This document shows positions 1 through 64,000 of a DNA stretch of 64,000 nucleotides, one piece after another. The first letter of the stretch is position 1, and every line of letters starts with the position of its first letter. A program made the position numbers and the translations under genes. The notes under the pieces are model-generated. The model was given only the letters and a program-made list of their open reading frames with translations. It was not told the origin of the DNA and did no database searches. The stretch comes from a virus (lineage: Duplodnaviria > Caudoviricetes): the IMG/VR virus record IMGVR_UViG_3300033121_001133, positions 73,380 through 137,379 of that record; one strand, given 5' to 3'.

Positions 1-1
1 T

Positions 2-160
2 ATCAGGCAGACGGACATATTTAAGGACCCTAAGATCCGAGGCCTAGCTAGGACCTTGAAGATTAGTCAGAAGGAGTTAGAAGATAGAGTATCTAAGCTA
101 GTTAAGAAGGATAGAGCCTTTCTTAAAGCCCTCGCCACTCAACGATATACAAAGCGATGA
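2..160 (+). CDS. 5'-truncated hypothetical protein (C-terminal 52 aa)
   Basis: Frame 2 is open from the window edge (IRQTDIFKDPK...QRYTKR) to TGA at 158-160, 7 nt before the next ATG. Confidence 0.6.
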   Translation: MRQTDIFKDPKIRGLARTLKISQKELEDRVSKLVKKDRAFLKALATQRYTKR

Positions 161-167
161 TTGATGG

Positions 168-3100
168 ATGGCGGATAAGGAGCAACCACAAGATCCGAAT
201 AAGAAGCCGATTCGAGAGGTAGGGGCTGAGCTGGGTGCGGACTTATCTAGGGCAATGGTCGCTGCCATAAACAAGACCATCGCAGCAACCAAGTTCAACA
301 GCCTCAACAAAGCCCTAATCAAAGGGCTTGGCACCATTGATGTGTCGAAGGCTCTTGATTTTAGTGGGGTAGAGAAGGCTATGATAGCCGCTCTAAAGGT
401 TGACATGACTGCAGTTGGCGGTAGCATCAAGGATGCCATCAAGTCTCAGGGACCAATAAACGCTTCGGATCTAATTGATCTATCCGGTCTCCAAGAAGCC
501 GCCCGCAGCGCAGCGAGGGTACCCAAGCCACCCACTCCAGATAGGACCTTATCGGGATCTGTGGGGGAGGACTTTAGTGATGCTCTAGTCGATCAGCAAC
601 TTCTGGTTCAGCGAGAGTTTTTAAGCCTGCAGAATGATGTTAAGGCTACCTGGGATCAAATTAGCCAAAAGGTGCAAGCCTATGGTTCCCTATTAGAGGA
701 GTCAGAAGGGCATCAGCTGAAGACTATCACCAGTTTGAATCGAATTCATGACCTGTCAACCAGGTTAGGTAAGAGTCTGGAGCAGCAGGAGGTTCGTGAG
801 AGGTTGGTAAAACTGAGTCGTGCCGAACAACTGGCAATATACACTTCAGCGATTAAGCTACAGCGGCAGGAGTGGAGTATGGCTGAGAACTTAGGTGACC
901 TCTACGAGCAAAGGTTGCAGTTGCAGAATAGGTTTAAGACTGGTCTGACAGGAGCATTTGCTTTACAGGCGACCGAGCTTGGCCTGTTAAAAAGAAAGGG
1001 CATCCTAACAGAGGCCGAGTTTCAAAATGCTCTGAGGCAGCTGAAGACTCAGCAGCAGATCCAGCAGGAGGGGCAGAAGGGATTAGATAAATTGGAGGCT
1101 CGAATTGTACGAGAAAGGGAGCTGAAGGATCTGATTAAGGAGTATAATGCACAGAGTGAGATACGTGAGAAGTTAGGTTCTCATCAGCATCATCTAAGCG
1201 AGCAACTTGTTCAGCAGGGTATGCAGTATGAGGGTGTACAGAAGGACATTGCAGCTATGCTGGAGCAGGAGGATCAGACTACAGCTGACTTGCTGCTGAA
1301 GAAGGTAATGGTTGGTACCGGGTTAAAGGACCAATATGCTCAGCTACTTACTACCCTAATGCTGGAAAAGCAGATTACTAATCTGCAAGATCCTCGAGTT
1401 GCCTCTCTAGTACGGGAGATGAAGCATAGGCAGCATATCAATGAGCATCTGCAACATCAGGTTGAACTAGAGGAGTCAATGGCTCATTGGCAACTGGAAC
1501 TGTTGGAAGAACTAGAGGAGTATGGTAAGGGTTGGGAGAAGTTGAAGAGTAGGGTGTTAGCGGTCGTTTCTGATCCCAAGTTGCTAAAGAGCTTCCTGAC
1601 AGTTAAGGGCCTTGAGGCTATAAAGGAGAGTCTTGAGGAGACTAAGGAGATTTTCGGTGAGTTCCGCAGCGAAGGTCTGACCTTTGCTCAATCTTTCCAT
1701 GAAACACAAGTTGCTCTAGGATCCATGTTCAGTCTGAGCGGTGCCTCAATGGAGGAGGCCGCTCATATTCAAGGTGCGTTGGTTAAGGAGATGGGTAGCA
1801 TGGACAACGTGACTAAGGATACTGTGGTCAGTGTTGGTAAGCTATCCAAGACTCTAGGGATAAGTGCACAGATGGCAGGACAATTGCAGGGTCAGTTGGC
1901 CAGCATGCCATTAGCTACAGCAGAATCAGCCACAGATACGCTAGAATTTGCAGGTGCCTTGGCCAAAGCAGCTCACGTCGCACCAGGTGCGGTGATGGAG
2001 GATATTGCACACAATGCAGAGGCTACAGCGACCTTCTCTAAAGACGGAAGTAAGAACATCGCAATTGCTGCTGTAGCTGCAAAGAAGCTTGGTGTTGAGT
2101 TTGGGTCAATCGTTAAAATGGCCGATGGACTGTTGAATTTTGAGAACTCGATCAACAAGCAGCTAGAAGCTAGCGTCCTACTAGGCAGAGAGATCAACCT
2201 CGATAGAGCTCGCGAACTAGCCTTGAATGGGGATTTGGTAGGAGCTACTCAAGAAATGCTCGCCAACGTGGGAGGAGAAGCAGAATTCAACCGAATGAAT
2301 GTGCTTCAAAGAAAGGCTCTGGCAGATTCAATGGGGGTTTCGGTGCAGGAGCTGTCTAAGATGGTTAAAAACCAGGACAAGCTCAACACATTGACAGAGG
2401 ATCAGCAGAAGGCCTTGGCCGAAGGTTCCATGACCTGGGATGAGATCCTAGGTAATGCCCAAGGTGTGGGATCCCGCCTATGGGAGGGAGCCAGTGCCGC
2501 TGGAGCTTTGCTGATCAATGTTCAGGCAATTGGATCTGGTTTGAAAGCATCTGTTGACACAGCCAAGGATATGTGGGCTGGTTTCAAAGAGGGTGCTGGA
2601 TTGCTTGGTAAGTTGAAGGGCGCTGTTTCTGGAGCATTTGGCAACACCCCAGAGGTAACCACCCCAGCCAAGAGTATGGAGGGCGTTTCTAAGACAGCCG
2701 AGCATACAGCTAAGCTAGGAAAGGCTGCAGAACAAGGACCAAAAGCTAAATCTGGTCAGGGAGTTAGAGATTTCCTGACCAACCTATCAGCTGGATTGAG
2801 GTCTATGGCTGGTGGAGATGTACTATTTGGAGCAGCGAACATGATACCAGCTTCTGTAGGTTTGACTGCAATGATCCCAGGTGCTGTTGGAGCTAAGGTA
2901 TTGGAGATGATTAAGGGGGAGAAGCTGCAACAAGCCTTGCAAGGATTGGCAACAGGACTGGAGGCAATGAGTAAGGGTAAAGTTGCTCTAGGATCTCTAG
3001 TACTACTACCAACCGCACTAGGATTCGCAGCAATGACTGCAGGAGCTATAGGCTTGGGTGCAGTAGCTCTACTAGGTGCACCAGCTGGATTAGGCCTATC

Positions 3101-3983
3101 GGCTATATCTACAGGTCTATCGGCTCTAGGATCGTCAGGAGCCTTAAAGGGGGTATTGGTATTGGGTTTGATGGGCGCAGCTCTAATTCCAGCTGCATAC
3201 GCATTCTCACTGTTGAAGGAGGTGGACGTCGATAAGATGGTTGCTTTCAGCATCGCACTACCTCTGCTAGGATTAGCTGCAGCTGGATTAGGAGCACTTT
3301 CCGTTCTAATACTGATGGGCGCTGTCTCAATAGGAGCGATTGGAGCGTCAATGATTGCGGTTGCTGTTGCGATGATGTTGTTTGAGAAGGCTGAGGGTGG
3401 CATCAACGTTCTACGTCAATTTACCTCCTCCTTGATAGCGGACGCTGCAGCCATACCTCTGATGGGTATGCTAGGAGCTGGTCTGGCTGCGCTTGGAGTT
3501 AGTGCGTTATTGGCCGCGCCAGGCCTTGGATTGCTGAGCTTGGTGCTACCGGGACTTGCCGGATCCGTAGCATTGCTGGGATCCTCCTTCATGGTACTAC
3601 AGAGTGGTGTAAGTCCGGTCATCGATCAGTTGACTTCACTAGTCAGCTTAACTCCAGGCCTGTATGGTGTAGGAGGTGGATTGATGAGCATTGCAGCTGG
3701 ACTGAGTGCCGTAGCCGCAGCAGGCTTACTAGCGCTTCCAGCTTTGGTTGGCATTGACAGCATAGCTGATACCTTTATAGGTCTAGGTGGATCAACAGGA
3801 GGTGGGTCAAGCACACAATCCACCGAAGTTGATACTGAGGCCGTAGAACAGAAGCTAGACCTACTTATCCAGGAGGTACGCACCCTGGTTGAAGTTGCCT
3901 CTAAGGGAGGTGTGGTTAATTTGGATGGCCGAAGAGTGGGTGATGTGCTGCGGTTAGGACTAAACTCTAGTGGAATGAGATAG
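168..3983 (+). CDS. Tail tape measure protein
   Basis: 1271 aa; coiled-coil N-half; phage TMP-like core (LLNFENSINKQLEASVLLGREINLDRARELAL); long Ala/Gly/Leu hydrophobic C-terminal region; C-terminal VNLDGRRVG; precedes baseplate-like genes. Confidence 0.8.
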   Translation: MADKEQPQDPNKKPIREVGAELGADLSRAMVAAINKTIAATKFNSLNKALIKGLGTIDVSKALDFSGVEKAMIAALKVDMTAVGGSIKDAIKSQGPINASDLIDLSGLQEAARSAARVPKPPTPDRTLSGSVGEDFSDALVDQQLLVQREFLSLQNDVKATWDQISQKVQAYGSLLEESEGHQLKTITSLNRIHDLSTRLGKSLEQQEVRERLVKLSRAEQLAIYTSAIKLQRQEWSMAENLGDLYEQRLQLQNRFKTGLTGAFALQATELGLLKRKGILTEAEFQNALRQLKTQQQIQQEGQKGLDKLEARIVRERELKDLIKEYNAQSEIREKLGSHQHHLSEQLVQQGMQYEGVQKDIAAMLEQEDQTTADLLLKKVMVGTGLKDQYAQLLTTLMLEKQITNLQDPRVASLVREMKHRQHINEHLQHQVELEESMAHWQLELLEELEEYGKGWEKLKSRVLAVVSDPKLLKSFLTVKGLEAIKESLEETKEIFGEFRSEGLTFAQSFHETQVALGSMFSLSGASMEEAAHIQGALVKEMGSMDNVTKDTVVSVGKLSKTLGISAQMAGQLQGQLASMPLATAESATDTLEFAGALAKAAHVAPGAVMEDIAHNAEATATFSKDGSKNIAIAAVAAKKLGVEFGSIVKMADGLLNFENSINKQLEASVLLGREINLDRARELALNGDLVGATQEMLANVGGEAEFNRMNVLQRKALADSMGVSVQELSKMVKNQDKLNTLTEDQQKALAEGSMTWDEILGNAQGVGSRLWEGASAAGALLINVQAIGSGLKASVDTAKDMWAGFKEGAGLLGKLKGAVSGAFGNTPEVTTPAKSMEGVSKTAEHTAKLGKAAEQGPKAKSGQGVRDFLTNLSAGLRSMAGGDVLFGAANMIPASVGLTAMIPGAVGAKVLEMIKGEKLQQALQGLATGLEAMSKGKVALGSLVLLPTALGFAAMTAGAIGLGAVALLGAPAGLGLSAISTGLSALGSSGALKGVLVLGLMGAALIPAAYAFSLLKEVDVDKMVAFSIALPLLGLAAAGLGALSVLILMGAVSIGAIGASMIAVAVAMMLFEKAEGGINVLRQFTSSLIADAAAIPLMGMLGAGLAALGVSALLAAPGLGLLSLVLPGLAGSVALLGSSFMVLQSGVSPVIDQLTSLVSLTPGLYGVGGGLMSIAAGLSAVAAAGLLALPALVGIDSIADTFIGLGGSTGGGSSTQSTEVDTEAVEQKLDLLIQEVRTLVEVASKGGVVNLDGRRVGDVLRLGLNSSGMR

Positions 3984-3984
3984 A

Positions 3985-5175
3985 ATGCCAGATCAGCAAA
4001 TACCATATTCACCTCAGCCGTTCGATTTCCGGCCGGAGTTTACCACCCCAGTACTAAATGTGTTGAGGTATCAGGCTGATGCTTTACTGGCGCTAACCCT
4101 TCCTAAGGTTAAACATGGTACGGCAGAGCTAATACCGCCTACCTACGCTCAGAATTTCCAATCTGATCAGGGAACAGTGCTAGCATTAAAGCCGTTGATC
4201 GGTAGCACAGCATTCTTTCAAACGGGTCAGACTCAGATATCTGGTAGAACGTCCTCAATTCAGCTTCTTAGTCCAAAGGCGTCAAAGTCGAGGTGGTCAA
4301 GTGCTGGTGGATCTGTCTATCCGATTGACTACAAGCCTAGCGGTCAGTATGACTCTGAGGGTCGTTCTATTCTCGATAGCTTGAGTGGGGCAGGACGAGG
4401 TGGTCAAGATACCAGCCCTCAGTCAGCAGCGTTGGAAGCCAACACAATAGGTAGATTCAAGCCAATTGGAGATGTAGGCTCTATTGGGCGATATCGCACA
4501 CTATCCTATGCGGAGCTGCAGCGCGCCCCCCGTGCAACAGTTAATCCTATAATACACACTGGCACTGTTCAAACTCGTGGAGTTTCTGATGTAGGGCTTG
4601 ATAAGGACTTTGTTGATCTAGTCATCAACAACATTCGATTTAGAGCTTACTTAACCAGCTTCACCGACACTTTCAATCCTCAGTGGACTGACTTACAGTA
4701 TATTGGACGTCAAGACGTTCTCAAGGTGTTTCGCGGGGTGTCTCGTACAGTGTCTCTAGGCTTTAAGACTGCTGCATTTACTAAGGGGGATCTCAAACTA
4801 ATGTATAGTAAGATCAACGATCTAATCAACACAAGTGTTGTAGGTAAGATTGACCCTCTATTTGTTAGATCCCCATTCAGCCAGATAACTCTAGGCAACT
4901 GGTTTATCAAAACCCCTTGTGCGATCACCAGCATTAAGATAGACAGCCAGCCTTCGGAGTATTCCTGGGATGTAGGGGATGTGCGCAGTAGAGGAGGATC
5001 CCTAGGTGAGGCACCCCTACCAAGCTCAGCCGGCTTAGAGGACGATCAGGCTAATTCCAAACAGATGCCTATGATCTTGGATATAGCGATGGAGTTGGCT
5101 ATATTAGGGGATGCTAATGGAAGAGTGTTGGGTGATACCACTAACAATATGTTCAGCGGAATACAACAGCTATGA
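3985..5175 (+). CDS. Putative baseplate/tail-tube initiator protein
   Basis: Directly after the TMP; FRAYLTSFTDTFNPQW...YIGR..RTVSLGF pattern typical of contractile-tail tube initiator-like proteins. Confidence 0.55.
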   Translation: MPDQQIPYSPQPFDFRPEFTTPVLNVLRYQADALLALTLPKVKHGTAELIPPTYAQNFQSDQGTVLALKPLIGSTAFFQTGQTQISGRTSSIQLLSPKASKSRWSSAGGSVYPIDYKPSGQYDSEGRSILDSLSGAGRGGQDTSPQSAALEANTIGRFKPIGDVGSIGRYRTLSYAELQRAPRATVNPIIHTGTVQTRGVSDVGLDKDFVDLVINNIRFRAYLTSFTDTFNPQWTDLQYIGRQDVLKVFRGVSRTVSLGFKTAAFTKGDLKLMYSKINDLINTSVVGKIDPLFVRSPFSQITLGNWFIKTPCAITSIKIDSQPSEYSWDVGDVRSRGGSLGEAPLPSSAGLEDDQANSKQMPMILDIAMELAILGDANGRVLGDTTNNMFSGIQQL

Positions 5176-5471
5176 ACCGATATCAGGGAGTAAAAACCAA
5201 GCGAGATGGTCAGGGTAGAGTCCTCCTGAAGACGGTGATTTATCCTGATATCCCAAGGACCTCGGAGGATCTCTGGGTTCAGACTGATTCTGGAGATAGG
5301 TTGGACTTGTTAGCTCATCAATACTACGGAAACGCTCACTACTGGTGGATATTAGCTCAGGCAAATGGCTTGGGTAAGGGAACCTTAGCAATCGAACCTG
5401 GGACCCAACTACGCATTCCCGCTAACCTTGCTGGGATACTAGAGCAGCATAGAAGGGATAATCAACAATAG
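5172..5471 (+). CDS. LysM-type baseplate protein (gp53/tail X-like)
   Basis: GDRLDLLAHQYYGNAHYWWILAQANGL...PGTQLRIP LysM-like motif; ATGA overlap with the upstream gene. Confidence 0.8.
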   Translation: MNRYQGVKTKRDGQGRVLLKTVIYPDIPRTSEDLWVQTDSGDRLDLLAHQYYGNAHYWWILAQANGLGKGTLAIEPGTQLRIPANLAGILEQHRRDNQQ

Positions 5472-5473
5472 CC

Positions 5474-7435
5474 GTGAGCAGTTACTTTGATCTTAAGCCC
5501 GTACCTGAAGGTACTAGACGAGAGCTTGCTAATCGGATTGGTGCAGCAGGAACAGCGTGGAATGCCACCAAGTTCCCGTGGGTGCATCTTCAAAGCATGT
5601 CTTCGGCTGGTCAATATCGAATACTGAAGAGCTACGATACTGGCCCGATCAACTCAGTACTATATGAGGCCAATACTCGCCTTAAGCCTATAATAACTTC
5701 CGTTAAGGTTAAGAAGCAGGGGGAGCTTGGTACTACTCGTAGATTTCAAGTCACTGTATTAGCATTTACAGATGAACAGTTGGGTGAACTGCAGCAGTCG
5801 TACTTCATACCTGGAATGTCTGTAAGAGTGCAGTTTGGATGGTCTCGTTCAGCTACCAACCAACCCGCCCCTGCACCATATGAGGATCAAGGGGCTTCTG
5901 AGCCTGTAGCTGCTTGTCAGATGTTGGCTAAGGCTCAGGCTAGTCCTATCTACGAGGGTTTGCAGGGTACTGTGGCGAATTTCACATACACCCTAACAGC
6001 AGATAACTACTGGGAGTGTACGGTTGAGGCAGTTAGTGCAGCTGAACCTGTACTTGGCACAAAGCTAACTAATAGTTGCTGTCCCTGCTCCCGCACTGAG
6101 AAGACAGCCGAGGGTGATTCTGTAGTAGTGCAGAAGCCAGTACTACACACATTCTTCTCAGACATTGCCACCAACTTTGCTAATCTAGACGCCTACAAGA
6201 GTCGGATTGATGGTCCTACCTCATTCTTTGGATTTTACAGCTATGAGGGGGAGATACGTAACCCAAATGGCACAGCTCCTACCATCACCGGTGGATTTGG
6301 TCAGGCCTGGAAAGCCCTTGTCAATAAAGTTGCAGAAGAAGCTCAAGAGACCTTTATATCATTTGGAGCGCTAGAGAAGGCTATTGCCGCATACGCCCTT
6401 CCCTCTACAGGAGGTGAAAACACCTTAGGTGTACTCGATAGCAGTAACATCATGATCCGGTACCATCCGGATCTGGAATCTGCTGATCCTCGTGTATGTT
6501 TGATTGGAGGTACGAAGAGGGTTCACAGAATACACAAGCTAGTTAAAGGGTCATCCTTGCCAAATGCCATTGATGGGGATAGAGTTAAGCTCTCTCACAT
6601 CATGCTTAATACTGTGTTCTTAGCTACGGCTTTTAACACAGCAGGGGACGATCTGAGATCCTTCCTTCAGTATGTGATAGACGGAGTTAATAACGCGTGT
6701 GGTAGTTTATGGGAGTTCTCAGTAGTCAGTACTACTGAGACGGGTTGTGGAACAGAGGCTAGAAAGCAGGTTCCAACCGTGTCTATAACAGACAGTAAGA
6801 TTGATACAGTGCCAGCACCTTATGTAGTACCTTCAAGGCCCTCCAATTCAGTGGTTCGCGATCTTAGGTTGGAGATGAAGATGACTGATGCCATGAAGAC
6901 TCAGGCGCTCTATTCCAATAGAACTGGTACATCAGGCAAGCCCTGCTCCAAAGGAGATCACTGCGCAGGAGTAACTCTGAAACCGTTTGGTCTAACTGAT
7001 GCCGTTACAATCCGTAATACTGCAGTTGAACCTGTTAACAAGACCGAGCAAGCCTGCGATTGTGCTCAAGTTAAGGATCCAAGCATTGTGTCTGACAAGA
7101 AGCTGACTCTGGATGATGCTTTTGGGTCAGACGGTCTAGCTGAGATGGTGACTAGCGACACGGTACAGAGTGCAATTACCTTACTGGTAGAAGCCTATCG
7201 TGGTCCTCAAGTGGAGGAAAAGGATAGGTGCAAGTATGTTAGTCTCCCTTTGGAGATGAGCTTTACAGTTGATGGAGTTGGTGGTTTTAGGTTTGGTCAG
7301 ATAGTTAGTTGTGATAGGTTACCACCTAACATATCGGATGAGTTCATATACCAGATTACTGCTGTTGAGCATGAGCTGACTAATCAAGACTGGACAACCA
7401 CAGTAACTACCATCGCAAGGTGGAATCCAAGATAG
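5474..7435 (+). CDS. Putative baseplate hub protein
   Basis: Position after the LysM gene; PGMSVRVQFGWS and C-terminal YQITAVEHELTNQDWTTTVTT beta-barrel motifs typical of hub proteins. Confidence 0.6.
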   Translation: MSSYFDLKPVPEGTRRELANRIGAAGTAWNATKFPWVHLQSMSSAGQYRILKSYDTGPINSVLYEANTRLKPIITSVKVKKQGELGTTRRFQVTVLAFTDEQLGELQQSYFIPGMSVRVQFGWSRSATNQPAPAPYEDQGASEPVAACQMLAKAQASPIYEGLQGTVANFTYTLTADNYWECTVEAVSAAEPVLGTKLTNSCCPCSRTEKTAEGDSVVVQKPVLHTFFSDIATNFANLDAYKSRIDGPTSFFGFYSYEGEIRNPNGTAPTITGGFGQAWKALVNKVAEEAQETFISFGALEKAIAAYALPSTGGENTLGVLDSSNIMIRYHPDLESADPRVCLIGGTKRVHRIHKLVKGSSLPNAIDGDRVKLSHIMLNTVFLATAFNTAGDDLRSFLQYVIDGVNNACGSLWEFSVVSTTETGCGTEARKQVPTVSITDSKIDTVPAPYVVPSRPSNSVVRDLRLEMKMTDAMKTQALYSNRTGTSGKPCSKGDHCAGVTLKPFGLTDAVTIRNTAVEPVNKTEQACDCAQVKDPSIVSDKKLTLDDAFGSDGLAEMVTSDTVQSAITLLVEAYRGPQVEEKDRCKYVSLPLEMSFTVDGVGGFRFGQIVSCDRLPPNISDEFIYQITAVEHELTNQDWTTTVTTIARWNPR

Positions 7436-7436
7436 T

Positions 7437-8117
7437 ATGGCAACCAATAAGACCCGCATAAATGGCCTATCACCTAGAGCACAGGACGGGCTCTATCTGC
7501 ATACTAAAGGAGGAGAGTTTAGTCTTAACGGTGAGAATTACGTCGGAGAGTATCATCGAGTAGGAGACCAAATACAAACCGGACCTACTCCCTCAAAGAG
7601 TGCACAAACTCTAAGGCGTCTATATACCCACGGCGATCATTTTGTCTACGACGGCTTATTTCAATTTGAGGTTAGGGCGTTAACGTTCAAAGATCCGGTT
7701 CCATACGTCCTAGTTCCAGCTGAGGTAGATTACGTTAGAGGGTTTCGCCAACGCTACTTCGTTCAAAAGCGGCATACCTTAGATGCCTACCCGATTGAGA
7801 TAGACCTTCCCCAGTATGAGAGGTTAGGTAGACAGGATGGTATTGATAATGGGCTGTATGCATACTGCAGTGTAGAGTGGAGGTTGGTAGGCACAAGAGA
7901 CTCAATAGAGCAGTTTAACCGATTGCAACTACTTCAAGGATCTAAAGTTGTGGTAGGGCTACCATACGCTGTTCGCAGTTTGTCTGAGTTTGGTCGTTTC
8001 ACTGACCTCCCCAATCCCCTATTGGATTCGGGTACAGTTAAAGTGCAGCTGGATTTACCAAACCTGGAAGACGTTAGGAGGTCAATTAGGCAGCACTACC
8101 TGCGAGATGTTGGTTAG
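7437..8117 (+). CDS. Hypothetical protein, probably virion/baseplate-associated
   Basis: 226-aa ORF contiguous with the baseplate genes (LHTKGGEF...YVGEYH). Confidence 0.45.
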   Translation: MATNKTRINGLSPRAQDGLYLHTKGGEFSLNGENYVGEYHRVGDQIQTGPTPSKSAQTLRRLYTHGDHFVYDGLFQFEVRALTFKDPVPYVLVPAEVDYVRGFRQRYFVQKRHTLDAYPIEIDLPQYERLGRQDGIDNGLYAYCSVEWRLVGTRDSIEQFNRLQLLQGSKVVVGLPYAVRSLSEFGRFTDLPNPLLDSGTVKVQLDLPNLEDVRRSIRQHYLRDVG

Positions 8118-8140
8118 AGCTTGATTTCGCCTTATAGTAG
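8109..8140 (+). promoter_or_regulatory. Putative Bacteroidota-type promoter (GTTG-N20-TATAGTAG)
   Basis: Member of a recurrent motif with fixed 20-nt spacing; immediately before the ATG at 8144. Confidence 0.6.
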
Positions 8141-8143
8141 GGC

Positions 8144-9475
8144 ATGATCTTGGATCACCCTACGCAGTTAACTCAGTTCAGAGGAAGGACTGTATTCTTG
8201 TACCCGGTGTATGGGGATCCAACGGTGCACCATAGGGAAGTTAGTCTATTAGCGGTAGTCCTCGTCGACGTGAACACCAAAGAGAGCTTCAGCCTAAGTT
8301 TCGCCCATCCAGATGGCTTATACCACCATCCGTTAGATCTAAACTTCCTAAACAACAGCGTGGTATACGCCTACGACAAAGACACACTGTGGCATAAGCG
8401 ACTAGATAAGCCTGAATTGATCGACGTGCAGGCTCAGTACTACCTGTACAGTAATCAGGCGTGCAACTTTGAAACTCCACCAATAGTCAGCTATTACGAT
8501 AGACTATATCCTGCGTGCGGATCAATTGGATCCTTGGTTAGTCTGATCAAGCATGAGGAGATCGCTCGCGAGCTGTGTCAGGACACCTTGGTTCGTGATA
8601 TTCAGCCTGGTCTAAGTTTCTATCAAACCACCCTACTACCAGCTTTACGGCAGATTGAGTCAGCTGGCTTGCAAGTGGATCGAGAGTTGTTCAAGCAGCG
8701 ATTCGATTTGGATTGCCGGCAAGGAGTCACTTACACTCAATACAATCCGTATACTACCACCGGCCGGCCGAGTAATCGATTCGCTGGAGTTAATTACGCT
8801 GCCTTGAACAAGGAGGATGGCAGTCGTGACTGCTTTATTAGTCGATTCGGAAATCAGGGCAGACTGGTTGAGATTGACTTCAACGCCTACCACCCTAGGT
8901 TAATTGGATCACTGGTAGGCTACCAGTTTGGAGTAGACAGTGCCTATAGGCAACTGGCTATCAACTACTATGGCAGCAATCCCTCAGCGGATCAGATTGC
9001 TGAGATGAAGGAGGCCACCTTCAGGCAGGTGTATGGGGGAGTGCAGCAGCAGTATCTATCAATTCCGTTTTTCTACGCAGCTGATCAATTATCTAGACAC
9101 CTATGGGAGCAGTTTGATAGGTCAGGGTACATAGAGAGTCCAATCTCTGGCCGACATCTACGCAAAAGCTCCTACACAGACATCGACCGAACCCTACTAT
9201 TCAACTACTTCATTCAGATGTATGAGACGGAGGCTAACATGCTCATTCTAAGCAAGCTACTCCCCCTAATACAGCCCATGCAAACCGAGGCTGTATTGTA
9301 TACCTACGATAGCATACTGTTTGACGTTCCGAGGCAAGAGCTTCCGGAGCTTGTAGGTAAGATTTTACCACAATGCATTGATCTGCAGACCTTCCCAATC
9401 AAAGTCAAGACCGGTGAAAATTATGGTAGTATGGAGGTTTACAACCCCAGTACCCTATTTATAGCAAATACATAG
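8144..9475 (+). CDS. Short, divergent family A DNA polymerase-like protein
   Basis: TTTGRPSN motif, motif A EIDFNAYHPR, motif B KEATFRQVYG, motif C YTYDSILFD; 443 aa. Confidence 0.75.
   Translation: MILDHPTQLTQFRGRTVFLYPVYGDPTVHHREVSLLAVVLVDVNTKESFSLSFAHPDGLYHHPLDLNFLNNSVVYAYDKDTLWHKRLDKPELIDVQAQYYLYSNQACNFETPPIVSYYDRLYPACGSIGSLVSLIKHEEIARELCQDTLVRDIQPGLSFYQTTLLPALRQIESAGLQVDRELFKQRFDLDCRQGVTYTQYNPYTTTGRPSNRFAGVNYAALNKEDGSRDCFISRFGNQGRLVEIDFNAYHPRLIGSLVGYQFGVDSAYRQLAINYYGSNPSADQIAEMKEATFRQVYGGVQQQYLSIPFFYAADQLSRHLWEQFDRSGYIESPISGRHLRKSSYTDIDRTLLFNYFIQMYETEANMLILSKLLPLIQPMQTEAVLYTYDSILFDVPRQELPELVGKILPQCIDLQTFPIKVKTGENYGSMEVYNPSTLFIANT
9456..9463 (+). promoter_or_regulatory. Putative late promoter element TATTTATA
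   Basis: Recurrent TA(T/C)TTAT(A/T) motif a short distance upstream of starts. Confidence 0.45.
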
Positions 9476-9480
9476 TTCCT

Positions 9481-9693
9481 ATGGGAAAGAGGGATAAGAT
9501 GCAGTTACTTCGTAAACTCATACGAAAGGAGGTACTGGCATATCTTGAGGAGCAGCAAAAGCTGCAAGAGATGACTGCCGATGAGAAGAAGGCCCAAGTA
9601 AAGGCTGATCAAGCTAACCTCGCAGCTCGCAAAGCTGCTCTAGATGCAGCTCAAAAGAAACTGAGAGACACCCAAGCTGCTACCACAGATTAG
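9481..9693 (+). CDS. Small helical protein, candidate internal head protein
   Basis: LRKLIRKEV...LEE..LQE N-terminus; preceded by the TATTTATA motif. Confidence 0.45.
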   Translation: MGKRDKMQLLRKLIRKEVLAYLEEQQKLQEMTADEKKAQVKADQANLAARKAALDAAQKKLRDTQAATTD

Positions 9694-9695
9694 GA

Positions 9696-10073
9696 ATGAG
9701 GTCCCAGTTACTCTGTACATTCACACACGCCGATCGACTGACCCGATGCATCGATGCTATCGCTGCGTTTTATAGTAGCGGTGTTGCAGATATGGAATGT
9801 TATGAGTATGTTCATCAACCAGACAGCATTGTCTGCATCTACAGCATATCACCATCCTCTAAGAGATTTAGAGATACAATATCAATCAACCAAAAAAGAG
9901 AAACGAGCACTTTCTACAGCATCAATGCACTCAATGGTCTAATTCGACAACTAAACAGTGGTATCCTCGACCGGTCTTACCGTATCAACTGGCACAACTA
10001 TGAGAATAGTCTCCTGCTGGCGGACGGCGATTACGGGTATAAAGCCATCCAAATATCTCGATTGACCCAGTAG
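9696..10073 (+). CDS. Hypothetical phage protein
   Basis: 125-aa ORF with contiguous spacing (QLLCTF...TFYSINALN). Confidence 0.55.
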   Translation: MRSQLLCTFTHADRLTRCIDAIAAFYSSGVADMECYEYVHQPDSIVCIYSISPSSKRFRDTISINQKRETSTFYSINALNGLIRQLNSGILDRSYRINWHNYENSLLLADGDYGYKAIQISRLTQ

Positions 10074-10074
10074 T

Positions 10075-10107
10075 GTTGCAAAGCTCCGTAGAGAGTTCGT
10101 ATGTTTA
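10075..10107 (+). promoter_or_regulatory. Putative promoter (GTTG-N21-TATGTTTA)
   Basis: Recurrent motif in the intergenic region before the SSB gene. Confidence 0.6.
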
Positions 10108-10136
10108 ATTCAAGTCAAACACAAAAACAGTAAGTC

Positions 10137-10904
10137 ATGCCAATTGATCTAAATGCGTTAAAAGCAAAGTTACAGCAGATGCAACAATCCAGCCAGGGTG
10201 GATCCAAAAGTAGCGATTTCATCTGGAAACCTCCCGTAGGGAAGTCACAGGTCAGGATTGTTCCCTATGCATTTGATAAGTCTAATCCGTTCATCGAGCT
10301 TCATTTCCACTATGAGATTGGAAAGAGAACGATGCTGTCTCCAATCTCCTTCGGTAAGCCAGATCCAATTGTGGAGTTCGCTGAGAAGTTGAAGCGTACT
10401 GGGGATAAGGACGACTGGAAGATGGGTAAGAAGATCGAACCTAAGTTCCGAGTGTATGTTCCTGTGATTGTACGAGGACAGGAAAACGAGGGAGTTAAGT
10501 TTTGGTCATTTGGTAAGCAGATCTACACCGAACTGCTGAGCGTTATTGCTGATCCTGATTATGGTGATATCAGTGATCTGATGTCAGGCCGTGACATCAC
10601 CATCGAGCACGTTGCTCCAGAAAAGGAAGGAGCCTATCCCACCTTTACTGTAAGGGTTAAGCCAAACACGACTCCCGCTACAACCGACGAGGCTGTGGCT
10701 AAGATGATCACAGACGATCAGAAGGATGTTAGGACCTTGTTCACCGAATACTCTTATGATGAGCTAAAAGAAGCTCTGACTAAGTGGCTTGAGCCTGGAG
10801 CTAGCGATCCTACTCCAACTGCAGGAGGAGTTGCATCAGCACCAACGGTGTCTAAGACAAGCGACGTCACTGGAGCTTTCGAGCAGCTGTTCAACAAACA
10901 GTAA
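10137..10904 (+). CDS. Single-stranded DNA-binding protein (T4 gp32-like)
   Basis: WKP...VRIVP...PFIELHFHY...GVKFWSFGK.IY..GRDITIE; tail ending FEQLF; lies next to recA. Confidence 0.8.
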   Translation: MPIDLNALKAKLQQMQQSSQGGSKSSDFIWKPPVGKSQVRIVPYAFDKSNPFIELHFHYEIGKRTMLSPISFGKPDPIVEFAEKLKRTGDKDDWKMGKKIEPKFRVYVPVIVRGQENEGVKFWSFGKQIYTELLSVIADPDYGDISDLMSGRDITIEHVAPEKEGAYPTFTVRVKPNTTPATTDEAVAKMITDDQKDVRTLFTEYSYDELKEALTKWLEPGASDPTPTAGGVASAPTVSKTSDVTGAFEQLFNKQ

Positions 10905-10907
10905 GCA

Positions 10908-12050
10908 ATGGGTAAGAAAGGAGCGACTATTCCCGAAGAGATTTCGGGAAGGGACGAGCTGGCTGCAGCTCTTGCCGAGAACCTGAACAAACAGTTTAAG
11001 GACTTCAAGGCAGCTCACTTTCTGGACGGTACAGAGGACACCCCTTCCGATTTATCGGATTGGGTGTCCTCCGGTTCCAGTAAGTTGGATCTAGCCATAT
11101 CAAACAGACCAAACGGAGGATTCCCGGTAGGCAGGATTGTGGAATTGCAGGGGATGGAGGCCTCAGGTAAGAGTTTGATCATGGCTCACGCTCTAGCCAA
11201 CACCCAGAAGAAGGGTGGGCTTGCGGTTTACATTGACACGGAGAATGCGCTAAGTGATGAGTTTCTGACTGCAATTGGCGTTGATCTGAAGAACATGCTC
11301 TATCTTCCTCTGGAAACGGTTGAGGATATTTTCGAGAGCATCGAAAACATCATTGAGACCGTGCGGAAGAGTTCTCGCGATCGGCTAGTTACAATCGTAG
11401 TGGATTCCATTTCCGGAGCTTCAACTAAGATTGAGCAGGAAGCTGACTATGATAAGGATGGTTGGGCAACGTCCAAAGCCATCTTGATGTCTAAGGCGAT
11501 GCGAAAGATCACTAGCACGATTGGTAAACAGCGAGTGCTTCTACTATTTGCCTCTCAGCTGCGTGAGAAGATGGGGGTTATGTTTGGAGACAAATACACG
11601 ACCTCCGGCGGAAAGGCTCTTGGATTCCACGCTAGTGTTCGGGTTAGGCTGAAGAGTCTTGGTAAGATCAAGTCTGGTAAGGGTGCTACTGAGCAAGTAA
11701 TTGGATCTCAAACAGAGGCGTCGATTATCAAGAATAGGTGTGGACCGCCCTTCCGTAAGGCTGTGTTTAACATCTACTTCAATTCGGGCATTGATGATGC
11801 ATCTAGTTGGCTAGAAACTCTCGTTGACTATGGTATAATCAAACAGTCAGGATCGTACTACACACTAATCAATGAGGACACAGCTGAAGAGATTCGCTTT
11901 CAATCTAAAGACTGGGTGGAGATCCTCCAGCAGCAGCACAACAAAGACTTCTGCTATAAGAAGCTGTGCGATATCTACGTGATGAAGTATAGATCCCAGG
12001 ATATGGTAGATAGGGATCAGCTGACTATAGAGGAAGACAGCGAATACTAA
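10908..12050 (+). CDS. recA: RecA/UvsX recombinase
   Basis: GGFPVGRIVELQGMEASGKS Walker A, YIDTENA, VVDS, SQLREKMGVMFG..TTSGGKALGFHASVR. Confidence 0.95.
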   Translation: MGKKGATIPEEISGRDELAAALAENLNKQFKDFKAAHFLDGTEDTPSDLSDWVSSGSSKLDLAISNRPNGGFPVGRIVELQGMEASGKSLIMAHALANTQKKGGLAVYIDTENALSDEFLTAIGVDLKNMLYLPLETVEDIFESIENIIETVRKSSRDRLVTIVVDSISGASTKIEQEADYDKDGWATSKAILMSKAMRKITSTIGKQRVLLLFASQLREKMGVMFGDKYTTSGGKALGFHASVRVRLKSLGKIKSGKGATEQVIGSQTEASIIKNRCGPPFRKAVFNIYFNSGIDDASSWLETLVDYGIIKQSGSYYTLINEDTAEEIRFQSKDWVEILQQQHNKDFCYKKLCDIYVMKYRSQDMVDRDQLTIEEDSEY

Positions 12051-12095
12051 CATTCTAGTAGGAATCTTACGTGAATTTTGCTATGCTGAAGCAGG

Positions 12096-13154
12096 ATGAA
12101 GAATTACCTTGACTTATTTAACCGGTTACAAGCCGGCGGACCACAACAAGACGAGCACCCTAATTCCAGGGTGCTCGTTGTTGATGGACTCAACACCTTC
12201 ATTAGATCGTATTCAGTTAGTCCGGTGACTAATACCAACGGAGAGCATGTGGGCGGCATAGCTGGATTCCTGCTTAGTGTTGGTCACGCAATCAAGACAA
12301 TCAATCCCACTAGGGTGGTAGTTGTGTTCGATGGTAAGGATGGATCAGCCAAGAGGAGGGCTTTATACTCTGAGTACAAGGCTCATCGCAAGCTCAAGGT
12401 TCGCTTGAATCGGTCAGACTCCGTAGATAAGGAGGATAATCAACTCAAGCAGCTGATGAGAGTGCTAGACTACCTCAGCGTGCTTCCCACCACCACCCTG
12501 ATTGTGGATAGATCGGAGGCCGATGATGTGATAGCTTATATTGCCAGGTCCTACTTTGAAGGTAAAGACAGTCAGGTATTTATTATGTCGTCAGATAAGG
12601 ACTTCATGCAGCTAGTTGATCAGAAGACGTTTGTGTGGAGTCCAACCAAGAAGAAGCTCTTCTTTGCTGAAGACGTGTATACGGAGTTCGGTGTGATCCC
12701 AGAAAACTTTGCCCTGTATAGAGCGTTAACTGGAGATGCAAGCGATAACATTCCCGGAGTTCGTGGATTGGGCGCCAAAACCTTACTCCAGAGGTTTCCG
12801 GTGATCGCAGAGCGACAGCCTATCCACATCGAGCAATTTTTCGACTACGTTACCGTCACATTAGACAGCAACCCCAAGTCCAAGTTACACTGTAAAGTGT
12901 TAGACTCTAAGGACGATGTAAGGACGTTCTATAAGATCACACAACTCTCTGAGAGTATGATCAGCGGGCAGCTTCGATTGGGGATCGTCGCAAGGCTGAA
13001 TGAGCCAATTCATAGACTGGCTAGAGTGTCTTTTCACACCATGCTAATTGAAGATGGTATGACGCAGGCACTGAAAAATGCAGACTTCTGGCTAACTGAC
13101 ATAGCACAGAAACTAGATCGATTTGCTTTAATGACCCATCAAGATAATACATAA
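12096..13154 (+). CDS. 5'-3' exonuclease / RNase H (flap endonuclease family)
   Basis: VDGLN, VFDG, R..LYSEYKAHR, EADD, SSDKDF.QL, GDASDNIPGVRGLG.KT motifs. Confidence 0.92.
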   Translation: MKNYLDLFNRLQAGGPQQDEHPNSRVLVVDGLNTFIRSYSVSPVTNTNGEHVGGIAGFLLSVGHAIKTINPTRVVVVFDGKDGSAKRRALYSEYKAHRKLKVRLNRSDSVDKEDNQLKQLMRVLDYLSVLPTTTLIVDRSEADDVIAYIARSYFEGKDSQVFIMSSDKDFMQLVDQKTFVWSPTKKKLFFAEDVYTEFGVIPENFALYRALTGDASDNIPGVRGLGAKTLLQRFPVIAERQPIHIEQFFDYVTVTLDSNPKSKLHCKVLDSKDDVRTFYKITQLSESMISGQLRLGIVARLNEPIHRLARVSFHTMLIEDGMTQALKNADFWLTDIAQKLDRFALMTHQDNT

Positions 13155-13155
13155 C

Positions 13156-14526
13156 ATGCAACAACAAGACACCCTCCAGCTTTATGGTACGGGGTTTCAG
13201 AATAAGGTTATTGTAGGCCTGCTTCGCAATAAGCAGTTTCTTCAGCAGATACAAGACGTATTAGATCCAAACTTCTTTTCCTCCGGAGGGTTGAAGTGGA
13301 TTGTTACAGTGATCATGGAACACTTTGCTAAGTACAAGGTGCCTCCAACAATGGACGTATTCCGGATTAAGTACAACGAGGTGGATCAGGAGGTGTTGAA
13401 GACGGTGATCATCGATGCGCTCAAGGACATCTACAAGCTGGAAGAGGTTGAGGATCTGGAGTACATTCAAGATGAGACTATAAGGTTTTGTAGGAATCAA
13501 AAGCTCAAGGCAGCTATCTTGGAGTCAGTAGATCTGCTGCAACAGGGCGAGTATGATAAGATCAAAATCACCATAGATGCAGCACTTAAAGCTGGATCAG
13601 ATAAGGCCATTGGGCATGAGTATACTGTAGATGTCGAGGCTCGATTCACTGAGAATCAGCGTAATTGTATCCCAACTCCGTGGGACGTTATCAACGAGAT
13701 TACGGGAGGAGGTTTGGGCGCAGGAGAGATGGCGGTGTTTGTAGCTCCTGCTGGTATTGGTAAGTCGATGGCACTGGTTAACGTTGCCGCCGATGCCGCC
13801 CGCCGAGGGTTGAACGTGATCTACTATACTCTAGAGCTGTCAGAAGCTTACGTTGGAGCTCGATTTGATTCCCACTTCACAGGAATTCCATCAGGCGATC
13901 TAAAATTCCATCAAGACGAGGTGAGAAAGGCAGTTGGCCAGCTTAAGGGAACTCTCACTATTAAGGGATATCCTACCAAGACTGCGACCGTTAACACTCT
14001 ATCTGCTCACATTGATAAATGCATAATGCGAGGAATCAAGCCAGATCTAGTGCTTGTGGATTATGCTGACCTTCTTCGAGATGTTGGAGGCCGTTCACGT
14101 GATGTGCGAAACGATATCATGCTAGGAAACATATACGAGGATCTGCGCGGACTAGCAGGATTGTATAACATTCCATTATACACAGCTTCTCAAGCAAACA
14201 GATCGGCTTTGGAACAGGATATTATTGAGGCTGATAAGATCGCTGAGGCTTATTCCAAGGTGATGGTGGCCGATGTGGTAATATCTCTCTCACGAAAGGT
14301 GTCGGATAAGATTAGTGGCACCGGTAGATGGCACGTAATTAAGAACCGATTTGGACCCGATGGATTAACCTTCCCAAGCAAGATGAATATGTCAGCAGCT
14401 AGCATTAGCATATTTGCAGAGACCTCTGTCCAAGGTAAAGAGGTCAAGGGCATGATGCAGAATAACGCCGAGGTGACTAGACAGGCGCTGGCTAATAAGT
14501 TTGCTGAATTAGGTGGTATGATTTGA
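13156..14526 (+). CDS. dnaB: Replicative DnaB-like helicase (gp41-like)
   Basis: APAGIGKS Walker A, YTLE, VDYADL, TASQANR, KNRFG motifs. Confidence 0.93.
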   Translation: MQQQDTLQLYGTGFQNKVIVGLLRNKQFLQQIQDVLDPNFFSSGGLKWIVTVIMEHFAKYKVPPTMDVFRIKYNEVDQEVLKTVIIDALKDIYKLEEVEDLEYIQDETIRFCRNQKLKAAILESVDLLQQGEYDKIKITIDAALKAGSDKAIGHEYTVDVEARFTENQRNCIPTPWDVINEITGGGLGAGEMAVFVAPAGIGKSMALVNVAADAARRGLNVIYYTLELSEAYVGARFDSHFTGIPSGDLKFHQDEVRKAVGQLKGTLTIKGYPTKTATVNTLSAHIDKCIMRGIKPDLVLVDYADLLRDVGGRSRDVRNDIMLGNIYEDLRGLAGLYNIPLYTASQANRSALEQDIIEADKIAEAYSKVMVADVVISLSRKVSDKISGTGRWHVIKNRFGPDGLTFPSKMNMSAASISIFAETSVQGKEVKGMMQNNAEVTRQALANKFAELGGMI

Positions 14527-14535
14527 TGCGTAGCC

Positions 14536-14543
14536 TATTTATA
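14536..14543 (+). promoter_or_regulatory. Putative promoter element TATTTATA
   Basis: Recurrent motif, 20 nt before the RNR start. Confidence 0.4.
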
Positions 14544-14563
14544 AACACAACAACCCTCTAGAA

Positions 14564-16420
14564 ATGGAATTATCCAGCCGAATTTTAAGCGATATCACTG
14601 TCTTTGCTAAGTATGCCCGCTACATTCCCGAGCTAAATAGGCGGGAGACGTGGGATGAGATTGTCTCTAGAAACATGGATATGCATATCAAGCGATATCC
14701 TCAGCTAGCTGATGAGATTAGGCAGGTTTACAGGTTTGTGTATGATAGGAAGGTTCTTCCTTCTATGAGGTCTATGCAATTTGCTGGTAAGCCAATTGAG
14801 ATTGCCCCTAGTAGGATTTTTAATTGTGCGTTTGCTCCAGTTGACCATATTAGGGCGTTTAGTGAAATCATGTTCCTACTATTGGGAGGAACAGGTGTAG
14901 GGTTTTCAGTACAAAAGCACCACATAGAAAATCTACCGGACATCCACAAGCCAACTCCAGGCAAGACTCGACGCTATCTAATCGGTGATAGTATTGAGGG
15001 CTGGGCTGATGCTGTTAAGGTGCTAATCAAGAGCTATTTCTCAGGTGGTCCTAAGATCAACTTCGACTTCTCGGACATTCGACCAAAAGGAGCTCGACTG
15101 ATCACCTCTGGAGGAAAGGCTCCTGGCCCTCAGCCTCTTAAGGAATGTTTAGTTAAGATCCAGGGTATTCTGGATACTAAGCAGGATGGGGATAAGTTAA
15201 AGTCAATTGAGGTGCATGATATCATCTGCCATATTGCTGATGCTGTATTAGCTGGGGGTATTCGTCGTGCCGCTTTGATCAGCCTATTCAGTGCCGATGA
15301 CGAGGAGATGATAGCGTGTAAGGCAGGAAATTGGTGGGAAACCAATCCTCAAAGGGGGCGAGCTAACAATTCAGCAGTACTCGTCAGACATAGGCTAACT
15401 AAGGGCTTTTTTATGAAGCTGTGGGAGCGAATTGAGCTGTCTGGTGCCGGGGAGCCTGGAATCTACCTAACCAACAATCAGCAATGGGGAACTAACCCCT
15501 GCGCGGAGATTGCTCTGAGGCCCTATCAATTCTGCAATCTATGTGAGGTCAATGTTAGTGATCTAATCTCTCAAGAGGACTTTGAGCAGCGAGTTAGAGC
15601 AGCAGCTTTTATTGGAACTTTGCAGGCAGGATATACCAATTTCCATTACCTGCGTGAGGTGTGGAAACACACTACAGAAAAGGATGCTCTAATCGGAGTG
15701 TCAATGACCGGTATTGGGTCTGGAGTGGTGCTGAATTACGATATGGAAGCGGCCGCTAAGGTCGTGGTGGAAGAGAACGCTCGCGTGGCTGATCTAATTG
15801 GTATCAATCGAGCAGCTAGAACTACTACAGTTAAGCCGGCCGGCACCACCTCCCTAACTTTAGGCACCTCCTCAGGAATCCACGCGTGGCACAACGATTA
15901 TTACGTTCGCAGGCTAAGACTGGGCAAGAATGAGGCAGTCTACACCTACTTGTCCATCTACCACCCTGAACTACTAGAAGATGACTTCTTCCGTCCGCAC
16001 GATACCGCAATCGCGTCAATTCCTCAAAAGGCTCCGGAAGGAGCGATTCTGAGATCGGAATCCCCTCTAGATCTCCTGGAACGAGTTAAAACTGTGTATG
16101 AGAAGTGGATCGTTCCAGGGCATGTCGACGGAAGCAATACTCACAACGTTTCAGCCACAATCAGCTTAAAGCCGGAGGATTGGGAGCCTGTAGGGCAGTG
16201 GATGTGGGAGAATCGGGATAAGTATAATGGTTTGTCGGTATTGCCGTACAGCGATTCGACCTATGTTCAGATGCCCTTTACCGACTGCACAAAGGAGGAG
16301 TACGAGAGGTTGAATGCTACTTTGAAAGAGGTAGATTTATCAAAGGTAGTTGAGATAGATGATAACACAGAGCTCAAGGAAAATCTAGCATGTGCTGGAT
16401 CGAGCTGCGAGATTAAATGA
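14564..16420 (+). CDS. nrdJ: Class II (adenosylcobalamin-dependent) ribonucleotide reductase, monomeric type
   Basis: FNCAF, GGTGVG, GGIRRAA, TNPCAEI thiyl cysteine, TVKPAGT, C-terminal CAGSSC; no small subunit gene nearby. Confidence 0.9.
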   Translation: MELSSRILSDITVFAKYARYIPELNRRETWDEIVSRNMDMHIKRYPQLADEIRQVYRFVYDRKVLPSMRSMQFAGKPIEIAPSRIFNCAFAPVDHIRAFSEIMFLLLGGTGVGFSVQKHHIENLPDIHKPTPGKTRRYLIGDSIEGWADAVKVLIKSYFSGGPKINFDFSDIRPKGARLITSGGKAPGPQPLKECLVKIQGILDTKQDGDKLKSIEVHDIICHIADAVLAGGIRRAALISLFSADDEEMIACKAGNWWETNPQRGRANNSAVLVRHRLTKGFFMKLWERIELSGAGEPGIYLTNNQQWGTNPCAEIALRPYQFCNLCEVNVSDLISQEDFEQRVRAAAFIGTLQAGYTNFHYLREVWKHTTEKDALIGVSMTGIGSGVVLNYDMEAAAKVVVEENARVADLIGINRAARTTTVKPAGTTSLTLGTSSGIHAWHNDYYVRRLRLGKNEAVYTYLSIYHPELLEDDFFRPHDTAIASIPQKAPEGAILRSESPLDLLERVKTVYEKWIVPGHVDGSNTHNVSATISLKPEDWEPVGQWMWENRDKYNGLSVLPYSDSTYVQMPFTDCTKEEYERLNATLKEVDLSKVVEIDDNTELKENLACAGSSCEIK

Positions 16421-16421
16421 T

Positions 16422-17264
16422 ATGGCTATGTTAGTACAAGGATCACAGGGAAGTAAGGTTATTAAGGTCCAGCAGAGGCTTGGCATACGAGCAGATGGGG
16501 ATTATGGTCCTCAAACTAAGGCTACGGTCAAGGCCTGGCAGAAAGCTAATGGGCTACCTCCCACAGGAGTGGTGGATTCAGATACCTGGAATAGGATGTT
16601 TGATAGTGTTGCGGACGTGGAGGTTACACCACAAGCAGCGCCTCCAACGCAGCCTGAGGCAGTCCCGCAGACTCGGACCTTTGACATTATTTTCAAGGAC
16701 CATCTTCCACCATCCGTAATTGCAGAGTTGTCTACTATTGTGAAGTTAGGAGGTGATACTAATCTCAAAATGGCACACTTCCTTGCTCAATGTGCACACG
16801 AGTCAGGAGACTTCAAGCTAGTTCAGGAGAATCTGAAATACTCGGCTGCTAGATTGCAGCAAATCTTCCCGAAGTACTTCCCTGGAGACCTTGAAGCTGA
16901 GTATGCTGGTAAGCCTGAGAAGATTGCTTCGCGGGTTTATGCTGATCGATTGGGTAATGGTAACGAGGCTTCGGGAGATGGGTGGAAGTACCGAGGTAGG
17001 GGCTATATTCAACTGACTGGCAAGTCAAACTACCAGGCATTCAGCGCGTTTATTGGAGAGGACTGTGTAGCTAATCCTGACTTAGTTGCAACTAAATACC
17101 CACTAGCATCGGCAGGATTCTTCTTTCAGAGGAACGACTTGTGGGATTTGTGTCTAGATAGATCAGACGCGACTGTTGAGAAAATCACACGAAAGGTTAA
17201 CGGAGGGACTCACGGTCTGGAGGATAGGATTGCGAAGTTCCGACACTTCAATTCCTTGCTATGA
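16422..17264 (+). CDS. Endolysin: peptidoglycan-binding domain plus GH19 glycoside hydrolase
   Basis: N-terminal PG-binding motif (VQQRLG..ADGDYGPQT..VKAWQKANGL..TG.VD); FLAQCAHES, YRGRGYIQLTGKSNY, VNGG.HGL.DR; start moved to the ATG at 16422. Confidence 0.9.
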   Translation: MAMLVQGSQGSKVIKVQQRLGIRADGDYGPQTKATVKAWQKANGLPPTGVVDSDTWNRMFDSVADVEVTPQAAPPTQPEAVPQTRTFDIIFKDHLPPSVIAELSTIVKLGGDTNLKMAHFLAQCAHESGDFKLVQENLKYSAARLQQIFPKYFPGDLEAEYAGKPEKIASRVYADRLGNGNEASGDGWKYRGRGYIQLTGKSNYQAFSAFIGEDCVANPDLVATKYPLASAGFFFQRNDLWDLCLDRSDATVEKITRKVNGGTHGLEDRIAKFRHFNSLL

Positions 17265-17686
17265 AAGTTCGATTCAAGTTGCTCAGGCCCGATGCGGTTC
17301 TTCCCCAGTATGCAAAGCCCGGTGATGCGGGAATGGATTTAGTGGCAGTTAGTATACCTACGAACACGACTTTTCAGATTACCTATGGGTTAGGACTTGC
17401 TTGTGAGATCCCTGAGGGATTTGTTGGATTGCTTTTTCCCAGATCCTCGATTAGGAATTATGAGCTGCAGTTAGCTAACTCTGTAGGAGTGATTGACTCC
17501 GGTTACCGGGGAGAGTTGCAGGTGACCTTCAATAAAACCAGTGGGTTAGGCTCTCTCTGTTACAACAGAGGAGATAAGGTGGCTCAGCTAATGATTCTAC
17601 CTTTCCCTTGCATAGAGGTGGTGGTTGCTGATCAGTTGAGTATTACTGAGCGTGGCGAAGGAGGATTTGGAAGCACTGGAAGGTGA
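17261..17686 (+). CDS. dut: Trimeric dUTPase
   Basis: All five motifs present: AGMDL, PRSS, GVIDSGYRGE, GDKVAQL, RGEGGFGSTG. Confidence 0.95.
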   Translation: MKVRFKLLRPDAVLPQYAKPGDAGMDLVAVSIPTNTTFQITYGLGLACEIPEGFVGLLFPRSSIRNYELQLANSVGVIDSGYRGELQVTFNKTSGLGSLCYNRGDKVAQLMILPFPCIEVVVADQLSITERGEGGFGSTGR

Positions 17687-17687
17687 C

Positions 17688-17695
17688 TACTTATT
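17688..17695 (+). promoter_or_regulatory. Putative late promoter element TACTTATT
   Basis: Recurrent motif, 3 nt before the ATG at 17699. Confidence 0.4.
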
Positions 17696-17698
17696 ACC

Positions 17699-19420
17699 AT
17701 GCGTACACTAGATCCAGAGACTATTGAGGACATCTTACTGGAGTGGAGTTATAGACTTCCCAATGGAATCCCCACCATTGGTGAGGGTGTGATAGGTACC
17801 TTTGAGGAGGTGGAGTTACTAAACCAGATTCTACAGGAGAGGGGTTTAGACCCGATTCCAAACAGCAATCCACCTCAACCAATCGAAGAGGCTGCAGTTT
17901 CACTTGGAAGTGATCCAACCGACACTAAGGAGGGCCTGGTATGCCTCTTAGTTGATGCAGGGCTGACAGATCCTCAGCTTTTTCAGAGCTATAGAGCTCT
18001 GCTAGACAAGAAGCTAGATCCAAAGACACGCGCTAAAGGAAGTAAGCAGCTAGTAGATAAGCTGAAGTGGACATATAAGCGATATGGTAGTCACTACAAG
18101 TCTCCCGGTCTAGTAAATGCGGCTAGCTGGATAGAGCACACTTTGAGGGATGTTTCTAAGAAGACTGTGGATCTAGTCACATTGAATAATGCAGTAGCCG
18201 CCGCCGATGCAATTTGCCTTCGATTTGGATCACTGGCGAAGCCAGGGCACGTACATAGAGATTCCCTGTTCGGGTCGATTCGAAAAAAAGCAGTCCAGCT
18301 GATTGACTCAAACTACCAAATCAAAGGCTACTTGCCTGACAACTGGTGTCCTGGAGATATCTACCTAATACTCAATCCAAGTGGGGTGGATGCATCACTG
18401 AAGGCTAGTTCACTAAATATAGGTGCTAAGTCTCTCAATGCTCAGTTTTACGGATCGGACAATAAGAAGGCTCCGATAGTCGCCCTATCCTTAAAGATGG
18501 AGAGTGCGCAGGGTGGAAAGGGGACTACCTTCCTAAAGACTGTGATAGTGCAGGGAGTCTCCAAAGAGGAGATGGTAGGGGGTGCAGCAGAAACCAAATC
18601 GTTAATCCTATTCCGCAACGTTAAGAGGCACCTAACCAAGTATTATCTGCAGTCTGATGCTTGGAGGAAGAGCGATCTGATACTAGATAAGGTGCGAAAG
18701 TCGTTGATTGCACTGAAGTTGCCAGATGCACCAACCAAACCTACGGAGATAGCGAAGCTTAAGGTATACCTCAAGAATAACAAGGATGCGATTACACAGG
18801 CAATTACAAAAATTGACCGTAAGCTGTCAGGGTCCCTAAACGTGGTCTCCACGTTTCAGCAGGCATACACCAACTTCATTAACAACCTAAAGTCGAAGAA
18901 CATCACTAAGATCAAGGGTAATGCTTTAGACTTCATCAAATCAATCGAGCAGGCTAACCGTCAGGCCAATGGTGGAAAGCTGAACTTGGTGCAGTATAAT
19001 GAGATGTTAGCACAAAAGGCTGCCACCTACAAGCTAGCGTCTTCCCTAATGGAGAAGTGGACCGATAAGACCAAGAAAGTCTCTCCTGCATTTGCAGAGC
19101 ACCTGAAGAAGGTTAAGAATCCCTTCGTAGCAATCACCTTATATGCTATTGCTCAGCACGGCCTTAATCCTAACTTCTTTAAGGTGGTGGGTAAGGATAG
19201 TGGTGCTACAGGTAGCTTGGATGAGTTCCCATCAAACTCTCAAGTTGATGAGACTATGTCCGCAGACTCCTTGGAGATTAAAGACTCTCCAAGTAGAGCT
19301 GGGTTCAACATTGAGTACATGCTGAATATCAACAGTCACGTCTACAAGACCACTTTATCTTTCCGATTTGCTAGCTCAACGATCCGCGTAGAGGTTAATC
19401 GATTGGAGCGTGTTGGTTGA
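17699..19420 (+). CDS. Large hypothetical protein, possible PD-(D/E)xK nuclease fold, candidate internal virion protein
   Basis: N-terminal ILLEWSYRL..G.P leader; internal WCPGDIYL...VALSLK motif. Confidence 0.4.
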   Translation: MRTLDPETIEDILLEWSYRLPNGIPTIGEGVIGTFEEVELLNQILQERGLDPIPNSNPPQPIEEAAVSLGSDPTDTKEGLVCLLVDAGLTDPQLFQSYRALLDKKLDPKTRAKGSKQLVDKLKWTYKRYGSHYKSPGLVNAASWIEHTLRDVSKKTVDLVTLNNAVAAADAICLRFGSLAKPGHVHRDSLFGSIRKKAVQLIDSNYQIKGYLPDNWCPGDIYLILNPSGVDASLKASSLNIGAKSLNAQFYGSDNKKAPIVALSLKMESAQGGKGTTFLKTVIVQGVSKEEMVGGAAETKSLILFRNVKRHLTKYYLQSDAWRKSDLILDKVRKSLIALKLPDAPTKPTEIAKLKVYLKNNKDAITQAITKIDRKLSGSLNVVSTFQQAYTNFINNLKSKNITKIKGNALDFIKSIEQANRQANGGKLNLVQYNEMLAQKAATYKLASSLMEKWTDKTKKVSPAFAEHLKKVKNPFVAITLYAIAQHGLNPNFFKVVGKDSGATGSLDEFPSNSQVDETMSADSLEIKDSPSRAGFNIEYMLNINSHVYKTTLSFRFASSTIRVEVNRLERVG

Positions 19421-19443
19421 TTGAAAGGAGATTGTTATATTAG
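19412..19443 (+). promoter_or_regulatory. Putative promoter (GTTG-N20-TATATTAG)
   Basis: Recurrent motif before the ATG at 19449. Confidence 0.6.
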
Positions 19444-19448
19444 GTGAA

Positions 19449-19739
19449 ATGTATTACCCCACAGTAGCCTTTGAAGGAGGAGTTTACCAGGTGCTTAGAG
19501 TATTCCGAGAGCACAAGGACTTCCCCACTCAGGATATGAGAGAGTACTTAGGAGTATGCGATAAGGTGCTGAGGTTACACGGCAAGTTATACTTCTGCCG
19601 CTCGATACCAGAGGTCGAATTTGAAGAGATTCAGCAAGATGAGCAAGTTCAATTGGTGGAGGAGGGGACACAAGGCCAGACCGAAGTTAACCCCAGCCCA
19701 GCTGAAGAAGGGCAGATCCAAGCTACTGCAGCAGATTGA
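19449..19739 (+). CDS. Hypothetical protein
   Basis: ATG 5 nt after the promoter motif; globular N-terminus (CDKVLR..GKLYFC) and acidic tail. Confidence 0.55.
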   Translation: MYYPTVAFEGGVYQVLRVFREHKDFPTQDMREYLGVCDKVLRLHGKLYFCRSIPEVEFEEIQQDEQVQLVEEGTQGQTEVNPSPAEEGQIQATAAD

Positions 19740-20076
19740 GCATGGGGACTTTGAGCTGAGTCCTTATCGCCAGCTAGCTGAGCGCGAGCTTGAAATTGCA
19801 GTGCAGCGGAAGGATCAGATAACAGCTGGATGGAAGGGAGGTCAGGATAGCTTAAAAGAAAAGCTGTCAGAGGTTGACTTTCTAACTCAGAAGAGGTATA
19901 ATAGATTGTATGAAGATTTTCACACCCAAGAGCAGCGAATGCTAGAGGAGCTTAGGCGTCGATTGATCTCCGAATTCAAGGTTGATATCTGGGATCAAGT
20001 CCTACAAGAGCGAGAAGATTTAAGTACAGTTGAGTTCTATCATAAATACAAGCAATATGCAACACAAGCAGCCTGA
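19639..20076 (+). CDS. Hypothetical protein
   Basis: Helical ORF; first ATG at 19639 (MSKFNWWRR). Confidence 0.55.
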   Translation: MSKFNWWRRGHKARPKLTPAQLKKGRSKLLQQIEHGDFELSPYRQLAERELEIAVQRKDQITAGWKGGQDSLKEKLSEVDFLTQKRYNRLYEDFHTQEQRMLEELRRRLISEFKVDIWDQVLQEREDLSTVEFYHKYKQYATQAA

Positions 20077-20221
20077 TCCAAAAGCCCACAAAGTGCTTAG
20101 TTTCGTCAAGTCCGGAATTCGTATTATTGGATGCGCCGTCCTCTCAACGGGAAACCTACCAGCTGCCGCCGGGGCATTCACTCTAGCAGAGGTTGTTGGG
20201 ATTGTGGAGGAATTGGTGTAA
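20057..20221 (+). CDS. Small membrane-associated hypothetical protein
   Basis: MQHKQPDPK.H..SFVKS.IRI...AEVVGIVEELV, hydrophobic. Confidence 0.55.
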   Translation: MQHKQPDPKAHKVLSFVKSGIRIIGCAVLSTGNLPAAAGAFTLAEVVGIVEELV

Positions 20222-20226
20222 GTTTA
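20195..20226 (+). promoter_or_regulatory. Putative promoter (GTTG-N20-TAAGTTTA) at the head of the deazaguanine cluster
   Basis: Recurrent motif with 20-nt spacing, before the ATG at 20240. Confidence 0.55.
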
Positions 20227-20239
20227 ATATAGTGCATTC

Positions 20240-20470
20240 ATGGATCAGAAAGATATTGACCGGGTACTAGACGTACATAAGGAGTCGCTGAGCAATATGC
20301 GGCCAAGTGGTTGCTATGACCCTGTACTTGGAAATTGTCTGGACATTGCCGGTTTGAGAATCCCTCAGGGGATGTTTCCTACTCAGTACTCTACTATTAT
20401 GCAAGCGTTTAACGAGATTTTGGATGAACTCTACGTGCACAAGATCTCACTACAAAAGCCACAGCAGTAA
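20240..20470 (+). CDS. Hypothetical protein
   Basis: 76-aa ORF abutting queE. Confidence 0.5.
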   Translation: MDQKDIDRVLDVHKESLSNMRPSGCYDPVLGNCLDIAGLRIPQGMFPTQYSTIMQAFNEILDELYVHKISLQKPQQ

Positions 20471-21229
20471 ATGCCCCATACACTAATACAACAATGCCCC
20501 ACCTTTAGTAAAAAGGTATCAGGTGAGGATAAGCTAGCAATAGCTGAAATGTTCTGTGATACCATTCAAGGAGAGGGTGTCCATGCCGGGTTGCCAGCAA
20601 CCTTTGTCAGGCTACAAGGATGCACTTTGAAGTGTGTCTGGTGCGATACACTGACAGTGTGGCCGTACGGCAATGAGTACTCGTTTGATGAGATCTTTGC
20701 ATTGTGGGAGGGAGTGGGGTTGATCAAGAGGCTGGATGAAGGTCAGCACCTAATCCTAACTGGGGGTTCACCACTCAAACAGGAGCAGCGACTGATTCAG
20801 TTCATCAACGCGTTCATCAAGAGATATCACTTCAAGCCTTATATTGAGGTAGAGAATGAAGCTGTGTTAATGCCATCAGCGGAGCTTGAGAAACTTGTGG
20901 ATTGGTGGAACAACTCACCGAAGCTGTCTAACTCGGGAATGAAATCCAGGGTTAGGATCAAGCCTGAGGTGATAGATTACATGGCTGCACTACCTAATAG
21001 CTCGTTCAAGTTCGTAGTGTCAGCTCCTCAGGACTGGGATGAGATTGTTAAGGATTACATTGAGCCCTTCTCAATTAGCAAGGATCAGATCATCCTTATG
21101 CCTGAGGGTCAGACTCAGGCTGAGCTTCAGGTTAGTAGACCAGTAGCAGCTCAGATGGCAATTGAGCATCAGGTTAGATTCACTGACCGTCTACACGTGA
21201 CCATTTGGGATAAAAAGACAGGCGTCTGA
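20471..21229 (+). CDS. queE: 7-carboxy-7-deazaguanine synthase (radical SAM)
   Basis: EMF.TIQGEG..AG.PA.FVRLQGCTLKCVWCDT (CxxxCxxC), TGG.P, SPKL, KFVV, LMPEG, RLH..IW. Confidence 0.93.
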   Translation: MPHTLIQQCPTFSKKVSGEDKLAIAEMFCDTIQGEGVHAGLPATFVRLQGCTLKCVWCDTLTVWPYGNEYSFDEIFALWEGVGLIKRLDEGQHLILTGGSPLKQEQRLIQFINAFIKRYHFKPYIEVENEAVLMPSAELEKLVDWWNNSPKLSNSGMKSRVRIKPEVIDYMAALPNSSFKFVVSAPQDWDEIVKDYIEPFSISKDQIILMPEGQTQAELQVSRPVAAQMAIEHQVRFTDRLHVTIWDKKTGV

Positions 21230-21268
21230 TAGTAAGACTGGCGTAGTCAACTTGAGCAATATCACCCT

Positions 21269-21544
21269 ATGAGTAGTACGTATTTTCGAATCAAGGTTGT
21301 CTACTATGTAGACGGCTCTGTTTATGGGTTCAGGATAAAGTACAAGTTGCATCCATTTCAGCTGTTTTGGAGTTACTTTAAGGAGTACCATCCTCATGGC
21401 AACGCTCTGTCCCCCAAAACATTTGCAAGCCTTAAGACTGCAAATGAGTGGGCATCTAGTATCAAGTCCAGAGCGGACTTGGAGCATTTGATAAACGAGC
21501 ACTCTAAGTTGGTGATTCGCGAATACCGAGGAGGTTCAAATTAA
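21269..21544 (+). CDS. Hypothetical protein
   Basis: 91-aa ATG ORF in the operon direction. Confidence 0.45.
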   Translation: MSSTYFRIKVVYYVDGSVYGFRIKYKLHPFQLFWSYFKEYHPHGNALSPKTFASLKTANEWASSIKSRADLEHLINEHSKLVIREYRGGSN

Positions 21545-21552
21545 CTAGGTGA

Positions 21553-21786
21553 ATGAGGATTAAAGTTAAGCACTACTCCACTGAGATTGTAGTCGATGAG
21601 GCCGTTGATTCTGGTATGATTGGTCAGTATGGCTCAAGCTATCCGACTAAAATTAGATTCACAGACGACCATCCCTATGTGATAAAGACATTAGAGAAGA
21701 TGGTCGAGCAGCTAATCAAAATAAGGCAGTCAGATGACAGATCCCAACAACCTCAAGCGCAGCAATCTAGGCAAGACGTTTCTTAG
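21553..21786 (+). CDS. Hypothetical protein
   Basis: 77-aa ATG ORF in the operon direction. Confidence 0.45.
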   Translation: MRIKVKHYSTEIVVDEAVDSGMIGQYGSSYPTKIRFTDDHPYVIKTLEKMVEQLIKIRQSDDRSQQPQAQQSRQDVS

Positions 21787-21855
21787 CTTAGGATGGGATT
21801 TTATTCCCAAGAGACTAATCACAGTCGATTTTGTAGACAACAACCCAATTAAAAA

Positions 21856-22329
21856 ATGAGATACATAAGTACCAAAATCTTTGATAACTATTCGGTGGCG
21901 ATTAGACAGTGGAAGGCACAACACTCTCACTGCTCGAAGCTGCATGGCTATGCGTTTAAGTTCAAGGTCTGGTTTGCTTCGGTGGAGCCTGAAATTGACA
22001 AGCAGCTGGATGACATGAACTGGGTTCAGGACTTTGGGGGCTTCAAGACTGCGCCTCAAGGCAACGGTCTAAAAGACTGGATGGACCACATGTGGGATCA
22101 CACTACTCTAATCCAGAAGGACGATCCCTATGCTGACATCTTTGTGCAGATGGAACAGATGGGGTTGTGTAAGCTTCACTTACTAGACAAGATGGGAGCT
22201 GAGAGCTGTGCTAAGTTGGTGTTTGACAAGTTTAACGACGTCTTATCAAAGACTGATGCTGGTCGCTGCAAGGTGATTAAGGTGGAGTGCTTTGAGAATG
22301 ACAACAACAGCTCAATCTATGAAGAGTAA
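21856..22329 (+). CDS. queD: 6-carboxy-5,6,7,8-tetrahydropterin synthase (QueD/PTPS family)
   Basis: HC..LHGY, WV.DFGG.K, WDHT, gaE, VEC.E...NS motifs. Confidence 0.88.
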   Translation: MRYISTKIFDNYSVAIRQWKAQHSHCSKLHGYAFKFKVWFASVEPEIDKQLDDMNWVQDFGGFKTAPQGNGLKDWMDHMWDHTTLIQKDDPYADIFVQMEQMGLCKLHLLDKMGAESCAKLVFDKFNDVLSKTDAGRCKVIKVECFENDNNSSIYEE

Positions 22330-22679
22330 TTTTTGGACCTACAGCACCTCCTGGGGCGATCTAAGCTTTCAGTACGTGTACACACCAACTGTCCAACTAT
22401 GTGGTCTGTACTAACAATACTAGCAATTGTGGTAGCGGTTGCTGCTTTAGAGGTTGCCTTGCCGCTGCTTATAGCCTACTTTACCGGAGGGGGACATTCT
22501 GATGAGAGCATGCACACTCTGGACGATGACCCCGACGATTTAACTACACCATAAGAACGTGCACGAGTTGTTTCATGTGATAGGAGCTTGTCACGATAGT
22601 ACAGCTCACGCGGATTTGCTAGATTTTCTGCTAGCAGATAGTCAGATTACTCACTATATTAACCAAGTTATTCAACGCT

Positions 22680-23162
22680 ATGTTACTCAATTGCGATCAA
22701 GTATTCGATCTGTTACAGACAAACGGGCTAGGAGCAAAGGCTCAGGTAGGCTATGATTTAACTCTGCAGGGAGTTAAGCGAGTCACTGGGGGTGTGATTA
22801 CACAAGAGAAGACCTCAATTCATCCTTATGAGGAGGTGATGCCAATGATCAACCCAGCTGGTAAGCCTATGTTTAGGCTGACTAGAGGGGCATACTCTCT
22901 AACCTTCGATCAAGGGATCAAGCTACCTAACGACAAAACCGCCTTCATAAGACATCGATCTAGTATCGCTCGATGTGGATCAGTGATCACTAGTGGCATA
23001 TTCGATCCTGGATTTGAAGTTGACCAGATGGGAGCGATTATGATAGTTCAGGAGGAGATCTTCATAGAGAAGGGAGCTAGGGTGGCTCAGGTATACATAT
23101 TCGAGAATCACCCAGCTCCTAGATATGACGGTCAGTTCCAGGCGGGAAGGGATATTAAGTGA
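22680..23162 (+). CDS. dUTPase/dCTP-deaminase-fold protein (second paralogue)
   Basis: VGYDL, RSSIARCG, GIFDPGF, GARVAQ, C-terminal YDGQFQ. Confidence 0.8.
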   Translation: MLLNCDQVFDLLQTNGLGAKAQVGYDLTLQGVKRVTGGVITQEKTSIHPYEEVMPMINPAGKPMFRLTRGAYSLTFDQGIKLPNDKTAFIRHRSSIARCGSVITSGIFDPGFEVDQMGAIMIVQEEIFIEKGARVAQVYIFENHPAPRYDGQFQAGRDIK

Positions 23163-23172
23163 TACAGGCAAT

Positions 23173-23517
23173 ATGCGTAGGTTTATTGAAGTCAAGTTAG
23201 ATGTGGAGGGTATTCACTGCTGGTCTAACTGCAACATCGAGGAGGTGGATTACTTGAAGTATCCCCATCGACATACCTTTCAATTCCTGTGTAGGGCAGA
23301 GGTTACTCACGGAGATCGTGATATTGAATTCATTGAGTTCAAACACAAGATTAAACACTACCTGGGTACTAAGTACTACGATAAGAAATACAAGTGTTGC
23401 AACTTCATTGGACAGTCCTGTGAGAGTTTGGCGGAGGAATTACTAAATCAGTTTGGACTGGTAAGGTGCTCGGTGTCGGAGGATGGTGAGTTTTTTGGAA
23501 TCGTTAACGCCAACTGA
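23173..23517 (+). CDS. dpdL: QueD-like T-fold protein, putative CDG decarboxylase (DpdL-type)
   Basis: EGIH.W...LKYPHRHTF (LxxxHRHxF), DRDIEFI.FK, SCE..AE, VSEDGE; inside the que/folE/dpdA cluster; the motif-to-name link is recalled, not searched. Confidence 0.65.
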   Translation: MRRFIEVKLDVEGIHCWSNCNIEEVDYLKYPHRHTFQFLCRAEVTHGDRDIEFIEFKHKIKHYLGTKYYDKKYKCCNFIGQSCESLAEELLNQFGLVRCSVSEDGEFFGIVNAN

Positions 23518-23521
23518 TACC

Positions 23522-23529
23522 TACTTATA
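23522..23529 (+). promoter_or_regulatory. Putative late promoter element TACTTATA
   Basis: Recurrent motif, 3 nt before the ATG at 23533. Confidence 0.45.
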
Positions 23530-23532
23530 GTC

Positions 23533-23751
23533 ATGCGAGAGAGGATTCCAGGAGGTTTGGCAGCAGGCAAGACTCTAAAGTCTCTGCAGGCTAGGTATCC
23601 AGACTTTGACATCAAGGCAGCTATCCTGCAAGGAGCTAGAGTTGAGATGGAGCACACGACTGATCCAGCAATTGCCGTAGAGATTGCGATGGATCATCTA
23701 ATGGAGGATCCTTTATACTACAATAAGCTCAAGCGTGCAGAAGCAAACTAA
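23533..23751 (+). CDS. Small conserved phage protein (DUF5661-like)
   Basis: G.RVEMEHT.DP..A.EIAMDHL.EDP.YY.KL motif. Confidence 0.65.
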   Translation: MRERIPGGLAAGKTLKSLQARYPDFDIKAAILQGARVEMEHTTDPAIAVEIAMDHLMEDPLYYNKLKRAEAN

Positions 23752-23752
23752 G

Positions 23753-24232
23753 ATGTCAACCTCGGTTATAGAACTCCCTCCAATCACCCTGTTATTTGGT
23801 AAGATTTGCAGTGGCAAAAGTACCTTTGCAGAGGCTTTATCGTACGTTACCAAAGCGAAGCATATAACAGTATCGGATATAGTTAAGTCCCTCTCAGGGC
23901 TGCATACAAGAAGCGGTTTACAACTAACCCAGCATCTTGATGAGGCTATTGCTGCGGAATTGGTACGTCAAATTAAAGCGTATGATAAGGTGATTATTGA
24001 TGGAATCAGGCAGAAGTCAATTGTGGAATGGCTGATCAATGAGTTTGGTGATTCCAAAATCAAGATGATTTGGCTGGAAGTGCCAGATCACACAAGAAAG
24101 TATCGGTTTGAGGATAGAGTGGTTGCAAAGGACGATCTTACATTTGAGATGGCCGATCGCCGCGATGCAGATTTAGGGTTGCTTGAGTTGCAAGCAGCGC
24201 TTCAAAATGAGTATACTATAATCAACAACTAA
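23753..24232 (+). CDS. P-loop nucleoside monophosphate kinase-like protein
   Basis: GKICSGKST Walker A, IIDGIR, LEVP...R..RF..R lid; immediately before folE. Confidence 0.7.
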   Translation: MSTSVIELPPITLLFGKICSGKSTFAEALSYVTKAKHITVSDIVKSLSGLHTRSGLQLTQHLDEAIAAELVRQIKAYDKVIIDGIRQKSIVEWLINEFGDSKIKMIWLEVPDHTRKYRFEDRVVAKDDLTFEMADRRDADLGLLELQAALQNEYTIINN

Positions 24233-24248
24233 CACTCGCACAAGTTAC

Positions 24249-24896
24249 ATGGAGCTTCTAAAGAAAGCTAACGGAAACCTTTATCGCACAGAGGAAGAAA
24301 AGCAGCACATGATCGAACAGGCTGCTCAATACTACGGTCAGTTCCTAACCGCATTAGGGTTTGATTGGGCAGCCGATCCCCATAGCGCAAACACTCCACA
24401 TCGAGTAGCTAAAGCCTGGGTTCACGATCTAATTAAAGGGTCTCTAAGTGAGGAGCCTGTAATTACGGCGTTTCCTAACGATGAGGGATATACTGGTTTG
24501 ATTTGTCAGACCAGAATTCCCGTGGTTAGTCTCTGCGCACACCACAACCTAACTTTCCACGGCCTATGTCATGTTGCATACATAGCTGGTAAGGAAAAAG
24601 CCGACATGGTAATTGGTTTAAGCAAACTCAACCGTATTGTAGATTTTTATGCTCGTAGACCTAATATACAGGAAAGCCTAACCAAGCAAATACATGACCA
24701 TATTGCTAGACTGTGCGTGGGTAATAGGGGAGTGGCGGTTGTAATCGAGTCTCAACATAACTGCGTTAAGTGTAGAGGTATTAAACACGATTCCATCATG
24801 AAGACCTCTCAAATGAGCGGTTATTTCTGGACTAATGAGGTTGGTACTCGCCAGGAGTTTTTTCACCTCATCGACCAGAGTCGATTTGGAGCTTAA
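24249..24896 (+). CDS. folE: GTP cyclohydrolase I
   Basis: TPHRVAK, SLCAHH, IGLSKLNRIV..YARR..IQE.LT, H.CV..RG. Confidence 0.95.
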   Translation: MELLKKANGNLYRTEEEKQHMIEQAAQYYGQFLTALGFDWAADPHSANTPHRVAKAWVHDLIKGSLSEEPVITAFPNDEGYTGLICQTRIPVVSLCAHHNLTFHGLCHVAYIAGKEKADMVIGLSKLNRIVDFYARRPNIQESLTKQIHDHIARLCVGNRGVAVVIESQHNCVKCRGIKHDSIMKTSQMSGYFWTNEVGTRQEFFHLIDQSRFGA

Positions 24897-24925
24897 TCGA
24901 CCAAAGTCGTCATCAATAAACTACC

Positions 24926-25285
24926 ATGCTAATCAAAATCGATACCAAGGAAAGGTCAATTTCCATAGAGGAGGTTTTAACTTTTGAGCAGCTAGAGCAC
25001 ACCCTCAAGACCCTGTTTCCAACCGACTATAAGGAGTGGAAAATCAACACCAACGTTAAGGTAGAGCTTACCAGCTCTCCAATTATTATTCGTGAACGAC
25101 CTCGCTATCCGGATTGGTGGAATAATCCGTACTGGTACTCTACGGCTGAAGTGAAGAGCGTTCCGAGCTTGCTGTGTGATGGAGTCAGTACCACAACTAT
25201 GGTAGGTGGCACTAGCACAGTAACCAACGCTAGCATACCCTCCAGTGTTGTGGTTGATTATGCACCAGACTCCAACGCTAAGTGA
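24926..25285 (+). CDS. Hypothetical protein
   Basis: 119-aa ORF between folE and the dpdA-like gene; YPDWWNNPYWY low-complexity segment. Confidence 0.5.
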   Translation: MLIKIDTKERSISIEEVLTFEQLEHTLKTLFPTDYKEWKINTNVKVELTSSPIIIRERPRYPDWWNNPYWYSTAEVKSVPSLLCDGVSTTTMVGGTSTVTNASIPSSVVVDYAPDSNAK

Positions 25286-26091
25286 TGGACTTCTATGTAA
25301 TCTCTCCGGTAAGCAACCTGGAGCCGATGAAGCTCGGCGATCGAATCTTTGTACTAGCTCATCTATGGGTCAAGTACCCACACTACAGGGAATTCATCCT
25401 ACAGCAGAAGGCCGAGGGTAAGTTCCTAACACTGGATAACTCAGCTGCTGAGCGAGCTCTTGTTACTGAGGACGTGTTGATTGACATCTGCAGGGAGCTT
25501 CTCCCTAACGAGGTGATAGCACCCGACGTCCTGTTTAATAAGAACGCTACTATTGCCAACGCTAAGTCGTTTATCAATAGAATGCATCGAGAGGGTCTGA
25601 CTGAGGGTCTGTATAAGGTTGACATTTTCTTCTGTCCTCAGGGTAAGACAAAGCAAGATTGGTTAGAGGCATATCAGTGGGGAGTTGAGTGTAAGTACAT
25701 CTCCACAATCGGATTCTCAAAGATTGCTATTCCTCAGGCCTGGCTAGTTGATTGGAAGGATGATCAGGGTATTAAGCAGGCTCGTCATATGGCATATGAT
25801 TACCTGCGAGATCGTAATATGCTAGTCAAGCCCATTCACTGCCTTGGCCAAGGCGATCCAACTGAGTTTTCTTACTACAACCACCCCATGATGAGAAGTA
25901 CAGACTCGGTGTTCCCAATTCTAGCAGCTGCTCATGGACAGGCCTTCAATCTAGATAGTGCAACTAGGATTCCAACTCCTCACGACTTCTTAGAAACCTA
26001 CGATATGTCCAAAATCGACATGGAGCTGGTGGCAAACAACATAGATTTTCTACGCAGGCAGTGTAAAAGCACTCTTAAAGAGCAACCCTAG
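25282..26091 (+). CDS. dpdA: TGT-like TIM-barrel protein, divergent DpdA (deazaguanine transglycosylase family)
   Basis: LDNS (cf. DSG), IAPD, PQG, IGFS, HCLG and RSTDS motifs in TGT-fold order; context with folE/queD/queE. Confidence 0.7.
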   Translation: MMDFYVISPVSNLEPMKLGDRIFVLAHLWVKYPHYREFILQQKAEGKFLTLDNSAAERALVTEDVLIDICRELLPNEVIAPDVLFNKNATIANAKSFINRMHREGLTEGLYKVDIFFCPQGKTKQDWLEAYQWGVECKYISTIGFSKIAIPQAWLVDWKDDQGIKQARHMAYDYLRDRNMLVKPIHCLGQGDPTEFSYYNHPMMRSTDSVFPILAAAHGQAFNLDSATRIPTPHDFLETYDMSKIDMELVANNIDFLRRQCKSTLKEQP

Positions 26092-26116
26092 GACCGGTTG
26101 AGTTGCGCAAGCGACT

Positions 26117-26160
26117 GAGAACCCAGACACAGTGTCGCTACCTAGTCTGGGTTTCTCTAT
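26117..26160 (+). terminator. Stem-loop after dpdA (possible terminator or structured RNA)
   Basis: GAGAACCCAGAC (26117-26128) pairs with GTCTGGGTTTCTC (26145-26157); weak U tract. Confidence 0.5.
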
Positions 26161-26167
26161 TAGAGAG

Positions 26168-26199
26168 ATTGGTTGATCGGATTATTTAGCGTAAGGTTA
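26168..26199 (+). promoter_or_regulatory. Putative promoter (ATTG-N20-TAAGGTTA)
   Basis: Variant of the recurrent motif, 5 nt before the polA start. Confidence 0.5.
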
Positions 26200-26204
26200 G
26201 CGCT

Positions 26205-28460
26205 ATGTCACATCAGCAGGAGAAGAACTACGTAATTGTACGTACAAGAGAGCAATTTGATCAACTATTTTCTCATATAGAGAGTAGCAACCTGATTGCG
26301 TATGACATCGAGACAGATAGTCTGAATCCTCGCAAAGGCTCTATCATTGGTTTCTCAGTCTCAGGTAACATAGGAGTAGGATACTACCTGCCAACCAGGG
26401 TATGGGACGCTGAGAAGCAGCAGTTAGTGGATCTGGAGGTAGAAGGCCACAGCTGCCACAACTTAGCACGTGCTTTGATTCGCAAGTTGAAGGGTAAGAA
26501 GCTGGTGATGCATAATGGATCGTTTGATATACGCTTCACTAAGGCCTATTATGGAATAGATCTGAGAGATGATCTGTATTGTGACACTCTCCTACTACGC
26601 CACACTCTCGTGGAGGATGGACCGTTTGGATTGAAGACCATAGCGATCGAGTTGCAGAACCATCTTGGATTGGATGCTGAAAAGGAAGCTAACGAGGAGC
26701 AGGTGCTGATGAAGCAGAGCATCAAAGCTAATGGAGGAAGCACCACAAAGGACAACTTCGAGCTATACAAAGCAGAGTTGGAGTTGCTAGGTAGATACGC
26801 TTGTGCAGATACCGATCTAACTCTGCGAATAATGACCCACTACTTGCCAATCTTAAAGGAGCAGGATCTGTGGGATTTCTTCTTTGAGCAGGAGGTGATG
26901 CCTCTGTATAAGACAGTTACCATCAAGATGGAGGAGATGGGAACTGAGTTGGACATGGATCTGATCAGAAAGACTAAGAACGATATCACATTAGATCTAA
27001 CCGCTCTTGAGTCGGAGATTGTGTCTGAGCTGCTATCGCTCAATCCGGTCAAACAGTGGGTGATCGAGAGAGCTTGTGAAGCATTCCCTCCAAAGAAGAG
27101 AGGTAGGTTCCGAGAGGAGCTACTCAACCTAAAGAACCCAGTCAATCCAACCGCGATTGATCAATTTTTGAATGGGGATCTTCCAGCTTCGGAACTAGAC
27201 CCTCAAGACAGCGTGGGAGTCAGCCTGTCTTTGTGGAGGATCAAGGAGGGTGGCTTCATCAATATCAGTTCAAGGAAGCAGCTGGCTGAGATTTGCTTTA
27301 AGTATCTTGGGATCAAGCCTCTGAGTCAGACTAGAAAAGGGTCTGATCAGTTTGATGATGACCTTATTGAAGAGCTAAGCAATACCCACAGCTGGGCAGC
27401 GAAGCTTCGCGACTTTAATAAGCTAACCAAGATCAGTAGTGCCTATATCGACAGGTTTCTGGAGGGAGCTGAGGAAGGTCGGTATTATTGGTATTTCAAG
27501 CAAGCCGGCACCACAAGTGGAAGATTTAGCTCGGACTGTCAACAGATCCCTCGATATCTGGAACCCGGGGAGGTTAGTGATTTAGTTAGGAGGTACAACA
27601 ATATCCTGCGTAGCTTCTTAAAGGCCGAGCAAGGTCGTAAGCTGATCATCTGTGACCAGTCCTCGCTGGAGCCAAGAGTATTCGCCTCGGTCAGCAACGA
27701 TCCCAATCTAATCAACGTATTCCGCGATAATGAGGATCTGTATAGCAGAGTAGCCATACAGGCGTTCAAGCTCAGGGGTATGAGTGCAAAGAAGGATGAC
27801 GACAACTACGTCAAGAAGCTTAGACCAGAGCTTAGGCAGCGAGCTAAAAGCATTGCTTTGGCTATACCATATGGGGCCGGAGCTTGGCAGATTGGACAAT
27901 CCCTAGGCATACCGCCGCAGAAAGCTCAGTTGCTGATTAACGACTACCTTGAAGGCTTTCCTGAGCTAGCTAGATGGATGACTGATACACACCTCAAAGT
28001 ACAGACAGTGGGCTTTGTCCGTAGTCGCGCTGGCCGCATAAGGCATCTTGACCGAGCAAAGGAGATATACAACACCTTTCAAGATCATCTACTAGATCCT
28101 CGTGCGTTTAAGATGATGAAGGATATGTGTAAGTCTGCGGAGCAGTTACAAAAGCTGATGCAGCTGCGAGCAGAATACAAAAACGCCCTGAACAACAGCA
28201 AGAACTTTCAGATCCAATCCCTAGCAGCTAGTATTATGAATAGGTCTGCAATAGTGATTCATCGAGATTTTGCAGAGATGGGGTTGGACGCATACATTAT
28301 GCTGCAAATCCACGACGAGTTTGTAATCAACTGCGCTGAGCAGGATGCTGAGAAGGTAGCAGCGATTGTTAAGCATCGAATGGAAACTACGGTAGAGATT
28401 CCTACAGGATTGGTAGCAGAGCCGAATGTGGCTGATAACTTCGGAGAGGGACACGCATAG
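26205..28460 (+). CDS. polA: Family A DNA polymerase with 3'-5' exonuclease
   Basis: Exo motifs YDIET, HNGSFD, YACAD; TTSGRFSS; motif A DQSSLEPR; motif B RQRAKSIALAIPYG; motif C QIHDE. Confidence 0.95.
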   Translation: MSHQQEKNYVIVRTREQFDQLFSHIESSNLIAYDIETDSLNPRKGSIIGFSVSGNIGVGYYLPTRVWDAEKQQLVDLEVEGHSCHNLARALIRKLKGKKLVMHNGSFDIRFTKAYYGIDLRDDLYCDTLLLRHTLVEDGPFGLKTIAIELQNHLGLDAEKEANEEQVLMKQSIKANGGSTTKDNFELYKAELELLGRYACADTDLTLRIMTHYLPILKEQDLWDFFFEQEVMPLYKTVTIKMEEMGTELDMDLIRKTKNDITLDLTALESEIVSELLSLNPVKQWVIERACEAFPPKKRGRFREELLNLKNPVNPTAIDQFLNGDLPASELDPQDSVGVSLSLWRIKEGGFINISSRKQLAEICFKYLGIKPLSQTRKGSDQFDDDLIEELSNTHSWAAKLRDFNKLTKISSAYIDRFLEGAEEGRYYWYFKQAGTTSGRFSSDCQQIPRYLEPGEVSDLVRRYNNILRSFLKAEQGRKLIICDQSSLEPRVFASVSNDPNLINVFRDNEDLYSRVAIQAFKLRGMSAKKDDDNYVKKLRPELRQRAKSIALAIPYGAGAWQIGQSLGIPPQKAQLLINDYLEGFPELARWMTDTHLKVQTVGFVRSRAGRIRHLDRAKEIYNTFQDHLLDPRAFKMMKDMCKSAEQLQKLMQLRAEYKNALNNSKNFQIQSLAASIMNRSAIVIHRDFAEMGLDAYIMLQIHDEFVINCAEQDAEKVAAIVKHRMETTVEIPTGLVAEPNVADNFGEGHA

Positions 28461-28484
28461 GCCTCTCCTAGGCTTTCCAGATGG

Positions 28485-28492
28485 CACTTATA
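28485..28492 (+). promoter_or_regulatory. Putative late promoter element CACTTATA
   Basis: Variant of the recurrent motif in the intergenic region before 28512. Confidence 0.35.
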
Positions 28493-28511
28493 TGTATTAC
28501 TAGCCACTGAG

Positions 28512-29345
28512 ATGAGTCTACTAAGCCTATTAGATGAGAAGCTAGGTCCTCCGCTGCGGAAGAAGGTGGGGGATTATCTGATGGCCAACGACGAAGACCT
28601 TGCTAGGCTACAAGGACTAAACCCAGACAAGCTACCTGAGAAGGATACCCCCTGGGAGCGAGCTTTATACAAGCTGCTACGATCGTGGACTAGTGCGTCC
28701 ACAGATGGCCACGCCCACAATCTCGACAAACTTCGTAGTGACCTGCAACAGCTCAAGTCAGAGTTTCCTGACTTAATGAAGCCGCAAGGCTCACAGCCGG
28801 TATACAGGCTAGCACACATACACACCAAGTCCGTAAAGAAGACCCTCTCAAGTAAGAAGGTGTCTAAACAAGTTCAACTAGCCGGTCAGAGTTGGCTTTC
28901 AGTAGGAATGTATAATTACAAGCCTCATCGCCCAGTGCAGTCGTGGACCATAAACCCACGAGTGTTACAAAATTTTATCAACGTAGATGTGCGTGATGCA
29001 ATTAGGGTGGTTTATATTGGTAAGCCAACTTCGGAGTTTATCTTCAACCCAAACACCATAGATGTCCTGAGCCAGAACCCAGGAGAATACGAGACGTTGA
29101 GGTTTGCAGGTGAGGGAAAGTTTCAAGCTCTGCTGAACAGTGAAGATTTGATCGATCTTAAGCTTTTACACCATCTTCCTCAATTTAAGAAGCGTTTTGA
29201 TGAGCAGTATCTTAGAGTTAGAGATTATACAGATGCCTGGGAAAACCCCAAGATACGCTCTTGGGATGGTGTTGATTTTGATGATGAGTTTGCGGAGAGC
29301 TTATACCGAGACACCGCCAAACAAGCCCTTCGGAGCTTGAAGTAG
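28512..29345 (+). CDS. Putative ADP-ribosyltransferase (R-S-E type), candidate internal head protein
   Basis: PVYR...QSWT...GEYETL motif order; MSLLSLLDE N-terminus. Confidence 0.45.
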   Translation: MSLLSLLDEKLGPPLRKKVGDYLMANDEDLARLQGLNPDKLPEKDTPWERALYKLLRSWTSASTDGHAHNLDKLRSDLQQLKSEFPDLMKPQGSQPVYRLAHIHTKSVKKTLSSKKVSKQVQLAGQSWLSVGMYNYKPHRPVQSWTINPRVLQNFINVDVRDAIRVVYIGKPTSEFIFNPNTIDVLSQNPGEYETLRFAGEGKFQALLNSEDLIDLKLLHHLPQFKKRFDEQYLRVRDYTDAWENPKIRSWDGVDFDDEFAESLYRDTAKQALRSLK

Positions 29346-29376
29346 TTGGATTGCTAGCAAATAAGGAGTATATTTT
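29345..29376 (+). promoter_or_regulatory. Putative promoter (GTTG-N20-TATATTTT)
   Basis: Recurrent motif before groES. Confidence 0.6.
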
Positions 29377-29399
29377 AACAATTAACAAGTTATACGGTT

Positions 29400-29738
29400 A
29401 TGAAAAACCAATTAGATGCCAAGCCCCGCGCAAATAAGGGAACAGCTTTGTTTGAGCCAGTCTCCGATAAGCTGATATGTGAGTCTGTCGATCAGGAAGA
29501 TATGAGCTCCGGAGGAATTGCACTGGCCGATGTTAGCGAACAGCGAACTCTGAGAGGTAGAGTGCTGTTTGCAGGGCCCGGATTTTGGGCCGCTCCTGAA
29601 ATGTTCGTTCCCACCACTCTTAAGCCTGGTGATCAGATCTTGTATCAGAGGTTTGCTGCGCAGACCTTTGAGCACGACGGTAAAGAGTATCAGATTGTGC
29701 AGGAACGTGATGTGATAACTAAAATCAACCCCCAATAA
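29400..29738 (+). CDS. groES: Co-chaperonin GroES
   Basis: PVSDKL, SSGGIAL, G.V...GPG, LKPGDQILY, DGKEY.IVQERDVI. Confidence 0.92.
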   Translation: MKNQLDAKPRANKGTALFEPVSDKLICESVDQEDMSSGGIALADVSEQRTLRGRVLFAGPGFWAAPEMFVPTTLKPGDQILYQRFAAQTFEHDGKEYQIVQERDVITKINPQ

Positions 29739-29741
29739 GTT

Positions 29742-31385
29742 ATGAAGACGAGACCTAAGCTGTTAAAGTATAGTGATGAGGCTAGAGAGAAGATACGCAC
29801 CGGCGTTGAAAAGCTTTCAGAGGCAGTTCAAGCTACTCTGGGACCTTGCGGTCGTAACGTGTTGATTGAGAAGGAGGGTAGTGGTCCTGTGATTACTAAG
29901 GATGGTGTGTCAGTTGCTAGAGAGGTGCATTTGAGTGATCCGGTGGAGAACCTAGGAGCTCAGGCGATTAAAGAAGTTTCGATGAGGGCTTCTAGGCAAG
30001 CCGGCGACGGCACAACAACAGCCACAGTACTCGGTGCTCAAATGTACAAAGGAGGTCTTCGAGCTTTAGGGTCCGGAGCCAATCCAGTTGAAGTCAAGAG
30101 AGGAATGGACCTTGCAACAGGTAAGGTGATCGATCAACTTCGCACCCTAAGTCAGGAAGTGAAGACCAACGATGAGATTAGGCAAGTAGCCACCATCAGC
30201 GCCAACAACGACCAGAGTGTTGGAGGAATAATCGCGGAAGCAATGAAGGAGGTGGGTAAGGATGGGGTGATTCAAGTGGATCAGAGTAGGACTTCGGAGA
30301 CTACCCTAGAGATTGTAGAGGGAATGCAGATCGAAAGAGGTTACATTTCACCTTACTTTGTGACCAACAACTCCTCAATGACCGCCACTCTGGAGAACCC
30401 CTACATCCTAATCTGCGATAAGAGGATATCAAGCACCAAGGAAATACTCGGTCTGCTGGAGACTTGTAGTAAGGAGGGGAGAGCCCTTTTGATTATTGCC
30501 GAGGACGTTGATGGAGAGGCTCTTGCTACGATTGTGCTGAACAAAGCGCGTGGAATCCTAAACGTGTGTGCGATCAAAGCTCCTGGATACGGCGACAAGA
30601 AGGCTCACATGCTGCAGGATGTGGCTACTCTGACCAAAGCAGAGGTGGTTTCTACCCAGAAGGGTATGAGGCTAGATAAGCTAACCAAGGAGATGCTAGG
30701 TAACGCGCGCAGCGTGCTGGTGTCTCAAACTGAGACGGTAATCGTAGATGGCGCTGGTAATGTTGACACAATCAAAGAGCGAATTGAGCTAATCAAGACC
30801 CAATACGAAAAGGCTGATAGCGACTATGAGAAGCAGAGCCTGAAGGAGCGTATGAGCAAGTTGATTGGTGGAGTTGCTGTACTGAACGTTGGAGCAGCCA
30901 CCGAGCTTGAGTTGAAGGAGAAGAAGGACCGCGTGGACGACGCGCTACACGCGACTCGTGCGGCTGTGGAAGAGGGCATCGTGCCTGGTGGTGGCATCGC
31001 TCTATTGGTAGCTGCGAGGGTACTAGCAGATCTCAAAGGTGAGAATGATGATCAGAACCTAGGTATCCAGATTGTACGCAATGCTTGTGCCGCTCCATTC
31101 AAGGCAATAATCCAGAATTCAGGCAAGAGCCCAGAAGCTATACTAGATAAGGTGATTGTTGCTGTGGTTGAAGCTGGAAATAAAGAAGGTCGTATCGGAT
31201 ATGACGCACGTAATGGTGTTGTGTGTGATATGATCGACGCTGGGATCATTGATCCAACTAAAGTGACCCGTACCGCACTAGAGCTAGCTAACTCTGTGGC
31301 GGGAACCCTACTAACCACTGAGTGTGTGATTAGCTTTGATCCAGACTTCAAAGAAGACGTCAAACAACCTCAATTTGAGTACTAA
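29742..31385 (+). CDS. groEL: Chaperonin GroEL
   Basis: [64 protein letters not shown]. Confidence 0.97.
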
Positions 31386-31387
31386 GC

Positions 31388-31603
31388 ATGCAACCACAAA
31401 CTAGACAGAAACCGGACTTCAGCCAGGCGTTAGATTATACCTGCGAACAATGTGGTAATAAAGCATTTGTAGCACAGTACTTGATTAAGAAGTTCTCAGC
31501 ACTCCTCTCCCCAACGGGGGAGGAAGCGCTAGTTCCAATACAGGTGTTTTCGTGCGCTAAATGTGGCCACATAAATAGTGATTTTGTGCCTGATAGCGAG
31601 TAA
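31388..31603 (+). CDS. Small zinc-ribbon protein
   Basis: CEQC...CAKCGH. Confidence 0.6.
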   Translation: MQPQTRQKPDFSQALDYTCEQCGNKAFVAQYLIKKFSALLSPTGEEALVPIQVFSCAKCGHINSDFVPDSE

Positions 31604-31710
31604 ATCTCGACAATGTGATCTTTTCATGCTAATGTTTGGGTGGGTGGTGGATGAGAGGGTAGTGGTAAATACTATCTTTGGCAGAGTATTAACTACTTAT
31701 ACCAAAGACG

Positions 31711-32427
31711 GTGTTAATGGTGATATATAAGACAACAAACACCCTAAATGGAAAGTTCTACGTGGGTAAGGATGTACGTAATAGACCCTCCTACTTAGGA
31801 AGTGGATCAGTACTTAAGAAAGCGATAGCCAAGTATGGTAAGAGCGTATTCAAGAAGGAGATCTTAGAGTACTGTAGCAGCTTAGAGCAGCTAAATGAGC
31901 GTGAGAAGTACTGGATTGAATGCACTAAAGCTCTTGAGTTGGGATATAACATTGCACATGGAGGGACTGGCGGAAATACCGGTGGAGGTGGGGGTGCACC
32001 AAAGGGTAGCATTCCATGGAATAAAGGGTTATGTTTACCTCCAAGCTGGAATAAGAACACTAAGGGTGTTATGAAAGCAAACAAGGGAACTTTTCAAGCC
32101 GGATCGAGTCACAAGCTCTATGGTAGAAAGCAGACTCAAGAGACAATCCAGAAAAGAAAGCGCACCCGTTTAGCTAACGGCAACGGCTATCGAGCGCCCG
32201 ACACCGGTCCATTTGCCCGAAAGCCCCTTCTAGCGGTTATGGTTGGTGGTTTGATCTTGGAGTTTTGCTCCCTGCGTGAGGCGTGTGCACACTTTCAGCT
32301 CAAATACAATACAGTGCGCCATGCAGTCGCTGTGAATGGCAAGGGCCAACGAGAGTTGATAACAAAAACCGCTAACGGTGCTATTAAGTTTATACCTAAA
32401 CATGAGCGAGCGGACAGTCTCCTATAG
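31711..32427 (+). CDS. Free-standing GIY-YIG homing endonuclease
   Basis: VIYKTTN..NGKFYVG, YLGSG, EKYWI, GYN; NUMOD-like PWNKG repeats; upstream TACTTATA at 31694-31701. Confidence 0.85.
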   Translation: MLMVIYKTTNTLNGKFYVGKDVRNRPSYLGSGSVLKKAIAKYGKSVFKKEILEYCSSLEQLNEREKYWIECTKALELGYNIAHGGTGGNTGGGGGAPKGSIPWNKGLCLPPSWNKNTKGVMKANKGTFQAGSSHKLYGRKQTQETIQKRKRTRLANGNGYRAPDTGPFARKPLLAVMVGGLILEFCSLREACAHFQLKYNTVRHAVAVNGKGQRELITKTANGAIKFIPKHERADSLL

Positions 32428-33280
32428 TCAATTTTCGATCTATCTGAAGTGCCCCAGTAAATGGAAGAGGGATTATGTAGACGGGCTTAGACAGTATGAG
32501 AGCACAATCCACACACTCTTCGGAACATGTCTACATACTACTCTCCAACACTACCTTAGGGTAATGTATGAGGATAGTGTCAAGGCTGCAGATGCTATTG
32601 ATTTAGTGGCTCATTTGCAGGCTGAGATGGTAGCAACCTATAAAGCTAGTGTTGATAAGACTGGTCAGCACTTCTCAACTCCACAAGAGCTTCAAGAGTT
32701 TCTTGAAGATGGTATTGCCATTCTAAACTATATCAAACGACATAGGGGGGTGTTCTTTGCACATAAGCAGCACAAGTTGATTGGCATTGAGATTCCCCTT
32801 AAGGTTGTTATCAATCAGAACATTGGATTCAACGGGTATATTGATCTAGTGATCTTAGATGAGAGAACCGGTAGGATTAAGATATGGGACATCAAGACCT
32901 CTACGGCGGGTTGGAATAAGTACCAGAAGAAGGATCCAGCTAAGACAGCGCAGCTGGTCTTGTACAAGCACTTCTACGCTGAGCAGTTTGGGGTAGATCC
33001 TGAGATGATCGATGTAGAGTATTTCATTGTCAGGAGAAGAATCAACCATGATGCGGAATTTGTGCCTAAAAGGGTACAAACCTTCGCTCCCGCTAGTGGT
33101 AAGGTAACCAGAGGAAAGATCACCAAGCTATTGAATGAGTTTATAGAGAGTGCATTTACAGCGGACGGTGAGTATAACACCAACATCAACTATCCTGCAA
33201 TTCAGAGCAGCTTGTGTGGGTATTGTCCCTATAACAAGCCTGAGATCTGCCCTAAGAGGGAGAGGCTATTGTCGAAATGA
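32402..33280 (+). CDS. PD-(D/E)xK exonuclease (RecB/Cas4-like)
   Basis: SYSQ...CP, FGT..H, GYIDLV, IWDIKTS, QL.LY, C-terminal C.YCPY...C. Confidence 0.85.
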   Translation: MSERTVSYSQFSIYLKCPSKWKRDYVDGLRQYESTIHTLFGTCLHTTLQHYLRVMYEDSVKAADAIDLVAHLQAEMVATYKASVDKTGQHFSTPQELQEFLEDGIAILNYIKRHRGVFFAHKQHKLIGIEIPLKVVINQNIGFNGYIDLVILDERTGRIKIWDIKTSTAGWNKYQKKDPAKTAQLVLYKHFYAEQFGVDPEMIDVEYFIVRRRINHDAEFVPKRVQTFAPASGKVTRGKITKLLNEFIESAFTADGEYNTNINYPAIQSSLCGYCPYNKPEICPKRERLLSK

Positions 33281-33798
33281 ACGTTCAACAGCGTCAACAA
33301 CTATCTACCAAGGCAATTAACAGCCTGGACCCACGACTAATACCATCTGCCTTCAGGGTGATGGACTTATGTCGGCAGGAGAAGATCCCAATAGTCATAG
33401 TTTGGGGTAGGAGAACAGTGCTAGAGCAGAATCTGCTGTTTAGGCACGGCCGAACCATACCAGGCAGGATCTTAACCAACCATCGTGGAGGATTTAGTGC
33501 TCACAACTACGGATTAGCATTAGACTTCTGCCTCTGCAAGCAGGGGCAGTTGATTGGCTGGGAAGACGTGTTTTCTATCAGCCGATGGCACGCTCAGTGG
33601 ATGAAGGTGGTCCGGTGGTTTGAAGCTGAGGGGTGGACTTCAAAGTGGAGAGGTTTTAATTTTGAACCAGGACACGTGGAGAATTTATTCGGTCAAACTA
33701 TTGGAGAGCTTTATGGACAGAGAAGACAAGCTGAGGATCGGAATAACTGGGACTCGTACATGGGAGAACCGCACCAAGATCAAGACATTTATCTTTAA
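33277..33798 (+). CDS. M15 family peptidase (L-Ala-D-Glu endopeptidase-like lysin)
   Basis: R...EQ..LF..GRT.PG.ILT, SAHNYGLALD, E.GHVE. Confidence 0.8.
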   Translation: MNVQQRQQLSTKAINSLDPRLIPSAFRVMDLCRQEKIPIVIVWGRRTVLEQNLLFRHGRTIPGRILTNHRGGFSAHNYGLALDFCLCKQGQLIGWEDVFSISRWHAQWMKVVRWFEAEGWTSKWRGFNFEPGHVENLFGQTIGELYGQRRQAEDRNNWDSYMGEPHQDQDIYL

Positions 33799-34132
33799 GC
33801 TCAAGGAGCATACCACTAGGCCAATAGTGATTGTCAGCTTGGGGGAAAAGAATGGTGCTGATCGCTACGCCAAGAAGTACGCTTTGGAGTTGGGTTATGG
33901 GTATGAGGAAGTGAATGCACCCCACACACCTCGCAATCTATACAGCGTCATGTCTGAGTCCTTTCACGATAAGCCATACAGCCCTAAAAACTTCTACCTG
34001 CGCAATAAGGTGTTTGCTAGTATAGTGGAGAGCTGCGTGGTGTTTGATGATAAAGTGGGGACTGACTCCAACCTGAGTAGGATAATTACTCAATTGAACC
34101 GAGCCCATAAGAAAGTGGTTACCATCAACTAG
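33713..34132 (+). CDS. SLOG/DprA-like (DUF2493-type) protein
   Basis: IGITGTR.W, IVS.G...GADRYAK.YA, RN.. Confidence 0.6.
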   Translation: MDREDKLRIGITGTRTWENRTKIKTFIFKLKEHTTRPIVIVSLGEKNGADRYAKKYALELGYGYEEVNAPHTPRNLYSVMSESFHDKPYSPKNFYLRNKVFASIVESCVVFDDKVGTDSNLSRIITQLNRAHKKVVTIN

Positions 34133-34147
34133 ATATATTTATCTGAG

Positions 34148-34549
34148 ATGGACCATAGTCAGCTTAAAAGATGCATAGCCGAGCTCACCAAGTACATGGG
34201 TGAGAAGGGGGTAATCATAGACCCCCTGCCTCGATTGGTACTGAAAGCTGACCCACAGCTGACCAATCAGATACTCTGTCCTACAGCTCATTACAGTCCC
34301 GTTAATCAGTCCATTACCTTGCATACTGCAGGAAGGCATCCGAAGGACATTCTTCGCAGCTATGCTCACGAGCTATATCACCACCACCAAAACTGCGAAG
34401 GTCGAATGCCTAAAGAAGCCTTAGAAGGCGCTGACAATCCAAAATATGCCCAGAGTAGTAAAACACTTCGTGATCTTGAGGCTGAGGCCTATATGAAGGG
34501 CAATCTGCTCTTTCGTGACTGGACGGACCTAAAAACAAAAGGAGCATGA
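34148..34549 (+). CDS. Putative zinc metallopeptidase (HExxH)
   Basis: DILRSYAHELYHHHQ...E.EAY; upstream TATTTATC at 34136-34143. Confidence 0.6.
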   Translation: MDHSQLKRCIAELTKYMGEKGVIIDPLPRLVLKADPQLTNQILCPTAHYSPVNQSITLHTAGRHPKDILRSYAHELYHHHQNCEGRMPKEALEGADNPKYAQSSKTLRDLEAEAYMKGNLLFRDWTDLKTKGA

Positions 34550-35163
34550 TAGCAGAGAAGCGTTGTAGTGGTTGTAAGGAAACCAAGCCAGCTGAGTTTT
34601 TTGCTAGGAACAGATCCTACAAGGATGGTTTGCATTACAACTGTCGAGAGTGCCACAAGATCTATTACAGGAAGACAAGGGACTATCAAATAGACTACGT
34701 GAAGAGGTGGGGAAGGGACAATAGAGAGAGGGTGCGGAGGCGAAATAAGGCTTATTGGCAAGAGAATAAGACACGCTTAATGCAGGAGAATCTAAAGTAC
34801 ACTAGTAGAAGGAGATCTGAGGATCACGTATTTGCTACCGTACATAATCTACGCAGTAGACTAAGCGCCACCCTTACACAAAAGCGCTTCTCGAAGGCTA
34901 GCACTTTCCCAACACTATTGGGATGTACTCCCACACAACTCAAAGAGCACCTGGAGGCTCAATTTGAGCCGTGGATGTCCTGGGACAATAGAGGTAAATA
35001 CAATGGTCTACCTCAGGTAGGATGGGATGTTGACCATATCATACCCCTATCCTCAGCTCAGTCAGTTAAAGAATTGGAACTGTTGGTACACTACACTAAC
35101 TTGAGACCTTTGTGCAGTTATGTTAACAGAGACTTGAAAAAAGCAAAACACCAGTGGAAATGA
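34546..35163 (+). CDS. HNH endonuclease (homing-type)
   Basis: N-terminal CxxC...CREC; WMSWDN, VDHIIPL, HYTNLRPL...N. Confidence 0.8.
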   Translation: MIAEKRCSGCKETKPAEFFARNRSYKDGLHYNCRECHKIYYRKTRDYQIDYVKRWGRDNRERVRRRNKAYWQENKTRLMQENLKYTSRRRSEDHVFATVHNLRSRLSATLTQKRFSKASTFPTLLGCTPTQLKEHLEAQFEPWMSWDNRGKYNGLPQVGWDVDHIIPLSSAQSVKELELLVHYTNLRPLCSYVNRDLKKAKHQWK

Positions 35164-35609
35164 AGCTTCGCAACATTGCTAGTACTATTCTGGAGCAGGT
35201 CCAGGGTGACTTCGCCGTATCGGGTTGGTTTGAGGTTGAGGGTTTATGGTGGACTGATAGGAAAGGTGGTGAGTGGGGCACGGAGCCTCAATCCCCCACA
35301 GACGATTGGAAAATTATCACCTTCCCAACTAAGCAGGAGGCTGAAAGGTTCGGACGGGCAGTGGTTAAGGTTCCCGCAACCTATAATACAAGCAAGGGAG
35401 TGGCTGGCTCAGATGGTAAGGCGTTAGGTCAATGGAAGGGTAAAGTCCAAGTCAGACCTACAGGATTTGCTGACGGAGCTCCCGATCAAATTGATGTGCA
35501 TCAGATCAGCGATATCTATGGTGCACATAGAGTGGATAAGTTGAGTCGTCCAGCCAACGCTAGCGATTATGCTGCGGTTAATCTAACCCCACCAAGTACC
35601 AGTAACTAG
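35154..35609 (+). CDS. Hypothetical protein, candidate internal head protein
   Basis: MKLRNIASTILEQ N-terminus; actual start may be the ATG at 35160. Confidence 0.45.
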   Translation: MEMKLRNIASTILEQVQGDFAVSGWFEVEGLWWTDRKGGEWGTEPQSPTDDWKIITFPTKQEAERFGRAVVKVPATYNTSKGVAGSDGKALGQWKGKVQVRPTGFADGAPDQIDVHQISDIYGAHRVDKLSRPANASDYAAVNLTPPSTSN

Positions 35610-35614
35610 ACTGT

Positions 35615-35836
35615 ATGATTATGAGTTTATTTAGTCGCGTCTCTCAGAAATTGCTTGAGCAGCATACCCAGAATCTGGCATGGGAAATGTTAGGTCACCT
35701 AAATGATCCCACCTTCACTAAGCAATTTGAGCAGTTGGTTGAAGCTCTACCAGAGAGTGAAGGTAAGGCTCTTAGAGACTTATATGATCAGCTACACGCA
35801 GGCTTGAAGCGCTATGAGGTGGGAGATGCTCCTTGA
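35615..35836 (+). CDS. Hypothetical protein, candidate internal head protein
   Basis: MSLFSRVSQKLLEQ N-terminus. Confidence 0.45.
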   Translation: MIMSLFSRVSQKLLEQHTQNLAWEMLGHLNDPTFTKQFEQLVEALPESEGKALRDLYDQLHAGLKRYEVGDAP

Positions 35837-35852
35837 AAATAGCATAATTACC

Positions 35853-35884
35853 GTTGTGATTCAACCCACAAGTTAGTATAGTTA
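35853..35884 (+). promoter_or_regulatory. Putative promoter (GTTG-N20-TATAGTTA) at the head of the glycosylation island
   Basis: Recurrent motif in the intergenic region before 35902. Confidence 0.6.
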
Positions 35885-35901
35885 CATAGAATAGCACAAA
35901 C

Positions 35902-37383
35902 ATGATAGGTTACATTCCCAAACAGGAGAGAAAGACTCTTCTATTTCTTGCTGATGACTGCCGACTGCCTTCAGGAATTGGCACAATGACTAGAGAGCTA
36001 ATTGTAGGCAATGCTCATATCTTCAACTTTGTGCACGTAGGTGCTGCAATCAATCACCCAGACGTGGGTAAGATACTAGACCTATCCCAAGAGATTAACA
36101 AGGAGGTAGGTATCGATGACGCTAGTGTGTTGATCTACCCCTATAATGGGTATGGAGATCCGGATCTAATTAGAACTCTTATGTCTAGGCATAAGATCGA
36201 TGGGATTGTTCACTTCACAGATCCTCGATATTGGATCTGGTTGTATCAAATGTCAGCAGAGCTCAGACAGGAGGTTCCCATATTCTACTACCACATCTGG
36301 GACGATGCACCCGCTCCACATTACAACAAGCCTTTCTATCAGAGTTGCGATCTGCTGATGGGCATCAGTAAACAGTCTGATAATCTAGCTAAGCTAGTGT
36401 TAGGGGAGGGTCAGTATATTGAGTTGACCCCAGATACCCCTTCGGAGAAGGTGGCAGAGCCTCTACCTAAGGTATGCTATGTGCCTCACGGCATCAACAC
36501 CAAGTACATCTACCCCGTTCCTAGGGACCATCAATCGGTACGAGAGATTCGCAAGCAGCTGTTTGGTGCCGATGATCCAGAGTTTGTCCTACTGTACAAT
36601 AACAGGAACATCCGCAGGAAGATGACTTCCGACGTAGTATTAGCTTTCAGTCAATTCCACGATCAGCTTCCCCCCGATCAACAACAAGGTGTAAGGCTTG
36701 TACTGCATACTCAGCCTGTGGATGAGAATGGTACCGATTTGATAGCGTTGATTGAAGATCTATTCCCTCATGTGAAGAGTAAGATCGTATTCACAAACGC
36801 TCGATACTCAGCTACGGACTTAAACTGGCTGTATAATGCTTGCGATGTGGTGATTAACATTGGCTCTAATGAGGGGTGGGGATTGTCAAGTACAGAAGCA
36901 ATGCTTGCCGGGGTTCCCGTAATCAATAATGTCACAGGAGGTCTGCAGGATCAACTGAGATTTGAAGATGATAAGGGTAACTGGATAAACTTCAACGCCA
37001 AGTTTACCTCCAACCACTCGGGTCGAGTAAAAGCTCACGGTAAATGGGGCAAGCCCGTATTCCCAGCTGCCGTTAACCTGCAGGGTAGTATTCCAACCCC
37101 GTACATCTTTGATGATCGAGTTAATGTCCTGGATGTGGTTGAGGCGATTCAGTATTGGCATAATATGCCCAGGCAACAGCGAATTGATTGTGGCCTTGAG
37201 GGTAATCGTTGGGCTCACAGTGAGGAGGCAGGTCTAACTGCGGTAGTAATGTGTGATCGATTCGCCAGAGCAATCAACCAAGTGCTGAGGAATTGGGTAC
37301 CACCTCCGCGATTTAAGATGTACAGTGTGGAGGAGGAGCTAAAGAGTATGAGTAACAAACAATCTGGAATCTGCCTAAAATGA
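35902..37383 (+). CDS. GT-B (GT4-like) glycosyltransferase
   Basis: YVPHGI, NNRNIRRK, LYNACDV, EGWGLSSTEAMLAGVPVI. Confidence 0.88.
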   Translation: MIGYIPKQERKTLLFLADDCRLPSGIGTMTRELIVGNAHIFNFVHVGAAINHPDVGKILDLSQEINKEVGIDDASVLIYPYNGYGDPDLIRTLMSRHKIDGIVHFTDPRYWIWLYQMSAELRQEVPIFYYHIWDDAPAPHYNKPFYQSCDLLMGISKQSDNLAKLVLGEGQYIELTPDTPSEKVAEPLPKVCYVPHGINTKYIYPVPRDHQSVREIRKQLFGADDPEFVLLYNNRNIRRKMTSDVVLAFSQFHDQLPPDQQQGVRLVLHTQPVDENGTDLIALIEDLFPHVKSKIVFTNARYSATDLNWLYNACDVVINIGSNEGWGLSSTEAMLAGVPVINNVTGGLQDQLRFEDDKGNWINFNAKFTSNHSGRVKAHGKWGKPVFPAAVNLQGSIPTPYIFDDRVNVLDVVEAIQYWHNMPRQQRIDCGLEGNRWAHSEEAGLTAVVMCDRFARAINQVLRNWVPPPRFKMYSVEEELKSMSNKQSGICLK

Positions 37384-37428
37384 CTGCTTTTGCTTATACA
37401 AGCTCTACCTATAGCAAAGGGAGTCATA

Positions 37429-38115
37429 ATGAAATGTGCTAATTCAGCTTGTGGTAATCAAACCAGGACGAGCATCGCTAGATACTGCTCTCGCTCCTGC
37501 CACATGATAGTTAGAAACGCAGAGGCTAGGACAGGGACGAATAAACCTTGCGCATGCTGCGGTACTCCAATCTATGTGGCGAAGTGGGAATCTCCAAGTA
37601 AAAGATACTGCAGTCGTGAGTGCGTAAGAATCTCCTCATTAGTAGATCGTGTAGAGGTGCTATGCTCATTAGAGGGTTGTTGTAATATAGTTCTAAGAAC
37701 TGAGAGGGAATCCCTTAAAACAGAAAAACACTACTGCTCAAGAACGTGTGCGAGTATAGCAGGTAGGGTTGCAGCTCAGGAGAGAGGTAAAAAGACTGGA
37801 ACTAAGCCTGAACTGGCCTTTGCGCAGTGGTGTGAGAAAAATGACATCCAATATAAAGCTCAGTTTGCTGTTGCATGGCAGAGGGGGTGGAAAAAGTGGT
37901 ATGATTTTTATTTACCTGACTACCATTTGCTAGTTGAAATTGATGGTGTATATTGGCACGGAAAGGGTTTATCTGACAGCGAGCTTAATGAGCAGCAGAA
38001 TAATACTAGGAGAAATGATATCGAAAAGAATAAATTAGCTTGCGAACGTGGATTTAACCTATTACGTATTTGGGAAGATGAAATAGCTAGCTTCGATTTA
38101 CGAAAACTAATATGA
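37429..38115 (+). CDS. Vsr/DUF559-like (EDxHD) endonuclease with Cys-rich repeats
   Basis: Three YCSR.C repeats; TKPE, YDFY, EIDGVYWH, LLRIWE; upstream TGCTTATA at 37391-37398. Confidence 0.8.
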   Translation: MKCANSACGNQTRTSIARYCSRSCHMIVRNAEARTGTNKPCACCGTPIYVAKWESPSKRYCSRECVRISSLVDRVEVLCSLEGCCNIVLRTERESLKTEKHYCSRTCASIAGRVAAQERGKKTGTKPELAFAQWCEKNDIQYKAQFAVAWQRGWKKWYDFYLPDYHLLVEIDGVYWHGKGLSDSELNEQQNNTRRNDIEKNKLACERGFNLLRIWEDEIASFDLRKLI

Positions 38116-39431
38116 GTATGAATAAACCAGTTCTTCTTTTGATGTGTCCGTGTAGTACAGTTTCTGGCTATGGGGCAAGAAGTAGAGATATTGCCTTAGC
38201 CCTAATACAATCGGGGACGTATGACGTCAAGATCTGGAGTACTCGATGGGGTAATACTCCGATGAATGCTCTAGATCCCTCTAACAGCAAGCATAGGCTG
38301 ATCATAGACAGACTGCTAACAGAGCCTACCTTGAAAAGCCAACCTGAGGTGTTCGTCCAGATAACAGTTCCGAACGAGTTTCAGAAGCTAGGTAAGTTCA
38401 ACATAGGCATAACTGCAGGCATAGAGACAACCCTGGCCTCAGCTCCTTGGATCGAGGGGTGTAATAGAATGGACCTAGTGCTAACCTCTTCTGAGCATTC
38501 TAAGAAAGTGCTACAAGAGACTGTGTGGACGGAGACCAACCAACAACAACAACCTATACGGGATGTTAAGCTGACTACTCCTATAGAGGTGCTGTTTGAG
38601 GGTGTGGATTTGGAGGTGTACCATAAGACTGCCCAGATACCAGCCTCAGTACAGGAGCAAATGAAGCAAGTCAAAGAGAAGAGTGCCTTCCTATTTGTAG
38701 GTCACTGGCTTAATGGTGAGTTAGGGCAAGATAGAAAGAACGTAGGACTGTTAATTCGCTGCTTCATTGAGGCATTTAAGAACAAGACTTCCTACAATCA
38801 GCCAGCGCTAATTCTAAAGACTTCGCACGCTGATTTTAGTCCTGTTGATCGTGCCAACCTTCTGAAGAAGATTAAGCGAGTGATTGAAACGGTGCCTGAT
38901 CTGAAGTTCACTCCACCAATATATCTGCTGCACGGTGACTTAACGGATCAGGAGATGAATTCTCTGTATAATCACCCTAAGATCAAGGCTCATATAACCC
39001 TAACCAAGGGGGAAGGTTATGGGAGACCGCTTGCCGAAGCTAGCCTATCCGAGAAAATCGTGATTGCACCAAACTGGTCCGGGCTAATAGACTTCATTAA
39101 GCATGGAGTACTGCTACCAGGTAACCTAACCCAGGTTCATCCGTCCGCGGCATGGGATCAAGTTATCCTGAGAGAGTCTCAGTGGATGTCAGTCGCTCCA
39201 GATCAAGCAATCGCGGCGATGAGGGATGTGATTGATAATCCCGAGAAGTATCAACCTCTTGCCAAGAAGCAGGCTTCCCTAATCAAGGATCAGTTTAGCT
39301 ATCAAGCAATGGCAGACAGGCTATCTAGTATACTTAAACAATATGTCCCAGAGTTTGCTCAGCTGGTACCGCTAAAGCTGCCACAACTAGGCAATCAGCT
39401 TCCTAAACTACAACCACTGAAGCCACAATGA
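38112..39431 (+). CDS. GT-B (GT4-like) glycosyltransferase
   Basis: SGYG..SRD, FLFVGHW, DRKN, LYNHPK, KGEGYGRPLAEA. Confidence 0.88.
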   Translation: MSMNKPVLLLMCPCSTVSGYGARSRDIALALIQSGTYDVKIWSTRWGNTPMNALDPSNSKHRLIIDRLLTEPTLKSQPEVFVQITVPNEFQKLGKFNIGITAGIETTLASAPWIEGCNRMDLVLTSSEHSKKVLQETVWTETNQQQQPIRDVKLTTPIEVLFEGVDLEVYHKTAQIPASVQEQMKQVKEKSAFLFVGHWLNGELGQDRKNVGLLIRCFIEAFKNKTSYNQPALILKTSHADFSPVDRANLLKKIKRVIETVPDLKFTPPIYLLHGDLTDQEMNSLYNHPKIKAHITLTKGEGYGRPLAEASLSEKIVIAPNWSGLIDFIKHGVLLPGNLTQVHPSAAWDQVILRESQWMSVAPDQAIAAMRDVIDNPEKYQPLAKKQASLIKDQFSYQAMADRLSSILKQYVPEFAQLVPLKLPQLGNQLPKLQPLKPQ

Positions 39432-39649
39432 TCACATTCTTCATAACCACCTACACTAGCTTTTCCCATAACGTGGTAATTGCCTACCTATCGTCCAACG
39501 ACGCGCAGTACACCTACGACGTTATTCAAACGGAGCAGTGCTACTCGCGATTCAGAGTGACTGCTTCCAATCAGCTCTTTCTAACTCTTCGGGACCTTAA
39601 CAATCAAAAAGACGGAGTATCATTTACACTTGAGTATGGAGCCAACTAA
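39428..39649 (+). CDS. Hypothetical protein
   Basis: ATGA overlap with the upstream GT; 73 aa. Confidence 0.45.
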   Translation: MITFFITTYTSFSHNVVIAYLSSNDAQYTYDVIQTEQCYSRFRVTASNQLFLTLRDLNNQKDGVSFTLEYGAN

Positions 39650-40118
39650 GATTACCTGCCCCCACTGTCAGCAGCCAAACTGCTTTAAGGAGACAACTCC
39701 CCATCGGGATCAGCATGCTGAGAGTTTTATGTGCCTAGATTGTGGTTACACTTCTACTTCTCTTAATCTGGAGGATTCGCCGATCGTCAGGCAGTATGAG
39801 GAGACTGCTCCAGAGCTGTTCAAACTTCTGCGTTGGATTGATCCGCAAACTAAGCTAGTCTGGTATCCGATCGTACTAAACTTCCCATCATTTGGTATGA
39901 TCTTTCCGGACGGTACTAGTGTGGAGAACTGGCAGTGGATGTCAGCTCCCGCTGTGGACATTCCATTTAACGATCAGAAGAAGTATCCCATTCCAGGAGC
40001 TCCGAACAAGTATTACACCAAGAGAGTGGATTTGAAGAAGGGGAAGTACTTTCCTCCCGATCAATTCTACCAAGCAGCCAAGTTTATTGGATTTGTGCAA
40101 TCAGACACCAACCCTTAA
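39636..40118 (+). CDS. Hypothetical zinc-binding protein
   Basis: CPHC...CLDCGY. Confidence 0.55.
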   Translation: MEPTKITCPHCQQPNCFKETTPHRDQHAESFMCLDCGYTSTSLNLEDSPIVRQYEETAPELFKLLRWIDPQTKLVWYPIVLNFPSFGMIFPDGTSVENWQWMSAPAVDIPFNDQKKYPIPGAPNKYYTKRVDLKKGKYFPPDQFYQAAKFIGFVQSDTNP

Positions 40119-40121
40119 GCG

Positions 40122-40769
40122 ATGCCTAGTATCAGTTATGCAATTACGGTGTGTGATGAGGTAGAGGAGGTCATAAGGTTGATTAAGCAGTTGCGTGCAC
40201 ATTTAGTTTGGCAGCAACGCCCCCACGACGAGATAGTTGTGTTGTGGGATTGTGCCAAGGGAGGTAAGCGGATGCAGTCTTTACTTGAGAGATTTGAGAG
40301 GAATGGAGCCATCAAACTGGCTAAGGATAAGTTCCAAGGTCATTTTGGAGACTGGAAGAACAAGCTAACCAGTCACTGTTCGGGAGACTATATTTTTCAG
40401 ATCGATGCTGACGAATTTCCTACGAACACCTTAATTGATTGCCTACCCTCTCTATTAGAGAGTAATCCTGGCATTGAAGTGTACCTTGTCCCTAGAATCA
40501 ACATGGTTGAGGGCATAACTCCGCACCACATAGAGAAGTGGGCCTGGAAAGTTAGTCCTGAAGGGTGGGTTAATTTTCCCGACTACCAGTGGCGGATATA
40601 CAAGAATAAGCCGTATATTAGGTGGGTCAACAAGGTGCATGAGCGGCTGGATGGATTTAAGACTTTCGCAGTACTTCCACCACAAGAGAGCTACTGCTTA
40701 CACCACCCCAAGACAATAGAGAGACAGGAAAGACAAAACGCACTGTATGATACCTACCAAGCTACCTGA
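40122..40769 (+). CDS. GT-A (GT2-like) glycosyltransferase
   Basis: ISYAITVC.E, DYIFQIDADE (DxD), PDYQ.R, VHE. Confidence 0.85.
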   Translation: MPSISYAITVCDEVEEVIRLIKQLRAHLVWQQRPHDEIVVLWDCAKGGKRMQSLLERFERNGAIKLAKDKFQGHFGDWKNKLTSHCSGDYIFQIDADEFPTNTLIDCLPSLLESNPGIEVYLVPRINMVEGITPHHIEKWAWKVSPEGWVNFPDYQWRIYKNKPYIRWVNKVHERLDGFKTFAVLPPQESYCLHHPKTIERQERQNALYDTYQAT

Positions 40770-41775
40770 GATCTCTGAATCTCCTTCTATACCAGAACTG
40801 AAGATAGCCTTCCTTACTGAGATGGACTTTGTGGGTCAAGTACCCTATGACCATCCTAATATGCGCACTGAGTTTGCTTGGATGCATGCCCTAGGCGCCG
40901 ATCACATCCCCATCAGGAAGTGGACTATGATAGGAGGTTATGATCACGTGTTTGTGATCTTCCCTAAAGGTAAGGTGTTCCTATCTGCAGAAGGTACTCA
41001 GCTAGTGGATGACACTAACCCAGTTAGTGACCTACTTGCAGATCAAATCATACCAAATCTCAAGCAACGTAATAAGAAGGTGCATTATGTGCAGGAAGGC
41101 CCCTCGTGGTGGTTCACCAACTATAACCTCACCGATCAGGTCAACTTCTACAATATGATCACTCATTGTGATACGATCTTCACGCACAATCGGGCTGATA
41201 TCCAGTACTTCAAGGGGCTATTCCCCGCTCACCCTGTCCATGTGATTTCAACCCTGATGATTGACTCTCTGATTGCAGATGTCAAGCCTCTTAGGTTAGA
41301 CAAGGCAATCATTGGAGGTAATATGTCTAGGTGGTATGGGGGGTTTGAAAGCATGGTAGTGGCTCAAGAGTTTAAGGTGCCAATATCAGTTCAAACTTCT
41401 CATGCAACTCGCCCAGGTGAGGACCAATTGGTGATGCCAATCCCCCGATTGCAGTGGGTGGACTGGATCAAGAAGCTGAGCGAGTTCAAGTACGCAGTGC
41501 ACATGATGCCTACTGTGGCAGCTGGTACATTTGCATTGAACTGTGCCTACCTCGGCATTCCTTGCATTGGCAACAAGCTAGTAGATACCCAGGAAGATTG
41601 CTTTCCTCGCCTATCCGTAGATGTACACGACATACAGAAAGCGTGTACATTGGCTAGGGATCTTAAAGAGGATCCGGACTTCTACGAGGAATGTAGTCAG
41701 TACGCTAAGAAGGCCTATCAAAGGCACTTCTCACTTGAGTTCTTCTTGGAGGCAATGCACTATCAACTAGCATGA
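40747..41775 (+). CDS. Putative GT-B glycosyltransferase
   Basis: AGTFALNCAYLGIPCIG C-terminal GT-B-like signature; island context. Confidence 0.6.
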   Translation: MIPTKLPEISESPSIPELKIAFLTEMDFVGQVPYDHPNMRTEFAWMHALGADHIPIRKWTMIGGYDHVFVIFPKGKVFLSAEGTQLVDDTNPVSDLLADQIIPNLKQRNKKVHYVQEGPSWWFTNYNLTDQVNFYNMITHCDTIFTHNRADIQYFKGLFPAHPVHVISTLMIDSLIADVKPLRLDKAIIGGNMSRWYGGFESMVVAQEFKVPISVQTSHATRPGEDQLVMPIPRLQWVDWIKKLSEFKYAVHMMPTVAAGTFALNCAYLGIPCIGNKLVDTQEDCFPRLSVDVHDIQKACTLARDLKEDPDFYEECSQYAKKAYQRHFSLEFFLEAMHYQLA

Positions 41776-42437
41776 GCAACATCACCGCAGTAATAACTTC
41801 CTGTGGTAGGTTTGATTTGCTGGGTATGACCATCAGCAGTCTAGTGAGACATGCTGATCTGGAATTTGAGCGGATCATTGTGGTTGACAACTCTACCCTT
41901 CCAGATTTAGAAGATCAAATTAGCAAGATAGCAATTCAAGTCAACAAACAGCTCCACCTACTAGCCAACCCCATCAACATAGGACAAGTTGCAGCGATTG
42001 ATCTTGCCTACTCCTATGTAGAGACCGACTACATTTTCCACTGTGAGGATGACTGGGAGTTCTTTGATACTGGGTTCCTAACGCAGTCTAAACAACTACT
42101 AGAAGATGTTGACAACATAATCAACGTCAACCTACGTATTCGCTTCGATGGAGAGAAAGGCAGCATGCATCCAATATCGGAGCTGAGGATGTCTCCTAAT
42201 GGAGTACCTTATCACCAATACCAACTAAACTACCTAGGAGCTTGGCATGGGTTCTCATGGAATCCAGGTCTAAGGCGCAGGAGAGACTACGACCTGATCA
42301 AACCATATAAGCAGTATGGTGAGGAATCCCGAGTAGGGCAGAAGTATAAAGAGTTAGGCTTCGTTGCCGCATGCCTTGAAAAGTCGTATTGTAAGCACAT
42401 AGGCACTCACAGCTCTACACCCCTATCCAATCAATAG
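41772..42437 (+). CDS. GT-A (GT2-like) glycosyltransferase
   Basis: VITSCGR.DLL, YIFHCEDDW, FSWNPGLRR, HIG. Confidence 0.8.
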   Translation: MSNITAVITSCGRFDLLGMTISSLVRHADLEFERIIVVDNSTLPDLEDQISKIAIQVNKQLHLLANPINIGQVAAIDLAYSYVETDYIFHCEDDWEFFDTGFLTQSKQLLEDVDNIINVNLRIRFDGEKGSMHPISELRMSPNGVPYHQYQLNYLGAWHGFSWNPGLRRRRDYDLIKPYKQYGEESRVGQKYKELGFVAACLEKSYCKHIGTHSSTPLSNQ

Positions 42438-42441
42438 AATA

Positions 42442-43395
42442 ATGGCAAAAGACAGAGTACTAATTACTGGCGGAAGCGGCTTCTTGGGAAGGAACTTAGC
42501 AATTAAACTCAAGGAGCAGTATGATGTATACTTGGGAGCTCGAAACAACAAGCAGAATTTCAATGCTCAGGGACTAACTGGGGTCAGTGTACTTCCTATG
42601 GATGTATCCAGTATGGAATCTACACGCGATGCTATTAGGTCTATCAGGCCTAATGTTATCATCCATGCTGCAGCTACTAAGTTCGTCGATCTATCAGAGA
42701 AGTTTCCACTGGAGACAATCGATGTCAACGTTGTTGGCTCTGAGAACGTAGCACGTGCCGCAATGGATTATGGCGTTGATGTTGTGATTGGCATTTCAAC
42801 TGATAAGGCATGCCCTCCAATTCGGAACATCTACGGACTATCTAAGGCAACCATGGAGAGGATGTTCTGCTTGCTTGATGGTAAGACCAGGACCAAGTTT
42901 GCTTGTGTGCGTTATGGAAATGTAGCATGGTCTACAGGCTCAGTTCTCCCAATCTGGAAGAAGATGCAGCAAGAGGGTAAGGTAATTGGCACTACGGGGC
43001 CAGATATGCGTCGATTCTTCTTCACCGTAGATGATGCAGTACAGCTAGTAGAGACTGCAATCAACAATATCAACACAATCAGGGGTCAGATACTGTCACG
43101 CAATATGAAAGCTGCGTTGATTAGGGATTTGCTTAATGTCTGGGTAGAGGAGTTTGGTGGTGAATGGGCTTTGATCGAAGGACGTCCAGGTGAGCGGAAT
43201 GATGAGTACCTGGTGGGGGAGACTGAGCTGGAGTACTGTCGTGTACTAGACTTCAAAGGAGTGCAGCACTTCTTGATTAGTCCTAACACCAAGGTAGATA
43301 AACCATTTCCTTACGTGTTCACCTCTAGGGAGGCTACTAAGCTAACTAGGCAAGAGATGGTTGCTATCATAAAAGCACAACCGGACACTCTATGA
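42442..43395 (+). CDS. NDP-sugar 4,6-dehydratase (CapD/PseB-like SDR)
   Basis: ITGGSGFLG, HAAA.K.V, ISTDKA..P..YGLSK, RYGNV..S.GSV, M.RFF. Confidence 0.88.
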   Translation: MAKDRVLITGGSGFLGRNLAIKLKEQYDVYLGARNNKQNFNAQGLTGVSVLPMDVSSMESTRDAIRSIRPNVIIHAAATKFVDLSEKFPLETIDVNVVGSENVARAAMDYGVDVVIGISTDKACPPIRNIYGLSKATMERMFCLLDGKTRTKFACVRYGNVAWSTGSVLPIWKKMQQEGKVIGTTGPDMRRFFFTVDDAVQLVETAINNINTIRGQILSRNMKAALIRDLLNVWVEEFGGEWALIEGRPGERNDEYLVGETELEYCRVLDFKGVQHFLISPNTKVDKPFPYVFTSREATKLTRQEMVAIIKAQPDTL

Positions 43396-44090
43396 CATTC
43401 AGGCACGCTCTAATACTAGCTGCTGGGCGAGGGGAAAGGATGATGCCTCTAACTGCCAACAAACCAAAGGCTTTGGTGACGTTAGGCAACAAACCCCTAA
43501 TTCAGTATACCATCGATACCCTTCGCAAGCAGGGAGTAGAGCGGATCTATGTCACTTATGGGTGGCAGGGTAAGATGCTGGTTGACTATCTACACAATAA
43601 GGTAGAGGGTTTGATCAACACTACCAATCAAGATAATGCTGGGTTCCTTTCAACTAGTGTGCTGCAGTATGTGGATGCCCCGATGCTGGTTTGTCCTTGT
43701 GATTTGACATTCGACATAGATCTCGCAGCCCTAAAGTTGGAGCATACCCTAGCTGTTAAGCGTCCAATTTACCTTATACCAGTACAAGCTTCTAAGAACG
43801 CTGACTTCATTCACACCGGTGACTTTCTCGCAGTCACCGATATCACTAGGGAACGGAAATCCGAGTTATGTGCCAGTGGTATACAGATCATCAACCCCTT
43901 GATGCTAAACCAGTGGATTCACCCTCCCTCCAACTTCTATGGTGTGTGGACCAACTTAATTAAGCTAGGAGGTTTGGGTGTCACTACTACCACACCTTCT
44001 AACTGGAGTTCGTATGACAGTGAGGAGGATGTATTTAGATGGCACTACCCCACTGATCCCCAGGATGTGTGGCCTTCAACACCTCAGTGA
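43392..44090 (+). CDS. Sugar-phosphate nucleotidyltransferase
   Basis: ILAAGRGERMMPLT..KPKAL...NKPLI. Confidence 0.85.
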   Translation: MTFRHALILAAGRGERMMPLTANKPKALVTLGNKPLIQYTIDTLRKQGVERIYVTYGWQGKMLVDYLHNKVEGLINTTNQDNAGFLSTSVLQYVDAPMLVCPCDLTFDIDLAALKLEHTLAVKRPIYLIPVQASKNADFIHTGDFLAVTDITRERKSELCASGIQIINPLMLNQWIHPPSNFYGVWTNLIKLGGLGVTTTTPSNWSSYDSEEDVFRWHYPTDPQDVWPSTPQ

Positions 44091-44917
44091 TGGAAAAGCT
44101 ATCGATCCGCGATCAACTGTTCCATCACGCTTATTCCACCAGCAATTGGTTTAAGCCAATAGAGTTTGAGTGGGATTTCGTTAATCTACACAACGACTTC
44201 GTGTTCCTAACAGATCAGAATGTCTTTCAAGTAAGCGATCCGGAACTCAAGGATTACAGGAAGTACGCTTGGTTAGTTGAGTCTCCGGTGATCACACCCA
44301 AGTCTTATCAATTTGTAGCACAGAATCCTACCCTATTTGATAAGATCTTTACTCACAGTGAGGAGCTGTTGAAGCATGCTCACGCGCACCTTGTACCAAT
44401 AGGGGGCTGCCACCTCGATCAAGCTGATATTAGCCTAGACCACACCAAGACCAAGCTGGTCTCAATGATGTACTCTAACAAGAATTCAGTAGATGGACAC
44501 AATCTACGTCACCAAATAGCCAACACACCAGGCATCAATCAACTAGTAGATCTGATGGGTAGTGGGGTGGATGGTAGGCATGTTAAGAAGATTGAGTCTT
44601 GCAGAGACTATGCCTTTTCGGTAGTGATAGAGAACTGCAAGCAAGGATACTACTTCACGGAGAAGATTGTGGATTGCTTCCTAACAGGTACAATTCCAAT
44701 TTACTGGGGCACTTCCTACATTGGTCAGTTCTTCAATGCACGAGGATTTCTAACCTTCAGTACAGCAGACCAGCTTATTAAGGCACTGGGAGATCGCGAG
44801 CGGTTAGCTGAGTTCTATAATGACCATCACGACGATGTTATTGAGAACTTTCGTTTAGCTCATCAATATAAGGTGGGTGATGACTACCTCTACAAACACT
44901 TCAGACAGATACTATGA
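44090..44917 (+). CDS. GT10 (alpha-1,3-fucosyltransferase-like) glycosyltransferase
   Basis: YAFSVVIEN....YFTEKIVDCF..GTIPIYWG motif. Confidence 0.8.
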   Translation: MEKLSIRDQLFHHAYSTSNWFKPIEFEWDFVNLHNDFVFLTDQNVFQVSDPELKDYRKYAWLVESPVITPKSYQFVAQNPTLFDKIFTHSEELLKHAHAHLVPIGGCHLDQADISLDHTKTKLVSMMYSNKNSVDGHNLRHQIANTPGINQLVDLMGSGVDGRHVKKIESCRDYAFSVVIENCKQGYYFTEKIVDCFLTGTIPIYWGTSYIGQFFNARGFLTFSTADQLIKALGDRERLAEFYNDHHDDVIENFRLAHQYKVGDDYLYKHFRQIL

Positions 44918-45666
44918 AGATTGCTCTGTGCATATCAGGTCAGCCTAGAGGATTAGATCACAACATTCCTCGCCTACTAGAGGGGTTAGTTTGGCCAAGC
45001 AAGATTAAGGACATCTTCATCCACACCTGGTTTGATCAGAGCTTGGTAGGTGTGCCTTTCTCTTCCGCTCAACCCAACCAAACAGGTAAGGTTGGAGTGT
45101 GGGCCGCCGACACCATTGAGTTACTGAAGAGCCTCAATCCGATTCGATTGGAGGTGGAGTATCCTAAGTTATTTGAGGAGTTCAGTCACCTACCCAATCT
45201 CCCATCTGCTATACAGACGCAACTTGCCTCTAACACATATTCTGTGTATAGGGCCAACAGACTGAAATGTGAGCATGAGCATGTTACTGGCACTAAGTAC
45301 GACTTAGTAATACGAGCTCGTATAGATTGTGCGTACAGTGAGCCCTATGATATCACTAAGTACTTGGATCCTAAGTGGGATACTGAGGATGTGCTACACG
45401 TACCCTACAAATTCCAGCACATGAGGATGGATGATTCCTATCCATTGCTAGGAGGCGGTACATATAGCTCGATGTCAGACACGTTTGCTTACGGTCGATC
45501 TGAGGTTGTCGATAAGTTCTGTTCAGTCTACCCTCAATTTGAGAATATACATCACCACATTGTACCCTATCAGTATGGTGAGTGCTTCTTTGGCTACCAG
45601 ACTAGGTACCGCCACAAGATCAGGATCAGCATGCAACCCATAGAGTACCAACTAGTGCGAGGATGA
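44914..45666 (+). CDS. Putative glycosyltransferase-like protein (KIALCISGQPR family)
   Basis: KIALCISGQPR, FIHTW, YDLVIRARID, SD.FAYG; such ORFs are usually found in glycan loci. Confidence 0.55.
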   Translation: MKIALCISGQPRGLDHNIPRLLEGLVWPSKIKDIFIHTWFDQSLVGVPFSSAQPNQTGKVGVWAADTIELLKSLNPIRLEVEYPKLFEEFSHLPNLPSAIQTQLASNTYSVYRANRLKCEHEHVTGTKYDLVIRARIDCAYSEPYDITKYLDPKWDTEDVLHVPYKFQHMRMDDSYPLLGGGTYSSMSDTFAYGRSEVVDKFCSVYPQFENIHHHIVPYQYGECFFGYQTRYRHKIRISMQPIEYQLVRG

Positions 45667-46403
45667 ACATACTATTTCCTATAGCAGGACAGGGATCTAG
45701 ATTCAAAGCTGGGGGTTACCAGGTACCCAAGCCGCTGGTACTGGTTAATGGTACTACCCTACTAGAGCACTCCATAAAGACTTTGGGATTGGATGGACAT
45801 TACATCTTTGTAACGTTACGATATCCCAATGCTCGGTTCAACAATACAATCAGGCAGATCATAGACCGTAGTTGCCCTTCCTATAGCATCGTGGAGCTTG
45901 AGGCCCCAACTCAAGGGGCAGCTCAAACTTGCTTAGCTGCTTCACATCTGATAGATAACGCTACTCCATTAGTAGTCACTAACTGCGATCAGTATCTTAG
46001 ATGGGACCCCAACCAACTAATCAAGGAGATTCAGCTACACGATCCCGATGCATGTGTCAGTTTATACGACCACCAGGATATTGAGCTAGATAAGCCCAGT
46101 AAGTATGCTTTTGTGGAGCTAGATGACAAAGGCTATGCAGTTCGGTTTTGTGAAAAGTACGCTATCTCACCCAATGCGTTAAATGGAATCCACTATTGGA
46201 AGTCTGGGGAATTATTCGTAAGTTACGTAGCGCTGATGATGGCCAATAATATCAGAGTCAATGGAGAGTACTATATTTCACCTTCCCTTAATCTCCTAAT
46301 CAATGCTGGAGGACGAATCACTACTTTCAAGATGGAACCCGGCCAATACTTCTCGTTAGGAAGTCCACAAGAAATAAACAACAACAAACAACACATAAAC
46401 TAG
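45663..46403 (+). CDS. Nucleotidyltransferase-like capsule-biosynthesis protein
   Basis: FPIAGQGSRF...GY..PKPL, T.GAA.T, NCDQ, GIHYW, RVNGEYYISP. Confidence 0.8.
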   Translation: MNILFPIAGQGSRFKAGGYQVPKPLVLVNGTTLLEHSIKTLGLDGHYIFVTLRYPNARFNNTIRQIIDRSCPSYSIVELEAPTQGAAQTCLAASHLIDNATPLVVTNCDQYLRWDPNQLIKEIQLHDPDACVSLYDHQDIELDKPSKYAFVELDDKGYAVRFCEKYAISPNALNGIHYWKSGELFVSYVALMMANNIRVNGEYYISPSLNLLINAGGRITTFKMEPGQYFSLGSPQEINNNKQHIN

Positions 46404-46411
46404 AGTTCAAT

Positions 46412-47023
46412 ATGGAGAGTGCTAAGGATAAGTTACAGCGGGTTTGCTATGACATCGTGCAAGGTAAACCTGTGGTAGTTGTAGATGATTACGATAGGGA
46501 ATATGAGGGAGATATTGTACTCTCGGCCGAGAAGGCCACAGCTGAGAATCTGATCTTCTGCATGCGTCACGCAAAGGGTCTAATGTGTATACCCTTGCTG
46601 CAAGATACTTGCGATCGCTTGGAGATCCCAATGATGCACTCCAATAAGAACGACAAGTATGGAACCCCCTTTGCGTCCTCTATTGATGCAATTGAAGGAG
46701 CTACTACAGGAATGTCTGTGCACGACCGCCTCAAGACCATCTCCATCGTGGTAAATGATAAGTCTCAACCTAATGAGCTAGCCCAACCGGGTCATATGTT
46801 CCCATTGCGAGCACGACCAGGACTTTTGAAAGAGCGAAGAGGCCATACCGAAGCTTCAATCGAGTTGATGAAGGCCAGCAACCTCAAACCAATAGCAGTA
46901 ATCGTAGAGATTATGAATGAGGATGGCACTATGATCAAAGGTGAAAAATTGGAGCAATTTGCGAAGATCTACAATCTGAATATGATATCAGTAGAGGAGA
47001 TCCATGACGCAGTTTATCAATAG
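46412..47023 (+). CDS. ribB: 3,4-dihydroxy-2-butanone-4-phosphate synthase
   Basis: VVDDYDREYEGD, GLMC, TTGMSVHDR, PGHMFPL, RRGHTEAS, EIMNEDGTM. Confidence 0.93.
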   Translation: MESAKDKLQRVCYDIVQGKPVVVVDDYDREYEGDIVLSAEKATAENLIFCMRHAKGLMCIPLLQDTCDRLEIPMMHSNKNDKYGTPFASSIDAIEGATTGMSVHDRLKTISIVVNDKSQPNELAQPGHMFPLRARPGLLKERRGHTEASIELMKASNLKPIAVIVEIMNEDGTMIKGEKLEQFAKIYNLNMISVEEIHDAVYQ

Positions 47024-47963
47024 AGCATACAATACTCTTAAGATCAGGCCTGACAATCCGGCTGTGATTACTAAGAGAAGCTGCGATAGTAGGCTTAGGG
47101 ATGAGATTGCCTACTATCGCAGCCTCCCTCCTCAGCAAGCAATCTACTTTCCTAGGATAGTGGAAGGTGGTCAGGGGGAGAGTGTAGAGTTTGAGTTGAC
47201 AATGGAATACTATGCCTATGACAATCTAGGCAACCTAATGATCAACCAACAACCTAACCCCGATCTCTGGGCAAAGGTGTTCAACTTCATAGCATCATTC
47301 TCCCACCAGGATGAACAGAGGCCTCCTGATCCTGCTAGCTGTGGGAAGATGTTCATTCAGAAGACAGAGATCGAGTACCATAAATTGATCAACAACTTCG
47401 AGTTTTTCCGTCAGTTTGATCGGACTGAATCAGTGATCACTCTCAATCAGGAACCTCTCTACAGTTTTGACATGATTTGGCCTACGATTCGGCGGTTCCT
47501 ACGGGACGAATGTCTGAGCGAGCCTCTTCGTATCATACACGGAGACCTATGCTTCAGCAACATACTGTATGGTCAGAATCCAATCAGCGGAGATGTAATA
47601 TTGAAGTTCATCGATCCGCGCGGGTCTTTTGGTGATCAGACCATATATGGGGATCCTTATTACGATCTCGCAAAGCTACTACACTCTTGTGACGGAGGTT
47701 ATGAGTACTTCATTACAGATAACTTTCAACTTACCCAACGAGGTAGTGACTTCTGGTTGGTTTATGGCAACAACAACGGAGCTCAGATTGCTGATATCTT
47801 CACCCAGACCCTTGACCTATCCTACAACACCAAGAAGATTTTAGCACTGCAGGGACTAATCTTCATCGGTATGTGCGCAAGGCACTACGATTCACTAGAA
47901 AGGCAGAAGGCTATGTTTCTGACTGGACTACGCATTCTAAACACAGTAGCTTCTACCTTATGA
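47004..47963 (+). CDS. APH/choline-kinase-fold sugar kinase (capsule-biosynthesis type)
   Basis: RAYN, EIAYY, MEYY, IHGDLCFSNIL, IDPRG.FG, GDPYYDLAKL.HS. Confidence 0.8.
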   Translation: MTQFINRAYNTLKIRPDNPAVITKRSCDSRLRDEIAYYRSLPPQQAIYFPRIVEGGQGESVEFELTMEYYAYDNLGNLMINQQPNPDLWAKVFNFIASFSHQDEQRPPDPASCGKMFIQKTEIEYHKLINNFEFFRQFDRTESVITLNQEPLYSFDMIWPTIRRFLRDECLSEPLRIIHGDLCFSNILYGQNPISGDVILKFIDPRGSFGDQTIYGDPYYDLAKLLHSCDGGYEYFITDNFQLTQRGSDFWLVYGNNNGAQIADIFTQTLDLSYNTKKILALQGLIFIGMCARHYDSLERQKAMFLTGLRILNTVASTL

Positions 47964-48307
47964 GATTCTGCTTCGATCTAGACAATACCCTGTGTGAGCT
48001 TAAGCAGGAAGGTCAAAGCTACAGTCAGCTAGACCCAAAGCCAGGTGCTGTTAGGTATTTGCAGAAACTTGCACAAAAAGGTCACTACATCATTATCTAC
48101 ACAGCCCGTCACATGGCAACCTGTGGTGGTAACCTAGGTCGAATCACAGCTCTTCAAGCACCAGCTACCATTGCCTGGCTAGCCAAACACCAAATACCGT
48201 ATGATGAATTGCTATTTGGAAAACCGCTGGCAGATTACTATATTGACGATAAAGCAATCGCCTTCACTGACTTCTCTACTCTTGAACAACACCTACCTCT
48301 AACATGA
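47960..48307 (+). CDS. HAD-family phosphatase (EcbF/BcbF capsule-biosynthesis type)
   Basis: FDLDNTLC, IYTAR, WL.KH.IPYDEL.FGKP, YIDDKA. Confidence 0.85.
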   Translation: MRFCFDLDNTLCELKQEGQSYSQLDPKPGAVRYLQKLAQKGHYIIIYTARHMATCGGNLGRITALQAPATIAWLAKHQIPYDELLFGKPLADYYIDDKAIAFTDFSTLEQHLPLT

Positions 48308-49110
48308 GACCATTCTTCATCGACACCGCCAATACTAAATACATCGAGACTTTGTGGGAGCAACTGCAATCCCATGTAGATCCTCAAAATGTTGTTGGAG
48401 TTACAACCAACCCCAATGCATTCTTGAAGACCTCGGATCTCACTCTACCACAGTGGTTTAGTCGAACTAAGGAACTATGCAAGCTGGTAACCCAGATTAG
48501 AGGAGATGATCGAGGTGTAGTATACATACAGGGTCCTAGCTCTAAGATGACGCCACAAGGTACTTTGGATTACGCTAAGAGGGTGAGGGAGCTTGGTGAT
48601 GGTCAGACCAAAGTAGGTCTGAAGATACCTCCATACAAGGACATACTGAGGATTGTACCCCAGCTATCGACAATTGTTGATGTCAATGTCACTGGTGTTG
48701 CTGACGCAGGAACAGCCCTGAGGTGTGCATCGTATGGGGTGCGCTATGTTAGCGTTATACCAGGTAGAATGGAGGAAGCTGGAATTGATGCACCACGTCA
48801 AATTGACTATATTCGGAGCGCCAATCTATTTGGTACTGATATTATTGCTGGTAGCATGAGGACCATCGCAGGTCTGAAGTGGACCATTGAATATGGTACA
48901 GTTCCCACTATTGGAGAGAGGGTGTGGAACTTACTGCTGGAGTCTCCAGCAGCTTTGGAGATGATTGCATCTTTGGAAGTTAAGTCAGACTTTCCGGCAT
49001 CAGAGTTTTGTCCTGTAATCGATAGCCGTAGTTTTAAGCTATCACATGCGTTCTTCCAGCAGATGGATCAATGTGGACAACAAGCAGCTGAATCACTATG
49101 GACACTGTAG
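48304..49110 (+). CDS. Divergent transaldolase/fructose-6-phosphate aldolase family protein
   Basis: FIDTAN, GVTTNP, LKIP (Schiff-base Lys), VNVT, S..PGRM, IAGSMR. Confidence 0.8.
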
Positions 49111-50189
49111 TAGTTACCGGTTGTGGGGGTTTGATTGGTCTGGAAGCCGCTGAGTTCTTTCTTTCTAAGGGATTGAGGGTTGTGGGGATCGACAATAACC
49201 TCAGAGAGTATTTTTTTGGTCAAGATGGTTCAGTCGAGTCTAACTTAGACAAGCTCAGACAGCTGCCCAACTTCCACTTACATTATGTGGACATTAGGGA
49301 TAGAGCCAATTTAGAGTCCATATTCTCAGTAAGGGCTGGAGACATCAAGGCAGTCATTCATACCGCGGCTCAACCATCGCATGATTGGGCAGTCAAGGAG
49401 CCTCTAACGGACTTCAACGTTAACGCTACCGGAACACTTAACCTACTAGAGTTAACTCGCAAGTACGCTCCTAAAGCTACCTTTATCTTCACTTCAACTA
49501 ACAAGGTGTATGGGGACAGCCCAAATCAACTACCCCTATTAGAGTTAGAGTCTAGATACGAGATTGACTACAACCACCCATATTTCTGTGGTATACCTGA
49601 GACACATACTATTGACCAAAGCAAGCACAGTCTATTTGGCTGCTCAAAGCTCGCAGCGGACATCTACGTACAAGAGTATGGTAGGTACTTTGGGATGAAC
49701 ACTGTAGTATTCCGTGGGGGATGTCTAACAGGATCAAAGCATCGTGGAGCTGAACTTCATGGCTTTCTAAATTACCTAGTCAAGTGTGCCATCGAAGGAA
49801 AGACCTACACCATCCATGGCTACAAAGGCAAGCAGGTAAGGGATAACATACACTCCAGCGACCTGGTTGCAGCATTTTATGAGGTGTACCAAAGCCCTAG
49901 ATCTGGAGAAGTCTACAACATCGGCGGAGGACGTGATTCTAATTGCTCTGTGTTGGAGGCTATCGAAATGATCGAACAGACCGTGGGAACTACGATGAAG
50001 ATTGTGTATAGTGATACTAACCGGAGCGGGGATCATCAATGGTGGATTAGTGATACAGCTAAGTTCCAACGACACTACCCTAATTGGAGTTGCAAATACA
50101 GCATCAAGGGCATTATAGAGGAGTTAGTAGCAAACTACAAGCATGAGCAACTACCAGTCTCAGTTTCAGCAGGACAGGATTCTGAATGA
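49098..50189 (+). CDS. NAD-dependent NDP-sugar epimerase (CDP-paratose 2-epimerase-like)
   Basis: [49 protein letters not shown]. Confidence 0.88.
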
Positions 50190-50790
50190 TCACTTCTTTC
50201 ATAATAGGAGAGGAGGTGTATTTGTAGATATAGGAGCTCACGATGGTAAGACCCTAAGCAATACTTACTTCTTTGAGAAGGAGTTGGGTTGGACAGGGTT
50301 GTGTGTAGAGCCCTTGCCATCAGTATTTGAGCAGCTCAAGGCTAATCGCGATTGCTTAGTGGTTAATGGATGTGCTTGGAATCAAGACACTGTTAAGACT
50401 TTTCGATCAATTGAAGGCTACTCAGAGATGTTGAGTGGGTTAGTGGATACCTACCCCAATCAACACATTAACAGGATTGATCAAGAGGTTGAAGCTCATG
50501 GAGGAAAGGTAGTGGATCTTGAGGTAACGTGCTACAACATCAACTCTCTATTGCTGAAGCACAAGCTAACTGAGATTGATCTGATCAGTATTGACGTAGA
50601 GGGTAGTGAGCTAGAGATTCTTGCTGCTATCGACTACGATCAGATCAAGGTTAACATAGTGTTGGCTGAGAATAACTACGAAGACGACAACCTACGGAGC
50701 TTCATGCAGAGCATGGGTTTTGATCCAGTCGGTAGGATCGAGATCGATGATGTGTTCGCTAGAATAGGATGGGATCATACCACCAAGTAA
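50143..50790 (+). CDS. FkbM-family methyltransferase
   Basis: [32 protein letters not shown]. Confidence 0.88.
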
Positions 50791-51422
50791 TGGAGATACA
50801 GTACATACAGCAAAGGCTTCAGTCAATCGCCAACCCGATCATCTTTGACATTGGTGCATGCAACTTTGATGATAGTATGGCATTCAAGAGTGCATTTCCA
50901 AATGCTACTGTGATTGCCTTCGAGCCCGATCAGGATAACCTAGACGACTACGCTAGCAAAGCCTATGATGTGGGAATCTCAATCGCTCCAATTGCACTAT
51001 CCGATCAGGATGGTGCAACTACCTTCTTTCCTAGTGACAACCTCAACGGAAAGGTGTGGCGGTACTCAGGTTCTATAATGAAGCCTAGGATGAAGCCCGG
51101 TAGTAGAGAGGGTGTTAATCACCCTGGACTGCTATTCGATGATAAAGGCTACGAAGTACAGACTGTGCGTCTTGATACTTTCTGTAAGCTGAATTCAATC
51201 AACCGAATTGACCATATTCACATCGATGTACAAGGCGCTGAGATGAAGGTTCTCAGTGCAATGGGCGATCTGAGGCCTCAAACCATCTTTGCAGAGACTT
51301 GTGAGTTTGATACCTACGAAACTGGAGTTACATTAGAGTCATTTGATGCCTTCATGCAACAACTAGGTTATCGAGTGGAGAGGAGGTTTGAGTACGACAC
51401 ACTATACGAGTATGGAAAATAG
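50790..51422 (+). CDS. FkbM-family methyltransferase
   Basis: IFDIGAC, AFEPD, RLD.F, HIDVQGAE. Confidence 0.85.
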   Translation: MEIQYIQQRLQSIANPIIFDIGACNFDDSMAFKSAFPNATVIAFEPDQDNLDDYASKAYDVGISIAPIALSDQDGATTFFPSDNLNGKVWRYSGSIMKPRMKPGSREGVNHPGLLFDDKGYEVQTVRLDTFCKLNSINRIDHIHIDVQGAEMKVLSAMGDLRPQTIFAETCEFDTYETGVTLESFDAFMQQLGYRVERRFEYDTLYEYGK

Positions 51423-52209
51423 GTTCAAGATCGTTATACCCTCCTACAATAACCAGGAGTGGGTTGAGTATAACCTAGCAAGCATACTCAATCAAACCTA
51501 CACCAACTATGAGGTGCTGTATATCGATGACGCTTCAACTGACAATACCCTAGACAAGGTCAAGGAGATTGTAGGTAACCTCCCTAACTGGAAGGTGGTA
51601 AGCAATCCAGTTAATATGAAGAGAGGGTTCAATATATCTCCTCAGAACCCTCACATAGTTTCGTTGATGAAGCACGACAGCGATATATTAGTGTTCGTTG
51701 ATGGTGATGATTGGTTAGCAGACAACTACGTACTTGAGAATCTCAACCGATTCTACAACAGAGAGAGCCCATGGATGACTTATGGTCGGTATGTGGATTA
51801 TCCAGAGTATACCTACCCCTCAACGCAAAATACCGCCTATCCAGAGCACGTCCACGCTAACAAGCTCTACCGTAAGGATGTGTGGCGAGCCTCTCACCTT
51901 AGAACATTCAAATGGTTCCTATACCGGCAAATCAAGCCCGAAAGTCAAAGAATCCACCAAGTAGGCAACTACTACTACCATGCAGAGGATCTCGCTACTA
52001 CCTTCCCTTGCTTAGAGATGTGCCCTCCGGAAAAGATTGGAGTTCTAGATTTTGTTGCGTATGTTTTCAACAACACTAAGGGCAATAGTGCAAGGTCGCA
52101 GGAACGTACACACAAGGCTGAGAATGAGGGCCTTGAGTGGGAGATCCGATCAGCTACCCCCTATCCAACACTAAATGAGAATCAGCTTCATTATACCCTC
52201 CCGCAATAA
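51412..52209 (+). CDS. GT-A (GT2) glycosyltransferase
   Basis: IVIPSYN, IDDASTD, VDGDDWL, SHLRTF. Confidence 0.88.
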   Translation: MENRFKIVIPSYNNQEWVEYNLASILNQTYTNYEVLYIDDASTDNTLDKVKEIVGNLPNWKVVSNPVNMKRGFNISPQNPHIVSLMKHDSDILVFVDGDDWLADNYVLENLNRFYNRESPWMTYGRYVDYPEYTYPSTQNTAYPEHVHANKLYRKDVWRASHLRTFKWFLYRQIKPESQRIHQVGNYYYHAEDLATTFPCLEMCPPEKIGVLDFVAYVFNNTKGNSARSQERTHKAENEGLEWEIRSATPYPTLNENQLHYTLPQ

Positions 52210-53416
52210 CCTACGTTACTTGCAGCAGGCCGTTGCTTCAATACAAGCGTGCTATGGTGATAGCCACGATATAGTGCTACTAGATGATGCTTCCACTGAT
52301 GGAACCTGGGAGTGGATCAAGAGCCTTCAAGGGGCCAATATAATCAAGTACGGAAACATAGGTCCAGAGCGAGTTGGTCACACCATCCTGTACGACAAGG
52401 GAGTGGAGCTATCGAGGACCAAAGTGTTCACTATCTTCCATGCAGATATGATCACTACTCCCAACCACATACCCAACATGCTTAAGCATTTGAAGCGATA
52501 TCATGTGGTTTGTGCAACCAGGGTGGAGCCACCACTTCACCCCCCAGGCCCAGAGAAACATGTTAAGATGTTTGGTCTAGAGCCTGAGGAGTTCAAGCAG
52601 GATCAGTTCATGCAGTTTGTTGCGCAAGAAGAGATTACTAAGCAAGACCGAGTCACTAAGGGCATCTTCGCTCCATGGTGCATGTACAAGAAGGACTTCG
52701 CCGCCATAGGAGGGCATGATCCTCTATTTGCACCAATGGAGCTGGAAGACTCCGACATCTTTAACAGAATGTATTTAGCTGGCTATAAGCTAATACAATC
52801 TTGGGACTCGCTGGTATACCACATGACTTGTCGTGGAAGTAGGTTCAAGGGTGGATTGGAGATCGAGGCTGAGATTCCTCTCCCAGATGGTACTACCTGG
52901 TATAAGCCTAAAGACTCGGAGGAATACAAAGCTCTTCGAGCAATTAAGTTTCGAGAGTGGTGGAGAAAATGGGGATCTAATGTACTACACGATCAGTTTA
53001 TGATGCCGATTGTTGCTCCTAAGTATGACATCGGATTCTATGTGGAGCACTGCACTGAGGATAAGCTGAGATTACTAGAGCCTTGGTGTTCGACGATCCA
53101 TACCGATGAGCCATGGTACAACTACCGAATCAAAGAGCAGCCAAATACCAAATTCGATCTCTACAAGAGGATACAGTCTACGGCTACTCTGCCAAGTAAT
53201 GAGATTGTGGTGTATTTTGATGCACAGCAATTAGCTGCACGGAGCTGGGAGATCATTCAAAATCTAGGAGCAATTATTGAATCCAGTGGTACGATCGGAC
53301 TGTTTCAGCTGGATATATTCCAAGTCGAGATCAAGGGTATGACCCGCCACGAACAAGATCTAATTGTATGCGATACTACATCCTACTACCAGGAGACAGA
53401 GAAGAGGACTGTGTGA
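52175..53416 (+). CDS. GT-A (GT2) glycosyltransferase
   Basis: SFIIPSRN, LDDASTDGT, HADM, GGHD..F, EDSD...R. Confidence 0.88.
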   Translation: MRISFIIPSRNNLRYLQQAVASIQACYGDSHDIVLLDDASTDGTWEWIKSLQGANIIKYGNIGPERVGHTILYDKGVELSRTKVFTIFHADMITTPNHIPNMLKHLKRYHVVCATRVEPPLHPPGPEKHVKMFGLEPEEFKQDQFMQFVAQEEITKQDRVTKGIFAPWCMYKKDFAAIGGHDPLFAPMELEDSDIFNRMYLAGYKLIQSWDSLVYHMTCRGSRFKGGLEIEAEIPLPDGTTWYKPKDSEEYKALRAIKFREWWRKWGSNVLHDQFMMPIVAPKYDIGFYVEHCTEDKLRLLEPWCSTIHTDEPWYNYRIKEQPNTKFDLYKRIQSTATLPSNEIVVYFDAQQLAARSWEIIQNLGAIIESSGTIGLFQLDIFQVEIKGMTRHEQDLIVCDTTSYYQETEKRTV

Positions 53417-53604
53417 ATGAAGTCAACCAGCTAGGAGAGTTGAGCCTTGGAACTTTCTATACAAGGCAAGGTATGCAGGTACTAAATAACATAGTCAATT
53501 CCGAGCCTGCGCTGCTGAACTATATTAGACTGCAGGATGAGTCGGGAAGACAGCTGACTTTGGAGCACTTTTTTGAGAGCATATCTGATGCAAGGATTCG
53601 TTAA
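53368..53604 (+). CDS. Hypothetical protein
   Basis: 78-aa ORF in the operon direction. Confidence 0.5.
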   Translation: MRYYILLPGDREEDCVNEVNQLGELSLGTFYTRQGMQVLNNIVNSEPALLNYIRLQDESGRQLTLEHFFESISDARIR

Positions 53605-53642
53605 TCCAATACAATATGACTATTTATAGCAAACCTTCTGTG

Positions 53643-54152
53643 ATGAGGATTGTAGTGCTACCGGTTCAAGGTGCCAAACCAGAAACCTACTCCATTCAGG
53701 TGGTGGATGGAGATCGGGTGGTGCACAGTGAGCAAGCCGAGGGCATATCTCAGAGAGATAGGTTGATATGGCAATTGGCTGATCTCTACGATGTGCCTGA
53801 TGTAGTGTTAGATCCAAGCCTCAATCCGATCGCTGCTGAGGTGTCATCTGAACTGCAGGAATTCAAGTTCTCTGAGATTCCCTCCATTCCAGTGCTTCAG
53901 GAGGATGAAGCCGAGGCTTTCTTTGAGAGCAATCAAAGAATCATCTACGATAGGATGATTCAAGCCGTTGCGGAGGCAGTTAGTGTCAATCGCAGCTTCA
54001 TCAGGTTGTTTGAGCTTAATGGGACCGGAGTATACTTGACCTCTCAACGAGGTGCTTGGAAGGCTGGACTGAATCAGGCTATGGAGTACTTCCTAAGCAA
54101 AGAGGACTATGAGCGGTGTGGTACAATCAAGCAGCTATTAGCTAAGGTGTAA
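53643..54152 (+). CDS. Hypothetical protein with a UVR-like C-terminus
   Basis: C-terminal EDYERC..IKQLL; TATTTATA at 53621-53628 suggests the ATG at 53643. Confidence 0.5.
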   Translation: MRIVVLPVQGAKPETYSIQVVDGDRVVHSEQAEGISQRDRLIWQLADLYDVPDVVLDPSLNPIAAEVSSELQEFKFSEIPSIPVLQEDEAEAFFESNQRIIYDRMIQAVAEAVSVNRSFIRLFELNGTGVYLTSQRGAWKAGLNQAMEYFLSKEDYERCGTIKQLLAKV

Positions 54153-54165
54153 ACTATAAGTCGCT

Positions 54166-54768
54166 ATGTTACGAAGGGGTCGTACTGCAACATTACTTCA
54201 GTCTCAGATCGAGCACGCTATGAAGGTTACCCGATCCAATCGGAAAGCTGCTGAATATCTGAGAGTGAGCTATCCTCTATACTGCAGGTTTGCTAAGACC
54301 TATAGAAACAAGGACGGCGTTTCTCTTTTCGATGCCCATAAGAACCAAGCGGGCAGGGGGATATCAAAACAAATGCCCTCAACTCGAAGGTATCACTTAG
54401 ACGACATTCTCAAAGGCAAACATCCCAGCTATCCTACTGAAAAGCTGTTGCGAAGGTTGATTGTTAGTGGGTATATTGTTGAGCAGTGTAACCACTGCGG
54501 ATACAATCAGAAGCGGCCTACAGATCAAGCCACTCCTCTACTACTACACCATGTAGATGGGAACACAAGCAACCACGTGTCTTCTAACCTAGAACTACTA
54601 TGCTACAACTGCTACTTCATGCTAGTAGGTAACATAAGAATCGGTAAGCAATACTTTGATAGGCCAGAGCATGAGAGTGAGCAATCCGCGTCAGAGCTTT
54701 CCGACACCTTTGAGGTACTGACAGAAGAGGAGAAGTTGAACCTGATTAAATCGCTCTCAAAGCCGTGA
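54166..54768 (+). CDS. HTH plus HNH-like nuclease domain protein
   Basis: SNRKAAEYLRVSY HTH; CNHCG...LHHVDGN..N....NLELLCYNC. Confidence 0.7.
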   Translation: MLRRGRTATLLQSQIEHAMKVTRSNRKAAEYLRVSYPLYCRFAKTYRNKDGVSLFDAHKNQAGRGISKQMPSTRRYHLDDILKGKHPSYPTEKLLRRLIVSGYIVEQCNHCGYNQKRPTDQATPLLLHHVDGNTSNHVSSNLELLCYNCYFMLVGNIRIGKQYFDRPEHESEQSASELSDTFEVLTEEEKLNLIKSLSKP

Positions 54769-55202
54769 TTGCTGAAATAGCAGCTAAGAAGTTACGCCAG
54801 CTGGAGAGAAGGTTTATACCGAGGATCAGGCATACAGATCTCTACTCGGTCTTCAGATTAGGCCTATTAGCACCAGTATATCTCCTACTGTTAGTGGAGC
54901 TTGCGATAAGTCGAATCAAAGCTCTACTAACCTCCAGCAAATCCACCTCTCTCAAACTACTGAACATAGTTGATGGTTGGGCCAATCTAGCCGCTGTGGA
55001 TCCTAAGGTGGAGATACTAGCTCATAAGAGAGCGTCTATATGTGCTCAATGCCCAGCAGCAGTTGCTTCTGGTGCTTTGTATACTGTAGTAGTGGATAAT
55101 AGAACAAAGCAAATTCGAGGAATGAGTTGTCAGGACTGTGGATGTCCACTAAGCGCTAAGGTACGTTCAGTGAATGATAGCTGCCCTCGAGGTAAATGGT
55201 AA
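54765..55202 (+). CDS. Hypothetical Cys-rich protein with an N-terminal hydrophobic segment
   Basis: ICAQCP...CQDCGCPL.AK.R....CP.GKW. Confidence 0.55.
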   Translation: MIAEIAAKKLRQLERRFIPRIRHTDLYSVFRLGLLAPVYLLLLVELAISRIKALLTSSKSTSLKLLNIVDGWANLAAVDPKVEILAHKRASICAQCPAAVASGALYTVVVDNRTKQIRGMSCQDCGCPLSAKVRSVNDSCPRGKW

Positions 55203-55205
55203 GTT

Positions 55206-55445
55206 ATGGCTGGATACGCGATTCTACTGCACCACGATGAAATGAATTCAGTGCACTTTGTGGCTGAAGCCATTGCTCCATTATTTGGCTACGAGAAAAC
55301 TCAAGCCTACAACTGTGCCTATCTGATGTACAATCAAGGGCAGTATGTAGCAAAGCGCTATAAAGCCTCTGAGAAGTGTGAGGCTACTAACTGCTTAGAA
55401 GCTCTTCAACAAAGAGGAATACCAGCTGAGATAATAAGGCTGTAG
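55206..55445 (+). CDS. ClpS-like N-degron adaptor
   Basis: ILLHHDEMNSVHFV..AI..LF.....QA..CA......G..V pattern of the ClpS core. Confidence 0.6.
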   Translation: MAGYAILLHHDEMNSVHFVAEAIAPLFGYEKTQAYNCAYLMYNQGQYVAKRYKASEKCEATNCLEALQQRGIPAEIIRL

Positions 55446-55447
55446 CT

Positions 55448-55479
55448 GTTGCACGCCTGGTTATTATTTCGTAACTTCA
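55448..55479 (+). promoter_or_regulatory. Putative promoter (GTTG-N20-TAACTTCA)
   Basis: Recurrent motif before the ATG at 55503. Confidence 0.55.
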
Positions 55480-55502
55480 AGCTAAATCAAAACCCCAGTA
55501 TA

Positions 55503-55730
55503 ATGTATTTCACAGTAGCAGTTAAGATTAGGCGTGACGATGACAAGGGAAAGACTAAGACCTACACCGAACGCTATTTAGTACAAGCCGTATCTGTTAC
55601 CGATTCGGAAGCGATCGTGGTTAAGTATATGGAGAAGCTCGGCGAGAAGGACTTCACAATCAGCTCTTCTAGCGTATCTAAGATCGTAGATGTGATTGAC
55701 GAATACTTCAAAGTAGCATCTAAGCCCTGA
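55503..55730 (+). CDS. DUF4494-like protein
   Basis: K.K..TERYLV.AVSVTDSEA...KIVDV, a pattern characteristic of Bacteroidota and their phages. Confidence 0.65.
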   Translation: MYFTVAVKIRRDDDKGKTKTYTERYLVQAVSVTDSEAIVVKYMEKLGEKDFTISSSSVSKIVDVIDEYFKVASKP

Positions 55731-55999
55731 TGACTGAGCAGCTGTTTCCCTTACAAAGGCTTAGTCAGCAGACTACGCCAGCTAGCGTCTTTAAGGTGCG
55801 TACTCAGCATCCCTCGATTGCAGAAGAGTATGAGAAGCTTATGCTAGAGCAGTATGAGCTGTTTTGTAAGAAAATGCTGGACTATGGTGTTGATAACATT
55901 GCGGCTGGTACCAAGCTGGAGACTGTCGATGATACCCTACAGGATCTATCCATTTATGGACTGATTGCTCGAATTGTAGCCAAAGGAAAGTGGAAGTAG
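55730..55999 (+). CDS. DUF1599/Nmad1-like protein (appears internally shortened)
   Basis: F.KK..DYG..NI and DTL.DL..Y.LI....W motifs. Confidence 0.6.
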   Translation: MTEQLFPLQRLSQQTTPASVFKVRTQHPSIAEEYEKLMLEQYELFCKKMLDYGVDNIAAGTKLETVDDTLQDLSIYGLIARIVAKGKWK

Positions 56000-56006
56000 T
56001 GCACCT

Positions 56007-56038
56007 GTTGCGAGTTTGATCTGACTGGCGTATATTTA
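56007..56038 (+). promoter_or_regulatory. Putative promoter (GTTG-N20-TATATTTA)
   Basis: Recurrent motif; close match to the 62668 copy. Confidence 0.65.
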
Positions 56039-56060
56039 CTTGCTACAAATAACAAGCAGC

Positions 56061-56306
56061 ATGAGCACAATTGGAAAGAAGTGTACTGTATGTGGAGTTG
56101 AGATCCCTGCAGGTCGAATTAAGGCAGTTCCCAATACAAGAACTTGTGTACAGCACTCCCAAACAGATCGATATGTTGGCACTGTGGTATCAATTGGTAA
56201 CCCGGAGGCTGGTGATTCCTTCCAAGAGTTTGACATTGTGCGTACGGAAGAGGGCAAGCGCAAGCTCCATCACTATCAGTCCCAACTTGGAAGCTACCGC
56301 AACTGA
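56061..56306 (+). CDS. TraR/DksA-like zinc-finger protein
   Basis: CTVCGVEIP.GR.KAVP.T.TCVQH. Confidence 0.7.
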   Translation: MSTIGKKCTVCGVEIPAGRIKAVPNTRTCVQHSQTDRYVGTVVSIGNPEAGDSFQEFDIVRTEEGKRKLHHYQSQLGSYRN

Positions 56307-56324
56307 ACCTGCTAGATCGGTTAC

Positions 56325-56633
56325 ATGAAGGTTGATAGCCCATTTCCACCTGCAATCGTACAATTGGCCTCTGGTCGATATGTGGTTGGGGGATCAAAGT
56401 GGATTAAGGTAGATCCTACATTCACCCTACAACAAGCCCACGATGCGTGGACTCCTCCCAAGATTAACAACGTACAGCCATCTGGAACTAAGACCTTCCA
56501 AGTTGCAAGTAGCAAGGGAGATCAGATCTATCAGGTGGTATTTGCCTCAGGCCACTACTCATGTACTTGTACTGGATTTGGGTTCAGGCGTAGATGTAAG
56601 CATGTAGACCAGGCTAAAAGTCTCAACCAATGA
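56325..56633 (+). CDS. SWIM zinc-finger protein
   Basis: V.SSKG...Y.V......CTC.GF..RR.CKH. Confidence 0.75.
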   Translation: MKVDSPFPPAIVQLASGRYVVGGSKWIKVDPTFTLQQAHDAWTPPKINNVQPSGTKTFQVASSKGDQIYQVVFASGHYSCTCTGFGFRRRCKHVDQAKSLNQ

Positions 56634-56777
56634 CGATGAGCCTATATCTACTCGACTCTGTGATAGTGGATAAAGTCCAATACCTAATCTACACAAAGGA
56701 TCCACAGCTAGCATCCATCACGCGGACCAAAAGTCTGCAGGATGGTCTCAAAGAGCTCGAGTGAAAAGATAATAGAC

Positions 56778-57236
56778 ATGACAGATCAATATAGCAGGCC
56801 AGAGGTGTTTGTCTGTGAGTGCGGCTCTTTAAGCCATGTGTATCAGTTGTGGTACGATGAGGAAGAGGGAGATCTACACTGGTACGTTACCATTCGCCAG
56901 TATCGTAGCTTCTTACAGCGCATATGGCGAGCATTGGGTTACATTGTAGGCAAGAAGGCTCGATTTGGTGATTATGATGGTTTTATCATCAACCCAGACG
57001 ATATCAAAGCGATTAGGCGTTTCTTGGACAAGGCTGAAGTCAATCAACTGTTAACCCACAATCCAGAAATAGCGCAGAGTGGTATTAGGTGCTGGGGTGC
57101 TGAAGATAAGTTCGCCAGGTGGCTGTTATCGACTACAACCTTCTCTAAGGAGTTGTGTGGTGGGAGAGTGATCGATATGAGTCCGGAGCAGATCCTGGAC
57201 GAGATTGGTAGGATTGAACATGGTGTGTTTTTTTAG
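56778..57236 (+). CDS. Hypothetical protein with a C-terminal Xre/MbcA/ParS antitoxin-like domain
   Basis: N-terminal CECGS..H; C-terminal WG.EDKF.RWL.....LCGG..IDM....ILDEIGRIEHGVF. Confidence 0.55.
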   Translation: MTDQYSRPEVFVCECGSLSHVYQLWYDEEEGDLHWYVTIRQYRSFLQRIWRALGYIVGKKARFGDYDGFIINPDDIKAIRRFLDKAEVNQLLTHNPEIAQSGIRCWGAEDKFARWLLSTTTFSKELCGGRVIDMSPEQILDEIGRIEHGVFF

Positions 57237-57249
57237 AAGATTTATCTAG

Positions 57250-57999
57250 ATGGGTAGAACGCTAGTTATAGGAGATATTCACGGGGCATACAAATGTCTC
57301 GTGGAGGTGCTTGAGAAAGCGGGTCCAGCAGATAGGATCATTTTTCTAGGAGACTATGTAGATGGTCTGCCAGATACTCCTAAGGTAATAGATCACATAA
57401 TCTCTCTCGGGGATAAGGTTGTGTGTCTCCGAGGCAACCACGATCAGTGGGCTTTGGATTGGCTAACTCGATGCCGCACCCAACGCAGCTATAAGATCTT
57501 TCCGGATCCTGTTCACTATAAACAAGGTGGCCAAAGTACCTACGAGAGTTACCAGCAATTAGAGGATAAGGAGTGGAAGATGAACTTGCACTGGGACTTC
57601 TTGGAAAATCACACTATTGTGCGATTTCAGGATGAGCAAGGTAGGGTGTTTGTCCATGGTGGATTTGAGAGGGGTATTTTTGAGCCAGACCAGGAGCTTA
57701 TGTGGAATCGATCTCTGATTCAGAGAGCCTACGAGCTTCACCATAACTGGCTTCGATCCGGTCCACCTCAAAGTGGACAGTTACCTCTGAGGTTTAGTCA
57801 ATACCCTGAGATCTACGTAGGCCACACCGTTACGAAGTTTTTAGGTGGACAGGAAAAGGTTGAGAACTGGCTCAATCTTTGGGCGATGGACACCAACTGT
57901 GGATGGGGTGGACCTTTGTGTGCCATGGATGTAGATACAAAGGAGTGCTTCTACTCAACACCGGCACGTGAATTGTATCCTGAGTATAAAGGCAGATGA
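57250..57999 (+). CDS. Metallophosphoesterase (Ser/Thr protein phosphatase-like)
   Basis: GDIHG, LGDYVD, RGNHD, FVHGG, VGHT, DT.CG. Confidence 0.9.
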   Translation: MGRTLVIGDIHGAYKCLVEVLEKAGPADRIIFLGDYVDGLPDTPKVIDHIISLGDKVVCLRGNHDQWALDWLTRCRTQRSYKIFPDPVHYKQGGQSTYESYQQLEDKEWKMNLHWDFLENHTIVRFQDEQGRVFVHGGFERGIFEPDQELMWNRSLIQRAYELHHNWLRSGPPQSGQLPLRFSQYPEIYVGHTVTKFLGGQEKVENWLNLWAMDTNCGWGGPLCAMDVDTKECFYSTPARELYPEYKGR

Positions 58000-58211
58000 G
58001 GTCTACTAGGACAAGGGGTTTGATCCTCCCTCTGGGAGGGGGCGTTGAGTTGATGGTTGCTCCATATTGGAAGTGCCTTGCTGGGCATAAGTGGAAGGCT
58101 GTAGGTGTTCCCTGCCCCGGCTACCCAACAAAGCAGTGTTCTAGGTGCAGTAAAAAGGAGCAGTACAGCTTGGTTAATAGTGGAATGTCAAAAGCCTGGA
58201 TGTGGATATGA
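57996..58211 (+). CDS. Small Cys/His-rich hypothetical protein
   Basis: C..GHKW...CSRC; ATGA overlap. Confidence 0.4.
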   Translation: MRSTRTRGLILPLGGGVELMVAPYWKCLAGHKWKAVGVPCPGYPTKQCSRCSKKEQYSLVNSGMSKAWMWI

Positions 58212-58522
58212 AAAGAGACCCTCGACAGACCGGCCGCACTACGAGAATAGCTCAGTTTGCTGTTGATCAGCTGATGAGTTGTGGTAGATGTATTGTCACC
58301 GATCACATCCTGATTCAAGGAATCTTTCCTCCTAGTCCTCAGATGCTTGATCATTTGATCAAGAAAGTGGTTGACTTGTTTAGTTTTCAAACTCGTCACC
58401 TGAGGGATCTAGGACTAACACATGAGATAGTTCCACTCAACGGGACTTATGTGGTAGATTTTAAGATGGTTAAAGTAGACGGACCCGCAGATCTGCTGGA
58501 CTATAATGATCTACCATTCTAG
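58202..58522 (+). CDS. Hypothetical protein
   Basis: RQTGRTTR degenerate P-loop-like N-terminus. Confidence 0.45.
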   Translation: MDMKRDPRQTGRTTRIAQFAVDQLMSCGRCIVTDHILIQGIFPPSPQMLDHLIKKVVDLFSFQTRHLRDLGLTHEIVPLNGTYVVDFKMVKVDGPADLLDYNDLPF

Positions 58523-58672
58523 TACTATGGGAGCTTTCTTTCTATTCATATCATTACTTGCAGTACTGGTGATCATGTCTGAATTCATCAGACACAGTCT
58601 CTATGAGTTAACCGGCAACTCTAAGTTTCTTCCTAAGCCAGAGAGAAGGGGTGGGGCCAAGCTCTAATTAAG

Positions 58673-58963
58673 ATGCCAATCCAAAGAGATCCGGATAGAG
58701 ATTACTTCGAGTCGTACAAACGATTGTGTGAAGACTGGGCTGATGATGATGATCTTATTAGAGAGGCAGCTAAGTTAGTTCTACAGGACCACTACGTGGA
58801 GGGTGATAGTTATGGTGTTCCTGGACACCCAACCATTGTCACTTTTCTAGTAGCTTGTATTATGGTACTGAGAGGGCAGCAACCCCCAGAAGGTGAGCAG
58901 TGGCAGGATTTAAGGATAGAGTATAACCGAATCAAGAACAACCCTAAAGACTGTGTGAAATGA
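58673..58963 (+). CDS. Hypothetical protein
   Basis: 96-aa ATG ORF. Confidence 0.45.
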   Translation: MPIQRDPDRDYFESYKRLCEDWADDDDLIREAAKLVLQDHYVEGDSYGVPGHPTIVTFLVACIMVLRGQQPPEGEQWQDLRIEYNRIKNNPKDCVK

Positions 58964-59289
58964 CAGCGTTCGAGCATTGGTTAGAGACTAACGGTGGTAC
59001 CCTTATATTTGGTGGAGCAGGTGATCTGTCCACCGCTGGCACTCTCTATCGAATGTGGGTTTATGGGCCAACGGCAACACCAATTCAGATTGGTCTAATT
59101 AGACTGAATGATAGCAGTGTAATAGGTCTAAGGTATCCATTCATATCTCTTCTACCTGCAGATCAATTTGAGCAGTTTGCGTCAAGGGTTATAGGTAGTG
59201 GATTGGAAGTGGATCCTAGCATAGCCAAGCTAATGCAATCTGGATCTTCTCTAGGCCTGATGATACCTCTCAACTATGAAAAATCTTAA
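58960..59289 (+). CDS. Hypothetical protein
   Basis: 109-aa ORF; ATGA overlap. Confidence 0.45.
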   Translation: MTAFEHWLETNGGTLIFGGAGDLSTAGTLYRMWVYGPTATPIQIGLIRLNDSSVIGLRYPFISLLPADQFEQFASRVIGSGLEVDPSIAKLMQSGSSLGLMIPLNYEKS

Positions 59290-59364
59290 AGGATGGTGAG
59301 TGAACGAGATTGGTAGAATCTCACATGGAACTTTCTAATGTCCTAGCAGCCAGCGAATAGCAGA

Positions 59365-60441
59365 ATGAATAACCTTGATCAGCAATACAAAGCTCTACTC
59401 CAAGATATCTTAGATGATGGAGTAGACAAGCAAGGTAGGAATGGGATCACCAAGTCGATCTTCGGTAGGCAGATTCGTCACAGGATGAGTGATGGGTTCC
59501 CACTCCTGACTACCAAGAAGATGGCGTGGAAGTCTATTGTAGTTGAGCTGTTGTGGTTCTTGCAGGGAAGAACAGACTTAAAGTACTTAATTGATAACGG
59601 ATGTAACATCTGGAATGGTGATAGCTACAGGGCCTATGTGGCCAGGTGGCATAAGAACTTTGAGGACTGTGGAGTAACTCCAACCGAAGATCAAAAGCCA
59701 ATGTCAATGGAAGAGTTTGTTGCGTTCATACGCACTAATTCAGCCGATATGGTGGATAAACTAGGCCTAGGCGATCTTGGACCGATCTACGGTAAGCAGT
59801 GGCGCAGATGGCAGGGCTACACTAAGCAGGGTTGGTCCTTATGGTTTGATCAGATGCAGCAAGTGCTGACCCAGCTAAAGACCGACCCCGATTCAAGACG
59901 TATGATGGTGTCTGCTTGGAATGTAGGTGAACTACGCCAAATGGTGCTTCCTCCATGTCACTACGGGTTCCAGGTTTATACGAGAGAGTTGAGCGGCGAG
60001 GAGAGGAGTGCAATTTACTCTAAGAGGTGTGGGTTTGATGAGGCGAATCATGGAAACATCGGCGGCATCTTTGATGCTGCAGATATTCCCAAACGAGCAA
60101 TTTCGCTTATGTGGAACCAACGCTCGGTTGATGTTCCTCTAGGTCTACCGTTCAACATTGCCTCTTATGGCCTACTGTTGATGCTCCTTGGCAAGGAGGT
60201 TAACATGGTACCTGATCAATTGATTGGTAACTTGGGAGATTGTCACATCTATAACAATCAGATTGATGGTATTAAGGAGCAGTTGACTAGAGATCCTTAT
60301 GATCTGCCAACCGTAGATCTGGATTTCAAGTACTCCTACTTCGATGGCTACTTGGTTGAGTGGGATAAGATTCCGATTGACAAAGTTAAGCTAGTCGGCT
60401 ACCAGAGTCATCCCACCATTAAGATGCCGCTGTCCAACTAG
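59365..60441 (+). CDS. thyA: Thymidylate synthase
   Basis: FPLLTTKK, ELLWFL, LGPIYGKQWR, SRRM.VSAWN, LPPCH, QRSVD..LGLPFNIASY, GDCHIY. Confidence 0.96.
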   Translation: MNNLDQQYKALLQDILDDGVDKQGRNGITKSIFGRQIRHRMSDGFPLLTTKKMAWKSIVVELLWFLQGRTDLKYLIDNGCNIWNGDSYRAYVARWHKNFEDCGVTPTEDQKPMSMEEFVAFIRTNSADMVDKLGLGDLGPIYGKQWRRWQGYTKQGWSLWFDQMQQVLTQLKTDPDSRRMMVSAWNVGELRQMVLPPCHYGFQVYTRELSGEERSAIYSKRCGFDEANHGNIGGIFDAADIPKRAISLMWNQRSVDVPLGLPFNIASYGLLLMLLGKEVNMVPDQLIGNLGDCHIYNNQIDGIKEQLTRDPYDLPTVDLDFKYSYFDGYLVEWDKIPIDKVKLVGYQSHPTIKMPLSN

Positions 60442-60530
60442 CAGGGTACAGTATTTATTTTTCAGTACCTGGCTTGATCAGTGGTGCGAATGATATGTAT
60501 GGTACGGTAACGAAAACCAACCTACCAGCC

Positions 60531-61148
60531 ATGAACAAGCTACTTGTGGTTATGATGTTAGCTCTAGGCTTAAGGCTTGCTGCGCAGGAGAGGGTGGATA
60601 TTGAAGTAGTTAACACTGCTCCAAACCAACCTTGCCTAGTTGTATTGCATCCTGATCAGCAGGGTGATCAAGTCCTATCCAATCTGGTGTTTACGCTAAA
60701 GTGGAAAACTGGGTACAGACTGGCGTTGGGAAGAGTGCTTCAGTCTCCAATCCCCCTGAGCGCGGTAGGACGTCCCGTTATTAGTGGTCGCTATACCTAC
60801 CAAACCTACGTTGGTCTGGGGTTTGATTCCGTAGAGTTTAACCGTAATCAACCAATCCGAATCCTGATAGATAAGCAGGGTGTGGGAAAGGTTGTGGTAG
60901 CCACTGATTACCTAGTACATCAACTAGCATTCAACGGTGGTTACTACATCTCAGCTGGTGGTGTGGATATTACCGGAGACGTTCTAGATTCTGAGGATAG
61001 TTCCCAGACTAATCCTGCCAACGGAGCAACTCTCTACTTTGATCCTATCACCAACCAGCTATTGGTTGAGAGAGGGGGAGTGTTTAGAACTCTACTGGAT
61101 CAGCAAGTTAGAGTAGTTGACCGGACTCAGTTAAGATTGGTTCGATGA
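60531..61148 (+). CDS. Secreted protein with a signal peptide (possible T9SS-cargo-like)
   Basis: MNKLLVVMMLALGLRLAAQ signal peptide; beta-rich body; C-terminal QLLVERGGVFRTLLDQQVR. Confidence 0.55.
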   Translation: MNKLLVVMMLALGLRLAAQERVDIEVVNTAPNQPCLVVLHPDQQGDQVLSNLVFTLKWKTGYRLALGRVLQSPIPLSAVGRPVISGRYTYQTYVGLGFDSVEFNRNQPIRILIDKQGVGKVVVATDYLVHQLAFNGGYYISAGGVDITGDVLDSEDSSQTNPANGATLYFDPITNQLLVERGGVFRTLLDQQVRVVDRTQLRLVR

Positions 61149-61894
61149 TTCGCGTTGTATTAGTTTGGTTGTTGTCGATGTGGGTGGCCGTAGTAGGAGC
61201 GCAGAACAACTCCTGCTCTACGGCCACTCCCTACATCGACAACCTCTGTGCATTCCTAAGTCCTCCTTCAGCAGGCCCAATCACCAGGTGTTACACTTTT
61301 ACATCTCCCATAGACACTATATCGTTTGACTTTGTATCCTTCGTTCCATTAGGAACTTGCACCGATGCGGTGGAGTGGTATGAGTTGTACGACAACGCTT
61401 GTAATTCACTAAGTGCTAGTGATTCTGGTGATTTTGGAGGACTGATTCCAGGATTCCAATATGTAGTATGCTACAACATACAATGTCCAACAGATGGAGT
61501 GGTTAATCTAATATGTACGTCAGAGACTGCTGCTCTCCCAGTGGAGTTACTGTACTTTACAGCTAGGAGTACTCCTCAGGGAGTGGATCTGCTGTGGTCT
61601 ACTGCATCAGAGCGTGATTGTATGGGTTTTGTAATCTACAGAAGTACAGATCTATCTAGTTGGGTTGATGTAGGTTTTGTTGAGGGTAGTACCTTATCCA
61701 CGACCACATTAAACTACAAACTAACTGATAATAGTCCAGTTACAGGGATTAACTACTACAAGCTAGTTCAGATAGATTTGGATGGGGCCCAGGAAACTTT
61801 CCAAGTAATTGCCATAGTGTGGAACCAAGATCAAGTTGGATTTAATCTCCCTTTCAGATTGTTCAATTTTCTAGGTCAGAGATTGATATATTAG
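61145..61894 (+). CDS. Secreted protein with a Bacteroidota 'LPVEL' Ig-like domain
   Basis: Signal peptide ending GAQ; Cys-rich region; ALPVELLYFTA...W.TASE....GF.IYRS.D...W..VGFV.G...NYYKL.QIDLDG; tail FNFLGQRL. Confidence 0.7.
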   Translation: MIRVVLVWLLSMWVAVVGAQNNSCSTATPYIDNLCAFLSPPSAGPITRCYTFTSPIDTISFDFVSFVPLGTCTDAVEWYELYDNACNSLSASDSGDFGGLIPGFQYVVCYNIQCPTDGVVNLICTSETAALPVELLYFTARSTPQGVDLLWSTASERDCMGFVIYRSTDLSSWVDVGFVEGSTLSTTTLNYKLTDNSPVTGINYYKLVQIDLDGAQETFQVIAIVWNQDQVGFNLPFRLFNFLGQRLIY

Positions 61895-61933
61895 TTGTAT
61901 AGTTGAGAGTCAACCAACAATAAGTTTAATTGT

Positions 61934-62653
61934 ATGAACATGGAGTTACAGTCTCTGGACGAGATGACCACTTTTGTGGATTGTCCAGTATGCGGATCGC
62001 GAGCTGTGTGCACTCAACCCACAGGTCAGAGCGAGAAGATAAGCTGCTACGGTTGTGGATATTATCGACTAATCGCTGTGGAGCTGGATCAGACTCACAT
62101 ACATGAAGAGAAGGGTTATGGAGCCTATCGCCTGGAGTATAAAGACTCTCCTGGAATTGGTGAAGTTGGTTCGTTTACCACTCCTGACAGTAAGCAGTAT
62201 TTCATTGATGAGGTTATCAAAATTAAAACCACAATCCACTTTGCCTCCTACACTGAATTTGTTTGTGGGGAGTTGAGAGAGACTGTGTTAATCGACCCTA
62301 CTAATAGAGAGATGGACTCGTACTTTTACTACACAATTGAACCAGAAGAGACTGGTAGCGTTCTAGATCAAACCTATCAGTCGGGTAAAATTTTGATCTA
62401 CTCTAGTGATGGTGAAGAGGAGGTGCCGATTGGGGAGGGTAGGTATTGTATACCGTATGAGGTAGTTTCCCATTTTGAGGCGTTCATTGAAGGGTTGTTA
62501 ACAGATCTACCCTTATTCGTATCCTTTGGTACTCAGCAGGCGTGTGACAAAGCGGCCGCGGCACCATTAAGCTTCTCTCAGTTGGATCTGTATGAGGATC
62601 AGGCCCCGAGTACTAGTAAAATTCGACGCAGGCCTAGTGAGTTTGAGGACTAA
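61934..62653 (+). CDS. Hypothetical protein with an N-terminal zinc ribbon
   Basis: CPVCG...CYGCGY; acidic. Confidence 0.55.
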   Translation: MNMELQSLDEMTTFVDCPVCGSRAVCTQPTGQSEKISCYGCGYYRLIAVELDQTHIHEEKGYGAYRLEYKDSPGIGEVGSFTTPDSKQYFIDEVIKIKTTIHFASYTEFVCGELRETVLIDPTNREMDSYFYYTIEPEETGSVLDQTYQSGKILIYSSDGEEEVPIGEGRYCIPYEVVSHFEAFIEGLLTDLPLFVSFGTQQACDKAAAAPLSFSQLDLYEDQAPSTSKIRRRPSEFED

Positions 62654-62667
62654 AAAATGCAAGCCTC

Positions 62668-62699
62668 GTTGCTAGGTTTAATTTAAGAGCGTATATTTA
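62668..62699 (+). promoter_or_regulatory. Putative promoter (GTTG-N20-TATATTTA)
   Basis: Recurrent motif before a small ORF at 62717 and the tRNA region. Confidence 0.65.
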
Positions 62700-62942
62700 T
62701 CTCCAGACACAATACAATGAGCAAGATCTCAGCTATTCGCCGTTACAACCACTACAAGGAGTGGTTGATGGTAACTGGACGAACGAGAAAGTCTAGGACC
62801 TCCTCCAAGCCGATTGTTCCCATGCGATCGAGGTTTGGGACAGAGGATGAGGACTGATTGTATCTGATCAGAAATTAAAGGAAGGTGGTGAGGCAGCAGT
62901 CCTGATTCTCTAAAGGGCAATACTTATTAGTAAAGTGCTAGT

Positions 62943-63605
62943 ATGATTTGCTCCTTTGGCTGCAACCAAAACGCCGAATTCACATTGAAGACTGGTCGTT
63001 TATGTTGCTCTAAATCACCAAATTCCTGTCCCGGTAAGAGGCTGAGAGACTCTCTAAGGAAGACGGGGAAGCGCCTCACAAGCTCAGTAAAGAGAGTTCC
63101 TTGGAATAAGGGTAAGCAGTTTAAGAACGATGTAAGATGGAAGGGTCGAGGAACAAAGGCAGCTCTTACACGAATCGGAAAAGGTCAGATTCCCGGACAG
63201 GCTGCAACAGAGGAGGCTGAGAGGATAAGGAGAAGCTCTATTAGCAAGTCCATGAAGAGCAATCCTAAAGCTGGAGGTTTGAGAGAGGGAAGCGGGAGAG
63301 GACAGAAGACCTGGTATATTAGTCCGATAGCAGGAAAGGTTTATCTTCGGAGCAGCTATGAGTTAGCTTATGCTAAGTATCTCGATGAGTGTGGAGTTAG
63401 TTGGAGGCAGAATGATAGATTTTTTTGGTACAGTTGGGGTGAAGAGATGAGAAAGTATTATCCCGACTTCTATTTGGTGAGTGAGGATTGTTATGTAGAG
63501 GTGAAGGGATATGAAACAGAAAAGGATCGTGCAAAGTGGAGATCGTTTCCACACAAACTTAAAGTACTTAGGAAACATGATTTAGTTTCATTGAATATAA
63601 TATAA
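62943..63605 (+). CDS. Free-standing PD-(D/E)xK (TnsA-like) homing endonuclease
   Basis: PWNKG, RSSYE, Y.PDFYL....YVEVKGY; upstream TACTTATT at 62921-62928; abuts a tRNA. Confidence 0.75.
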   Translation: MICSFGCNQNAEFTLKTGRLCCSKSPNSCPGKRLRDSLRKTGKRLTSSVKRVPWNKGKQFKNDVRWKGRGTKAALTRIGKGQIPGQAATEEAERIRRSSISKSMKSNPKAGGLREGSGRGQKTWYISPIAGKVYLRSSYELAYAKYLDECGVSWRQNDRFFWYSWGEEMRKYYPDFYLVSEDCYVEVKGYETEKDRAKWRSFPHKLKVLRKHDLVSLNII

Positions 63606-63690
63606 GGAGGATCCCAAAGGAGTGGTACGCAGTCTTGAAAACTGTGAGGTCGTGTTAAGCGATGTGGGGGTTCGAGTCCGTCATCCTCCG
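63606..63690 (+). tRNA. tRNA-Ser(TGA), atypical D-arm
   Basis: GGAGGAT/ATCCTCC acceptor stem, GCAGT-CTTGAAA-ACTGT anticodon arm, long variable arm, GGTTCGAGTCC T-arm, discriminator G. Confidence 0.7.
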
Positions 63691-63706
63691 CTTATGTGGT
63701 TATATT

Positions 63707-63780
63707 GCTCCTTTAGCTCAGCTGGTTAGAGCACGTGATTTGTAATCTCGAGGTCGTCAGTTCGATTCTGACAGGGAGCC
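63707..63780 (+). tRNA. tRNA-Thr(TGT)
   Basis: GCTCCTT/AGGGAGC acceptor, TAGCTCAGCTGGTTAGAGC D-arm, TTTGTAA loop, GTCAG-TTCGATT-CTGAC T-arm. Confidence 0.92.
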
Positions 63781-63798
63781 TAGAAAGACTTAATATAG

Positions 63799-63873
<75 letters not shown>

Positions 63874-64000
63874 GCATCGCGAGGGGATTGAGCAGTTTAA
63901 TTAGACTGTTCTACAAGTCAACCCCTATGTATCAGGGAGGTAGTTTAACTTACATCCCCGATCATGCTGAAACGTCTGTTACTCGTTACGACCACTATCA

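Follow-up and report, generated by a model that had tools for sequence, protein, structure and literature searches.

Five coupled genes in the glycosylation island of a Caudoviricetes virus (record IMGVR_UViG_3300033121_001133) probably direct the synthesis of an NDP-activated sugar derived from 3,4-dihydroxy-2-butanone 4-phosphate (DHBP), a degree of confidence that applies to the origin and activation of the sugar and not to its exact structure. Together with an adjacent GT-A-fold protein of the DUF7796 type, we propose that these genes form one dedicated pathway from ribulose 5-phosphate (Ru5P) to an unusual NDP-sugar that would serve this island. The genes lie in the window, that is, the 64,000-nucleotide stretch of DNA that was analyzed (positions 73,380 to 137,379 of the record). 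The source record spans 137 kb and is estimated to be 81% complete, so the missing part could hold genes scored here as absent. An earlier, sequence-only reading had described five coupled genes at 45663-49110, and all five open reading frames were confirmed on the plus strand with the domains it had assigned (table 1). The genes are translationally coupled, with overlaps between successive genes (ATGA at 45663, 47960, and 48304, 20 nt at 47004, and 13 nt at 49098). The module was also said to sit among glycosyltransferases, and its surroundings do include GT4, GT2, and GT10-like proteins, two SDRs, and two FkbM methyltransferases. We found no description of a RibB–aldolase–kinase–HAD–nucleotidyltransferase (NTase) module in the literature searched.

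Table 1. Coordinates in the window of the module genes and their neighbors.
Feature	Position	Strand	Supporting match
DUF7796-type protein, GT-A fold	44914-45666	+	PF25072; AF2 + Foldseek
NTase, sugar-1-phosphate-type nucleotidyltransferase	45663-46403	+	PF00483 E 2.4e-10; PF12804 E 2.4e-8
RibB, DHBP synthase	46412-47023	+	PF00926 228.6 bits; TIGR00506 199.8 bits
APH-fold sugar-phosphate kinase	47004-47963	+	PF01636 E 1.6e-7
Small HAD phosphatase, 1xpj / EcbF-BcbF / AfhF type	47960-48307 (ORF open from GTG 47873)	+	TIGR01689 78.5 bits
Divergent TAL/FSA-fold Schiff-base enzyme (module aldolase)	48304-49110	+	PF00923 44.8 bits
GT10-like (fucosyltransferase-like) glycosyltransferase	44069-44917	+	PF00852 E 1.1e-7
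SDR, epimerase / 4,6-dehydratase type	49098-50189	+	PF01370 E 1.3e-39

The association of these genes is not due to chance. In a survey anchored on the aldolase, which covered 53 loci with 35–60% aldolase identity (32 clusters at 90% identity), the kinase accompanies the aldolase in every locus, RibB is present in all but one locus that is truncated upstream, and the HAD and NTase are encoded at nearly all of the loci, in the conserved order [NTase]-RibB-kinase-[NTase]-HAD-aldolase. Conversely, all 27 viral loci collected through RibB also encode the kinase and the aldolase. Four kinds of fusion were found: NTase-RibB in about 20 loci including phage S-SKS1, kinase-NTase (570 aa, locus L006), NTase-HAD (L053/L056), and HAD-aldolase (P0265). 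The neighborhood survey that the sequence-only reading had called for therefore links RibB to the aldolase at every locus with enough flanking sequence, with four fusion combinations and no other rib genes. Among 50,697 GenBank phage records, a RibB of the module type occurs in S-SKS1 only, where it is accompanied by the same module. The aldolases form a distinct family. Of 1.84 billion cluster representatives, only 358 match at E≤1e-3, and the family is confined to sequence that is viral or metagenomic and unassigned.

By sequence, the module RibB belongs to the same family as the RibB of riboflavin biosynthesis. It scores above the TIGR00506 equivalog cut-off of 177.45 bits, aligns over its full length with the solved DHBP synthases 1tks and 1g57 (E about 1e-48), and retains all catalytic motifs (DREYEGD, Cys, TTGMS, PGH, RRGHTE, and the Glu of VEIM). 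Its context is different, in that it has no ribA, ribD, ribH, or ribE partner, lies in a glycan cluster, and in many loci is fused to a sugar nucleotidyltransferase. The absence of ribA, ribH, ribE, and ribD domains from the window, as previously claimed, was verified, and none of these domains was found in the whole 137-kb record at its estimated 81% completeness. The further claim that RibB is not a riboflavin auxiliary gene is borne out by its obligate linkage to the aldolase, the four fusion types, and the lack of other rib genes. Thus, there is strong support for RibB acting here as a component of a conserved sugar-activation module.

The module aldolase clears the PF00923 cut-off of 27 bits and shares the TIM barrel, Schiff-base Lys, Asp, Asn, Thr, and two phosphate-binding Arg residues with transaldolases and FSA (TalB, TacTal, FSA, and cyanophage TalC). 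Its closest solved structure is the Thermoplasma transaldolase (E 3e-10), and its AF2 model (pLDDT 94) has only transaldolases as top Foldseek matches (TM up to 0.79). As had been noted from the sequence, the Schiff-base Lys is kept and two other positions are substituted, with Q76 at E60, K107 at K86, and I152 at F132 (S-V-I-P-G-R) of the Thermoplasma enzyme. All 53 collected sequences of the family, which fall into 32 clusters at 90% identity, have both Q76 and I152, and D7, TTNPN, K107, N128/T130, S150, R155, and R186 are likewise invariant. At the position of the catalytic Glu of transaldolases the family has Gln, and Ile replaces the Phe of transaldolases and the Tyr of FSA. It further differs from both in a C-terminal extension of roughly 50 residues, in a score of 45 bits against an equivalog cut-off of 246, and in being associated with RibB wherever upstream flank is available. 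We take these two positions, the only ones changed, to lie near the C3-C4 bond in transaldolase structures. The cleavage Asp (D7), N36, and both phosphate-binding Arg residues are retained. In E. coli TalB, Asn154 and Ser176 bind the C1 hydroxyl of the dihydroxyacetone unit, and FSA has Leu107 and Ala129. Because Asn128 and Ser150 of the module aldolase, whose aligned counterparts in the Thermoplasma transaldolase are Asn108 and Ser130, match the TalB-like residues, the donor pocket appears to be in the transaldolase state and not in that of FSA. Finally, S-SKS1 encodes, in addition, a canonical talC that has Glu and Phe, so the module aldolase is not the pentose-phosphate transaldolase.

The three remaining enzymes resemble a known activation system. 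The kinase contains HGDLCFSN as its catalytic-loop motif as well as the motif IDPRG, matches phrog_21938 (E 9e-64), and has tblastn matches in 320 phage records, among them those of RB69-like, Thanatos, and X20 phages; given its similarity to Serratia phage X20 gp042 (28% identity, E 8e-14), we regard it as homologous to the kinase domain of phage AfhE-type NTase-kinase proteins. The HAD protein, which has motif I (FDLDNT), falls below the TIGR01689 (EcbF-BcbF) cut-off of 162 bits; among solved structures it matches 1xpj best (E 9e-19), and it is 36% identical (E 1e-20) to X20 gp041, whose gene adjoins those for arabinose-5-P isomerase and the NTase-kinase. Its gene most likely starts at ATG 47960 rather than at GTG 47873, since homologs are 115–135 aa long, their alignment begins at residue 30, and the ATG overlaps the kinase stop codon. 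Among solved structures, the NTase is most similar to the NDP-sugar pyrophosphorylase 4evw (E 3e-8) and to mannose-1-P guanylyltransferases. It shares 41% identity with the N-terminal half of the fused NTase-RibB protein of S-SKS1 and matches HddC weakly (E 3e-7).

The earlier suggestion that such kinase/HAD/nucleotidyltransferase trios occur in capsule loci that add fructose did not hold where it was checked, as the C. jejuni HS1 locus, which specifies a capsule with fructose, lacks such a trio. Judged from homology, the trio has its known relative in the phage UDP-D-arabinofuranose pathway of RB69, DLP3, and HY126-type phages, the chemistry of which has been described and which consists of arabinose-5-P isomerase, AfhE (NTase plus APH-fold kinase), and AfhF (HAD phosphatase) (PMC13326640). 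Both systems are phage encoded, the module would likewise start from Ru5P, the kinase and 1xpj-type HAD are homologous, kinase-NTase fusions occur in both, and the logic (sugar-ω-P to 1,ω-bisphosphate to sugar-1-P to NDP-sugar) would be the same. However, the module NTase is encoded separately or as a fusion with RibB or the HAD, the domain order of its one kinase-NTase fusion is reversed, and it lies in a multi-glycosyltransferase glycan island with methyltransferases rather than in a 5-hydroxycytosine DNA-modification cluster. The module also lacks a SIS isomerase and has RibB and the TAL-fold enzyme as its front end, which rules out arabinose as its sugar. The NDP-heptose pathway (GmhA, HddA/HldE kinase, GmhB HAD phosphatase, and HddC/HldE NTase) follows a similar logic of isomerizing or building, phosphorylating, dephosphorylating, and nucleotidyl transfer, but the module kinase is of the APH fold and not GHMP or PfkB, its phosphatase is of the 1xpj/EcbF-BcbF type, its record contains no GmhA/SIS protein, and RibB has no role in heptose synthesis. 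Since no SIS isomerase is found in the 137-kb record (estimated 81% complete) and no arabinose-5-P isomerase homolog in any module locus examined, the front end is neither arabinose-type nor heptose-type.

We propose that RibB, given its intact motifs, would convert Ru5P to DHBP and formate. DHBP is a four-carbon methyl ketone with a phosphorylated 4-hydroxyl, and thus can neither cyclize nor offer an anomeric hydroxyl. The TAL-fold enzyme, the sole C-C bond former of the module, would extend it to a ring-forming sugar phosphate, most likely by adding a dihydroxyacetone unit (from F6P or S7P) to the DHBP ketone to give 4-C-methyl-hex-2-ulose 6-phosphate. This chemistry fits the transaldolase-like donor pocket, cleavage Asp, and both Arg residues of the aldolase sequence, and this specific product, the most economical one, is put forward tentatively. 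The APH-fold kinase would then phosphorylate the anomeric hydroxyl, the small HAD would remove the distal phosphate, and the nucleotidyltransferase would form the NDP-sugar, steps that parallel the experimentally described arabinofuranose route, to which kinase and phosphatase are homologous. Transfer of the sugar would fall to the DUF7796 GT-A protein(s). Several points weigh against the proposal. For TAL/FSA enzymes, a ketone would be an unusual acceptor in aldol addition, and the reaction is thermodynamically less favorable; an NDP-ketofuranose requires anomeric phosphorylation at the ketose C2, for which we know of no precedent in this kinase family. Moreover, no isomerase for converting the ketose to an aldose is conserved in the module, and the similarity of the NTase to the N-terminal domain of AfhE is weak (E 0.057).

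The same module and the same DHBP origin could involve another coupling, in which a C2 (glycolaldehyde-type) donor yields 3-C-methyl-pentofuranose 5-phosphate, a close mimic of arabinofuranose 5-P, or DHBP acts as the Schiff-base nucleophile and yields a 3-C-branched 1-deoxy-ketose. In favor of this are the homology of the kinase and HAD to enzymes for arabinofuranose 5-P and its 1,5-bisphosphate, in which an aldopentofuranose would require the least change, and the Gln at position 76, which corresponds to the state in FSA; FSA accepts glycolaldehyde and hydroxyacetone as donors. Nevertheless, we consider these couplings unlikely given that the invariant Asn128 and Ser150 point to the transaldolase-state donor pocket, that free glycolaldehyde is uncommon as a metabolite, and that DHBP bound as donor would fill the acceptor site with its own phosphorylated C4 arm. 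It is less plausible still that RibB and the aldolase work separately, the latter supplying an ordinary sugar phosphate to the activating enzymes and DHBP being a building block of its own, such as a four-carbon glycan substituent that is not a sugar. The aldolase does retain both phosphate-binding Arg residues and every residue that a usual C3-C4 aldol reaction needs, and no fusion found joins RibB directly to the aldolase. Yet the conserved set has no enzyme able to attach DHBP elsewhere, the linkage is obligate down to 35% aldolase identity, an ordinary transaldolase product would require an isomerase that is not present, and the invariant Q76/I152 signature suggests a nonstandard substrate.

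An altered chemistry of RibB itself, such as release of a branched-chain rearrangement intermediate or use of another ketose phosphate to give a different precursor, might be read from motifs peculiar to the module RibBs (e.g., IPMM[PHQ]SN) and from their confinement, in phages, to the module. We regard this as very improbable in view of the full-length match to characterized DHBP synthases, the retained catalytic motifs, and the score above the equivalog cut-off. That the island simply carries two unrelated auxiliary metabolic genes, RibB for host riboflavin and the aldolase for the pentose-phosphate pathway, is already contradicted by the neighborhood survey and has a negligible probability. 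Cyanophage talC is a well-known auxiliary gene, and a "tal" of S-SKS1 has been listed as such (PMC4053976), but the gene listed there is not the one for the module aldolase. The co-occurrence is complete save for the truncated locus, the gene order is fixed, four kinds of fusion exist, no other rib genes are found, and the canonical talC of S-SKS1 is separate.

Beyond the five genes, the DUF7796-type family is present in 47 of the 53 loci, with one to three copies directly flanking the module. PF25072 (DUF7796) is matched by 16 of 22 members (best E 6e-10), and the best Foldseek matches of the AF2 model (pLDDT 95) are GT-A transferases of family GT6 (4ayl, GTA/GTB, and a3GalT; E 3e-6, TM 0.45–0.54). 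The protein is a sixth conserved partner of the module and, based on this model, a candidate dedicated glycosyltransferase for its sugar. The GT10-like family is a frequent but not constant neighbor (23 of 53 loci). SDR families of two subfamilies occur at varying positions in about 40 of the 53 loci, and the SDR that follows the aldolase in the window is a variable accessory and may tailor this or another NDP-sugar. A ThyA encoded in the window retains the dUMP-type Asn. The linkage of RibB to an unusual aldolase and an activation trio suggests that an unusual activated sugar is made for a glycan of the virus by a route not described in the literature searched.

The five-gene module probably makes a nucleotide-activated sugar derived from 3,4-dihydroxy-2-butanone-4-phosphate (DHBP), the product that RibB forms from ribulose 5-phosphate (Ru5P). 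Its genes, for a nucleotidyltransferase (NTase), RibB, an APH-fold kinase, a small HAD phosphatase and a TAL/FSA-fold aldolase, lie within a glycosylation island that spans approximately 35.9–53.4 kb of the window, which is the terminal 64 kb of a linear 137-kb IMG/VR record with an estimated completeness of 81%. All genes of the window are carried on the + strand, and overlaps of start and stop codons run through the whole five-gene block. At its most likely start, the HAD gene overlaps the stop codon of the kinase gene in an ATGA, and it would give a protein of 115 aa, a length like that of its homologues. The island also encodes a GT4 and several GT2 enzymes, a GT10-like transferase, a PseB-like SDR, a MurU-like nucleotidyltransferase, a second SDR, and two FkbM methyltransferases. 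Just upstream of the module, at 42442-44090, a PseB-like 4,6-dehydratase and the MurU-like nucleotidyltransferase form a second activation pair, and because this pair is separate the island would make at least two different NDP-sugars. Homing-endonuclease-like genes (GIY-YIG, HNH and Vsr-like) are found around and inside the island at 31711-32427, 34546-35163 and 37390-38115 of the window, and in one related locus an inserted DUF723 ORF (L075:2482-3264) separates the NTase from the aldolase.

Features of the module and its upstream neighbor, in window coordinates
Feature	Position	Strand	Remark
DUF7796-type protein	44914-45666	+	250 aa
Nucleotidyltransferase	45663-46403	+	
RibB	46412-47023	+	
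APH-fold kinase	47004-47963	+	
Small HAD phosphatase	47873-48307	+	ORF; start most likely ATG 47960
TAL/FSA-fold protein	48304-49110	+	

The linkage of these five genes is conserved and is not due to chance. The same block, in the same gene order, is present in Synechococcus phage S-SKS1, in which the protein annotated as "3,4-dihydroxy-2-butanone 4-phosphate synthase" is a 475-aa fusion of nucleotidyltransferase and RibB. Scanning IMG/VR for motifs of the aldolase alignment gave 47 loci, and the addition of other collections brought the total to 53. The kinase is encoded in all 53, RibB is found wherever the upstream flank exists, and the HAD and NTase are detected nearly always, with the conserved order (NTase)-RibB-kinase-(NTase)-HAD-aldolase; among loci in which tblastn missed the HAD, one encodes a different small HAD immediately 3' of the aldolase. 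Viral loci anchored on RibB encode both kinase and aldolase in 27 of 27 cases, in a scan that used motifs specific to module RibBs and thus gives a biased sample of viral ribB genes. A less biased check is provided by tblastn against 50,697 GenBank phage records, in which S-SKS1 is the sole phage with a RibB of the module kind; the remaining matches appear to be bacterial sequence deposited under phage entries. Fusions join NTase to RibB (approximately 20 loci), kinase to NTase (L006), NTase to HAD (L053 and L056), and HAD to aldolase (P0265).

Additional genes accompany the module in some viruses. In L006, on a 252.8-kb NCBI contig (GCA_902730705.1), a 396-aa RuBisCO-large-like protein (L006:3137-4327; PF00016, 128 bits) is encoded approximately 1.1 kb upstream of the RibB module, with a methyltransferase gene and a small ORF between it and RibB; it could be a further sugar-phosphate enzyme tied to the module pathway in some viruses. 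A TylC3-like sugar C-methyltransferase (Methyltransf_23 and Methyltransf_14) is present in 18 of the 53 loci, often directly after the aldolase (for example, L024:4758-5864 and L004:8837-9958), and is absent from the window.

By family, RibB is an intact DHBP synthase that is predicted to convert Ru5P to DHBP and formate. It scores 228.6 bits against PF00926 (cut-off 26.4) and 199.8 bits against TIGR00506, above the equivalog cut-off of 177.45, and it aligns without gaps to the solved DHBP synthases of Escherichia coli (1g57) and Candida albicans (1tks). All of the catalytic and metal-binding motifs (R-E-x-E-G-D, the active-site Cys, TTG-S, PGH, R-x-GHTE and the distal Glu) are kept, and these are invariant across four module RibBs. 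To our knowledge, textbook accounts restrict RibB to riboflavin synthesis. Profiles for ribA, ribD, ribH and ribE (PF00925, PF01872, PF00885 and PF00677) found no match in the 137-kb record, which is 81% complete.

The back half of the module has a characterized counterpart. In the phage UDP-arabinofuranose pathway, Ru5P is isomerized to arabinofuranose 5-phosphate, which the APH-fold domain of AfhE converts to the 1,5-bisphosphate; the HAD protein AfhF then strips the 5-phosphate, and the NTase domain of AfhE gives UDP-arabinose (PMC13326640). The window kinase matches 320 phage records of this pathway's kind. In Serratia phage X20, an arabinose-5-phosphate isomerase, a 564-aa NTase-kinase and a 121-aa HAD are clustered together, and from this synteny we infer that the NTase-kinase, gp042, is an AfhE orthologue. 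The window kinase is 28% identical (E 8e-14) to this NTase-kinase beside the isomerase, and the window HAD is 36% identical (E 1e-20) to X20 gp041. The best solved relative of the HAD is 1xpj (E 9e-19), the same PDB entry that has been reported as top match for the DLP3 gp81 and RB69 gp51 phosphatases; a PDB sequence search with the window kinase found nothing. Sequence comparison thus relates the kinase to one that phosphorylates sugar phosphates at the anomeric position and the HAD to a phosphatase that removes the distal phosphate, both as homologues, and it places the module NTase in the sugar-1-phosphate type. Therefore, the back half of the module is homologous to a characterized activation route.

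The front end is where the two pathways differ, as the place of the SIS isomerase in the UDP-arabinofuranose pathway is occupied in the module by RibB and the aldolase. We rejected an arabinose reading, given that no module locus encodes a homologue of the X20 arabinose-5-phosphate isomerase. A heptose-type reading was likewise rejected: the "phosphoheptose isomerase" of S-SKS1 is a small HAD phosphatase, and the 137-kb record has no match to SIS or SIS_2 domains. The NDP-heptose pathway employs the sedoheptulose-7-phosphate isomerase GmhA and a GHMP or PfkB kinase, whereas the module lacks SIS and its kinase is of the APH fold. The same RefSeq label is attached to 1xpj-type HADs in S-SKS1 (NC_020851; L002:9100-9456) and in phage X20 (L057:5049-5414), and it looks like a propagated misannotation because the protein is a HAD phosphatase by sequence. 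The sequence-only reading had also likened the kinase, HAD and NTase to trios in capsule loci that add fructose; this did not hold for the Campylobacter jejuni HS1 locus, which has a fructose transferase and no such trio.

The aldolase is a TIM-barrel protein of the TAL fold that is nearest to the Thermoplasma transaldolase (TacTal; E 3e-10), and the top Foldseek matches of its AF2 model (pLDDT 94) are all transaldolases. The Schiff-base Lys (K107, strand 4) aligns with TacTal K86, and the catalytic D7, N36 and T130 and the phosphate-binding R155 and R186 are invariant. As the sequence-only reading had noted, Gln stands at the position of the catalytic Glu and Ile at that of the Phe of transaldolase or the Tyr of FSA (fructose-6-phosphate aldolase), and all 53 members of the family have both (Q76 and I152). 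Q76, the S-x-I-P-G-R-M motif, Asn128 and Ser150 are likewise invariant, both in an 18-member alignment with identity down to 37% and in all 53 collected members. The enzyme thus differs from classical transaldolases, as it lacks both the catalytic Glu (TalB E96, TacTal E60) and the Phe of S-P-F-V-G-R. It also differs from FSA, with which it shares the Gln but not the Tyr or the donor pocket, and it scores 45 bits against the FSA model TIGR00875 (cut-off 246). We take FSA to be characterized by the Gln, a catalytic Tyr (Y131) and a donor pocket that Leu107 and Ala129 make hydrophobic. In TalB, the Asn154/Ser176 pocket binds the C1 hydroxyl of the dihydroxyacetone unit, so that Asn128/Ser150 represents the transaldolase state. 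These residues point to a Schiff-base enzyme that is competent for aldol chemistry, has a donor pocket like that of transaldolase, and is altered in its catalytic center. The family is small and distinct, with 358 cluster representatives at E<=1e-3 in a profile search of 1.84 billion, and a motif-based scan of one genome each for 185,579 species, in which divergent members would be missed, found no bacterial or archaeal member. Since a canonical talC, its Glu and Phe both intact, is encoded separately in S-SKS1, the module aldolase is not the pentose-phosphate transaldolase of this phage.

What the two front-end enzymes make together can be narrowed by chemical reasoning. The 4-hydroxyl of DHBP is phosphorylated, making ring formation impossible, so that DHBP cannot itself supply the anomeric hydroxyl used by the kinase family; as the aldolase is the sole C-C bond former of the set, it would have to extend DHBP. 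The latter corresponds to glyceraldehyde 3-phosphate with a methyl group replacing the aldehyde hydrogen, in the L configuration; if a dihydroxyacetone unit were transferred to its carbonyl, the product would be a 4-C-methyl-hex-2-ulose 6-phosphate. In furanose form, this compound would share the ring of arabinofuranose 5-phosphate and carry two additional groups, a hydroxymethyl and a methyl, and the kinase, HAD and NTase would then yield an NDP-ketofuranose. This product, first put forward in the sequence-only reading, is the most economical one, but we consider it less likely than not.

Other combinations of the same enzymes are conceivable. The aldolase could transfer a C2 donor to DHBP to give a 3-C-methyl-pentofuranose, DHBP itself could act as the nucleophile, or RibB could have changed chemistry, against which its retained catalytic and metal-binding motifs speak. 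Alternatively, RibB and the aldolase could supply separate parts of the glycan, set against which is the conserved association of the two genes. The full claim for the 4-C-methyl-hexulose, namely that the module makes a C-methyl-branched ketohexose whose methyl group comes from the RibB product by aldol addition to a ketone rather than from a SAM-dependent C-methyltransferase, and that this sugar is activated as an NDP-hexulofuranose, is on balance somewhat unlikely in all its parts.

A candidate transferase for the sugar of the module is the DUF7796-type protein. Members of its family match DUF7796 and directly flank the module in 47 of the 53 loci, in one to three copies. Its AF2 model (pLDDT 95) has a probable GT-A fold nearest to GT6 transferases, with probability 1.0 but a TM of just 0.45-0.54 and no sequence match to any solved glycosyltransferase; a PDB sequence search with the DUF7796 profile found nothing. 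The invariant Y129-D130 and R136-x-D138 could be the equivalent of DxD. DNA hypermodification as the target is not supported. The sole ThyA-family gene keeps PCH and the dUMP-type Asn (PFNIASY). Its product is either a thymidylate synthase of the canonical kind or a dUMP hydroxymethylase, with no sign of a cytosine-modifying enzyme. An insertion in this gene (window 59365-60441, 358 aa) divides its Pfam and NCBIfam match into two or three segments.

The family A DNA polymerase (window 26205-28460) is closest to that of Flavobacterium phage vB_FspM_immuto (45% identity) and the NrdJ-like ribonucleotide reductase (window 14564-16420) to that of Microcystis phage Mel-JY01 (66% identity). Thus, it would be unsafe to assume that the virus is a cyanophage, and these affinities mean that the module also occurs in phages whose lineages are not related to that of S-SKS1, implying that it has spread horizontally.

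A literature search found no paper that combines DHBP, transaldolase, nucleotidyltransferase and glycosyltransferase, and the papers found on S-SKS1, or on ribB and cyanophage, do not describe the module. The activation half is akin to the phage UDP-arabinose route, and the half that builds the sugar skeleton is without precedent in the literature searched. RibB is here an obligate and often fused part of a probable nucleotide-sugar pathway in many uncultured viruses of aquatic habitats and in one cyanophage in culture. If true, the C-methyl-ketohexose route would represent three firsts: a role for RibB other than in flavin synthesis, the use of a ketone as acceptor by a natural TAL-fold enzyme, and a pathway to a nucleotide-activated neutral ketofuranose. 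The combination of DHBP and an aldolase would add a new way of constructing sugar skeletons, and the aldolase, with its changed active site, would stand for a new subfamily of TAL/FSA that is relevant to the biocatalysis of tertiary-alcohol sugars. A likely misreading in viral ecology would also be corrected, if the ribB and tal genes of the module are counted as riboflavin and pentose-phosphate auxiliary genes. If our reading of the module is true, it would indicate an unusual sugar on a phage-made glycan.
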